Positions 1 to 64,000 of a stretch of 64,000 nt of DNA are shown one piece after another; the stretch's first letter is position 1; each line of letters starts with the position of its first letter. A program made the position numbers and the translations under genes. The notes under the pieces are model-generated. The model worked only from the letters and a program-made list of their open reading frames with translations. It did not search any database and had not been told where the DNA came from. The DNA is from Octopus sinensis (taxonomy: Eukaryota): contig NC_043006.1 of assembly GCF_006345805.1 (NCBI RefSeq), positions 46,934,001-46,998,000 on the forward strand. The letters are read 5' to 3'.

Positions 1-199
1 TCTTCTTTCAATCAGGACTCACGCCATTAGCCACAAAGAATAATCTCTACTTCGAGCCTACTCTAAGCTACTAAGAATGCGTGTGGCAACTTGAAGATCC
101 ACCTACCACACGCGATAGACTGGCGGTTGCACGGGCGCAAAAGATACGTTGTTATCCTTATTTCGTAAACGGTAGCTTTTAACGGGTAGAGAGCTGAAC

Positions 200-484
200 C
201 ATCCTGGGGTACAGAGGACTCACAATCTAGACTAGGGTCTGAACGTTTACCACACCATAGTGGATTACACCATAGTTCCTCTGCTTTGTGGTAGAAGTAG
301 GAAGAAAGAGAGAGAGAGAAAGTTGTGGTGAAAGAGTGTCAGCGGAGTTCACCCACCCCGCCGGAGCCTTGTGGATCTTAGGTGTTTTTGCCCAATAAAC
401 ACTCACAATGCCCAGTCTTGGAATCGAAACCGCGTTCTTACAACCGCGAGTCTGCTGCTCTAACCGCTGGGCCATTACGCCGCC
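200..484 (-). mobile_element. tRNA-derived SINE (family D here)
   Basis: Minus strand reads GGCGTAATGGCCCAGCGGTTAGAGCAGCAGACTCGCGG...GGTTTCGATTCC (A-box/B-box-like), then AAAACACCTAAGATCCACAAGGCTCCGGC. The same head and body occur at 42273-42400. Left boundary uncertain. Confidence 0.8.
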
Positions 485-838
485 ACGGGTGCTGCCGTTG
501 CTCATACAGTTATCATACAGACCTCAATTCCTCAAATGATTCGAATAAAATCACTTACAGACGCAATCATACCTCTGACAGCCATGCTCACTTTACCTTT
601 TGATTTTTTTGCTACTCGGAATATGTCGGTCCCACGACAACTACATTCAATAATCCGCGTCTTCATTCTCCTCTCATGTATTCACTCAATCCAGGATATA
701 CACTAACTGTTATGACAAGCCCATACACGTCAGAAAGTCGGTTCGCTGGGAGTCCTACCTAGGCCCCGTCTTTTATGCAATTATCGATCTGTTTAGATCA
801 AATATTACTACCATCAACTCCACTCAGCTTGGAGGGGC

Positions 839-1915
839 AGAGTATTTTGGTCACGACCCCTTCTTCTAGACCATAGCTTCTGCAACATATCTTTATCTAC
901 AGACCTCTTTGATTCGTATTTTTTCCGGTGAGTACTCATAACCAAACGATGCTTAAAATATCCTACTATAATATTTATAATCAAATATTATTAGGAACTG
1001 TATTTAAAATATTGTTAAGATATTCGGTGTATTGTCGAAGTATACTCAATTTACAAAATCTTACACGGACCCCCCCAAGAACTACATATTGTGAACCACT
1101 GCTCGTGACCCAGTATGTAACGATATCAACATGAAAGAAAAAGAACACGTTTTTTCACAGAAGTTTGTCTCATTTTTTGATCTTTTCTGTTTGAATGGCA
1201 GTTTTTAACATAATTTCTAGGTAACTAAAAAATTTTAAACTTCGTATACTGGTAGAATGTGTTTATAAAACATCTTTTTCTCTTGGCTTTATTGAGAAAA
1301 TTCTATAGTTTGTAAGATATTTGTTGTTGTCTTTCTTCAATTTCTGCAATTTCAACCAATCAGTGACGTGTATTGAGGTAAAAAACATTCTGTGCCGTAT
1401 GAATATGTCCCACGTTTAAGAAACAGATTGGGTTTATTTACATTTGTGAAGAAAAAAAGATACCCTTCCCCCCACCCTAACCCTAACCCTAAAAGAGATT
1501 GAAATGCAATAGATCGATACTAGGGGCATAATCATGGGTGACAATTTCATATGACACCGCTAGAAAAACTGCCGTTCAAATCGAAAAGATCCTAGAATAT
1601 TTTGGCCAGAGCATTGCTTCTGAACCATATCTTTTTCTACAGACCTCTTTGATTCGTATTTTATCCAGTGGGTACTCATAACCAAACGATGCTTAAAAAA
1701 TCCTACTATAATATTTCTAATCAAATATTATTAGGAACTGTATTTAAAATATTTTAAGATATTCGGTGCATTGCCGAAGTATACTCAATTTACAAAATCT
1801 TACATGGACCTCCCAAGAACCACATGTTGTGTACCACTGCTCGTGACCCAATATGTAACGATAACAACATGAAAGAAAAAGAACACGTTTTTCACAGAAG
1901 TTTGTCTCATTTTTT
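839..1915 (+). repeat. Direct duplication of a ~330-bp unit (839-1178 and 1594-1915) separated by a MITE
   Basis: Long shared blocks, e.g. CTACAGACCTCTTTGATTCGTATTTT, GTACTCATAACCAAACGATGCTTAAAA and CACAGAAGTTTGTCTCATTTTTT, in both copies with scattered substitutions. Confidence 0.9.
1179..1591. mobile_element. Non-autonomous TIR element (MITE, 413 bp) with internal (CCCTAA)3
   Basis: 28-bp TIRs at 1179-1206 (GATCTTTTCTGTTTGAATGGCAGTTTTT) and 1564-1591, with 3 mismatches. No ORF. CCCTAACCCTAACCCTAA at 1475-1492. Confidence 0.8.
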
Positions 1916-3684
1916 ATTTAGGTCTCAATTTTGGCATTTAGATTAAATTTATATATGTGAACTACCATATCAAAGAAATACCACTTATGAAATGACCCTA
2001 TACAGAAGACTTTTGTAATATCAGTGCTGGCCAATGCTGTGAAATTTTATCCCTTTGCATGTAACTAGTCTGGTGCAACTCTGTGGTATTATGCACCGAA
2101 ACTAACACATCAATTACTTTCATAGTTGCAGAAATTAAGAGGCGATAATCAATTAAGCATATTTGATTCAAGCCAATTAATCTTTCCTTACAATATTCCA
2201 TGCTGTATATCATTAAATCTGATGTATAATATTTCACTTGCATGTCACTGTACTGCTTTAATTTCTTGACACTTGATTTATGTGAAATAATTAGATAAAC
2301 AAACACCAAAATATTTATTTATTGGCTGTATCATACAAACGTTACATTCCGGAAGCCTAGATTCAAACGATAACTTGTTCATCAAGTTCATTCGTTTTGG
2401 TCCCCGAGGAGAAAGCACTGGGAGAGAGGACTGAGTGACTAAAAGAACGAGCTATTAAACTGTTATGGCGATTATTAATTAATGTTGCAGTTAATCTATA
2501 TAAGCATAGGTAATTATGAAATAATTGCTTAAAAATCTGAAGTTTTACATTAACATAGGAAAATGGGCGGTAAAATTAGGTGGCTTACATGATTGGAATT
2601 ATTCAATTATAGTTTATGAACAGAGATATACTACTTAGATATTACAACGTTCTTAGTTCAAATCCCACCGGTGATAAAATGACTTTCAGTTTTACGCGAA
2701 TAAATATGTTTGTACTTATAAAATGGTCGTCAAAATTTAATTACACGTAACATGATGAAGGAACTAGAGGCAATCTCCAGGTCATTTTGGTACGTCAAAT
2801 GGTATTGATTCCCTGAAGATTTGCAGTCGTCATGTATGTAATATTGTGTATTAAAGTCTCCAAGCATCTGAAATAATTTATGCAAAATGCTGACAAAAGC
2901 TCGTAGTTGCGCTTAAACACTGAGAAATACTTCCAATAACACAACCAAACAATAGCTTGGAAAAATATACGCAATGCCATTGTGTTAGTAAGCAGCCGTT
3001 CTTGTCGTGAAGCAGTAGATCGTGTTATTAAGCAGTAGGCCGTGTTGCCAACCAGCACATTCCGCTGTTAATGGCGAAAGCAATATAAATATTTGGGTCA
3101 TATAGTATCTTCACTACGAATCATATTTTACTGATTTATATTCTCAAGAAATACGTCACTTATTCTGACAGTAATGAAAGAGAATATATGTCTGAGATTT
3201 TGATTCCATTTTCTCCTTTTTTGTTTGTTTGTAGTGTATAGCATGCTGTCACTAGGAAGCTTGATAAATCTTCAAAGTTTTATATAGGAAGTAAAATTAT
3301 TATATTGTTAGGAGTCTGTAGTTAATGTCGTTTACCTAATAAATCCCAGTTGTGCCCTGTTTAAGTAAAGTTTCACCGGTGTTGGTTTGTTTATGTTCAT
3401 ATAACTTAGGTATTCGGTGATAAAATTTCATGCAATAGGCACAGAGTGTGAAAGAAAATTATTAACTGTTTGGGGGCGGGCGCGGACTTGTTCGACTAAA
3501 CCCTTCCATGCGGTGTCATATCATGGCCACCGTTGCTGGCAAATATATGAGACTATGAAGAGATTATAAAATCGCCAACTCCAACTTCAACTTCATGATT
3601 AGCACTACTTATGCGATCATTTAGCTCGTTGTTCCTTTCTAAATATATCGTGATATTAGTTTTGAGATATTACAATAATTAAAT

Positions 3685-3873
3685 AAATAAAAATGAATGT
3701 TCCTTATCGAGCCATGCCAGGCTCATAAGGGCGGGTTTCCTGGTTTCAGTGGCGTAGAAATTCCCCACATGGACGGGACGCCAGTCCGTCGCAGGATTTC
3801 TCATTGTTGCCAGGTGAGTAGACTGGGGCAACGTGAAATGAAGTGTTTTGCTCAAGAAAGGAAGTGTTTTGCT
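3685..3873 (-). mobile_element. SINE body and tail without head
   Basis: TTGAGCAAAACACTTCATTTCACGTTG is shared with the SINEs at 47080 and 53945. The tail GCGACGGACTGGCGTCCCGTCC...GCCACTGAAACCAGGAAAC...ATGAGCCTGGC is shared with 42435-42535. Confidence 0.7.
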
Positions 3874-4348
3874 CACCGAAAATGAAAATTTCAAAATTCT
3901 GTGGGATGCAATGATTCAGTGCGATTACCTGACCAGATATCGGAAACCGGACATTGATGTGGTGAATAAAAAAGAAACAACATGCATTATAATTGGCATG
4001 CCCCGGCGATAACAGGATCAATGTGAAAGAAGAAGAAAAATTTAAACAACTATGACGGTTTGAAATGGGAAATACGAAAGTTTTGTTCAATGAAGAGAGT
4101 AGACGTGATACGAATAGTAATTGGTGCACTTGGAAGTATCAGTACTCAAGTACCAACAGGTCTGAAAATGATTGGTGCAAGTTTGAATGTAGAACACCTA
4201 CAAAGATCCCCACTGCTTGGAACTGCAAGAGTTCTTTGCAGGGTTCTTGAAGAATAACCAGTAAACAAGTATCACCTTAGTCTGCTGGCTGTGGACAGCT
4301 GACACTTTCCATCATAACCAGCAAAATAAACTGTGAGATTTCCTCACA
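3874..4348 (+). mobile_element. 5'-truncated, frameshifted RLE non-LTR retrotransposon (R4/Dong-like), endonuclease end plus 3' UTR
   Basis: Reads ENENFKILWD...RKPDIDVVNKKETTCIII...IVIGALG...LQRSPLLGTARVLCRVLEE* (stop 4255-4257), then a short UTR and a (TAA)n tail from ~4349. Confidence 0.85.
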
Positions 4349-4385
4349 TAATAATAATAATAATAATAGTGATAATAATCATAAT

Positions 4386-4589
4386 GGTTTCAAATTTTGC
4401 CACAAGGGCAGCCATTTTAGGAGCTGGGTATGTCGATTACATTGACCGCCAGTGTTTCACTGGTACATAATTTATCGACTCCTAAAGGAAAAGTCTACCT
4501 CGGCAGAATTTAAACTCAGTATATAGCGATGGGCAAAATACATTTAAGCATTTTCCCCAAGGTACTAACGATTCTGTCAGCTCGCTGCC

Positions 4590-4591
<2 letters not shown>
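4386..4591 (-). mobile_element. SINE family A (degenerate copy)
   Basis: Reverse complement of the AAGGCRGCGAGCTG...GAGTTYAAATTCYGCCGAGGT...GTCGATAAA...GTACCAGT consensus seen at 8213, 18391 and 51458. Confidence 0.8.
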
Positions 4592-4625
<34 letters not shown>

Positions 4626-4630
4626 TGATG

Positions 4631-4670
<40 letters not shown>

Positions 4671-4672
4671 TG

Positions 4673-4717
<45 letters not shown>
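4592..4717. repeat. (TAA)n microsatellite
   Basis: Direct reading; lies at the 5' junction of the RLE LINE fragment. Confidence 0.95.
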
Positions 4718-5703
4718 TACAAATATGAAGAAGAAGAAGAAGAAGAAGAAGAAGATGAAGAAACAACAAAAGCTATAAAACAAAATGAAATCCAAATTAA
4801 AAATAGAACAGCAACGAACCATAATAAAACGATGGCAAGAAAAGCCCCTTCATGGCAAATACTGGACTAAACTAAATGCAAAAGAAATAGACAAAGTAAA
4901 ATCCCAACAATGGTTGAGAAGCTCAGGACTCAAAGCAGAGACAGAGGGATTTTTAATTGCAGCACAAGACCAAAGCCTCCCCACCAGAAATTACCAAAAA
5001 CATGTAATGAAAAGAAATATAACAAGTAACTGCAGAATATGTGGAGATGGACAAGAAACAATAAATCATATTATCTTTGGCTACCCAGTGCTGGCTAAGA
5101 AGGAATATATTCACAGACACGACAGAGTTGGGACCTATATACACTGGAAACTACGTCAACATTATGGAATAACAACAGAAAAAAGATGGTATAGGCACAC
5201 ACCAGAAAAGGTCACAGAAAACGACAAAGCAACCATACTCTGGGATATGCCGATACACACAGATAGAGAAATTAAGGCCAACAGACCAGATATAGTTGTC
5301 AGAGATCATGAAGAAAAAAAATGTTTCTAATTGATGTATCAATACCAGCGGATGACAACGTGTCTCTAAAAGAAATGAAGAAACTTTCAAAATACAAAGA
5401 CCTGGAAATAGAGGTAACCAGAATGTGGAATCTAAAAACAGAAACAATTCCTATCAATAGGTGCATTAGGCATGATAAAAACATATTCAGACAAATACAT
5501 AACAAAAACACCAGGACTTACAAACACATATAACATACAGAAAATTGCACTACTAGGCACTGCACACATCCTACGCAGAACACTTTCCATACAATAACCA
5601 TCAGAGCATCACAACAAATCACAGCACATACCCAAGGCACACAGAGCTGCGCTCGGTAGTGAAGTGAAAGCACGATATAAAAAATATCCAAAAAATACTA
5701 TTG
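4718..5703 (+). mobile_element. 5'-truncated RLE non-LTR retrotransposon (R4/Dong-like): zinc knuckle, PD-(D/E)xK endonuclease, 3' UTR
   Basis: ORFs 4785-5330 and 5321-5533 give LHGKY, ETEGFLIAAQDQSL, CRICGDGQETINHIIFGY (CCHC with the last C lost), RHD, ILWD, RPDIVV, LIDVSIP and KLSKYKDL. After a further frameshift: QKIALLGTAHILRRTLSIQ* (stop 5595-5597). Flanked on both sides by (TAA)n. Confidence 0.93.
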
Positions 5704-5721
5704 AATAATATAATAATAATA

Positions 5722-5756
<35 letters not shown>

Positions 5757-5763
5757 AATGATA

Positions 5764-5794
<31 letters not shown>

Positions 5795-5882
5795 TAATAA
5801 TATAATAATAATAATATAATAATAATAATAATAATAAAACTAATAATAATAATAATAATAATAATAACAACAACAAGAATAA
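5704..5882. repeat. (TAA)n/(TGA)n compound microsatellite
   Basis: Direct reading; tail or target of the upstream LINE. Confidence 0.95.
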
Positions 5883-6220
5883 CAAATTCCACGAAAACAT
5901 ACTATGTAATTCCAAAACCATTTCCATTTGTAAACATAGAAAAGTAATTTTAAATGCATAAAATAGCAAACACATTATGCTGCCATCTTAAGATCGCATT
6001 ATCATCTTATAAACAAACTACTTTTAGATAAAACTTTTAGTTTACTTACTTTTTGCCAAATATTCTCTCGAATAACACTGTAAATATTCATAAGCATGGC
6101 AGTTATTAACCACCCTAGGCATAATAACGGCTTTAACTTCGAATTATTGTCATTTGAAGTCTCCACAGGAAACTTGGAGTCAAATTGTATAAACGCGCAG
6201 AGCACACACACGTGCGTATA

Positions 6221-6945
6221 CGTTAAAGATTTCTAAGTACGTGGCTCTTCGCTATGCAGACACAATATACCACAAGGTATCCTAAATGCTTTTCATAAGT
6301 CAGTACCACGTTCCATTTGCATTATTTTCTGAAGGTTATTCCAACAGATGTTCTATAGAAATTACAGCCAGCTCTCCTTTTTTCTACGTTTCGTATCGAG
6401 ACGACAGATGTAAACAGACAATGTGATCGAAAACAAAAGTGGGTAATGTTTACATGCCATATTTCGGGGATCATTTCCGCTTCTTCAGCACTCATCTAAC
6501 CCACCATTGCTCCCGAACAAATTACATATATGGCATATACACTGATTATCTACTTCTGTCTTCGGTCACATCGTCTGTTCACATCCTATAAAATATGTGT
6601 AGACACAACCTTAACAAAAATACTACAGTATTTTGTTAAGGTTGTGTCTTACAAGCGCACGGCTGACGCAATTGATCACGTACCTAGAAATCTTTAATGC
6701 TTACATAACGGCTCCAGGAATGTATCTATTATATAAATTGGTATATCCAATAATTTAACACCACTGTATGCAGTGGCTATATAAGCAATGTGTTAGGTGA
6801 CAATGGTGAGTTATACGAGTGCTGAAGTGGGGGCAACAACCCCCGAAATATGGCATATGCAGTCATTAGCCAATTTTGCTTTCCATCACATTGTCTGCTT
6901 ACGTCTGACGTCTCAATACGAAACGTTGTAGCAGAAATAAGTGCT
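6221..6945. mobile_element. Two inverted copies of a repeat with a hammerhead-like core (possibly Penelope-like terminal repeat) around a 22-bp hairpin
   Basis: ~6385-6545 is the reverse complement of ~6765-6930 (shared ATCACATTGTCTG, GAGTGCTGAAG and CCCCGAAATATGGCAT). 6221-6243 is the inverse of 6678-6700. Hairpin at 6601-6649. Confidence 0.6.
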
Positions 6946-6949
6946 AGCT

Positions 6950-7515
6950 ATCTATGGTTGATAAATTCATTTACCTTGGATCAGCTCTAACTGATATCTC
7001 TCACAGCTCAAACAGTGACATCATAGACAGAAGGAGAGCAACATGCAGAGTAATGCCACAGCTTTTGGTCGTCTGACATCAACGCAACAGCAAAGAAAAA
7101 TATGTACAAAATTCTTGTGTCTTCCGAAGTTTACTTGTGGATGCGAGACAAGGGTAACAAATATGAATGGGCAAAGGCAATGTTGAACACTTTTCACACC
7201 CGAAAACTGAGTAAAATATATCAGACATCCTTTAACAACTAGGTTTCCAATGATACATCGTACTAAATAGGTGACGAAAACCAAATGAGCGCGGGGATAA
7301 AGAACGCTGGCTGTGATGAATTGGTCTCCAATTACAACACCCACTCAATGCATGTTGTCAACATTACCTGCTACTTAACACCCTACAAGGAGGGAAGCGC
7401 GGGAGTGAACGACCAAGTACGACTTACCACCGTCTGATTTCTACAGACTGCGGAATATCTCTCAGTGTAATACTTCTAGTGGCTGAAGATGGAAATGAGC
7501 GCGAAACCTTTAAAT
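6950..7515 (+). mobile_element. Decayed RTE-clade-like LINE, RT C-terminal region
   Basis: Broken translation VDKFIYLGSAL...AFGRL...KMYKILV.LPKFTCGCET...LNTFHTRKLSKI...GKRGSERPSTTY matches the YLGS / AFG.L / LLYGCETW / FH..LR.I / GRP..W pattern of RTE-type ORFs. Many stops and frameshifts. Confidence 0.7.
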
Positions 7516-7597
7516 AAACTATGTCTGCCGATGACTGATTATAATTTTCTTCCGTATTAGTCATACCTTGTTGAACTTTGAATAATAAATATATATA

Positions 7598-7800
7598 TAC
7601 GAGGGGTGGCTGCACAATTCGTGACTTTAAGAGTATCGCAAAGGGCATGGCTGGAGGCTCAGACTTCCGAGTTCTTTTACAGGGCCTGCAAAACTGAAGG
7701 ACCGTTGCAATAACTATGTTAATCTTCGAAGGCAATATGTTGAATAAAATCATAATTAATTGATTCTACTCTATTTTATTTTCCCTGAGGCCAGATAAGC
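7598..7800 (+). mobile_element. Short mariner-derived non-autonomous element
   Basis: Starts TACGAGGGGTG. Contains GPAKLKDRCNNYVNLRRQYVE*, resembling a mariner C-terminus. Related copy at 30406-30575 (shared TTCTTTTACAGG and TAAAATCATAATTAAT). Confidence 0.6.
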
Positions 7801-8212
7801 CAACAAATTATATATGTACATGTATATATATATTATATATATATATGTGTGTGTGTATGTGTGTGTGCGCGTGTGTGTGTAACATACGAAAAATGCTGAC
7901 GATTTTGCTAGATAGCTTTATTCAAATTTCGATTGTTTCCAAGGCGATGTTACGTAATATTAGAGTTAATTTATCAAGTATTTCTCTATGAAAATAAGTT
8001 TGTAGATGAAGATAGTAGATAACATATCAAATTCGATCCTTAAATTTAAAATGGAGTATGTTTATGAAATTTTATCTCTAAATTTAGAGCAGAAAAACCA
8101 TATCAATATTGATGTATAATTTACAAAAGAAAACGATATTAGGAAAGATAATAGATTTAACACTTAAAACGCAGTAAACCGGTATTGATGTTTGTGGGGT
8201 AGAATAGTCTCT

Positions 8213-8631
8213 AGGCGGGAAGCTGACAGAAACGTTAGCACGCCGGGTGAAATGCTTAGCGGTATTTCGTCCGCCGTTACGTTGTGAGTTCAAATTCCGC
8301 CGAGGTCGATTTTGCCTTTCATCCTTTCGGGGTCGATTAAATAAGTACCAGTTACGCACTGGGGACGATATAATCGACTTAATACGTTTATCTGTCCTTG
8401 TTTGTCCTCTCTGTGTTTAGCCCCTTGTAGGTAGTAAAGAAATAGGTAATTAATCTGCCGCTACGTTCTGAGTTCAAATTCCTCCGAGGTTGACTTTGCC
8501 TTTCATCCTTTCGGAGTCGATAAAGTAAGTACCAGTTGCGTACTTAAGTCGATGTAATAGGCTTAACCCCTTTGCCTGTTCTTGTTTGTCCCCTCTATGT
8601 TTAGCCCCTTGTGGACAATAAAGAAATAAGC
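8213..8631 (+). mobile_element. SINE family A, dimeric copy with TSD
   Basis: tRNA-like head (GGCGGGAAGCTGACAGAAACGTTAG; GAGTTCAAATTCC), core GCCTTTCATCCTTTCGGGGTCGATTAAATAAGTACCAG, and body repeated twice. Direct repeat ATAGTCTCTAGG at 8204-8215 and 8632-8643. Confidence 0.9.
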
Positions 8632-9370
8632 ATAGTCTCTAGGTGAATTTTGTTATCAAAAATGAAAAAAAAAAAGCATATTGAAGACTCAACTTTGTAT
8701 ACCTTTTATAAAAGAACTAACGGCACTGAAGAGTCTATATGTCCTCCTGACCCAAAAATGATTCAAAATTACAAATACATTCTATGATCTAACTCACCAA
8801 TTGTAAAATATTATTAATGTTTAGAGAAACTAGAAATATATATATATATATATATTCATGACGGTCCAATTTGCAATTAACTTGCATCGGGATTTGTAGG
8901 TTAAATGCTTGTGTCGACGACAACTGGCAATAAAAGCGTGAAAACACGAACTAAAGAAACCAAACAGATTTGTGTTCATTTCCGCTACACTGTCCGTAAA
9001 TCCATCTAAGTTCTCAAGAATAGAACAAGATCTAGTGTAACTAGAATGAGTAAAGCTACTTGAAATGTAATTCAGAATACTAAATCTGGAAAGTAAAATA
9101 ATTGTTAAGTTTCCTGGTAGAGGATGTGAGTTATTCAGATAAAACGATATAAATCGTTAATGGATCTTGTCTATTATAAGTCTTCAACAAGACTATTAGA
9201 GAACAAGAAGAATATAAGTTTGCCAATCTCCTTAAAATAAGAACTATCTTTCACACTTATTTTAATAACTCAAGTGCTTTTATAGAAAATTCTAAATTGT
9301 TTTTCACAGCTACTTTTCTCTGCGATTATCTTCTACTGACACCATTATCAATCATTAGGTCATCATTCGG

Positions 9371-9383
9371 CACCACCACCACC

Positions 9384-9421
<38 letters not shown>

Positions 9422-9439
9422 CATATTATTATTATTATA

Positions 9440-9502
<63 letters not shown>

Positions 9503-9510
9503 CATTAGTA

Positions 9511-9571
<61 letters not shown>

Positions 9572-9605
9572 TATTATCATTATCATTATCATTATTATAT
9601 TATTA

Positions 9606-9663
<58 letters not shown>

Positions 9664-9679
9664 CATTATTATTATTATC
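9371..9679. repeat. (CAC)n(CAA)n(TTA)n compound microsatellite
   Basis: Direct reading. Confidence 0.95.
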
Positions 9680-9850
9680 AAGGCAACGACCTGACGGAAT
9701 CGTTAACACACCAAGCAAAATGCTAAGCGGCATTGCGTCCGTTATTATATTCTGAGTTCAAATTCCGCCGAGGTCGACTTAGCCTTTCAGCCTTTCATGC
9801 TTAATTAAGTAAATACCAGTGGAACACTTCGGTCAAAGTAATCGCTTAGT
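9680..9850 (+). mobile_element. SINE family A, 3'-incomplete
   Basis: TTCTGAGTTCAAATTCCGCCGAGGTCGACTTAGCCTTTCAGCCTTTC matches the family core. Confidence 0.8.
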
Positions 9851-9859
9851 TCTCTCTAT

Positions 9860-10022
9860 TTCTGCTTGTGATCAGAGATGCACATATCGTCAGCCACTAA
9901 AGAGCATGCTCAACTGGTTATGGTCAAACAACCGACAAGCAAATATGTGAAATTGAGCAGAATATCTGCTGTAGCCCTTCTTTTATACCAAGAGAAAACA
10001 ACGTACATTATAACACATCCAA
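9860..10022 (-). mobile_element. Fragment of the 556-bp TAA-embedded element
   Basis: Colinear with 28501-28663 (GTGATCAGAGATGCACATATCGTCAG, TGAGCAGAATAT.TGCTGTAGCCC, TACCAAGAGAAAACAA). Confidence 0.85.
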
Positions 10023-10029
10023 ACACAAG

Positions 10030-10512
10030 TAACCTTCGATGCTAAGAACCCTCCCAAGTATCTTGGTTGTCCCAAATAACAGTGTGTTCTGGAGCTGTAC
10101 TGAACTGGACTTTCTGCCTATTTTCTCTATCCATGTGTTCAAACCTGTAGCGATAGTTCCCAATGTCCCTATAACTAATGGGATGCATTTTAACTGCCTC
10201 TCCCATAGTCTCTATAATTCAGTGACTAGGTCCTGGTACTTTGCTATGTTTTTCTGTTCTCATATTGAACTTTTTCATCCTTTGGGACTGTAAAGTCAAT
10301 TATCTGGCACTTTTTGTTCTCTTTATCGACTACTACTAAATCAGGCCTTCTAGTTTCTATCGTCTATTTCTCTGTTAGTCTGAATGTTAGAGTCCCACAA
10401 CATTTTATATTTCTTACTTTCTAGTAAAATTTACTAGGTTCATGTTCATACCATTCATCAGTATGTTTAAATTCTAGTTTTCTATATAACTCCCAGTGGA
10501 TTACACTCCTTA
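10030..10512 (-). mobile_element. Third RLE (R4/Dong-like) LINE fragment, decayed
   Basis: Minus-strand translation across frameshifts: VIHWE...DEWYEH...KYKMLWDS...TRRPDLVVVDKENKKCQIIDFTVP...IAKYQDLVTEL*RLWERQLKCIPLVIGTLGT...QLQNTLLFGTTKILGRVLSI. Confidence 0.85.
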
Positions 10513-10547
10513 GGTTGTCGTCTTTTTTTTTTGTATTCTTTCTGTGC

Positions 10548-10579
<32 letters not shown>

Positions 10580-10587
10580 CCACCACC

Positions 10588-10621
<34 letters not shown>

Positions 10622-10633
10622 TTTTTATCATTA
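10548..10633. repeat. (CAT)n/(CAC)n microsatellite
   Basis: Direct reading. Confidence 0.95.
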
Positions 10634-10772
10634 TCGAATAATCCTATCAGGTGGTGCTATTAAGTTAGACATGGCCTGGACCAATCTCTGGTCGAAACAT
10701 ATCTAAGTTTATCTAAGTTTATCTAAGTTTATTATTGCTGTTTTTATTCTTGTTGTTGTTACTATTATCATT

Positions 10773-11000
10773 AAGTCGTCGAGATGGCAGAATCGGTAGA
10801 AACACCAGGAAAAATGCTTTGCGACATTTCGTCCGTCTTTACGTTCTGAATTCAAATTCTGCCGAGGTCGACTTTTCCTTTTATCATTTCGGGGCCAATA
10901 AAATAAATACCTGCTGAGCACTGAGGTCGATGAGATCGTCTAGCCCCTCACCCACCGCCACAAATTTCAGATCTCGTGCTTATCGTAGCGGGTATTATTA
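10773..11000 (+). mobile_element. SINE family A (alternative tail)
   Basis: TGGCAGAATCGGTAG...TTCAAATTCTGCCGAGGTCGACTTTTCCTTTTATCATTTCGGGG...AAATTTCAG; flanked by TTA-rich sequence. Confidence 0.75.
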
Positions 11001-11499
11001 TAATTAGTAATATTAATGTGAACATTATTAAGTCTATCAGCTGGCAGAATAGTTTGCAACCTAAAATGAGATTAAACAAATTATAATACTTCTATATTAT
11101 ATTTAACCGAAATATTGTATATATTAGAGAAAGATGATGAAAAAAATAAATTCAGTTAAGAAAAGAGAGAAAAAAAAATTGATCAGACGACAAGTATGAA
11201 AGTAAAGCAGATTTTATGTATCGGTCACTCAGTTTTACGATAATGGCTCAGAATTATATTAACAGGCGAAATTAGTCACTTAAGAAAAAATATGAATAAT
11301 ATAATAAAAAAAAAACTTAAACAATTCCGTTGTAAAATAAAACCTACATTCAAATCTCCATTAACAAGAAAAACGACTTTATGTCATGGAGAAAGAAGAG
11401 TGAAGTTATTTCTTTGCATGTGAATAACATACATGCATACATACATGCATGCATATAAATATGCATGCATACATAGCTAAAGATATGCACACACGTAAA

Positions 11500-12545
<1,046 letters not shown>

Positions 12546-13002
12546 CCGTGTACCTACCTATGTATACGCACACGAACATTTAAGCATACCGAGAACAACG
12601 TGCGAGTGTGAATAAGTGATTCTGTGTGTGTTTGTGTATGTATGTATGTGTGTGTGTGTGGGGGGGGGGCGTGGAGAAATCTAAATCCTAAAACATGCTT
12701 ACGAAGTTTAAAAAACACTAGAAAGGTTACTTACGTCAATTATCACACGCGCGCGGACATGCACCACCGCACACAATTGCACGCACACACACACACACAC
12801 ACGCACAAACACTAACACTTCGTCGCACATACATGCAAGCACGTATACACACATGCAATTATATATACAAGCATGATATATATATACTTATACAGGTAAA
12901 ATTATGCGTGCGTGCATATGTAAAAATGCACACATACCTACATACTTACATTCCTACATGAATACGGACATACATACATACATACATACATACATACATA
13001 CA

Positions 13003-13034
<32 letters not shown>

Positions 13035-13129
13035 CTTTTATTACTTTCAGTTATAGCGTCAGTCTCACTTCAAGATTTCTATTTCATAGTTATGTTAAAT
13101 TGTTAAGAATGGAAATTGTTCTATGATAG

Positions 13130-13697
13130 TATTGGGTTGTCCGAAAAGTTCATGCCGATTTTTAAAGGAAAGAAAAAGGTCAATAAATACTTGCCATTAC
13201 ATTTTTAAACAACCAAATATGAACCATTTTGTTGCACAATTCGTCTCCATCTTTACTTTAACTTGAAAATACCCTCTTCCCAGAATTGATGGGATTTCAT
13301 GGCAAAGAATTCATCAAGGTATCTTGTTACGTCAACCAAGGAATTGAAATGTGTACCATTAAGACTCTTCTGCAGAGACCTGTATAAGTGGAAATCTGAA
13401 GGAGTTATATATGGTAAATATGGAGGGTAGGGTAACACATCCCAGCCGAGCTGCAGCAATTTTTGTCTGGTTCCCAAAACATCTAGTGCCGAAAATGAAC
13501 TTTCTTATCTTCCATTTTAAAGGGTTACAGAATTAACACAGGTTATAGGAACATAAACCTTCTTCCACGAAAATACAGCTTAAACTGTGCTCTAAATGGA
13601 GATGTTGTCAAATCCTATTTTATGAACTCAGCCATGTTCTAAAATAAGTCGAAATGTAAGCTACTATACATTGGCACGAACTTTCCGGACAACCTTC
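13130..13697 (-). mobile_element. Internally deleted mariner element
   Basis: TIRs GGTTGTCCGAAAAGTTCATGCC and GGCACGAACTTTCCGGACAACC. The minus strand has the N-terminus MEDKKVHFRH joined to the C-terminus LGWDVLPYPPYLPYITPSDFHLYRSLQ...EEGIFKL (degenerate YSPDLAPSD motif; ORF 13253-13477). Confidence 0.9.
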
Positions 13698-14712
13698 AAC
13701 AAGTGTCTGCTATGTTTTTCAAGGAAATAATTTGTCCGTCATATTTCAACAAAAACTTCTATACTATTTATGATTTCTTCAGATGCGCAATTACACTCTC
13801 GAAGGCCGCTGACTATCATATTATTATATTAGTCAGACATTTTCGCCTTTCAAATGAATGAAGAAGTAGAAACAAGGAGCATATAACAATTTTTGAATGA
13901 ATGTTTTCTTTGATGCAGTAATCCGGAACCAAACCTTCCGGTATCATCCGCTCCTTTTAAGTATCTTCCTCAATACCACAAAACGCACACAGACACACAA
14001 ACACACAGATATGCAGATGTTTAAAACATCCCCAGTAATTAAGACATGTAGCAGCCATTATCGTACAAGTGGAAAACGCTTCAATTTCTAATATGTGTAT
14101 ATATATTTGTTAGAGACAAAAGCTGCGAGCACTCATCAACACCACCGAAGAAACAGTTAATTCTTTATCCAAGATCAGCATAATTGTTTAACTTGTGATG
14201 TCATTAATTTCTTGGTGGCCAGTTCATCATATGAGCTAAGAAGGTAGTTGTGCTCATACTCGCTTATATATATATATATATATTATATATATATATATAT
14301 ATATGTACAGGCATGCACACACACACACATACTCACACACACATATATATATACATGAATATATATATATATATATACATACATACATAGACAGAGAGAG
14401 TAAGATACGTGCGTGCGTGTGTTTGTGTGTGTATATATTTAATTCCCCCCCCCCCCAAAAAAAAAACAACAACACAAGAATACATAACAACACGGGGACG
14501 CGGTACATGCAAACTATTAACAGACGATCACGGAAGGAAAGAAAGGTAGGTTTAAGTTTCGCGCTATGCTTTTTCTTTTCAGAAACAGGAGACAAAGGAA
14601 TGTCCATGAGAAAAGGAAGACCGAGAAAAAAAATCACCAGTGATCCACATGTACTTATATTTTGAAATACATATACAGATATATCCACACACATACATAC
14701 AGACATAGATAA

Positions 14713-14745
<33 letters not shown>

Positions 14746-14995
14746 AATACATACACACACACACATATACATATAAATACATACACACACACACACACAC
14801 ATATATATATGTGCGCTTGTGTGTGTGTATGTTTTCTCCGCTTGATATTACCTGGTCGAAGAAATGGCTTCCCTTTTCCTGTTCTATTATAGTAGCCAGG
14901 TTTATGGAGATACGTGACAGCTGTTCTGGAAATGTGAAACAAAGTGGTGAAAATAGTACTCGAATACCGGAGGTAGAGTAATATGCTGTATTGAT

Positions 14996-15026
<31 letters not shown>

Positions 15027-15978
15027 GCAAACATGCATGTAAGTATACGTATACACGCATAACTATATCTATGTCTATCTATGTATGCATATAACACAAC
15101 ACTCAAACACCCACATATATGTTCATAGGTTTATATCTAAATTATGCGCTGTAAAGCTACAGAAACGATAGAAAGGTGTTCAGTTTGACATGGGGTTTCA
15201 CATGGATCTCTTAGCTCTTGTTTCAGATTAGTAACTTCACAAATAACGTGCATTGTGTGTGTGTGTGCGTGTATGTGTGTGTGTCTGTTTATGTGTGTAT
15301 GTGTGTGTGTGCTTGTGAATGTGTATTACAACAGAATGACAGAATGCAATGCATGGAGTGGGAAAGAGAAACATTCTTGAGCAGTAAAAAAGAGACGGAG
15401 GAACAAAACTATATATAATTTTAATACATGAATCATCACGTATGGGGTAAGAAAGGAACGAGATACGCAATATATTTATTAATGTCATATATTACAATAG
15501 GAGACCCACTCAAGCGCTCTAATGTTATTACATAAGTAATGGTTATCTAAGATTCCATTGCGCTATGGGAACTACACGGAAAATCTTGAAGTATTTAGCA
15601 TCTTAAATAGATTCCAAATTCCAAACTGTATTGCGTGTCCGACGTATAGACATATAATCGCATAGAATCACAGAGAAGCTCACACAAATATCATTAAATT
15701 GTTATTGCTTTAATTTATACGAGAATAGATTCGCTATTATTTCGGATATTAACATCAGCGTGTCTTTCCGAGATATTCTTCACTTTCTTTTGCATTCATT
15801 ATTACCGAAGTAGAAACATTGAGATTTTATGATCGATATATCGATAAATGAAATATAAGGAGCCTCTCCTTCGCTGATGAATTTTCTTCGGGTTAACAGC
15901 GGCAAATTTCAAACATAGGTTGTCTACGTATATGTATATATTTATGAATATAATATATATATATAAATATATATACTG

Positions 15979-16032
<54 letters not shown>

Positions 16033-16056
16033 ATATAATATATATAACACACACAC

Positions 16057-16100
<44 letters not shown>

Positions 16101-16135
16101 TATTATTACATGTATACACACACACATATATATAT

Positions 16136-16270
16136 GTGGTTTAGTGGTTAGGCATTCGGCTCATGATCGTAAGGTTGTGAGTTCGATCCTGGCGACGCGT
16201 TGCTCCGGTTGTCACGCTGAATCTCCCTGCAAACTACGTTAAGGGTACAAGTGTCTGTTCTGTTGAATGT
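16136..16270 (+). mobile_element. tRNA-derived SINE head and partial body
   Basis: TGGTTTAGTGGTTAGG (A box) and GAGTTCGATCC (B box). Confidence 0.7.
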
Positions 16271-16299
16271 ATCAGCTGTTCTGTGACTGTATCAGTGCT

Positions 16300-16360
<61 letters not shown>

Positions 16361-16907
16361 AGCATATGTAATTATGTGCGTATTATATTTATACAGATGG
16401 TTGGCATAACTGTAATTATCTTCAGACTGGTGACCTAGTCCGAATGCTTACAACAATTGCTTTTCGCTGAAAAGTATTTAAGGACCACAGATTAGCCATA
16501 CAACAGGTAACAGATTAAGCATTTCAATCACGGACTGCCAGTTTCTATAAGTTTCAGGGTAACTTTCATTTGCTGAATTACACTCAAGAATGAATTATCG
16601 CGCTGTGGAAACGGACTTGAAGTCATATTGATTCTTGCGCAGTATTATTAAATAATATTTCATTATCATCTTCTTGAAAACAATAACTTCAGCAATTATC
16701 TCCAATATCAGCATATATTGTGTGTTGCTCTAAGAAGAGTTTATCTCTCACGATATTATATCTAAATTATAAAATTGGCACCATTCCCCTGTCTTCTCAT
16801 GCGGTCAATAGTAAGTTTCGAGCTTCCGGTGTTACTATATTACAGATTACTTCTTACTGAGTCTCTACACTAAATATTTGTGCGTCTATTTTCATACTCG
16901 TTAGAGG

Positions 16908-17287
16908 TTTACTCTCTTTTACTCTTTTATGTGTTTCAGTTCTTTCACTGCAGCCATGCTGGAGCACTACCTTTAGTCGAACAGATCGACCTCAGGACTT
17001 ATTCTTTGTAAACCTAGTATCTATTCTATCGCTATGTTTTGGCGAACTGCTACGTTATGGGGACGTAAACACACCAACATCGGTGTCAAGCGATGATGGG
17101 GGACATCATATATATATATATATATTATATATATATACGACGGACTTCTTTCAGTTGCCGTCTACCAATCCACTCACAAGGACTTGGTCGACCCGAGGCT
17201 ATAGTAGAAGACACTTTCCCAGATGCCACGCAGTGAGACTGAACCTGGAACTATGTGACTGGAAAGCAAGCTACTTGCCACAGCCAC
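16908..17287 (-). mobile_element. SINE family B (tRNA head, internal microsatellite, second arm)
   Basis: Reverse complement of the full copy at 60796-61314; internal (TA)n at 17107-17137. Confidence 0.85.
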
Positions 17288-17377
17288 AATATAAAGGCTG
17301 CTCTTTATATTATTTATTGTTTATTTATCAATTAATACTATGCTACCATGCTGCATTTTAATAAATTCTAACATCAT

Positions 17378-17572
17378 ATTGGTTTCAATTTTTGGCACAA
17401 TGCCACCAATTTTAGAGGAGTGAGTAAGCCAATTCATTCGACCCCAATACTCAACTGGTACTTATTTTATCGATCTCAAAATTATGAAAGGCATATGAAC
17501 TCAAAACGTGAAGACAAATTAAACACCGCTAAGCATTTTGCCCGGCGAGCTAACGCTTCTGCCAGCTCGCTA
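17378..17572 (-). mobile_element. SINE family A (degenerate)
   Basis: CTGGTACTTATTTTATCGA...GCTAAGCATTTTGCCCGGCGAGCTAACGCTTCTGCCAGCTCGC. Confidence 0.75.
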
Positions 17573-18390
17573 ACTTAAAATCCAACGTGATATTGTTCAC
17601 ACACGGCATTGTTCGAACGAGCATATACGCACGTCCACACACAAACTAATTCATAAAACTCATGGAGATATAAACAGTATGTAAATGAAAATGCATGCAT
17701 GCTGGATTCAATATGTCGACTTGTATGGCATGGCTGTGTGGCTAGAAACTCACTTTGCAACACCTTCGGAGTCTGTCCCATGCTGTGGAATCTCTGGCAA
17801 AATGACTTCCGCTTTAATCCTGGGCTAATTTGTGAATCTATTTGACGGAAGTTGTGCAGAATCCCGTCTGATGCACACAAAAACATATAGGACTATACTG
17901 TCGTAAAAGTCAGATGAGGATTCTGCAACTACTTGTTGAACAAATAGGATTTATTTATATGTGTTGAGCATAAGCTAATTTCCCCCATCGAATCGATATT
18001 ACTTCTACAGGTGTACGGTGTTCTTAACACGAAATGTTGAGATGGCCGCAGAGTAAGTTGAAATGATGTGCATTGATCAAGAGCACTGCGCTCCAATCGG
18101 TCCTGCAATCAAAACCAAGAATTGTGATCAGGAAGAAAAAAACGTAATACCTTGTCCTACAAAAGCGCCCCCCCCCCACACAAATAGAAACATACTGGGG
18201 GAAAATCGGTGGCAGCGGTCCGGCTGTCGTCGTTGTCGTCGTCGACGTCCCGGCGCAGCTTGTTCGAAGCGATCGAGATGAACAGGATCGCTTGCATACC
18301 ATTCGACTTGGTGTTCGGAGTGACGTGCTTAGCAGAGCAGCGACCACACTGCGATCTATTCAGTCTCTTCTCGCGAACGACACCTTTTTG

Positions 18391-18813
18391 AAGGCGGCGA
18401 GCTGGCAGACACGTTAGCACGCCGGGTGAAATGCGTAGCCGTATTTCGTCTGCCGTTACGTTCTGAGTTCAAATTCCGCCGAGGTCGACTTTGCCTTTCA
18501 TCCTTTCGGGGTCGATAAATTAAGGACCAGTTACGCACTGGGGTCGATGCAATTGACTTCATCCGTTTGTCTGTCCTTGTTTGTCCCCTCCGTGTTTAGC
18601 CCCTTGTGGGTAGTAAAGAAATAGGTATTTCGTCTGCCGTTACGTTCTGAGTTCAAAAGCCGCCGAGGTCGACTTCGCCTTTCATCCTTTCGGGATCGAT
18701 TAAATAAGTACCAGTTACACACTGGGGTTGATATCATCGACTTAATCTGATTGTCTCTCCTTGTTCGTCCCCTCTGTGTGTAGCCCCTTTCTGGGCAGTA
18801 ACGAAATAAGAAA
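18391..18813 (+). mobile_element. SINE family A, dimeric copy
   Basis: AAGGCGGCGAGCTGGCAG head, then two tandem bodies joined at AAAGAAATAGGTATTTCGTCTGCCG. Confidence 0.9.
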
Positions 18814-19906
18814 CATACCCCCCCCCACACACACACATATACATACACGCACATGTACACACACATACACTTACACACACACACACAAATATACTCACAT
18901 AGACATGAAATCGTGCATACAACAACATATGCATTGTCTCGCGTACATACTAATTTGTTATTAACGTATTATTAGATACATATGTTGGCGTTTATAGACA
19001 TACTTCGCCGGAACCTAGCTTGTTATTCACGGTGGTATTCCGGCATGTCTGTAACAGTATGACTTGGAACAAATAAAAGAATGAAAGAATTCATATTCCG
19101 GACATTCAAGTGGAACAATAAGGGAAAGAAGAAAGGAATAGAGTGATGTTAGACATTCTCATGGATTATGCACATTTCACTTTCATTCCTCGACCAATTC
19201 GCAGATACATGCCGGTGCACGCCAAACATACACACGCGTATGTGCGCACGCATACAAACACGTAGAAACTGCAACTCAGAAGAAATCATAGGATTGGTCA
19301 ACCGACTTAGTAAGAAATATGTGCAAAAATCTCCCTCAAATCAACCATAATAATAAGCAAGATAATATGATTGTGGATAGTCACGGGTGGAATGTCTTTC
19401 ATCTAAGGCCTGCACGATGAGATCTAAGAAAAAACTTAACACAAAAGCAACACTATACAATGATGTAAACATACAAATCAGAACCACTCAGAAACACACA
19501 TACATGCATATACGTCTATACGTATGTATGTACGTACGTACGTATGAATGAAAGTGCGTACGTACGTAAGTACGTAAGCATCTTATATCTTATTATCTAT
19601 CGATACATCTGTGTGCCAGAATGTCTGTTTGTGTACCTATGTGTGTATTTATGCGCTTGTGTCTAATCGTATTTGCAGAGTAATAAAAGTGAGACAGAGA
19701 GAATGATTGATAATTAGATGGGTATGGTGGTAATTACTTTTCTATTTTGATATTATCTGAAGGTCTGAATTGTTATATTTATGCAATTTTCTGGTTCAAA
19801 CTGCATTGCTATTCTGTGAAGATGAAATAACTTGGCACTGTATATAGTTTGCTTCTGCACTCAAACATATACATATTGAATATTAAGAAACATGCATTTA
19901 TCTCTG

Positions 19907-19938
<32 letters not shown>

Positions 19939-20012
19939 TGTATGTATGTATGTATGTATGTATGTATGTATGTATGTATGTATGTATGTATGTATGTGTG
20001 TATGTATGTATG

Positions 20013-20043
<31 letters not shown>

Positions 20044-20224
20044 GTATGTATGTATATATGTATGTATGTATGTATGCAAGCACATACGTATAAATATATT
20101 TATGTTTGTATATGTATATATATATATATGTATGTATGAATGTATAAATGTATGTAAGCATGCAAACGCTAACATATAAATATATTTATGCTTATATATG
20201 CATATATATTCTTATATATCTATA

Positions 20225-20274
<50 letters not shown>

Positions 20275-20445
20275 ATATACATATGTGTGTATAAATATAT
20301 ATATATCCACACACATACATATGTATATACATATAAATATATAAGCATATATATATATATGTATATATACATATATATACGTATGTGTATATATATATAT
20401 GTGTGTACAGAGGGAGAGAGAGAGACAGGGAGAGAAAGAGAAAGA
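19907..20445. repeat. (TATG)n followed by (TA)n and (GA)n arrays
   Basis: Direct reading. Confidence 0.92.
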
Positions 20446-22574
20446 CATGGAGAGTGGTAAATACGGAGATAGATACTTACAATGATGTCTAAGAAATGGA
20501 ATAAGCGGGTAGCATTGTGCTTAATGGGTAGTGCTAAAAATAAATTCAATCTTTTCTGCTTGGTATCACAGTAATGCATTGTGAGATAAAGAGATATGTG
20601 GTAAAGAGATAGCTGTTATTCTCATTCGGAGCCAATACTTGCTCTTCATGGAAGGTGTAATAATCACCTGCCTGCTCTTTATGGCGCCATCTATGTATTA
20701 TGCATCGTCAACCATGGCCTCTTGCTTAGTCTTCCGTGTTTCCACTTAGTATATCAATTTATGTGTAGGTTATGCATTGCTATTTCTGATAATGCCTCAG
20801 TGTAATCAAATATATTATTTCTCTTAGACATTGAGCAATGTAAATTAGCGTGGTAGGTCCTTGTGCAGAGAGATATCTAGCTGTCCATAATATTTAGTTA
20901 AACCTCACTTCATTAATGCTACTTAGTTATTTTAAAAATGAATGAACGCCACAAATTCGCAGAAAATCATGCACAATACATGAATACATATATACATACA
21001 TATACACACAGATAAATGGATGTTCCTTAATAATCATTATGCGTATGTTTGAGTGCAGAAGCAAATTATATGCAGAGCCAAGTTATTTCAAATTCACAGA
21101 ATAGCGACGCGGTTTGAACCAGAAAATTATATAAATGTAACATTTCAGATCTTCAGTTCTTTAGTTCTTAGTTTCTATTAGCAATAACCTCTGCGCATGT
21201 GACAGAACATCACATATTTTACGTTATCATATGTTACTGTTGTTTTTGTTGTTCTTTGTTTCCAGCTAAGGTAGAGAGATCATCCTTACTACAAAAAAGT
21301 TTTACACTCTTCACCGCGCCATCCTTTTGTCCAGATATAGTGCACAATACAGCCTTTGTGAAGATGTAAGCTGTTTGCTATATCTATTAAGATTGGCCCT
21401 CCTGCAAAGTGTCTGTTTAGCTTGCTCAGCAAATTTCCATATATATATGTATGATTAATATATTTGAAATTTCAACATGTCTTAATATATTTCTTGAAAA
21501 TATGCATATTTGACTACTCTGTATGGATCCTTTCAAGAAATATGATAAACTTTCTTCTATAAGCTCACAAAAACCCTGACGAGGTTCTGCCCCAATAGTT
21601 AAAAATGATATTAATTCTTAGCCTAAACTGAAACATATATGTAGGTTTTTTTCCATCTGCCATTTGTTTTTGAGCTTTACTACTTAATAATTTATTTGTG
21701 GTCTTATAAAAAATTTCGACATATATTATTTATGCATCATTACTTCTACATTTTTAGATCGTTTTCTTTCTTCCTTATCGCATACCTTGTCTGCTGGGCA
21801 TGCTATATCTATGAACCAGCATCGTTTGCTTTCTTTCTCAATTGACACTGGTTTCCTATTCAGGTAGCAAGTCTCCTCTTACATAGTCACTAGATTTAAT
21901 GTTTGGTAAAAAGCTTTCGTCGATTACATCGGTCCCAGTGTTTGCCTAGTATTTATTTTATCTCATCCGAAGTAATGAACATCTAGGCAAAACATTGTGA
22001 GATGTGAATAAGGTAACTACACATCCGGAACATATACTGCGAAGTACTCTGTCCTACGCTCCAAATAATCTATCAGTCCACTACGAATATATAATACTCA
22101 TAACGCCCGACCTACTCTGGAATGACACAGAATATTTTAATCATATTCTATATAAATAATGCAATGATATCACTTGTTTACGCTTAAAAATCTTTAGATT
22201 TTACTCAATTTCTTTGTATTTCCTATTGTATTCTTTTATGCGTTACATATTCCAAGGAATATATTTATCATTGATATTTAACAAATCAAACCTATTTTGC
22301 CAGTGTCTCGCACGTCCATACAATTAAACTCTTATGAGGTATTTCTAATGATATCTATTGAATAATTGTTAAGGTTTCGCAACGTATTCCTGTATTATTT
22401 CTACATATGTGCTTATGCTGGAACGTATCCACACACAGAAATTTGTTTATTTTACGAATTACATCTATTCATATAGTCTTCCATTATCGATCTATACTTA
22501 CATAATTACATACGTAAATATTCAAACATAAATACGTACATACGTATATACTTACAAGCAAGAAAGTAAGGATA

Positions 22575-22625
<51 letters not shown>

Positions 22626-22941
22626 ATATACATATGTATGTATGTGTGTTTGTACCTGTGTATGTGTGCTTGTGAGTGTGTGTGTGCATGTGTGTGCACG
22701 CGCGTGTGTATGTGTGTGTGTATACAGAGAGATACCTATATACCGCTGACATGCAACTTCTTTCTTGGACAGAAACTGCAGTAACTTGGCCATCACTGAT
22801 TTGTAGTCATGTAGTTACATACATGACTATTGCTTATTTTGGTTCACCTGTTTATATATGCGTGAGGATATGTTGCGCATGTGTAGTCGTGGGAGCGCGT
22901 CTGTATATCTGTGTGCGTTGACAAATATATGTATGTGTGTG

Positions 22942-23190
<249 letters not shown>

Positions 23191-26100
23191 GTCTGTCTGT
23201 CTACACACATATATGGATAGAAATAGAAATGGATACATACAGATATGGATAGAAATATAGTAAAACATACCTGAACTATGGATAGAGAGTATGAGAGAGA
23301 GAGAGAGAGAGTGAGAATGAGGAAATCACATACGAATTAGAGAAATGAGGAAAAGCATTCTTCTCACTTTTAGACACACGCAGATACAAAGAGTCATGCT
23401 TTGAATGTTTAGTTTATGTGAGACTTACTGTGTATGGGATATCTCTATTTTATATCCGTATATATAGCAGAGCCATAACATCTACAGAAAAAAATATATT
23501 CCTTGAATTTTAGGCCATCACGTGTATAACTTGGCATACATGTTGGCGTTATACAGCTCAATTGGCAAGAATTAATTATGTTATATATTGAGGAGAATTA
23601 TTGAATATTAAATTGAAGTGTTTAGAACATGTCGAGAATGACATTAACTTTCCAGGAAATTTCTTGGTTTTCCTGTTGAGGGGAAGTTCAATAAAATTTC
23701 AGGAATAGACATAGTTAAGTGGATGTCATTACGCTTGCTATGCTCAAGGAACGATTACTGTTTCTCATAGGGAACTAACTAGATAATCATTAGTTTAAAT
23801 GTGATGCTTCACTTTACAGTAGTCGCAAAATCTTAGCTATTTCTAGGAAGTTGGATTGTTCGGTAGGGGGTTGTCTTTGCCTTGGACATTGCTCACTAAT
23901 AGTAATTCTAACCTATTCCTTATTTTTTAAAATCTATATCGTAATCAAGTGGGAATATATGCCTTCCTGTTAACTTATACTTTCTAAATTTTTCCATGTA
24001 TTTTCTTTCAGATAAATCACAAAATATGTATTAATGTCAAATGTTTGTTACTCTTTTTTTTTAATCAGCACTCGAATGGCAAATATCAATGTCCTGTCCT
24101 GCTTGCTATAATTAGAAGAGAAAGCGCACATTTTGCCACGAAATAATATTCATTTTAGAAGAGTTTATTAGTCTAAATTATATTTCTGCTGAAACAAATC
24201 TACTGTCACTGACCATATGATGAGAATCATCTTTGACATGAGAACAGGTTTTTTCTGTATTATATTTCATAAATGTTAGAGAAAATCAATGAATTCCACA
24301 GATAATCGTGTAATAAGTATGCTATTTCCCTGAAGCATATCAGTTATTATCCAAATAAATCAGCAATATCTCATGGACGAATTAATACTATACAACATCC
24401 AGTAATGACTTATATTTGAACAAACACAACCTCTTCTATTTTGCGAGAGAAAAGTAATGATTTACTTAATATTCATGAATTTCTGTCTTTCAGCTACATT
24501 GTTAAGAGATAAAACAGTGTCCTTCAATTTGCATCAGACTCACCTATGGCTTTTGGGTCCTATGTAAAAATCGAACGTCGAATATTGATTATTTTCAATG
24601 AGACAAGGTTATATTTATAGAAATATACATTATGTAGTCAAATATATTGACATTTGTAACTGGCTGGTACTTAAATCGACCGGTATCGTCTTTTTCTTCC
24701 GAAGCAATTTCTTCTTCAGCAGAATGCTCCCGTATAATATATGATTATAAGATTAATATAATATCTCATAAGAAAGCATTTGTTATACACTGCTTCGTAT
24801 ACCACCCTCTAATATCTAGGAAAAGTAGAATCACGTACTTATTGAGTATTCGACTATTTACCTATACTAAAGCGATGAGAGGGTATAATCCATAGATATA
24901 GTTTCCATATTAGTTATTCGCCACTCCTTTGAACTGGTTTCCTAGAGATTTTCCACACCGCGAAATTCGCAAACGATTTTGAATATTAAAAACAATAATC
25001 AACAATATAGTTTTTACGATTTATACGATTCTATACTAAAGAAACGTGTTTATACTTCAACAGAATTTAATTTAAATATCATACTTTAACATAACATACA
25101 ATATCAGTAATCTTTTCCGTACAACCAATCTTTGATACTTATATTAGTTATTTATTATACATAATTCGAAATTGAGATAATAATGGTTGTAAATTTTTAA
25201 TAAATCTAAGTCTTTAAATTTTCGAATCGTTAGAAAATACATATTTTATTAAATCTTAAAATCCAAATAATTTGTCGTCAAAAGGCAAATTATATTGATT
25301 TTTCTCGGCTAGGTAAAAGACCTGTGTTGAACGGGACTATAATTAATCGAAGCAACAGAATGAAAGTAATAAAATAAATATGTGAAAGAAAAAATGAAGA
25401 CCAAGAAAAAATAAATTTTGTCTCAATCAAAGAACTGGTTAAAAATGTGTTAATGAAAGTTTAGATTTAAAATTACATTAAATGCCTTTTTTTTTAATGC
25501 AAAATTTTCAGATAAGGAAATATCTTTCCTTCACCTGAGTTAATGCGTGATTATAAATGGCATTTATCACAGGTGAAATTGAAGTGATTGAGTTTTCTGG
25601 ATGTAGCTTTTAAATTGCCAATAACTATCTAGATGCGTTGCATGTTTGGGTCAGGATAATGTAAAGGTGAGATCAAATCTCAGTGAATGAATTGCAGAGA
25701 GATTAAAATTATATCATTACTGCATGATCCATTATTAGTGAAGGCGTATATGAATTATTGATGGATTAGGAGATAATTCAGAAAAAATAAAAAATTCTCT
25801 TGCACATTTCTGGCTGGCTTCGCCCTCTTTATTGGTTTATTCTCATTTAATTTGTGTTTCATTTCAGGCAATTATAATTTATTTTCCAATTTTCATTAGG
25901 CTTTATGTGTTTCTTTTTTTTTTTTAAATTACATTGATAATTTTATGAGAAAAGAATGTTGTATCGATATTGAACGTAGGCCATTGGTTATTAAAATTCA
26001 AACGAGTAACATCGAGTTTATAAGAAGATCCTTCCACAATTCCCCTCCAAAAAGTAAATCGTAGAAAAATATTATATATAATAAAATATTACAAATAACA

Positions 26101-26944
26101 AAATATAGTTCATTTGCATGAATAAAGACGAGAAAAACACGAACAATAACAGCAACAAAAATATAAATCATTCTAATAGTGATAAATCGATAAAATGTTG
26201 AAAATTCGGAGAAAAAAAAAATAGATGGAGATATGATATTGTGTAAGCGAGATATTTGGTTGAAACGAAATGCAATTGAAACTACGGTATTAATAAGGTG
26301 GTAATATTCGTTACACGCTGTGATAATGATTGATAACAAAATATTTGCTTTGCAATTAGATTGGAAAATAATACCGTTATATTAACGATGACGGCACCGT
26401 CAGCAACAACTACAACGACGATGTCAGCAGTAGCAACAACAACAGCGTTAGAAAATGTATACGACGACAATAACAAGAACAGCATAAATAACTGCAGTGA
26501 AATTTTCTACATGAACAACATAACCCACTGTGCTGACACCATTATTATCACCACCACCAACAACAACAGTAAAATGAACAAAAAAGCATGCATTGTTGTG
26601 GTGGGGGACCTCCGTCGTTGGCCTATGAGGATTAAATTGTTAAATCGTTTACATTACATCTATCTGAATTTACATGGAAGAGGCTGAACTTTCTACAGAC
26701 ACGTTCAACCATAACCTAATTCTGAGGTAGAATGAGCATAACACAGTATAAGAAATAAGCTGCACCGTTTAGAATTACGGGTACAATCAAGGCAACGTGC
26801 ATGCTTCCATACACCTTCTGTGAACCCAACTTCACTAAAGATTTATGGGTGCACCAGAAGCAATAGGAAATAATATTTGTTCAAGTTGCCACACAGTAGG
26901 ATCGACACTACAATTTGTTTCGGAGTCATTCAGTCATACTGTGC

Positions 26945-27127
26945 CTGCGTGGCTATGAGGTAAGAAGCTTGCTTCTCAACCACATAGTTCCGGGGTCAGT
27001 GGCACTGCGTGGCACGTTGGGAAACTTTTCCTCTACTATAGCCTTGGGCCAACGAAAGCCTTACAAGTGGATTTGGTAGACGGAGACTGAAAGAATCCCA
27101 TCGTATATATATATATATATGTGTGTG
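26945..27127 (+). mobile_element. SINE family B, 5' arm
   Basis: GTGGCTATGAGGTAAGAAGCTTGCTT...CACTGCGTGGCA...GTGGATTTGGTAGACGGAGACTGAAAGAA, then (TA)n. Confidence 0.8.
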
Positions 27128-27194
27128 CTTGGAGGAGAAAAAAAACTCTTAAACCAATATAACGGCAACAACAACCGTATGTGTATATATTACA

Positions 27195-27808
27195 TTCAAA
27201 TTTTGTGACAAGTCCACGATTTCTGGTGAGGGCTAAGTCGATTACATCGACCTCAGTGCTCAAATAGTACATATTTTATCGACCTTTAAAGAATACAAAC
27301 ATAAAGTCGACTCCGGAGGCATTTAAAGAACGTTTACTTACAAGGATGAAATGTTTCTAAGCACATTACTCGGCGTTGCTAATAATCCTGTCAGCTCTGC
27401 GCCTAGCAGTATTTGTATACAATCACTATAAGAATAGTGACGATGTGTACAGCTACAATTATAGTGACATTAACAGGTGAACGCATATATTGCCCCTAAT
27501 AACAGCTGCAAACACAAATTGCCACCATTGTAATAAGAACAAAACAGTTAAAATATATAGAACTTCAACAATAACACGGACACAAACAATAATCATTTGT
27601 GCTATAGAAACAAGGACTGGAATTTAGGGGATGGGGTTAAGTCGATTACATCAACCCTAGTACTTAAATGGTACTTATTTTATCGACCTCGAATGATCAA
27701 AGGGAAATTCAACCTCGGCAGTATTTGAACTCAGACCGTAAAGACGGACGAAAAGCCGCCAAGCATTTTTTGCCGTCATGCTAACGATCATGCAACCTTT
27801 CCGCCTTA
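27195..27808 (-). mobile_element. Two degenerate SINE family A copies (~27195-27405 and ~27600-27808)
   Basis: Both have AAGTCGATTACATC...TTTTATCGACCT...GCATT on the plus strand, i.e. the family A reverse complement. Confidence 0.7.
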
Positions 27809-27874
27809 TTAGCAAAAACAATAATAAGAATGATAGCAGCCAAGCAACTAAGAATCCGGAACGAGTGCAACGGT

Positions 27875-28015
27875 ACATTATTTACTTTTTGACGGATATT
27901 TGTCCTCAGCTTCTTTGTTGTTAGCACAACGTTTCGGCTTATATATCCTCCAGCCTTCTGCATGTGTACTGGGGAAAATTCGAACCTGGGTTCTCATTTC
28001 TGAGGTATTTTCGAT
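27875..28015 (-). mobile_element. Hammerhead-bearing body (Penelope-like), degenerate core
   Basis: Reverse complement of ~28839-28990: AAAATACCT.A..AATGAGAACCCAGGTTCGAA.TTTCCCCAG...GGCTGGAGGATATATAAGCCGAAACGTTGTG. Confidence 0.7.
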
Positions 28016-28020
28016 GATGC

Positions 28021-28089
<69 letters not shown>

Positions 28090-28160
28090 TATTATTATTA
28101 TTATATTATTATTATTATTATTACTATTATTATTATTATTATTATTATCATTATTATTAA
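28021..28160. repeat. (TAA)n switching to (TTA)n
   Basis: Direct reading; polarity changes at ~28088. Confidence 0.95.
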
Positions 28161-28716
28161 GAGAGAGAACAGTGCATGCCATCAAAGTAACACTGGGGTA
28201 AAATATACGAAGCCCAGTATATCCATCATCTCTACCCGTCTGATAAGGGTACATTAGGTATATGCATCCCAATCATATGTGTGTGACATGGTGATCTTAT
28301 ATAAAGGTAAACTGCATATGACCTTGTAGGTGGGAGCCAGTTAGAATTCACATCTGGACGAGTAACCTATCCTGCTCAAAAGGTCCCTGAATAAGGGTTG
28401 TTTAAAGATGTTGAACGAAACACTCATATTTCCAGAGGTGGATTATTCAAACCCCAAAGAATCCCTTTCAACACTTGGCTATGATGCCCTCCCCCACTAC
28501 TTCTGCTCGTGATCAGAGATGCACATATCGTCAGTCACTAAGAGACATGCTCAAATGGTTGAGGTCAATTAACTGACAAGGAAATATGTGGTACTGAGCA
28601 GAATATTTGCTGTAGCCCATCTTTTGTACCAAGAGAAAACAATGTACATGATAACACTTCTAATCAGTTAAGATCAGAAGTCACGAGAGCCACTACCTGG
28701 TACTGTATCAGGGTAT
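28161..28716 (-). mobile_element. ~556-bp ORF-less interspersed element embedded in (TAA)n
   Basis: Flanked on both sides by TTA arrays (TAA on the minus strand). Second partial copy at 9860-10022. No TIR or tRNA boxes seen. Orientation is inferred from the TAA polarity. Confidence 0.7.
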
Positions 28717-28750
28717 TCATTATTATTATTATTATTGTTATTATTATTAT

Positions 28751-28801
28751 GGGCATATGGCGTAGTGGTTAAGAGTGTTTAAGATTCCAGGCAGTGACAT
28801 A

Positions 28802-28838
<37 letters not shown>

Positions 28839-29021
28839 TCGGAAAAATACCTTAAGAATGAGAACCCAGGTTCGAAATTTCCCCAGGACAGCTGAAGAAA
28901 GCTGGAGTGTATAGCAGCAGAAACGTTCTGCTAACAGCAAACTGGATGAGGTCAAATATCTATCGCATGTAAATATTTTGAACAATGTACGTAATTCCTC
29001 ATCTCTCAAATATAGAACTGT
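28751..29021 (+). mobile_element. Composite: tRNA-like head, (TAA)n spacer, hammerhead-bearing body
   Basis: Head GGGCATATGGCGTAGTGGTTAAGAG...ATTCCAGGCAGTGACAT (same as at 43993), (TAA)n at 28802-28838, then a body with CTGAAGA (28892-28898), GCTG/CAGC stem and GAAACGTT. Confidence 0.65.
28889..28930 (+). ncRNA. Minimal type I hammerhead ribozyme-like motif (partly degenerate)
   Basis: CAG-CUGAAGA-AA-GCUG-(10 nt)-CAGC-A-GAAA-CG-UU-CUG: stem I CAG/CUG, stem II GCUG/CAGC, and palindromic AACGUU in place of stem III. The first stem II pair is lost in this copy. Confidence 0.55.
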
Positions 29022-30049
29022 AAGTGCAACTGTATCGGGACAGGAAACTCTAAGCAGCCGTTCATCCTTCTAGCAATAATAGCCAAATGCGTCTTAAAAT
29101 GCATCGTAAGTTTTTAAACCAAAGAAGGGTCTTAGACGTGTACACAACATGGCTGAATTATGAAGTTCGCAATTGACACGATCTGGGCGTGTTACGTTTG
29201 CATAGCATCAATGATAATTGATTCTGATCCTTGCCTTGCGTTAACGCATGCCTAGTGATGGAAAACTGGTCGGCGTAAATTGAGCGGAAGCCGATTGAGT
29301 AGAGTGTAGCGGTAATTAAAAGATCACGTCACGCACTGCTTTATGTTGATTATACATGAGAACTATCTAAACGGTATACGTGTCTATGGAATATTCAGCG
29401 TTATGGGATATCAGCGATAAGTGGATGAGTTGGTAATAGAGATAACCGAATACCCGTTCAAAATAATCGTTCAAAAGTATAAGGATGCATTTTACTGGCT
29501 CGTAGTTACAAGAATATGATAGCAGGAAAATATATTTAGGATTTTGTAATGTTTGAAAGCCCTTGAACAAAGTTCTTATTCAATAATGCCAAGCTGGTAA
29601 AATAACATTTGGTAATGACAACTAGAAAAATAAAAACAAACATCAACAACTAAATCGACGGAGAAATGTGACAACTTAGAGAAAAAGATTAACTGTAGCG
29701 ATGATAACATAGGCTGTAACAGCTACGCCTATATTTCCAAAATTACAACAAAAAGTCGACAGTAATAGCATTTACAGTTGTAACTACAAGAGCAAAAACG
29801 TCCCAAATCAGATGATTTTGTTTATTAGCTCGACATGCTTGAGATACTGCCAAGATTTCTCCGAAATCAAACAGCGTTACTTAGAGACGAAACAAGGATA
29901 TAGCAGATACTGAAGATAAGATAGATGGTACTTTCAATTGAATATAGTGTCTGTCCATCTTTTATCATAAGTGCGAATATTTTCCCGACGGTAAACTGGA
30001 GTGAAATTGCCTTTAGATGCTGGGGTACAACCCTAATATATTTTAAGTT

Positions 30050-30121
<72 letters not shown>

Positions 30122-30308
30122 TGTGTGTGTGTATGTATATGTAGATATATGGATATGTAATTTCCAATCACTGAATCTAAGTGATTTAAAAGACGTGCTA
30201 GTGTATTTCACCAACGGTCAACAGAAAATATCGTAGGAGAAAAAGCAGAAAATAGGTACATATATACATATATATTACAAGCACGCCCGTAGAGATATAC
30301 ATATACGT

Positions 30309-30341
<33 letters not shown>

Positions 30342-30405
30342 CACACGGACGCACACACACGGAAACAGACACGCGCGCCCATTCACACATACACATACAC
30401 ACACA

Positions 30406-30575
30406 TAAGGGATGCTGAAATTTCTTCGTCTTGAAAGGTCTGGTTGAAGACCCAGCCTTCCAACTTCTTTTACAGGACCGCTGCACTAAGCGTGTGAATA
30501 TATTGATTAAAATCATAATTAATGCTCCTGTATTTTCTTTCCACTAAAGCCAGGAAATTATTCATCACGCTCTTA
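30406..30575 (+). mobile_element. Short mariner-derived element (same family as 7598)
   Basis: Shared internal blocks with 7598-7800; degenerate inverted ends. Confidence 0.5.
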
Positions 30576-30614
30576 CATACGATTCTTTATTGCATCACTC
30601 CAAATCTTTCTATA

Positions 30615-31138
30615 TACTAGATTGTGGAAAAAGTTCATGCGCCGTGTTAAAATAATGATTTTTATGCAAGAACTTATTCAAAAACAACAACTATTCTTCA
30701 GAATTTACGACCTTCATTTTCCACGACCTTCTGCCAACGATCTGCAAGCTTTCGGATTTGGTCAAAGTACCAAACCTTCGGCTTTCAATTGAGAAATGTT
30801 TGACAGGTTTCTTCTACTTCATAGAATGACTTAAATCGGCGACCTTTCATAAAGTGCTGCATTGATCAGAAAGACCATAGTCTGAGGGAGCAACGTCTGG
30901 ACTACAGGCTGGTTGCGTCAGAAATTCCACACCGTCCAATTCCTAAATCTTGTTGCTGGTCTTTCTGGTGGTATGCGGCTTTACATTGTCTTCTTGAATC
31001 AAAGCGCGTTCTCGATGAACACGGTGAGTAAACACTGAAAATTACATGAACTGAATGAAATCACACACCACAAAAAAAATATATATAAGAAAAAGCATTA
31101 TTTTAACACGGCCCATGAATTTTTTCCTCAATCTAATA
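30615..31138 (-). mobile_element. Internally deleted mariner element
   Basis: ~48-bp TIRs (TACTAGATTGTGGAAAAAGTTCATGCGCCGTGTTAAAATAATG and its inverse ending at 31138) with terminal TA. Minus strand reads LIQEDNVKPHT...PACSPDVAPSDYGL...MQHFMKGRRF (DNA.PH and SPDLAPSDY motifs). Confidence 0.9.
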
Positions 31139-31395
31139 TTTTAGAAATAATCTTTAAAGGAATTTAACTCTGTATTTACACGTTATTCTTAATAACTTTG
31201 TTGTTTTTGAGCATCACTGTTCCACAAAACACACACACATACAAACAAAAACACTCACACACAAGCAAACGCACACACATATACACACATACACATACAC
31301 GCACACGCACATATACCTAAATAATATGCATTATATACATGAATATATATAATACATATATAGATGTCCTTGCATATACAGTCACACAGACATAT

Positions 31396-31821
31396 TCTTT
31401 TATCTTTTACTTGTTTCAGTCATTAGGCTGCGCCCATGAGGGGGCGCCACTCTGAAAAATTTTTGTCGAACGAATCGACCTCAGCAACTGTTCCATTTAT
31501 ACACATGGTATGTGTTTCATCGATATCTTTGGGTGAACCGTTAATTTACGGGTAAGAAGACACACCAACGCCGGCTATGAGGTGGTGGTGTTGGCGGTGG
31601 TGCAAAGACAGACAGTAACACACACACAGACACACACACACACACATATATATATATACACATATTTATACAACGGACTTCTTTCGTTTTCTGTCTACTA
31701 AGTAGACTCTCAAAGCTTCGGTCGACCCGAGGCTATGGTAGAAGACACTTACCCAAGGTGTCCCGCAGTGGGACTGAACCCGGAACTATGTGGTTGGGAA
31801 GCGTGCTTCCTACGCCTGCGC
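31396..31821 (-). mobile_element. SINE family B, full length, diverged
   Basis: Both arms and an internal (CA)n(TA)n at 31618-31670, in the reverse order of 60796-61314. Confidence 0.85.
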
Positions 31822-31949
31822 ACATATGTATGGATTGATATTTCTTTAATGATGCCCCATTAAAATGTTGCTTGATGATTTCTTAAATTATGCATTCCCT
31901 TTACATTCTCAATTTTTATCTATTTTATATCCCTATATATCGAACAGCA

Positions 31950-32953
31950 TTATCACCACCGCTCCAACCAGTACTACCACCACCGTCTCCCCTAACACAC
32001 AACGTGGCCCCCCCCCCACCCATCGCAACCAATACTAACAACAACAACAACAACAACAACATCGCTACCACCACCACCACCACTACTAACGTCTTCCCCA
32101 CCATTACCAGCATTACCAACATGACAAACAGCAACAACAGGCAGCAGCAGCAGCAGCAGCAGTAGCAACAGCAACGACACCATCATAGAAACCCACGCCG
32201 ATATTGCAAAGAACACAACAACAGCTTCTCTTTCTTCTCCAGATGTCGAGGCAAGCGATCCATCATCTCCCTGTTTATTGCTCGGGAAATAGTCCTGGCA
32301 ATAATAAATTCTTCTGGAAATCCATGACAAATGAAATCACTCATTTTATATCTCGACTGTTCTCCTTTAGTTATACGTCTTTCTTCAACAAGATGTCTCC
32401 CATTTCCCCTCTCTCTCTCTCTCTCTCTCTCTCACCCTCTTTCAACTTTTACACTTCTACGTTGTCCCCGCTTTAATTCAGTCCCTATGTATCTCTAAGT
32501 CTCTCCCTCTCTCTCCTTGCTCCCCCTGTCTCTTTCTTTATCTCCTCTGACCCCCCCCCTCTCTCTCTCTCAATACTCTCTTTGAAACCATCGTCGTCGT
32601 TGTTGTAGCTCAGTCCGTTGATACGCGTTTTTTATCGTTGTTGTTGTTGTTCACGATCGTAACGGAGCGAGCTGTAATAACGTTGATGAACGTTTGGCGA
32701 TGATGATGATGCTGAGAGGGAGATGCCAAGAGAAGAAGTGGAGGAAGAAGAGAAGCAGAGTGATGGGTAGGATGAAGGCGATGAAAGAGGTGGAGACTGA
32801 CAGTGTTGTTTATCATGAATATCTCGGCAGTGATGAAGATGTTGATAGTGATAATAGATTTTCATGATGACGTTGATGATGATGAAGAAGGGGAGGAAGG
32901 GAAAGATGGCGTCTAAGAGAAGGAGAAGGATAGCGGTGGTGGTGATGTTGGTA

Positions 32954-32991
<38 letters not shown>

Positions 32992-33000
32992 GATGACAAC

Positions 33001-33034
<34 letters not shown>

Positions 33035-33147
33035 TAGATGATGATGATAATGATGATGTTGATGATGATGATGATGATGATGATGGTGAGCATGATAAAA
33101 CACTATGATGATCGTGACGAAGGGGTTGATGATGATGCTGCTGCTGC

Positions 33148-33215
<68 letters not shown>

Positions 33216-33249
33216 GTGAAACTTATAACGATCGTGATGGTGATTCTGA

Positions 33250-33283
<34 letters not shown>

Positions 33284-34205
33284 GATGATGTTGGCGATGT
33301 TGATGATTATATTTTCTTTACCGCCTTTATTACTGCCGCAAATGGAAATGTTGAACTGATTCCGAGAATTTATTTACATTACAGGTGCGTTACGATTGAC
33401 TTTCAAATATTAATTGCTATCTTTCAGTCGACGCTTAAAAAACATTCAATTCAAGAACAACACGCAGTGTATTCTTAAATAGGCAAGAGGCAATAGGAAA
33501 GGGAAAGTTGTTGGAAAATAAGGTAGGAGGGGGAGAAAGGAGTAGGTGGAGGAGAAGATTCATGAAGGAGAAAGGAGGAAAAGGTCGAAGGGAAGAGGAG
33601 GGGATTAAGAAGAAATAGCAAAGAAAGAAAGAAAGGAGAAGGAGTAAGCGGAAAGAGATACGGAAGAAAAAAGATAGTAGTACGAGTAGCATTCGCAGAA
33701 GAAGAGAGAGGAGAACGGATAGAAAAACGTGATGATGATGATGATAATTATGATGATCGTGATAATGACGACTTTGATGATGACGTTGATGATGGTGATG
33801 ATGATGATAGTGATGATGTTAATCGTGGCATTGATGATGATGATTTTGAAAAGGAGGAGGTGGTGATGGGTGGTGATGATGGTGGTGGTAGCTGTAGTGG
33901 CGGCAGCGGTGGTGGTGGTGGCGGTGGTGGTGGTGGCGGTGGTGGTGACGGCGGAGGTGGTGGTGGTGGTGGTGGAGGAGGAGGAGGAGGAGGAGGAGGA
34001 GAATCAAAGAAAAAGAACGGAAATCGGCAAAGAATCAAGGCTGGCAAGCAGTGATGGTGGACGACGAAAAATAATGCAGAGAACGATTACAGCAAAGATC
34101 ATTACGACAACGAAGACAACGATGATGATGATGACGCTGATGACGACTACGGTGATGACGAAAGCAATGACCACGACGACGATGATGAAAATGATAACGA
34201 GATGA
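31950..34205. repeat. Extended low-complexity domain: CAA/CAC/CAG, CT, GAT, GA-rich and GGT/GGA runs
   Basis: Direct reading; homopolymeric ORFs in many frames. Confidence 0.9.
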
Positions 34206-34454
34206 AATACAAAAAAAAACGAAGGAAAAGAAGAAGGATGGAAAGCAAAATAGTGAGACAGCATTCGTGGGTTTGTTGAGTACAGTTTATTGAACATAGA
34301 CATTATTTCTCATCAGCCATCACAGAATAGGGAGATTTTAGTTTGGATCAGCGAGAAAGCATTTAAGCAGTTTGTTATATCAGCTAGACATAGCAGCAAG
34401 CCATAGCACTAATATCACATTATATCGTCTAAAAGAAGGACACACTTGATAGTA

Positions 34455-35105
34455 TTCTTTTCTGCTCTACGCACAAAGCACGAAATTTTTGTGGAGGGAG
34501 CCAGTCGAGTAGATCGACCCCAGTACGCGACAACTCCGAAAAGGTGAAAGGCAAAGTCGGCCTCGGCGGAATTTGAACTCAGTAAAGATGATGATAACGG
34601 TGATGAGGAGGAGGATGAAGATGAGGAGGGTGGTGGAATCACTAGTATGTTGGGCAAAATGTTTGGTGGCATTTCTTCCCGGTTTTTAGTTTCTGAGTTC
34701 CGCTTCGCTTTTCATAAATTTTGAAGTCGATGAAATAACTAGCAGTTGAGTACGGGGTTGACATAAACGACTAGACCCCTCTCGCTAATTTCAGGCTTTC
34801 TCGCTATAGAAGTAAGTATAATCAATATTATTTTTAAGGTTGTTTGCTGGTAGAACGTAAAGACAGATGAAATACCGTTAAACACACTTGGTAATATTGT
34901 CATTGTTGAAAGACGGCGAGCTGGCAGAAACGTTAACACGTTTTATTTTTTATTTTTATTTTTATTTTTTATCATTTTAAAGGCTTTGCTGGTAGAATTG
35001 TTACAGCGACTGGCAAAATACTTATCGGCATCTCTTCCGTCTCTTGACCTTTTAAGTCCAAAAGCTGACGAGTTTGACTTTGTAATCGATTCATTCCTCC
35101 CGTCA
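34455..35105. mobile_element. Cluster of SINE family A fragments in both orientations
   Basis: GAAAGGCAAAGTCGGCCTCGGCGGAATTTGAACTCAG (minus, ~34545-34582); plus-strand relics at ~34645-34810, 34910-34940 and 34980-35105. Confidence 0.7.
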
Positions 35106-35584
35106 ATGACATAATAAGAAAGGATGTGATTTTTCTGACTAAACGACGAGGAAATAAAAAGTGCCTCCCACAAATAGTATTTTTCTGTCGTATGAAGTGT
35201 TTTATATTGAATTTCTGCATGTACCATAATAGAGAAAATGGAAATAGACTAGATGATCATGATTTGATTGAAATAACTTTGGATCTTAGGTTTGCTTATT
35301 TAAGATTGTCCTGGGGCTAAACGATATAAAAAAATTGTTGCAGTGTTATCATTGTTAATCATTTGTTTATTGAAGCTTAATTTGCAAATATGCATCTCGT
35401 ATTTCACGACACTCAGCTTTTCATGCGAGGGCACACACACACACACAAAAGCACAAACACACACACACATGTATACAGACACAGCTACTTACACAAGGCC
35501 ACCGCAGGTAAATGAACTTCGCAAATTTCGAATTCTCTGGTAACGACTTTTGAGCACAATATATATATATGTATATGTATATAC

Positions 35585-35633
<49 letters not shown>

Positions 35634-37509
35634 CATCATTAGAGTATCTAAAGAGTTTAATTTCCTTCTTACCCACTTTTTAAAACTCTAACAAATCTAC
35701 CTATCTGATATTTGGTATTTAACATCAATATTGAATACATAATTCCCAAAAAAAATATAACAGTATCTAAAATAATTCATATAAAGAACTAGTTTTTGTC
35801 ATGCGTATTAATAGCTAATACAAAACAGATTACTGCTTAGCGGAAATAACAAAAATGGCGCCGATATTCTTTAGCTTAAAGTGTTAAATGCTTTTTTTTC
35901 CTATGAGGTCACTCATCATTGGATTCCTATAATGAATATATATGTATTACAACCTGAATACAATCTCTTATGAATTTGGTTTTTACTATGTCGAGGTTTG
36001 AAAAGCTTATTTGATTATATTAAAGATGCTGCGCATAAAAAGTTCTTTTCTGTTCTCTTCTCTATATTATCTTATTTTCCAATTAAATTTATTCCAACCT
36101 TTAAAAAAAACCTCCCTTTAGACTTAGATATTCTCCTTCCTTTGAGATATAGACAGAGAGATTTGATAGTAACATCTTAAAGTAACACAGCCTTTATCAA
36201 GAATTATTTTTAAGTGCATTACTTATATCGGATTTATGAACACCGATAAAATACTAACAATTTTACAAACAATAACATTAGAAACTACGACGCGTTTCGA
36301 AGTGTAGATGCAAAATTGTAATCTCAGCTTTATCTGAATGGCTATATTTTGTGAGAACTAAAAATACTTGTTATAAGAAGCATTTTGTAAAAAAAAAATC
36401 GTTTCTTGTTGGTTTCTGATGCACAAATCATTACGCCACTCTTTTCGTTATACCTGTGTAATAATCTAGAAAATATGATTTCCTTCCAAAATAAGGATTA
36501 TACTGTAAAAAAGATCTACTTTCACACATATAAAATATTTTTGTTTATTCATTAAAAAGCGTAGCTGTAATAATACCGTCGAGCCTGTTGATGCAACTCG
36601 GAAAATTTCTTGATGATGTATATATTTAGTGAAGATAGAGTTTGGGATATTGCTGTGTTTTATGAAGTCACTCAACTTTGGTTTCCTAACTTGAAAATGT
36701 ATTTCTTGTAACGTAAACAACAGATGGGGATAACTTCCACCGAATTATTCCACACACAAATATATATGCATATGTGTGTGTGTGTCAATACATAGAGGCA
36801 TACTTACACACATATACACGCATATATAATGAGTCATAATGCGTATAAGGTGCGTTATACGTAGCCAAGGACCGTGCAATAGAAAAAAATTTAGTTGTAT
36901 AGGGATTCTCTTAACCAAACCCTCATAATTACGTCTTCATCACATCTAAATCTAACCTACTAATGGGCGTATAGAAAACCCAAGTACACTCAACATTAGG
37001 GAAATACTGAATATATCGGTATTTACGCTTTTACATGATCAGGTGTATGACATCACTTCTCTTACAGAAATAACATCACTTCTCTCAGCGATGTATATGA
37101 CATCACTTCTCTCATGCACTGCATCCATTGTACCTGAGAGGCATTGTAAATTCTGGCCTCCAGGCATTTCACCCACTCACAATATATCCTTTACAATATT
37201 TACACATTAATTATAAATATTTAGAATCTACCTTTTGTGTAGATCTTTGGTTTGAATATTAGGCGTTGTGACCTATGATCAACACACCCACTTCCTTCTG
37301 TAAAGTATTATTTAAGCTTTGGAATTTCTAATGCTTAGAGACCTCTCCTTTCCACATAAATTGCGAATATAGCACTCAACGCAGTCTGTGTTATCAAAAC
37401 TCAAAAGTGCGGAAATATTGCTCTTTCAATCTGAACCGGTCTCTTTATTATTATTCTCAACACTGTAGAGATGTAAGGCAATTTTACCCCGGTGGGATTT
37501 GAAATGTAT

Positions 37510-37731
37510 TGCTTTCAAATTTTGTCATAAGGCCAGAAAGGTCGAGAGGAAGGAGTAAGTCGATTACAGACCCCAGTCCTCAACTGGTACTTCTTTAATT
37601 TTATCGAACCCTGAAATGTATGAAGGACAAAATCGGCCTCGGCGGAATTTGAACTGAGAAATTAAAGACGAACAAATTGCCGCTGAGCATTGTTTCCCAG
37701 CGTCCTAACAATTCTGCCAGCTCACCATCTT
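37510..37731 (-). mobile_element. SINE family A
   Basis: TAAGTCGATTAC...CTGGTACTT...CCTCGGCGGAATTTGAACT...TCTGCCAGCTC. Confidence 0.8.
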
Positions 37732-38313
37732 ATGTAGGATTTGAAATATAATGGCAGATAGTAGGAATATATATCACAAAGCATTCTATGTGACTTTCTA
37801 GCGATCCTGCCAATTCGTCTGGCATATAATCGGATATCATATTTTATCTACAGTATAGAGGGCCTCTGTTCAGCCTTCTACCACATACAGTTATAAGATA
37901 TTTACTACGCGCCTATCAATAAAGATTTCTTTCCTTTAGTTAGTGACTGTCATGATATCAGTTTCTGAAAGTGATCAAATTATATTAATGCAATAGATTT
38001 CTTCGATTTGATTACACACTTCAGAGAGGTCGATCGGAATAGGTTGCATGACCTTCATCAAGATACCCAACTTGATTTCGTCACAGATGAATGGTTATTA
38101 CTTAGTAATTGAAATTAATTATGTATTTTATAATGCAATCGACCTACCGTTTCCCTCATAATATATCCCAAATCTCTTTCTCTATTCCAAGCTTTCTCTC
38201 TTTACTTCTCTCTCTCTCTCTCGTCTTTTAGGTATCTCATTCTTCGTTATAACCCTTTGTTCTCTTATTTTTGCCCATTCTTTCTTTCTTTCCTCATATA
38301 TATATATTATATA

Positions 38314-38357
<44 letters not shown>

Positions 38358-39169
38358 TCTCTTTCTCCAGTTCTCTCCATGTTTTTCTCCATATTCTATC
38401 GATTTTTCATTATCGCACCAGAAATGTGATTTTACACTGAAATGTGTAAAACATGAAATTAATATGATCGTAACAATCCAATTACATCGCACATGGGGAC
38501 AGGATGAAAGGAAGAATATGTCATTATGATATGCATTGCTAGATTATCGATAAAACTATTGAAATGCATGCTTCATTTACCTACGGCAATGTTGTGCAAT
38601 ATGTATACAAACAAAGATACAATGGTTTACATATATGGAAAATTTTATATTACCATACTAATTACAGGATTGCAAACGTAATTTTTCTAAATAACACCCT
38701 GGAAAACAGTTGCGCATTTACCAAGATGCTATACAATATGCCTTTATTTTACATAGAGCTAATCAAGGCGTTCTGTATCGTTAAGCATCACGAAGTGAAG
38801 ACTATAATTATGATGTTTTTACTGGAATAAGTTATAATACTATGACACATTTAATGAACAATATCGTCGTTAGTTATATGTTTTCTATGGATTAGTCACT
38901 GGTTAATTATAATTTTGAGAGTGGTAATGAAATATCAGTCTTTTAACTAGGGGCAGACCAAAGTCGCAAAAGTGTCACTTGCAGGCGCCATTAATGTCAG
39001 CATGTATTCTACAAGGCTGATCTGAAAATTTCATAGGCAAACTATAGAGGAGTGATGCTAGAGCTGGGAAACCTGTACTAATAACTTCATAGTTTCGTTC
39101 GAAGTAAACAGTTATCTGAGTTTTCATTGAAGACTTCAAATGTAGCTAGTAGTGATTTCTCGTAAAGAG

Positions 39170-39870
39170 GAACCGAATTACGCATCGTGTTATTATCAAG
39201 TACTTGCAGAAAAAGAGTTTAGCTCCCGAGCGATACTCACGCTGACAAGATTGCTACTTTGGGAGACTTCGTTCAGGCTATATCAATAGTGCAAAAGTGG
39301 GCAACTGAATTTAGTAAGGAAAGGGAGCGTAATTAATTCGACTCGTGGTCTGGACATCCTGCAACCGCCACCACGAAGAAGACATTGATCATGTGTACCA
39401 CATGCGGATAGATGAGAGACAATTGATTTTAAATCAATCATCCAATGCTATTAACATATTCCGTTGAGAATATTCTGCCCGATGAATTTGACACGACGAA
39501 GGTTTCTGATCAGTGGGTACCAAGACTTCTGACACTTCGTAAAAAACACATCAGCCTAATCATATAACGGGGAAAATAACTGACATTGTTTGAGGCAGAT
39601 TCAGCTGAACGTTTCCTAACTGAAGATGAGCTCTGAGTTCATCACTTTGAGCCAGAGACAATGAGAGAATCAATGTAGGGAAAACAGCCGTCCATCTGCC
39701 TCAAAGCAGGCCAAAGTCATTTCATTTACAGGAATGGTAATGGCCACAATCTGTAGGTATGCAAATGGAATGGTATTTATTGACTCTCTTCAAAAGAGTC
39801 ACACCTTTTATTGAATGTACTATGCCAACTTGCTTTTGACAGTTAGGAAAGACTATCAATGCCAAAAGCC
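39170..39870 (+). pseudogene. Decayed mariner transposase (N-terminal and central part)
   Basis: Broken translation HRVIIKYLQKK...VQKWATEF...GHPATATT...KVSDQWVPRLLT...RFLTEDEL*VHHFEPET...KQAKV; includes the WVPRLL signature and the first catalytic-D region. Confidence 0.85.
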
Positions 39871-39872
39871 TG

Positions 39873-39954
<82 letters not shown>

Positions 39955-40459
39955 CGCGTGTATGTGTCTGTGTGTGTGTCTGTGTGTGTGTTTGTATGTA
40001 CGTGTGAGAGTGTGTGTATGTATATATATTTAGCATAGAGTAAAAGGCTATGCTCAGGTGGGTATTTCCAGAGAAGCACACGAACCGAATACTGAGCTAT
40101 CAACACACTCAGGTTCCAAGCCGAAGCCAGGTTCTTCAGGTATAGAGAATCTACGTTCCACGACGATTATACCGACAAATGAGTTTAGCGAAGAGTAAAT
40201 AATCCAATGAAAAGAAGAACAGAGGGAAAATTCTTTAACACATCAATAATTATAAGTTACAATTCTGTCCGTCTCATCTCAATTTACAGCACCATTTTTA
40301 CGCGACAATTCTAAATGAAAGAGCTTTAATAGCACACCTTTGATGCAAATCTGATGAAGTGCCTCTCGAATATTACGTGATTTATCCCATCCAGAATTTT
40401 CGCGTTGCAAATTGAGATGGTACGGAAACAAATGTAACTTATGAAGATGTATCGAAGAA

Positions 40460-40517
40460 GTATGTATATATGTATGTATGTATGTATGTATATATATATA
40501 TACATATATATATATAC

Positions 40518-40600
<83 letters not shown>

Positions 40601-40899
40601 GTTCATATTTTTTATGAGTAATCGCTAGAAGTTGGAATGTGTTTTAATGGGCAATTTGCGTTGGCATTTATCTAATTGGTGTCAAATCAAGTGTGTTTTC
40701 ATTTATAAACCAGCGATAATGATATTTCCTGGCATTGTTCTGATACAAATATATTCAAAGAATTGCTACATCATATGGATAATTCAAATTTTTTAAATGG
40801 TTTGTCCGTTACGCCGAGCAAAAATCAAATAAACACATGAACAAATACAGACGCATGCATAATTGAGAGCGGTTGTGTTTATGTAGGCATATATGTCTG

Positions 40900-40935
<36 letters not shown>

Positions 40936-40937
40936 TA

Positions 40938-41008
<71 letters not shown>

Positions 41009-41019
41009 TATATATATAT

Positions 41020-41077
<58 letters not shown>

Positions 41078-41229
41078 ATACAGATATGTATATATATCTA
41101 CACATATATGTATATATATACACATATATGTATATATATATATATCATATATATATGTATGCATGTATGTATATATATCTATATCTATATACATATATAT
41201 ATATATATATTATATATATATATATATAT

Positions 41230-41277
<48 letters not shown>

Positions 41278-41290
41278 TATATATATATAA
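40460..41290. repeat. Large (TA)n arrays (40460-40600 and 40900-41290)
   Basis: Direct reading. Confidence 0.92.
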
Positions 41291-42272
41291 CGCACGAAGC
41301 GTTACGAGGTAGACACATGGACAGAGAGACAAAAATAAAATAAAATAGTTATACGGAAACGTCTAGATTGTTCACGAGACAGATAGATTGATGTAATGAT
41401 AAATCGATTGATATCAATAGTTAAACAGAAATACATTGATGTAAAAAGAAAAAGTGTAAAAAAAATTGCAGTGACTTATAAAACGTTGTGGAATTATTAT
41501 TATCATTATTATTTTTTTTTTCTTTTGAAACACCGAGGAGATATTCTTTGACATTTTCAGCATTTCCTATCCATTTACTCTAAATCTGTCTTTATTTCGA
41601 GTGCTATTGTGAGTAAAAACCGATGCTTTTAACCTTCACATAAAGGACTGAAATGTCATCGAACGAACAATAATCACTAAAAACTGAAAATTGAATAGGT
41701 ATTCAGAAATTTGAAATATTTTGACTAATGTTATATTTTGACATATTCCCGAAACAGCTTGTCCGATAGATACTTCTTTATGTAACTAATGCATCGGGTT
41801 ACGTCATTTGAATATGTCTTTTTTTTTATAATCGTTGATGGTGAGCCGCAGAGCCAAAGTAGTATTGAGTTTATTAATGTCAATAAGATTGATTCACTTA
41901 AAGTCGAATATAAAGATATTAGCGGTGAACGAGTCCGCAAACTGTCTCTGATTTCCATTCAAACTCGATAAATCTTCCTTCGTTGCTACTGACCACGCAT
42001 TAAATTTATAAAATTTCCAAATACTTCTTTCGTCTGGCGATTATTAAAGACAAGCCAATATCAGTATGCGAAAATGTAATAATGAGACAAGGTGGGAGTT
42101 TTCTATCCACAAGCGGCTTCCGATTCCTAGTTGAAGCTGAAACCGTTTATGATCTGATTGTTCTTTCAAAAATGCTTGTTTCTTACGATTTTCATTATCT
42201 TTATACATTTTTTAAGCAAGATTTTTTAATACTATAATTTTTGTATATAGCTAGTAAAATAAAGGCAAGTAG

Positions 42273-42545
42273 AGGCGCAATGGCCCAGTGGTTAGGGCAG
42301 CGGACTCGCAGTCGGAGGATTGCGGTTTCGATTCCTAGACCGGCCGTTGTGTGTATTTATTCAGCGAAAACACCTAAAGCTCCACGAGGCTCCGGCAGCC
42401 TTTGTTGTACTCTTTCTTCCTGTTTCTTGAGTAACGCTGCGATGGACTGGCGCCTCGTCCAGATGGCGGGGGGGGGGGGCATATGCCACAGAAACCGAGA
42501 AAGCGGGCCCATGAGTCTGGCTAGGCTTGAAAAGAGCGTATAAAT
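42273..42545 (+). mobile_element. tRNA-derived SINE family D
   Basis: GGCGCAATGGCCCAGTGGTTAGGG (A box), GGTTTCGATTCC (B box), body, and A-rich tail. Confidence 0.85.
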
Positions 42546-43087
42546 AAAAAAAGGAAACAAAAGGAAAAGAAAAAAAAGTATTCAGGACCTTTGTGAGATT
42601 AAGGTGTTTGCTTTGACTTCAATGATGACGATCAGGGTGAAAAAGAAAATGAAGAAAGAGGAACTAGTCTCGATGAAGAAGAAACGGGAGTCAGTAATGT
42701 ACAAGAAGAGCATGAAAAAATTGAGGAAGATGAGATGAAGAGCGGGAAGGAGGAGGGGAGGAGAGAAGAAGAAGTGGAGGAAGAGAAAAGTAAGAGGTGG
42801 AAAAAAATTTATATTAACAGTCGTACTATGAATTCAAGTCCCCGCCTTTCTCAAATGGTTTTCAATAATTTATCTGTTGTTGCACTTATTATATCCTACG
42901 GACGATCGTCTTCCTATCTTACGAACTCTCGTCTTTGTATTTTGCACTGCCTCATAGCTGAGTAACTCCGACTCTCTTTCCATAGTTTATGATTTGGGAA
43001 GTTGTGAACAACCATATTCAGCTTTATATATTTTGCCTTGCCCACTTTCATATGAAATAATTCTCTCCTCTCTTCAGGTCCACAATA

Positions 43088-43288
43088 TACCTATTTCTTT
43101 ATTACCCACAAGGGGCTGAACATAGAGGAGACAAACATGGACAGACCTAGGTATTAAGTCTATTATATCGACCCCGAAAGGATGAAAGGCAAAGTCGACC
43201 TCGGCGGAATTTGAACTCACAACGTAACGGCAGACGAAATACCGCTAAGCATTTCGCCCGACGTGCTAACGATTCTGCTAGCTCGCCG
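43088..43288 (-). mobile_element. SINE family A monomer with internal deletion
   Basis: CGACCCCGAAAGGATGAAAGGCAAAGTCGACCTCGGCGGAATTTGAACTC...GCTAGCTCGCCG. Confidence 0.9.
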
Positions 43289-43454
43289 ATCACGCAGTGT
43301 GCCACCAGTTGTCCTATTTATTTACTTATTTATATATTTATTTATTCCCATTCCGTTCAATCGATGTTGCTGAATTCCATGTCCTTGAAAATTTCCATGT
43401 CTTCGTTTTGCTATTTACTTTCTTTTACATCGATTCTATACAAATCCACTTTTA

Positions 43455-43640
43455 CATCGCTTGACAAGCGATACTGGTGTGTTTACGTCCCCGAAAGTTA
43501 GCGGTTTGGTAAAAGAGACCGATAGAACAAGTAATAGGCTTACAAAGAATAAATCCTTGGGGCGATTTGCTCGACTAAAAGGCGGTGCTCCAGCATGGCC
43601 GCTGTCAAATGATTGAAACAAGTAAAAGAGTAAAGAGTAT
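43455..43640 (+). mobile_element. SINE family B, 3' arm
   Basis: GTTTACGTCCCCG...TTAGCGGTT...CTCGACTAAAAGGCGGTGCTCCAGCATGGCC...GAAACAAGTAAAAGAGTAA. Confidence 0.85.
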
Positions 43641-43992
43641 GGTGAGAATTAATTATGTCCACTACAGTATATCAGATGAAGTTCACCTGAAGCTATTTCA
43701 AACAAATTTAGTCGCTTTACTTTCAATCAGAGATTAGGTATACGAGAAACAATGGTAGACGATATATTTTTGAAATATGTCGAATGAGACGCACCTTTTC
43801 TTATATTCAGATGTTTTACATTCTTGCAAGCTTGGTCAATGAAATCCAGAAATGAACGTGTCATATTTGCAGAAACGTTAGGACAACGAACTAGATATCA
43901 TATGAAGTTTGTTATTAGCATGAATTCCTGGCCAACACTGTTTACAGATCGCCAGAAACGATCATTCAGAAAGAAAAAATAAATATGCCCAC

Positions 43993-44082
43993 GGGCATAT
44001 GGCAAAGTGGTTAAGAGAGGGGGCTACTAACCCTAAGATTCTGAGTTCAATTCCAGGCAGTGACATGAATAATACTACTAAT
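43993..44082 (+). mobile_element. tRNA-like head with short TAA tail (same head as 28751)
   Basis: GGGCATATGGCAAAGTGGTTAAGAG...GAGTTCAATTCCAGGCAGTGACATGAATAAT; both A and B boxes present. Confidence 0.75.
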
Positions 44083-44479
44083 GAAAACAATATTTTTGTA
44101 CAATGTGGTAGTTTTAACAGTGTAGAGAAACAAATTTTGTCAGAAAGAAAAAAATAAGCAACAGAAAATGATAACGTGCGAGAACATTTCAAGTGAAATG
44201 TGGCCTCTGCTATGCTCGCGCATGAAATGACAAATATACTAAATAGATCTTAGGCAGGTCGCCTAGCCTTTTAGAGGAAGTAAAACTTGCTTGTCTCCAA
44301 TGTATAACTACAAAAAATAAAAAAATAACGGATAGCATACAAGTTTGCTCTATGTCAACCATTATTAGAGAAATGCAGGAGAATCATCTTGACTTTTCTT
44401 CAAACAACGTCAGGAATAAATCAGTTAAGAACGAGAAGAATATCCATGCCAGGCTTTAGGGGAGGCAAAACGTTTAAGA

Positions 44480-45000
44480 ATAATGATGAGGAAGATGGCA
44501 GAAGAAGAAGTAGGAGAAGAAGAAGAGGAAGAAGAAGAAGAGGAAGAAAAAGAAGTTGATAAAGAAGAAGGAGAAGACGAAGAAAAGAAGAAGAAGGAGG
44601 AGGAGGAGAAGAAGGAGAAGAAGAGGGAGAAGAAGAAGAAGAAGAGGAGAAGAAGAAGAAGAGAAGAAGAGGAGAAGAAGAAGAAGAAGAAGAAGGAGGA
44701 GGAGAAGAAGAGGAAGGAGAAGAAAGAGAAGAAGAAGAGAGAAGAAGAAGAAGAAGAAGAAAGAGAAGAAGGGGAGGAGGAGAAGGAGACGAAGAAGAAG
44801 GAGAAGAAGGGGGAGAGGAAGAAGAAGAAGAAGAAAATGGAGAAGATGAAGAATACGGTGATGATGAAGATGAAGATAATGATGATGGAGATGGTTATGA
44901 TGACGACGGCAACGACAACAACGAAAATGATGATGACAAGGCCGATGATGATGACTACCATGATGATGATGATCGTGATGATGAGGATGAGGATGTTGAA
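44480..45000. repeat. (GAA/GGA)n then (GAT)n purine-rich array
   Basis: Direct reading. Confidence 0.95.
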
Positions 45001-45554
45001 AGAGGATTAGTATAAGAAAAGGAAGATGAGTAGGAGGGGGCAGAAAAAGTAGAAGATTTATACGAACAAAGACGGAGAGCAAGAATGCCAAACGAGGGGA
45101 ATTAGAATAAGAACGATGTAAAAATGAGTTCATTGTATTTATTTATTTTCGTAGCAATTCACAAACTATCGCAAGGGGTTTTACACTCTTCCATATGCAT
45201 ATGGTGTTTCATCATACTATTTTCATGGCAGGTAAATATGATTTGTACAAGAGATTTGTAATGCAAGGTAATTTCTTAGACATTTTTTTGTCAATTGATT
45301 CCGATGTCATCCAAATGGCAATTTAATGCATGAGACCAACATGACATATGATATTGCAGAGAGTATATCCAATTTACTTATTCTGATCTCTTCAAGACAC
45401 CTAATTTATTCCTTCAGGAAATTTATTTCTCTTTACCATTTACAAGATAATCTCTTTGCTGATATAAAATAATTGCATGCTAAACATGTCCCCTCTACCT
45501 GTCAAATATTTATTTTTCTCTTTTGGATGCATCATATGTCTTAGTTTCTGTGTC

Positions 45555-45604
45555 TATATATTTATGTATGTATATATATATATATATATAATATATATAT
45601 ACAT

Positions 45605-45650
<46 letters not shown>

Positions 45651-45855
45651 ATATACATATATATATATACATATATATACATACATATATATATATACAT
45701 ATATATATACATATACATATATATATATATACATATGTATGTATGCATATATATGTATATATATGAATATATATATATATATGAATATATATATATATAT
45801 ATTTATATACATATATACATAGATTTACTGAGTATATAAATGTGCATACATGCAT

Positions 45856-45919
<64 letters not shown>

Positions 45920-45920
45920 G
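45555..45920. repeat. (TA)n-rich array
   Basis: Direct reading. Confidence 0.92.
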
Positions 45921-47079
45921 ACCCATACTCCTGTGTGAGTGTATGTATCTGATAACTGTATGTTGTATCACAAAATAAAATATATGTATATGACAGGTAG
46001 AGAGAGTAACTTGGGTAAGCAATACACGCGCACACATACACATACACACACTCACTCACACACACACACGCACGTATATGCGTATGCATGTATGCATTTA
46101 TGTATGCATACGGGCATCTATGCATTTTAGAAATATATATTTATACTTGGACATTGTATCAAAATAGGAGAGCAAATAAAAATCGACAGAGAAATGAAAT
46201 AAATATCAATAATTTTTTCTTTCTGTTTGGTTTTGAATGATATTGCTGGAACATAAAAACAATTCTTTAATCAAGGATTAACGATGCTGACTCAATTTAT
46301 AAAATCTAAACTGAGAAAATCAAAAGGCAACATGGAAGAGTAAGCACAATTACTTGCATAAATATATGCGATTTTGTGAAAATTCTATTTCTAATAAATT
46401 CAGTTTCGTAGATATGCTTAACAATATTTGGCAGTTTAGTTCAAGCTTATTCATAAATACATGTTTAGAATAATTAGCAATATTGCACATACTGCGCAAA
46501 ATTGAAAATACAGCGTAGGCGTAAAACGATTTCACAAATTTCAGGATGGTATTCATTAAATCACTTGATCTCAACCCGTGATAAAACTAAAACAAGTACA
46601 TCCTTTTAAGGTCATTTCATAAGTAAAATATGTGCGACTAAAATTTTTATTCTGATGCTTGATGAAATAAATTTAAATCAAAAGTGAATTTAGGAACTCT
46701 GTATGTTATGGTAAGTCTCTACCAAGATTGAGTTGCCCTTTCACATATATTCCGAAAGATGGTAGAATTATGTGTCCTCATTTCTTCTAGTATTAGCGAG
46801 AAGTATCTACTTTACTTCTCAAAGTCCGAAACTTGATACGTGGCTGTTTCTTTCAAAGTTTGCCAGTTCGTAACTACAAGGAATATGTGAGCGATAGATA
46901 AATTTTAAGGAAGTATAATTCTGGCTCTAAAGAATATGAGGGAAATATATTTAAGACAAAGAGTGCAAAATAGAATGCGATGAGACGCATATCTCGTGTG
47001 ATATGCGACGGAAACAACATGCAAATAGTTATTTGCGATGACGAGGCTCAGTTAAAGTAGGAGTAGATTGAGGATGCGG

Positions 47080-47407
47080 AAACCCCCTTCAGTCACGAAT
47101 GAACATGAGATTGCACCTAGAAAGTTACCCTCCAAGACACAAGTCTGGACAACGTTGTTTATGGAAGACCAGCAGTCGCCCAAGCATACCAGTCTCATCT
47201 CTCCACGCCACTGATATTAGCCAAGGGAAAGGCAAAGGCCGATACAGCTTGGTATCAGTGACGTCGCAACTCATTTCTACAGCTGAGTGCAACGTGAAAT
47301 AAAGTGTCTTGCTCAAGAACATATCACGCAGCCCGGTCCGGGATTCGAACTCACAACCTCACGGTCGTAAGATCGGAGCTCTAGCCATTGACCCATGCTC
47401 TTTCACA
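47080..47407 (-). mobile_element. tRNA-derived SINE family C
   Basis: Minus-strand head ...CAATGGCTAGAGCTCCG...GTGAGTTCGAATCCCGGACCGGGC; colinear with 53945-54275. Confidence 0.85.
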
Positions 47408-49143
47408 GATTGAGGATATATTAAATAATCGTTTTTGTGTTTATTTAAAGTATATTCTTCACCCGGGCAACTTTCTCTATTTTATTTTGTAGGATATTTG
47501 TGTAACCGTAGACCTGTGGGAGTCTGAGTTTTGTTGTAGAGTAGACAAGTTCATCAACCAGAGCTGTACTATGTTCGGGTGTAGCCGCAGACAGGGCAGT
47601 AGTTTTCATGATAACTACGGAGGCATAAGCATATATCATATACCACTGATGCTTTCAATGTTCATTTACCATGGTGATCTGACTAGGGGTTTCAAACCCG
47701 AGTTATGTAATATAGATGATGTAATATATAATGTAATATTATGGGAATGACTTACAGCGTACTCGAGTTAAATTTGACGATATTATATATATTTTTTTCA
47801 GTAACAGCTTGATGTAATGGTGAAGAGTTAATAGCGTTGAAGAGCATAAATATTGACATTGAGAAAAGGTTAGCCGACTTCATGGACTGGAAGCCATCTT
47901 AATATTAAAAAATATTTAACTACATCATGATAACTCACGCTGCCGCTCACTGCTTTCTGAATACAAATGTGGCGTGAATAGTCGCAACGGGAAGTACAAA
48001 ATCTTGGTCGACATGACACAGTAGGCGCCCGGACCACGTCCGAAAGTAGATATTCATTGAAATGATGGACAGGGCCTCAACCTGAATTCAGACGGCAACC
48101 CGGAGCTGCTGTAGACTGTGCCCAAACGCTGGCTGGAAGAGATTGCTTGTAGAAGGCCATATATGAGGCAACTGGATTAGGGTTCTTGTCATACCTCCGA
48201 AAATAGTCACACAGGGGAGTTGGGGAATTCCTACGACTTCACCATCTCCAATTTCTGACATCTTGTTTCCTTCTATTGCAATTACAATAAGTGGATGGAG
48301 CTCTGACTGCAGCAGCAAAACATATAACATAATATTATATACAGACTCACATACACAAAAATGTATGATATATGTATATATATAGGTGTGTATATCTATA
48401 TGCATAAATACACATATATATATATATATATATATACTTTATATAATATTTTATATATTGTATATAAGGGGTAAGTAATAATCTTTAATAAATATACTTC
48501 ATAATATTGAATATCGTGAAATTATCAAATAGTTTTCAAACATATTATTAAATATATAACTCCCAAGAATGATGCAATGAGTAACACATATTTTTAAATG
48601 TCTAAATTTATTATGATTCATTAAATTTAGAACTCATATATATATTAAATCATTCAAAGATAACGTGTCTATTATAATAACTTAATTCTTTAAACAGTTT
48701 CATTGAGATACGAACTCAGAACCTACACACTACGTAATATTGTATAAGTTTGAAAGATAATTAGATACAAGTTTAAATATAATGATCAAAGTATCATAGG
48801 ATATATTTACGTAAATGAATCGAAAGTTATATTCCAAAGTGACAGCATTCACTTTCAAATGAAATGCTGTTGCATTTTGAAGTTATATTAGCAACGCTTA
48901 TTAATTTTTATATTCATAATTTAATTATAATTTATATTATGAATTCTTATTTATTAAACACTATTAAATTACTACTTTAATTTACTCGCACAGTCATAAA
49001 ATTAAGTAGCAAATTAATTGATATCATATTACTTTAGAAATAACGTAGAAATGTTACCTTCCTATATTACATTGACACACATGTATTAATACATACGCCA
49101 TATTACATATACGTATTTCACATTTATATATATATATATATAA

Positions 49144-49217
<74 letters not shown>

Positions 49218-49850
49218 ACACACAAACACGCATATATGTGTATATAATGTATTCACAGTCACCGAAAGAGAGAAATACTTCTGCATGTACAGTGTGTTTA
49301 AGTGCGTGTGTGAGCGTGTGTACATTTGTGTGTGTGTTTGCGCTTGTGTTTATGTGTCTGTATGCCTCTACATACAGACACATAAACTGTATGTAAAACT
49401 GCTTTCTCTCTTCTATTCAATAAACGACACATTTCCAGTTTTATGGTTTCTTTAATCGAGGTTTGACATATTCGCTTTGGAAAGTTCACAGTATTCATCG
49501 TGCATATGTTTACACCTTTATAACCTCTTAATCAGAGTGATGCGATGTTGGTCATATACATAGCATTATTTAACTGTAACAACGAAGTATTACATCACTT
49601 TCTATCGAATCCATCGACCAGTCATGTCACTTGGGGTTCAGTCTGATGCGGTCTTCTACTTTTAATTTATTTTGAAAATTTTGTCTTCTAGGCAAATAAA
49701 AAAAGGAAAAACTCAGCAAATATCCTTTACATCCTTGGGTACAATTGCGAGTTAAAAGATATGAACTTATCTTCGTTCTGATCACTCACGTACATACACA
49801 CATGCATTCACTCATACATACATACATAGATACATAGATACATGCATGTA

Positions 49851-49906
<56 letters not shown>

Positions 49907-50139
49907 TTATATTGTATAGAGGGCATTATTACACATAAATGCCACACGCTAAGAGGGACATAAGTCATTACTACCAAAATTTAACTAATCATACCGAATG
50001 CAGCTCTCGAAGCAAGACATTTAAAAAACTGAATTTAGAGAGCTACATTCGGTATGATTAGTTAAATTTTTGTAGTTATGACTCATGTCCCTCTTAGCGT
50101 GTGGCATTTATGTGTAATAATGCCCTCTATACAATATAA
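49907..50139. repeat. 102-bp-arm foldback with 29-nt spacer
   Basis: 49907-50008 and 50038-50139 are reverse complements with 4 mismatches. Confidence 0.95.
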
Positions 50140-50417
50140 ATAAATATTTTCAAGTGTAAAAATTATTTTCGGATTTTTTCTCTTATGAGGTTTTTCACGC
50201 TAACTACCTGATAATTTCTTGTTAAGATTCCTTATTAAGATTTTATCCTTAATTGTTAAAGTTATATATATATACAATATTTAAATTTAAATGTTGAATT
50301 GAATCTAACGGTTTTGTGTGTTTCTTAAATGGCTTATAAACACCTTCCACGCTGCAATTGTTTTCGTTCCAGCACACGATCTCAGATCAAGTCACTCGCT
50401 GTGCAAGTACATCTCCG

Positions 50418-50472
<55 letters not shown>

Positions 50473-50759
50473 AATTTTAACTCAGAATGTAGCGACGTAC
50501 TTAATGTATTTTCTATGAGGGGGTTATTTTCTTCCCTATCATTATATATAGTCTGAGTATAAACTCAGACTATGTTAACATCACTATTTCGTTAATATGT
50601 CTCAGTGAGATCTTGCAGGTGTAGAAATTCATTCTCCATCACGATCCATACTCAATTAATCCCTATACATTATGTCAAGGTTAATCCGGATGCCCCCCTG
50701 CTATATTTTGTTATCTTCGCTAAAATATATACATCTCATTAAAATATACACACACACAT

Positions 50760-51047
50760 ACATATATATACATATATATATGTGTGTGTGTATGTGTGTG
50801 TGCGTGTGTGTGTGTGAATGTATGTATGTATTTGTGTGTCTGTGTTTGGCACCCACTCCACCAACACGCCACTTGACAACCTATGCTGGTGTTTACTTCC
50901 TGGTAACCTTAGCGGTTCAGCACAAGAGGCGGATACTATAAGTACTAGGCTTGCGTAGGACAAGTCTTGGAATCGAATTGCTCAACTGAAGGCAGTGCTC
51001 CAGCATGGTCGTAGTCAAATAAGTGAAACAAATAAAAGAGTAAAAGA
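50760..51047 (+). mobile_element. SINE family B, microsatellite plus 3' arm
   Basis: CTTAGCGGTTCAGCA...AAGTACTAGGCTT...GGCAGTGCTCCAGCATGG...GAAACAAATAAAAGAGTAAAAG. Confidence 0.75.
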
Positions 51048-51457
51048 ATATGTATACACAATTTTAACTCACAATATATAGAAGAAAAAACATCTCCTAA
51101 ATCTATCTTTTTACAAAGCATAACAAATAAAACATTATTGTTTAACATTGATTTTTTTTTTCCTCATCCGATGAGCTAGCTGGATTTATGCGTTAATTCA
51201 TAGATTATTTATATTAATGCAATAATTCACGTGTTATTATTTATAATAAAATAACTTATGTATATCTTCAATAATAATACTTGCTGTATATATCTTCCAT
51301 GTGATGGACGATAAAGCCATTGCGGTTGACATTATTTGTAGCTGGTTTTAGCTCTCAACGTTTATGGGAACGCTACGTTAACAACAATGTGGTGAATGCC
51401 GCATTTGAATATGGTGAATGTTTACTCAGGGTTTATTCCAACAATTTCTGACCTGGC

Positions 51458-51669
51458 TGTTAGCGCGCCGGGCGGAATGCTTAGCGGTATTTCGTCTGTC
51501 GTTACGTTCTGAGTTCAAATTCCGCCGAGGTCGACTTTGCCTTTCATCCTTTCGGGGTCGATAAATAAAAGTACCAGTTTCGCACTGGGGTCGATGTAAT
51601 CGTCTTAATCCCTTTGTCTGTCCTTGTTTGTCCTCTCTATGTTTAGCCCCTTGTGGGCAATAAAGAAAT
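51458..51669 (+). mobile_element. SINE family A monomer, little diverged
   Basis: Near-consensus body and tail ending GGGCAATAAAGAAATA. Confidence 0.9.
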
Positions 51670-52379
51670 ATATTTTCCTCTCGTGAAGGAATACCTTCTT
51701 TGCTATGTGTTAGGTGGCTTTACTATACCCCTTAATTCACTCGATTCTATTAACCCTACTGATTTATATGAAGTTAGATGTATAAAAATAATGTTGTCCT
51801 AACAAGCAACATCATACTGGAAAGAAATTACATATCATTGCTGTCGACGCTCCTTCATGTTTTAACTTTTAACTTTTACTCAACTCCCGCTTGTATTCAA
51901 ACATTTCACGCTAATTTGGGCGTAATGGTTCCAGCTTAATTTCATTGCTGAAAGGAACCAGTAGAAATGTACTTATTTAAGATGTTTAAACATTTACATT
52001 TTATTCTATATGCTTACGCGAATGCCTATAAGAATTTCTGCACTATTATATATGAGAAAGAGACACACGAGAGTATACGTATATGTGTGTGTGAGCGTGT
52101 GTAAAATCACTTTGTTTATTGACGCGATATGTTATTTGCACTTGTTACATCTACGTTTGTTACGTGTTACTTTTACTTTATTTTATTAACACAACATCAA
52201 TCTGTAAGGATTTTCATTTCCTTAATGAACAAAGGTTTCAAATTGATTAAACACAATCGCTCCCATGTACCGAAACATTGCTACATATGAAACACCCAAC
52301 AAAAATACAACCTGTCTAGTTTACCCCAGTTTTTCTTTCTCTCTTTCCTTCACTCCCCCTCTCACATTCTATCTGTATG

Positions 52380-52960
<581 letters not shown>

Positions 52961-53944
52961 TAAATATTCATGTGTGTGTTAGTATTTCTGTGTGTACACT
53001 TCTATTTCTAATTACATAAACCTCTGCGTATGTAATTGCTCTCACACATGAATCTGTCCATGAAACTCTAAATCAATGCACATATACTTCCATACGCACT
53101 TTTATATCTATGGCAACTAATTAAGATTTGCGAATATTCATAACGATTAATAAATAGCTAGAGAGAAGAGAGCCAATGAGAAAGAGAGAGAGAGCAAGAG
53201 AGCGGGAGAGAGAGAGAGTGAGAGAGAGAGAGAGGTAGATAGAGAAAGTGAGAAAAATAGAGAAAGTTTAACTCTGTCATTTAATCGGAGGAGTTTAAGC
53301 TTGAAATTAAATTATTAATTTCATTAAAATATATGCATTTTCATGCCCCAACGTCGTCTCTGCACTTGAACCGTCATCATTTTTCTTAACCTTATGTGCA
53401 TTATTTTACAAGTATTAGAATCATATTTGATACACAGCTTGTAGGATAGGTTGATTCACTTTGCACTGAACGACTTTCTTTAATCAAATAATACAATACT
53501 CGCTAAATGCTAGTTTCTTGGCAAATATTCTATTAAATAGGTGCGTTTATTACGGCAGTATCGTAATTAGTGAATACAGGTCAATCGAGTGACGATCGGC
53601 TATTTTGAAAAAAAAAAGGTCAACTGCATCCATTTTGCGGTTGGAGACACATCATGCCATCAGGTTTAATGACGCCCCCTTTTCTTTTGTCTCTTTTATA
53701 AGAATTATGACTGTTCCGTGTTTAGTGTTATCATTATGACGTTCTCTCGAAGCAATGTATTAATGTATTGTAGCTGGGAAGCTACATCAGTGACAAAAGC
53801 GCCGAAAATCTCGTCCAAGCGCATTCATCAATGCAAAAAATTAAGAGAAAGATTGATATGAGTCTACGCAAGATGCTTCGAGCCTCAGATTTACAGATGA
53901 AGCTTTTTCCGATATAATAATTAATAAAAAGGTATGTGCTAAAC

Positions 53945-54275
53945 CAACCCCTTCTGTCGTGAATGACCATGGGATTGCACCTAGAAAGTTTCTCTCCAAA
54001 GCATAAGCCCGGGAAAGGTTGTTTACGGAAGACCATCAGTCGCCCATGCATACCAGCCTACCCTATCCGCGTCATCAATGTTATCCAAAGGAAAGTTAAA
54101 GACCGATATTTTGGCACCTGTGACGTCGCAACTCATTTCTACAGCCACGTGAACTGGAGCACTGTGAAATAATGAGTTTTGTTTAAGAACACAATACATA
54201 GACCTGCCCGGTAATCGAACACCCTACCTCATGATTGTGAACCCGATGCTCTAACCACTTAACCATGCGCCTTCA
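53945..54275 (-). mobile_element. tRNA-derived SINE family C
   Basis: Shares GATTGCACCTAGAAAGTT, CAGTCGCCCA.GCATACCAG and GTGACGTCGCAACTCATTTCTACAGC with 47080; head GGCGCATGGTTAAGTGGTTAGAGC on the minus strand. Confidence 0.85.
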
Positions 54276-56097
54276 ATGATAAATATATAAACAAATTTAT
54301 TTACAGACTTCCATAGATCATGTTTGCATTAATAATCCTATACATTTCTGTGTGTGTGTTTGTGTGCATCTCTAAATATGCATGTATTTACGTGTGTCTG
54401 ATATGTGCATATGTGCATTTTAGCATACTTGTCAGACCACTCAGCAATAGACCCTCCCCGATTGTTTAATGCAAACGTATATAAAATCACTCTGAACATT
54501 TTCAAGATATCAAAGAAAATAACGACGTTCGGTTTTCTTTCTCTCTATTTGTTCCTTATTGTCTGCCAGCGCTTTTTTCAGTCTATCGGTCTGCCTGCCT
54601 GCCAGCCAGTCTACCTCTGACTCTGTCCGTTTGTCGCTTTCTCCCTCTCTGAAAGTGCTACTCCATGGAGAGCCGGATGTCGTCGTGACGGTCTGTATCA
54701 ATGTCTGATAATTCATGATTTTTAAGCAAAAACATCAAGTGGTTACAGTGTACTCTGTGCGTCGTCAGAGAAAAAGCAACAACTGTCATATAAAATTTAT
54801 CCTAATTAATTGTAAAAGATATCCTCTATAAAATTCCGTACAACAGAATATATATTTTTCAACAAAGATATAATATTTTATTTGGGAATACATTGCAGTG
54901 TGTTAACGTTTTATTCCTAAAAAAATAAAATCTTTCTGGGCTTTCAACTATCATCTAATCATATTAAGGTGATCAATTCCAGTACCTCAAGGATAATAGA
55001 ATAGACCATGAAGAAACAACTATAAATAAAGCAGTACTGTATAACATTTTACCTTAAACACTACCTAAATGGAGAGGGGTTGACATTATGCATTCATAAT
55101 GTTCAAAGGTACTGGAGACACAAAGGACTATATGCCTTCTACTACAACTTTGAGTCAACCCTAAATGTTACCTGTAAAATACGTTGGGAGTAATTCCGTC
55201 GAAACACTGTAACTGAACGATTACTGCTCTTCGTCCGTCGTTCGGATGACCTCCAGCACCCGTTCTCGAGTATCTTTAATGGAGTCCACTTCATCGCAAG
55301 CATCAGGATTACATTTCCAGTGAAGATTGCATCCTCTCTTCCATTCATCATAAAGGCTTTAAAAACATGCTCCTGAGCGCTCAAAGCCATTGAAAGTCTT
55401 TTTCTTTTGTAAGATCTTTTTTTTGTAATCTTCCTATTCCAATCTAGAAATACAGTAGACAGACCTATACATAGATGTTTACCACTTACCAGTAAATTGC
55501 TTGTTATATCTCGTGCTTAGTATCACTTAAGATAATATTCTTGAGAGGCTACATGGTAATACACAACGTAAATATCATGTAACTTCACAAATTTTTATAC
55601 GAATACATACACATATACATACATATACACACACATATAAGTAATGTAAAATCATTTAAGTGTACACTATTTATGTAATATGTAAAGCCATTTATAATAC
55701 AGCAAGCAAAAAAGTAAAATGAAGCGTGAAAAGAGAATTCTAACGAAAGAATTATATTCTCTTTACTGCTAATATCATCCATATTTTTAAAAACTTCGTA
55801 CAATTGACTTTTTCAGACATAAAATATCAATAATTTCACTGAATCGTAATGTTTAGCATATTTATGATATATTCATCGATGTATTATATATTTTAAATCC
55901 TTTTCGTAGATTTTAAATGAGAATTTAATGTGAAATGGAAATACTGCGCAAATATTTACCTTTTTATGTCTGGAAAAAAAAAATAATAATAATAATGATA
56001 ATAATATTCATGAGGATGATAATATTAATAACAGCAATAACAACAATACATCTTGTTGTTGTTGTTCTTGTTGTTATTGTTCTTCTTCTTTTTCTTC

Positions 56098-56131
<34 letters not shown>

Positions 56132-56167
56132 TAATAAAAATAATAATAATTATAATAACAATAATAT

Positions 56168-56380
56168 TTTCTACTGGAGGCAAAAGGCCTCAAATTTGGC
56201 GGGAGGTGTTAAGTCGATTACATCGACCTCAGTGTTTCTCTAGTACTTAATTAATCGACTCCAGAAGGATGAAAGGCCAAGTTGACTTCGGCAGAATCTG
56301 AACTCAGAGCGTAGCGATGGGCGAAATACCGATAAGCATTTTCGTCTAGTGTGTTAATGCTTTTGCAATGTGGTTGCTTT
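56168..56380 (-). mobile_element. SINE family A within TAA-rich flanks
   Basis: AAGTCGATTACATCGACC...AAGGATGAAAGGC...GAACTCAGAGCGTAG...GAAATACCGATAAGCATTT. Confidence 0.8.
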
Positions 56381-58091
56381 AAATAATAGTATTCATAATA
56401 ATGATAACAACAAGAACAACAACAACGGTTACAAGAAGTAACCTGCTATCCACATGAATCCGATCAGGAATGAGACCGAACCTGAACCAAACCAAATTAA
56501 TATGGCGGTCAACCGTTAAACAGCACCTCAGATTTCTTTAAAAACGCCTGCATTCATTTTAAATTTCGTACCATGATGAACAAGAAGTTATCTACAGACA
56601 GGTGGTGAGTTTGCCTTGTATGTAGTCCCCCAATATTTGGGTGGGGTGGGGTGGGGTAAGTGTCGACTTAATTTTACTGCCACTTGCAAAATTTCGTTTT
56701 TGACCTCTGTGGAGAAAACACCAGAGGAATTAGTCTAGCTTATTAAAGAGAGTGATGGGGAGAGTAACGAGAGTTTCAGAGATTAATGAGAGCAGATGTA
56801 AGCATCAAAGCACGCAGCGTCGTTGTTTAAACTGATGACAGCTTAAGGTTGAAAAGTAACAAAAACATTGAAGATGAACAGCAGAAACAGAAAACATACA
56901 ACGGAGTCAATACCACCACCATCACTACCACTATTACCACCTCCACCATCGGCAACAACACTGACAACAATGTAAAGTAGATACAAAACAAGGAAAGGAT
57001 TAGCAAATGCACAAACACCAGCACAAAAATCCAAAGCTTCGTTATCACTAACACCAATAACAATAACTCCATCTCGGCTATGACTACAAATAATAAAAAC
57101 AATAGCAGCAACAACATTATGAAAGCTAATGAGGCGGCATCTGTCGATGAATACAGCACGTCATTGAGAGGGATTTTAGAATGCAGTTCGCAATCCCAGC
57201 TCGAGATATGGATGTTTTGAGGGGAAAAAAATCGCTTACATACAAGCAATACATACTGAGAAATGCTTGATAGACTTCTGGATTTAATATGACATTTAAC
57301 AAAGAGATAGAGTTTGGCTCCCTTGTCAGAGTTATACTCGACCACGGAAAAAGCAAAATCTTAAACGATCCAGATGGGGGTCATCGGAAGAGCATATTTC
57401 AATTCCCTCTTATATGGAGAAATAGATGAATAGAGTAATATTTTCAAATGTGCCTCCTGAACTGAATATACACTATTTCGAGATGATTCGGGAATATGGG
57501 GAGATATGTATCATGGTGGAGGTGAAATATGGGGAGATACGCATCAAGGTGGAGGTGGAAATGCTGCTCAAAGCAAAGAATTTACAATTGCAGTCCACAT
57601 TTATATGGAGGACATGGAAACCATAGGAGGAATAGCGTAGTGGCCAGATAGGCAAAATGTTAAGTCTATTGGGTTACCAAATATCAAAAGGATTCCTAAT
57701 CTTAGATAATCAAATTATTCCACACCCATAGCCTACACCACAACCACATCAACACCAACACAAAATCATATGTAAGAAAAGACGCCGCCGAAGCATTGTT
57801 GGAAGTTGTCCAAATTTCCTAATATGAATGTCTTCCATAAGAGATTGCTTAAGCTATCATGTAGAGCCTTAAATAGCTCTTAGGAATTAATCGCTCCTAT
57901 GCAACATTACCCGTTTATAGACAGCAAGATTTGCACTTTCGCAGAAATCTAGCATTTTGTTGGCATTTCAATACAATTCTAAGTCTGATGTACCCAACAC
58001 ATACAATGTTCACTATTCTCTGATGTATTCTGTTTCTTCGTGTTACAGATTATGTGTTAAGAGTCCAGACACATCATAATAAGATATATAT

Positions 58092-58487
58092 TCTTTTCTC
58101 CTCTAGGCACAACGCCCGAAATTTTGGGGGAGAGGGACAGTCGATTGATTAGATCGATGACAGTACACAACTGGTACTTAATTTATCGACCCCGAGAAGA
58201 TGAAAGGCCAAGTCGACCTCGGCGGAAGTTGAACTCAAAGACAGACGAAATACCTATTTCTTTACTACCCACAAGGAGCTAAATACAGAGAGGACAAACA
58301 AGGACAGACAAACGGATTAAGTCGATTATATCGACCCCAGTGCGCAACTGGTACTTATTTAATCGACCCCGAAAAGATGAATGGCAAAGTCGACCTCGGC
58401 GGAGTTTGAACTCAGAACGTAGCAGCAGACGAAATACTGCCAAGCATTTCGCCTTGCTTGCTAACGTTTCTCCCAGCTCGCCGCCTT
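58092..58487 (-). mobile_element. SINE family A, heterodimeric copy with 16-bp TSD
   Basis: Head, body and tail 1, then second body and tail 2. Direct repeat ATAATAAGATATATAT at 58076-58091 and 58488-58503. Confidence 0.9.
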
Positions 58488-58762
58488 ATAATAAGATATA
58501 TATCATATATGTATAAACAGAAACTGAGAGATGTAGGCAGAGCGAAATATTGAGAAATGTTGACTCAGCTACCGACCTGTATTCAAATCCATACAATTCA
58601 AACTAAAGTATGTTGCGTGCTCTTTACTTCTCTTTCGCTCAGCCAGTTGCGTACGTATGTGTATGTGTGTGTTTGTATTTATATGTGTATGTCTGCGTGC
58701 ATCTGTGTGTGTGTATTTATATTGATACATATATATATATATATGTACATACAAACACCCAA

Positions 58763-58871
<109 letters not shown>

Positions 58872-59317
58872 GTATATGTTTCGAGGCTATCATATTTGTT
58901 TCTTGCTTTTCATATAATACTTATGCAGAGATTATTGGATTATTGTATCATTATCTTTATACAGATATTGTATAACTTTCTTGATCGTGATTGCATAAGA
59001 TTTCCAACACATTTTCTGTAATAATATAAAAAAATATACAAAGGCTAAAAATAAAAAAAAAGCAAATAAAAAATGAATAAAAAAAAGAAAAAAAAAGTAT
59101 TATAATGCATAACTTCGTCAGATATGTTATAATGATATGTTACTGTCTGGTTATGTTTCCTCTAAGTATACGTAGTCAATACATTGAAAGATTAAATCTG
59201 ATACATAGGGAAACTAAGTAAATCTCAAGTAGGGCTTTATTGGAGACTTACTTATAAACGTGTAAGACGTACTGATAGATGACATATATCAAGACGGACA
59301 TCTATATATATAAATGC

Positions 59318-59350
<33 letters not shown>

Positions 59351-60795
59351 CGTATACATATATATATATATACATATATATGTGTATATATGTATATATA
59401 TATATATGTATGTATATATATATGCATATATATATATAAATGTATATGTATATGTCTCTCTCTCTCTATGTATATATGTATGTATTTATATTATTATTGA
59501 TAATAATAATACTAATGGTATTTCATAACAGTGGTGGTTTTGGGAGTCGTAGTGTTAGTAGTTTTATTGGTCATAGTAGCGAACAGTAGCAGCTGCCATG
59601 AAGTTAGAAAAAAAACCACAATGTAGAATGTAAGAAAGTCAATAGTAACAATGGAATATCAAGACCACAGACACAAAGAATATCCACTACAACAAAGGTG
59701 CTTACTAGGAATTGAAGTAGCGTACGTGTCAATCATATTAAGAAATGTAGTTATATGTCGTTTGAGTAAAACAAACGATTTCTTTAGAAAGAAGTTTCAT
59801 ATCTGGCACGACATAGTTGAAATATACCTGAACAAGTTTGTGTTGACAGATCAGATTATATTGTAATAAAATAGTTATTTTTCTCTTAAACTGCGAAATT
59901 CACTTGTTTTATATACCGTTGTTTTATATATTGGCAAAATATTTTGCTTTACATTATTTCGGTTTGGGGGAAAATTGGTTTGAGTAGGCGGTTATGAGAT
60001 GCGGACTGTATGTATTACATGGGAGGTGGAAACTACAAGAGGCTGCGGCACAAGTTTAGCCGTTTTGAGAAGCTTTAGGGGTATAAAATACAGCAAGTGT
60101 GAACATTATTTCCGGGTGTATGTCTTGAGTTTTAGCAAGTAATTTCAGGCTAACCAGGCCAATCAGTAGTTGATCTATTCTAGCATGCAACAATGCAGTA
60201 TCAACCTCGTTCCAGATGTGAAAGTTGGTACGCCACTGCAGTTTTCACCTCAGACATGTATAGGTTTACCAGCTGTGATGCATTATTAGCTGCTGAAGGT
60301 TAAAGTATTTTATGGCACTAAATACAGAGAATTCCGATGTCGTTTGTGAGTCCTCATATTGGTAGTGACCTTGAGATTACTTGGTGCGTGTTGTCTATGA
60401 TTACAATACAGCTTCCGTACATAAACAACTCGCAAATAGTATTAAAGGACGCTTGAAAGTAGCTTATATATGTTGTATTTCTTTCATGGGTTCATTCTAA
60501 ATTTTCAAACACTGTAGAAAGTCTGTAATTGATACACCGGGTTCAAACATTTATCGCCGATCATCCGGAAAACCCAGTGGTATCATTGCAAAAGAACATA
60601 GGATTATATTAATATCTATGTGTTTTATTCACAACTATTCGGGTTCGACTTCAAAAGTTAACCGCTTCAATAATTAGTTCAATAATCGTTTCAAAGGTAG
60701 GCTTGCTCAATTAGCTTCAGTTCTATATAAGTCATTAATTTAATAATCTTATTAAATATACTGCTGATAAAAAGTGAACATCTTTAACACAAAAT

Positions 60796-60977
60796 AGGCG
60801 TAGGAGTGGCTGTGTGGTAAGTAACTTGCTTACAAACAGCATGGTTCCGGGCTCAGTCCCACTGCGTGGCATCTTGTGCAAGTGTCTTCTACTATAACCT
60901 CAGGCCGACCAAAGCCTTGTGAGTGGATTTGGTAAACGGAAACTGAAAGAAGCCCGTCGTATATATATATATATATG

Positions 60978-61070
<93 letters not shown>

Positions 61071-61314
61071 TGTGTGTGTGTCTGTTTGTGTGTATGTTTG
61101 TGTGTCTGTGCTTGTCCCCCCAACATCGCTCGGCAACTGATGCTGGTGTCTTTACGTCCCCCTAACTTAGCGGCCCGGCCAGAGAGACCGATAGAATAAG
61201 TACTAGGCTAAGAAAGAATAAGTTCTGGGGGCCGATCCGCTCGACTAAAGGCAGTGCTCCAGCATGACCACTGTCACATGACTGAAACAAGTAACAGAGT
61301 AAAATAGTAAGAGT
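60796..61314 (+). mobile_element. SINE family B, full length
   Basis: Head GTGGCTGTGTGGTAAG...GGGCTCAGTCCC, arm 1 ending GAAAGAAGCCCGTCG, (TA)n(TG)n at 60960-61110, arm 2 and a GAGTAA-like tail. Confidence 0.9.
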
Positions 61315-64000
61315 AGAAAGTTAGACATTCAACATTTGTCAACATTTTTGATAACGATATAAAATCCTGATTATATAGCATTATAAATGAAATCCAGCAA
61401 TGATTTATGGAAACGAACTAACTATCATAATTTACAATTCTTTATTAAGAACAAAATTATAGGTACAGTTCCTATATTATAGGTACACTTCCAACGCCAA
61501 GTATTTTCCTTGTACACTTCCAACGCCAAGTATTTTGCTTGTTAAACTCTTGAAACAATACCTGGTAATTTTCAACATGTTCTGAATATTTAAGCTTCAA
61601 ATTTTCCAAAAAAAGTGATTTCTGTCTTCCACATAACTTTACGTGAAAACCATAATATTAGATATTGCACAAGTCAGATTTCTCATGAAAAATGAGTAAT
61701 TTTCCTAGTGGTGTAAAAGGATTGTCATTACATCAAGTTCTACTTTTCCCTTTCTCCCGAACGGATCGTTGTTCTTTACTCCATCATTTTAACTCACTAC
61801 TGTATGATGATAATATATCACAGCGATATAATATCCATCGCAGGCAATGTCTTGAGTTAACTATGTAAATGGAGCTTTTGTGTCAAGACGTAAGAATTAA
61901 ATTGATTTAAATTAATTACAGTGTTGAAATCTCTACTTCTCCGAGGTCAAATATCACCTGATTTAATGCTACTACGCCCCACTCTAAGAATATGTATTAA
62001 TGTGGATCATTTAAATCAAATTTTCTCTAAGCCCTAAAAAGTTTGTTTCTCTGCCAAGTCAAAAGAAAACTACATTGTGCTCCATAATATAGCTGTAGCT
62101 TAACATTATAATATAGTACTAACCGCAATAAAATGCAGCTATATATTGGAAGACCAGCACAGAGAAAGCCAATCCCCAGTAAAACGCATACACGAAATCA
62201 ACTAAGTACATAACCACAAATACTATCATATGCACACATGCACACACACAAACACACGCACGCATACACAGACATAACACACACATATGACTTCCAATGA
62301 TATAATTCAATAGCGAACATAATAAAAACACAACTAGAAAGTTTGAAGTAGAAGCTGAATGTTTGCCCTGGGCAGTGTGCCAATACATTTCTTTCCTGCA
62401 TCTGAATTTGGCACATCTCAACGGAACCTGAAAGCCAAAACTAATTCTATGAATGAAATCTCCGACTCATTTTATAGTTGAAATATACGCCCTACTCGAA
62501 AATCTAACCTAAAGTCATATTCTTTAGGTATGGCATCTACACGCCAGTGGACGTAACAACCAGCTATGTAGGTCAACAGCCGCATCGCTTTTATCGATCA
62601 CTTGTATCGTATGGGTAACTTTAACATAAACAGAAGAATAATTGTTGAAGTACTGAGAAAAGCGAGTAAGCGACGTGTGTATCTGTATGTGTGATTGTAT
62701 ATCTGTGTGTGCCTATGTGAGCGTGTAAGAGGGTGAGGGGGAAACGATCAATGTATTTATGTATTATTTCATTTAATAAATATCCTAATTACTTCTATTT
62801 AATAGTTCCACAACACCCCTACGTCCTGTTTGATGCGAAACATGCCCTACACGAAAGTCAATCATGCGTTTAATTAATCGTTTCTTTATTATTTTAACAA
62901 GGTCACTAGGTGAGGCAACTCTTCTACGACAGTTTACAAAAATCGAATTGAAATCGAAGGAAATAAATCAAACTTCGTGGTATACAAATTATAGATGAGG
63001 GATGTTAGAGGGGCATGGCTACCATCACGAGCCAGTATTCCTATTTATTTGTTTGCTTATTCTTCATGATTCCCCTATAAAAGAAAAGATAAATTGGCTG
63101 AAATAATTTACTGAAATTTTCAAATTAATTCATTTAAAACTGAATTTTCAAGCAGCGTATTTTCTCTAAGATGTTAGACACGTAAACAAAACTAGAAAAT
63201 GGCGTTAAATAGATTAATGTAAATAAAATATTGGACGAGGAAAGTGGATTTTGATATCATTGCAATAAATTAACTTACAGCCAGGCAGGTAAAGCTGTAC
63301 CATGCTAAATCATAGAAGGTTGCATTCATTCGTAAATAACACAAATCATTGTCAAAACAAATTTGCTATCTTTCGGTGAGAGTGATATTTAGAATCACTA
63401 TTTTCTTATCACGATAAAACTGTGGTGTTGCTTCAACCTGGCCATCACTACAATATGTTGACCTAAGCAACGAAAAATATTAAATAAACACGCTTTGCAC
63501 TATGTACAGATGGAATAAACAACAGTGATTCTTTTCCCTACATCGAGATTGCAGGCGCTACTTAATGATACTGCAGGCACTTCTGTTGATGACAAAGATT
63601 TTACAATGTTGTAAAGATACCTGTATATTCAGCTTTTTACAATGTTGGAAAGACTCCTGTATATTTCAGGGCCACAATCCTGCATACTTTGCCTCGTAGT
63701 CTGTACGCTTTGTGAGGAGTGTATTTGCTTTCGCCTGTAGCATTGTTCAATCTGTCATACAATAAAGATCTATTGGAATATGCCACATTTGGTAGATTGC
63801 TGTGACGTTAGGCAAAGAGTGTTTATCTCATATTTAACCACACAAACTTGAATTATTGAATGGTAAGCTATCAGCCTCAGTTACAATGTGTATTGTTGAT
63901 AAACCTATACAGAAAAAAAAAGGTATTTTCGAATGTTTATAAGTGATAACGAGAACCAATCCTTCATGATTGGTGATAAGAGATATATAACAGTGACCGG

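What the first reader, a model, noticed from the sequence alone, without database searches (positions are those of the whole stretch)
28751..29021. Candidate tRNA-promoter SINE with a hammerhead (Penelope-like) tail
Seen: a tRNA-like head (A box TGGCGTAGTGG at 28758-28768; the B box is deleted here between ATTC repeats but intact in the sister head at 43993), a (TAA)n spacer, then a ~180-bp body with a minimal hammerhead core. Established: typical SINEs pair a tRNA head with a LINE-derived tail, whereas minimal hammerheads mark Penelope-like terminal repeats and retrozymes. Inference: a Pol III-transcribed, ribozyme-processed non-autonomous element mobilised by a Penelope-like RT, an unusual architecture. 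Only one joined copy is visible; the head and the body each also occur once alone.
Basis: partly seen in the sequence, partly recalled or inferred. Interest (0 to 1): 0.75.

Follow-up and report, generated by a model that had tools for sequence, protein, structure and literature searches.

The report
Penelope retrotransposon with tRNA-type promoter

Summary
The anatomy is real and family-wide: 25 of 30 heads are followed by the hammerhead body, against 4 of 30 unselected TAA arrays. But it is not a stand-alone SINE. Head-(TAA)n-body is the terminal repeat (pLTR) of an RT + GIY-YIG Penelope/Poseidon-type element. It follows the ORF end, also runs into the ORF start, and the body is the ORF's first ~55 codons. 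The window's 'solo body' is the inverted arm of the same insertion (8-bp target duplication, one-sided tail). 5' ends pile up at the head (52 of 63 copies that reach it), and the ORF's sense strand avoids Pol III terminator-like T tracts (3 seen, 16.7 expected; 34 other Penelope ORFs show no such trend overall). So the head is likely a Pol III promoter, possibly for the full mRNA; short copies would arise by internal RT priming. Ribozyme processing is not supported: cutting would sever the head, and 5' ends show no peak at the cut. No RNA start or Pol III data were available. The scan noted this family before on other DNA. I found no published description.

The parts
27864..27871 (.). left copy of 8-bp target-site duplication
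   Evidence: identical 8-mer at 29023-29030; coordinates read
27873..28016 (-). inverted, 5'-truncated pLTR arm (body only, no tail)
   Evidence: 133 of 155 aligned positions match the family majority; homology stops before the tail
28022..28159 (.). (TAA)n/(TTA)n arrays between the arms
28160..28713 (-). unrelated 554-bp repeat that sits in TAA arrays; inferred secondary insertion between the arms
   Evidence: hits in 25 held sequences, many full length at 74-89%, flanked by (TAA)n
28714..28750 (.). (TAT)n array at the junction
28751..28801 (+). tRNA-like head, A box intact, B box and part of the anticodon arm deleted in this copy
   Evidence: family head has both boxes; best own-genome tRNA match among 27 distinct tRNA sequences is Arg(TCT), 51 of 76 identical
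28802..28838 (+). (TAA)n spacer, part of the pLTR
28839..28990 (+). body = start of the PLE ORF (ATG at 28858-28860) with embedded minimal hammerhead 28887-28932
   Evidence: (frame open over all 424 codons of the 5' majority)
28991..29022 (+). ~32-nt one-sided PLE tail
   Evidence: 3' ends of 94 copies are bimodal, 39 at body position 140-149 and 41 reaching 170 or beyond
29023..29030 (.). right copy of target-site duplication
43983..44072 (+). second, separate copy: intact head behind a short fold-back junction, body absent
   Evidence: 78 of 87 match

Best explanation
[quoted passage not shown] Shown: the unit order is ORF end, ~35 nt, head, (TAA)n, hammerhead-bearing ORF start, ORF; insertions are 5'-truncated, often inverted, with a one-sided tail. 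Inferred: transcription starts at about -7 to +1 of the head and can run through the ORF, whose sense strand has no T4 terminator. The RT primes internally at two sites ~130-165 nt into the ORF, as shown for Poseidon of Anolis. Priming at the 5' repeat of a head-initiated RNA would copy only head-(TAA)n-body to the RNA's 5' end, giving SINE-sized copies from the element's own RNA; priming at a 3' repeat gives the longer ORF-bearing copies. The hammerhead would act on other RNA molecules or later steps, not on the templates of head-bearing copies.
For: Partner: 21 of 30 loci found with the GIY-YIG end carry the head ~170 nt further on, 17 of them with the body behind it. Homologs of the 551-aa frame carry RVT_1, some GIY-YIG. 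4 of 30 body-ORF junction loci show head-TAA-body running into the ORF; two of them (L386, L388) begin at the head start. PLE signature: bimodal 3' ends, inverted arms, TSD. Start at the head: 52 of 63 copies reaching it end between -16 and +6, 0.036 per nt against 0.003-0.013 in the seven other bins; 26 of 30 exact-head loci end within 20 nt upstream; genome-wide 2447 exact head 25-mers against 657 for the 25-mer just upstream. Many such ends abut unique flank without fold-back, and 5 of 30 loci show a jump from the head start into ORF sequence. Pol III constraint: no T4 run in the majority sense strand (P 0.009-0.018 under codon nulls); windows with 4 T in 5 nt 3 vs 16.7 expected, 0 of 1500 permutations as low. 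33 of 34 other PLE ORFs have T4, 351 seen vs 323 expected. Own-genome observed/expected: PLE copies 0.35-0.43, other LINEs 0.99, DNA transposons 0.92. One lineage.
Against: No RNA start, cap or Pol III data; only contigs were available. A 5-bp palindrome spans the head start and many junctions are fold-backs; palindromes at pLTR 5' ends are known in rotifer PLEs (PMC3846280), so part of the peak may be self-priming. T4 absence alone is weak: TTTT is not among the 10 most depleted 4-mers; A-rich windows are also low (z -2.3); T|T codon junctions are depleted too (17 vs 28.7); R4/Dong-like LINE fragments show partial depletion (0.68-0.79); one control PLE ORF (L302) has no T4 and z -2.4. The copies are not independent. 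An uncapped Pol III RNA poses a translation problem, and Kojima (PMC10886601) argues autonomous elements need Pol II. The local Pfam scan found nothing on the two decayed own-genome frames. No intact full-length copy was seen.
Confidence: 0.68

Rival explanations
1. The head is a captured tRNA/SINE fragment that rides passively in the pLTR. The element uses a Pol II promoter, and 5' ends pile up at the head because the small palindrome there triggers RT fold-back, or because a Pol II start coincides with it.
For: Palindromic fold-back junctions are common at the head start. D. virilis Penelope and Chlamys-3 have pLTR promoters with introns (PMC8557442, passages). Rotifer pLTRs have 5' palindromes and TATA/Inr-like motifs (PMC3846280, passages). 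T-tract depletion is partly shared by R4/Dong-like LINEs.
Against: Many ends at the head have no inversion. The 6-bp hammerhead stem II gives no comparable pile-up (0-5 ends per 5-nt bin of about 200 at risk). A and B boxes are intact in the majority while the cloverleaf does not fold (z +0.8 and +2.3; ARAGORN 0 calls in 43 loci). T-rich windows stay depleted among permutations matched for T|T junctions (3 vs 12.2, n = 23).
Confidence: 0.2
2. One reading: an independent non-autonomous Pol III SINE (head + body) is mobilised in trans by a PLE whose pLTR it resembles.
For: Short copies that start at the head outnumber read-through copies about 4:1, and they look like SINEs. Short copies show somewhat less CpG decay at several sites, e.g. 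in the B box 2 of 50 vs 14 of 49 (not corrected for ~220 tests).
Against: The same head-(TAA)n-body sits at the ORF end and ORF start of the coding element. 50 ORF-linked and 51 short copies share the majority, the divergence (head 8.1 vs 7.6%, body 5.6 vs 5.0%) and the same two non-CpG polymorphisms. Some short copies may still be re-transcribed, so this can be a side path.
Confidence: 0.11
3. Head and body inserted independently into the same TAA array.
For: Other repeats do insert into these arrays, and 4 of 30 unselected arrays have the body behind them.
Against: 25 of 30 heads have the body in the same orientation, and the order is fixed behind the ORF.
Confidence: 0.01

Closest known systems
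Penelope/Poseidon-clade EN+ PLEs: PAc of Anolis (PMC11167929, parts 1-2 of 4 read), rotifer Pen2a (PMC3846280, passages), min-HHR PLEs (PMC4209133, parts 1-2 of 4 read)
   Same: Single RT + C-terminal GIY-YIG ORF; pLTR includes the ORF start; minimal type I hammerhead with short helix I, long helix II, extra base after position 9 and palindromic helix III; inverted 5'-truncated arm; 30-40-nt one-sided tail; 8-10-bp TSD; uncut RNA as template.
   Different: The pLTR begins with a tRNA-like A/B-box head and a (TAA)n spacer; 5' ends pile up there; the ORF lacks T4. None of the parts read mentions a Pol III promoter. No such head was found next to the ORF end in 80 other PLE loci, many of them short contigs.
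TRIMp3: Cassandra, Helenus, Ajax (PMC10886601, passages)
   Same: Small-RNA-derived Pol III promoter inside a terminal repeat; origin by SINE insertion into the repeat is proposed there and is plausible here.
   Different: Those are non-coding LTR elements of 0.3-1.3 kb. Here the repeat belongs to a coding ~3-kb PLE; that paper expects autonomous partners to use Pol II.
Schistosome hammerhead SINE-like repeats (SM-alpha/Sj-alpha; seen only through review PMC6765202, passages; originals not held)
   Same: Apparent Pol III promoter followed by a hammerhead.
   Different: Non-coding tandem repeats with canonical, active hammerheads that release monomers; no ORF. Here the hammerhead is minimal, lies in a reading frame, and copies are dispersed or inverted.
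Metazoan non-LTR retrozymes (PMC7229834, passages; bioRxiv 10.64898/2026.07.22.740005, parts 1-2 of 5 read)
   Same: Short type I hammerhead repeats related to PLE pLTRs.
   Different: Retrozymes are head-to-tail tandems processed into circles. Head-to-tail pairs are the exception here (L053, L057), and no tRNA head appears in the parts read.
tRNA-derived SINEs (general knowledge; PMC10886601 introduction)
   Same: tRNA head with A/B boxes, 250-300 nt, tens of thousands of copies (rough).
   Different: The 3' part is the 5' coding end of its own RT gene, not a LINE 3' tail; PLE insertion signature; no separate lineage found.

Membership tests
EN+ Penelope-like element (Penelope/Poseidon type) | single ORF with RT and C-terminal GIY-YIG endonuclease | tested here: met
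   RT motifs and a C-terminal CxC/GIY-YIG-like motif; homologs carry PF00078, some PF01541 (P0064 passes GIY-YIG, P0003 passes RVT_1). The decayed own frames gave no Pfam hit.
EN+ Penelope-like element (Penelope/Poseidon type) | pLTR at both ORF ends, containing the ORF start | tested here: met
   (L378 is a head-to-tail ORF end-head-body-ORF start junction)
EN+ Penelope-like element (Penelope/Poseidon type) | minimal hammerhead in the pLTR | tested here: met
   both stems pair in 91% of cells; no covariation above shuffles, as expected for dead copies of one family
EN+ Penelope-like element (Penelope/Poseidon type) | 5' truncation, inverted arm, one-sided tail, TSD | tested here: met
EN+ Penelope-like element (Penelope/Poseidon type) | RT phylogeny places it in the Penelope/Poseidon clade | not tested
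   no tree with named references; clade assignment rests on domain order and recalled motifs
tRNA-derived SINE | tRNA-related head with A and B boxes | tested here: met
   (family); B box deleted in the window copy
tRNA-derived SINE | non-autonomous lineage separate from its RT donor | tested here: not met
tRNA-derived SINE | 3' tail shared with a LINE 3' end | tested here: not met
   the 3' part is the 5' coding end of a PLE ORF
tRNA-derived SINE | transcribed by RNA polymerase III | not testable with these tools
   indirect only; laid runs were contigs
non-LTR retrozyme / SM-alpha type | tandem monomers released by hammerhead cleavage | tested here: not met
   copies mostly single or inverted; 5 of 211 5' ends in the bin holding the cut, like the neighbouring bins
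non-LTR retrozyme / SM-alpha type | self-cleavage and circular RNA | not testable with these tools
   needs an assay
TRIMp3 (Cassandra/Helenus) | two LTRs with PBS/PPT and no coding capacity | tested here: not met
   coding PLE with inverted arms and tail; PBS/PPT were not searched for

The most novel reading that the evidence does not exclude
An autonomous, protein-coding retrotransposon transcribed end to end by RNA polymerase III. A captured tRNA promoter in the pLTR drives a ~3-kb RT-endonuclease RNA whose codons have been purged of oligo-T terminators. Internal RT priming makes the same RNA shed tens of thousands of SINE-sized copies of its own tip: a retrotransposon that is its own SINE, and one route by which SINEs and Pol III-hammerhead repeats could arise.
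Probability: 0.4. Interest if true: 0.82.

Novelty: new variant of a known kind. Interest (0 to 1): 0.62.

Why it matters
Autonomous retrotransposons are taken to use Pol II (R2 uses Pol I; recalled), with Pol III left to short non-coding parasites; PMC10886601 states this expectation. A high-copy coding PLE with a tRNA promoter and a terminator-free ORF would break that rule. It would raise a testable question on how an uncapped RNA is translated, and whether the hammerhead in the first codons takes part. It also gives a genomic read-out of the internal-priming model for PLEs. For annotation, a large 'SINE/tRNA' fraction of this genome is in fact PLE terminal repeat (roughly 20,000 heads: 2447 exact matches, with 3 of 27 heads passing the exact pattern; wide error).

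Tried and rejected
Rfam and ARAGORN: nothing in the window or in 43 head loci; no tRNA or hammerhead hit on two family loci at E <= 1. Pfam and PDB on decayed own frames: no Pfam hit, only weak RT hits at E 0.14-0.73. Hammerhead covariation: first structure string was mis-registered; corrected, none above shuffles. Hammerhead-generated 5' ends: no peak. RNase P-type processing at the head: the head does not fold as a cloverleaf, considered unlikely. A tRNA-like hit near another organism's PLE (L294) lies ~420 nt upstream of a truncated ORF and outside its repeats, so not a second case. A search for another PLE family in the own genome as control gave matches of similar identity, many at places already listed for this family; the rest were not fetched. 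RNA: the one run search used L203:1-900, which proved to be flank of that locus rather than the element; no RNA holder listed. The runs laid were contigs and give no starts; two of three 'organism B' attempts laid nothing and one laid 4 short pieces. Source tRNA: Arg(TCT) best of a partial set of 27, not established. Literature: searches (0 papers with Penelope + pol III + tRNA-derived + retrotransposon) gave no description of a tRNA-headed pLTR; most hits were seen as listings only. Repbase, Dfam, SINEBase, subscription papers and all supplements were not seen, and an octopus repeat library (PMC13282606, passages only) may hold this family.

Full report
Observation. The window shows the head at 28751-28801, (TAA)12, and a body to 29022 with a minimal hammerhead. 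It lies in a 2.72-Gb animal genome at G000:C10; the host is likely an octopus, which is recalled from the repeat landscape and stated in other scan notes, not tested. Against the family majority the window head is 24 nt short and the body matches at 155 of 176 positions. Its hammerhead has A.A at the G10.1-C11.1 pair, which PMC4209133 calls highly conserved, so this copy is predicted dead.

A family, not a coincidence. The body search gave 3335 candidates (40 scored), and a 31-nt hammerhead motif has 2003 exact matches. Of 30 loci picked only for an exact head 25-mer, 25 have the body within 500 nt on the same strand; 4 of 30 unselected TAA arrays do.

It is a pLTR. One body locus had a GIY-YIG-like frame upstream. 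Of 30 loci found with that protein piece, 21 carry the head about 170 nt further on and 17 of those the body directly behind. A 551-aa frame with RT motifs has 1690 homologs; the 120 listed carry RVT_1 or associated domains, some GIY-YIG. On the other side the body runs into the ORF: the 5' majority is open over all 424 codons from inside the body, and an 847-aa homolog at 56% identity begins with a similar hammerhead-encoded peptide. Among 30 body-ORF junction loci, L378 is a head-to-tail junction, L383 is similar, and L386 and L388 start at the head and run 340-430 nt into the ORF. 3' ends of 94 copies fall at two places, 39 at body position 140-149 and 41 reaching 170 or beyond. This matches the two internal RT start sites and tail of Anolis Poseidon (PMC11167929). 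Inverted 5'-truncated arms are frequent. In the window, the - strand body at 27873-28016 lacks the tail, the + arm has it, and one 8-bp duplication encloses both, as for rotifer Pen2a (PMC3846280). A 554-bp TAA-associated repeat lies between the arms.

The head marks a 5' end. In loci not chosen by head or ORF, 52 of 63 copies that reach the head end between -16 and +6 (0.036 per nt against 0.003-0.013 elsewhere; 95 heads examined). 26 of 30 exact-head loci end within 20 nt upstream. Exact 25-mers drop from 2447 at the head to 657 just upstream (the head pattern allowed CpG decay, the other has no CpG). Many junctions are fold-backs at a 5-bp palindrome, which is the main caveat. But others abut unique DNA, and in 5 of 30 loci the head start is joined directly to ORF sequence, as expected if RT runs off an RNA end and jumps. 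The family head keeps A and B boxes but no cloverleaf, and resembles tRNA-Arg(TCT) most among 27 own tRNA sequences.

Pol III constraint on the ORF. The majority sense strand has no run of four T over about 2.9 kb (P 0.009-0.018). Windows with four T in five number 3 against 16.7 expected, lower than all 1500 codon permutations; C and G show no such loss, A a weaker one. Of 80 other PLE loci, 34 had an open frame of 400 codons or more; 33 contain T4 and their total matches expectation. In the own genome, observed/expected is 0.35-0.43 for family copies, 0.99 for other LINEs, 0.92 for DNA transposons and 0.68-0.79 for R4/Dong-like fragments. Against this: TTTT is not among the ten most depleted 4-mers, T|T codon junctions are depleted too, and one control ORF is similarly poor in T tracts. 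The evidence is suggestive, not proof.

No separate SINE lineage, no ribozyme-made ends. 50 ORF-linked and 51 head-start copies have the same majority, similar divergence and the same non-CpG polymorphisms. Among 236 body copies, the 5-nt bin holding the hammerhead cut has 5 of 211 5' ends, like its neighbours. The cut would separate the head from the RT start sites, so head-bearing copies derive from uncut RNA, in line with PMC11167929.

Mechanism. Shown: element structure, insertion signature, 5'-end peak, T-tract depletion. Inferred: Pol III starts at the head; RT primes internally; priming in the first repeat yields short copies and priming in a downstream repeat yields long ones. Untested: polymerase, translation route, cleavage. 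RNA runs were contigs only; they cover ORF, head and body in runs labelled with two organisms, and single contigs bridge ORF end and head, but give no starts.

Known and new. It is a member of the EN+ PLEs; clade not tested by tree. It works like a SINE or TRIMp3 at its tip but fails their membership tests. Eight paper searches found no tRNA-headed pLTR; repeat databases and supplements were not seen. Earlier scan notes, consulted after my analysis, report the same family on other DNA, some as a PLE with a tRNA promoter and some as a PLE-dependent SINE; they are not independent support. Verdict: new variant of a known kind, interest 0.62; the full Pol III reading has probability about 0.4.

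Noticed in passing
window 28160-28713 (-): Discrete 554-bp repeat flanked by (TAA)n on both sides, full length in many loci and often inside the TAA spacer of this pLTR (L084, L142, L250); possibly a non-autonomous partner of the TAA-targeting R4/Dong-like LINE (guess).
   Followed up: partly
window 8262-8628, 18441-18808, 51487-51670, 58153-58437 and others: Abundant ~184-bp repeat, several times as tandem dimers; looks like a CORE-type SINE (recalled, not tested).
   Followed up: no
window from about 4779 (+); L128, L156, L188, L189: R4/Dong-like LINE ORF fragments (label recalled); their sense strand is also somewhat poor in T tracts.
   Followed up: partly
L379, L380, L381, L384, L397: ORF 5' pieces joined directly to a head starting at -6 to +7: candidate RT template jumps at an RNA 5' end.
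   Followed up: partly
body positions ~107-116 and ~148-157 of the majority: The tail holds a short stretch complementary to a sequence just behind the hammerhead; it could form the stem-loop around the RT start sites.
   Followed up: no
head position 56 and body CpG sites: Short copies show less CpG decay than ORF-linked copies, including in the B box (2 of 50 vs 14 of 49; uncorrected).
   Followed up: no
L302 (metagenome contig): Another PLE ORF with no T4 run and few T-rich windows; no tRNA-like head seen in 459 nt downstream.
   Followed up: partly
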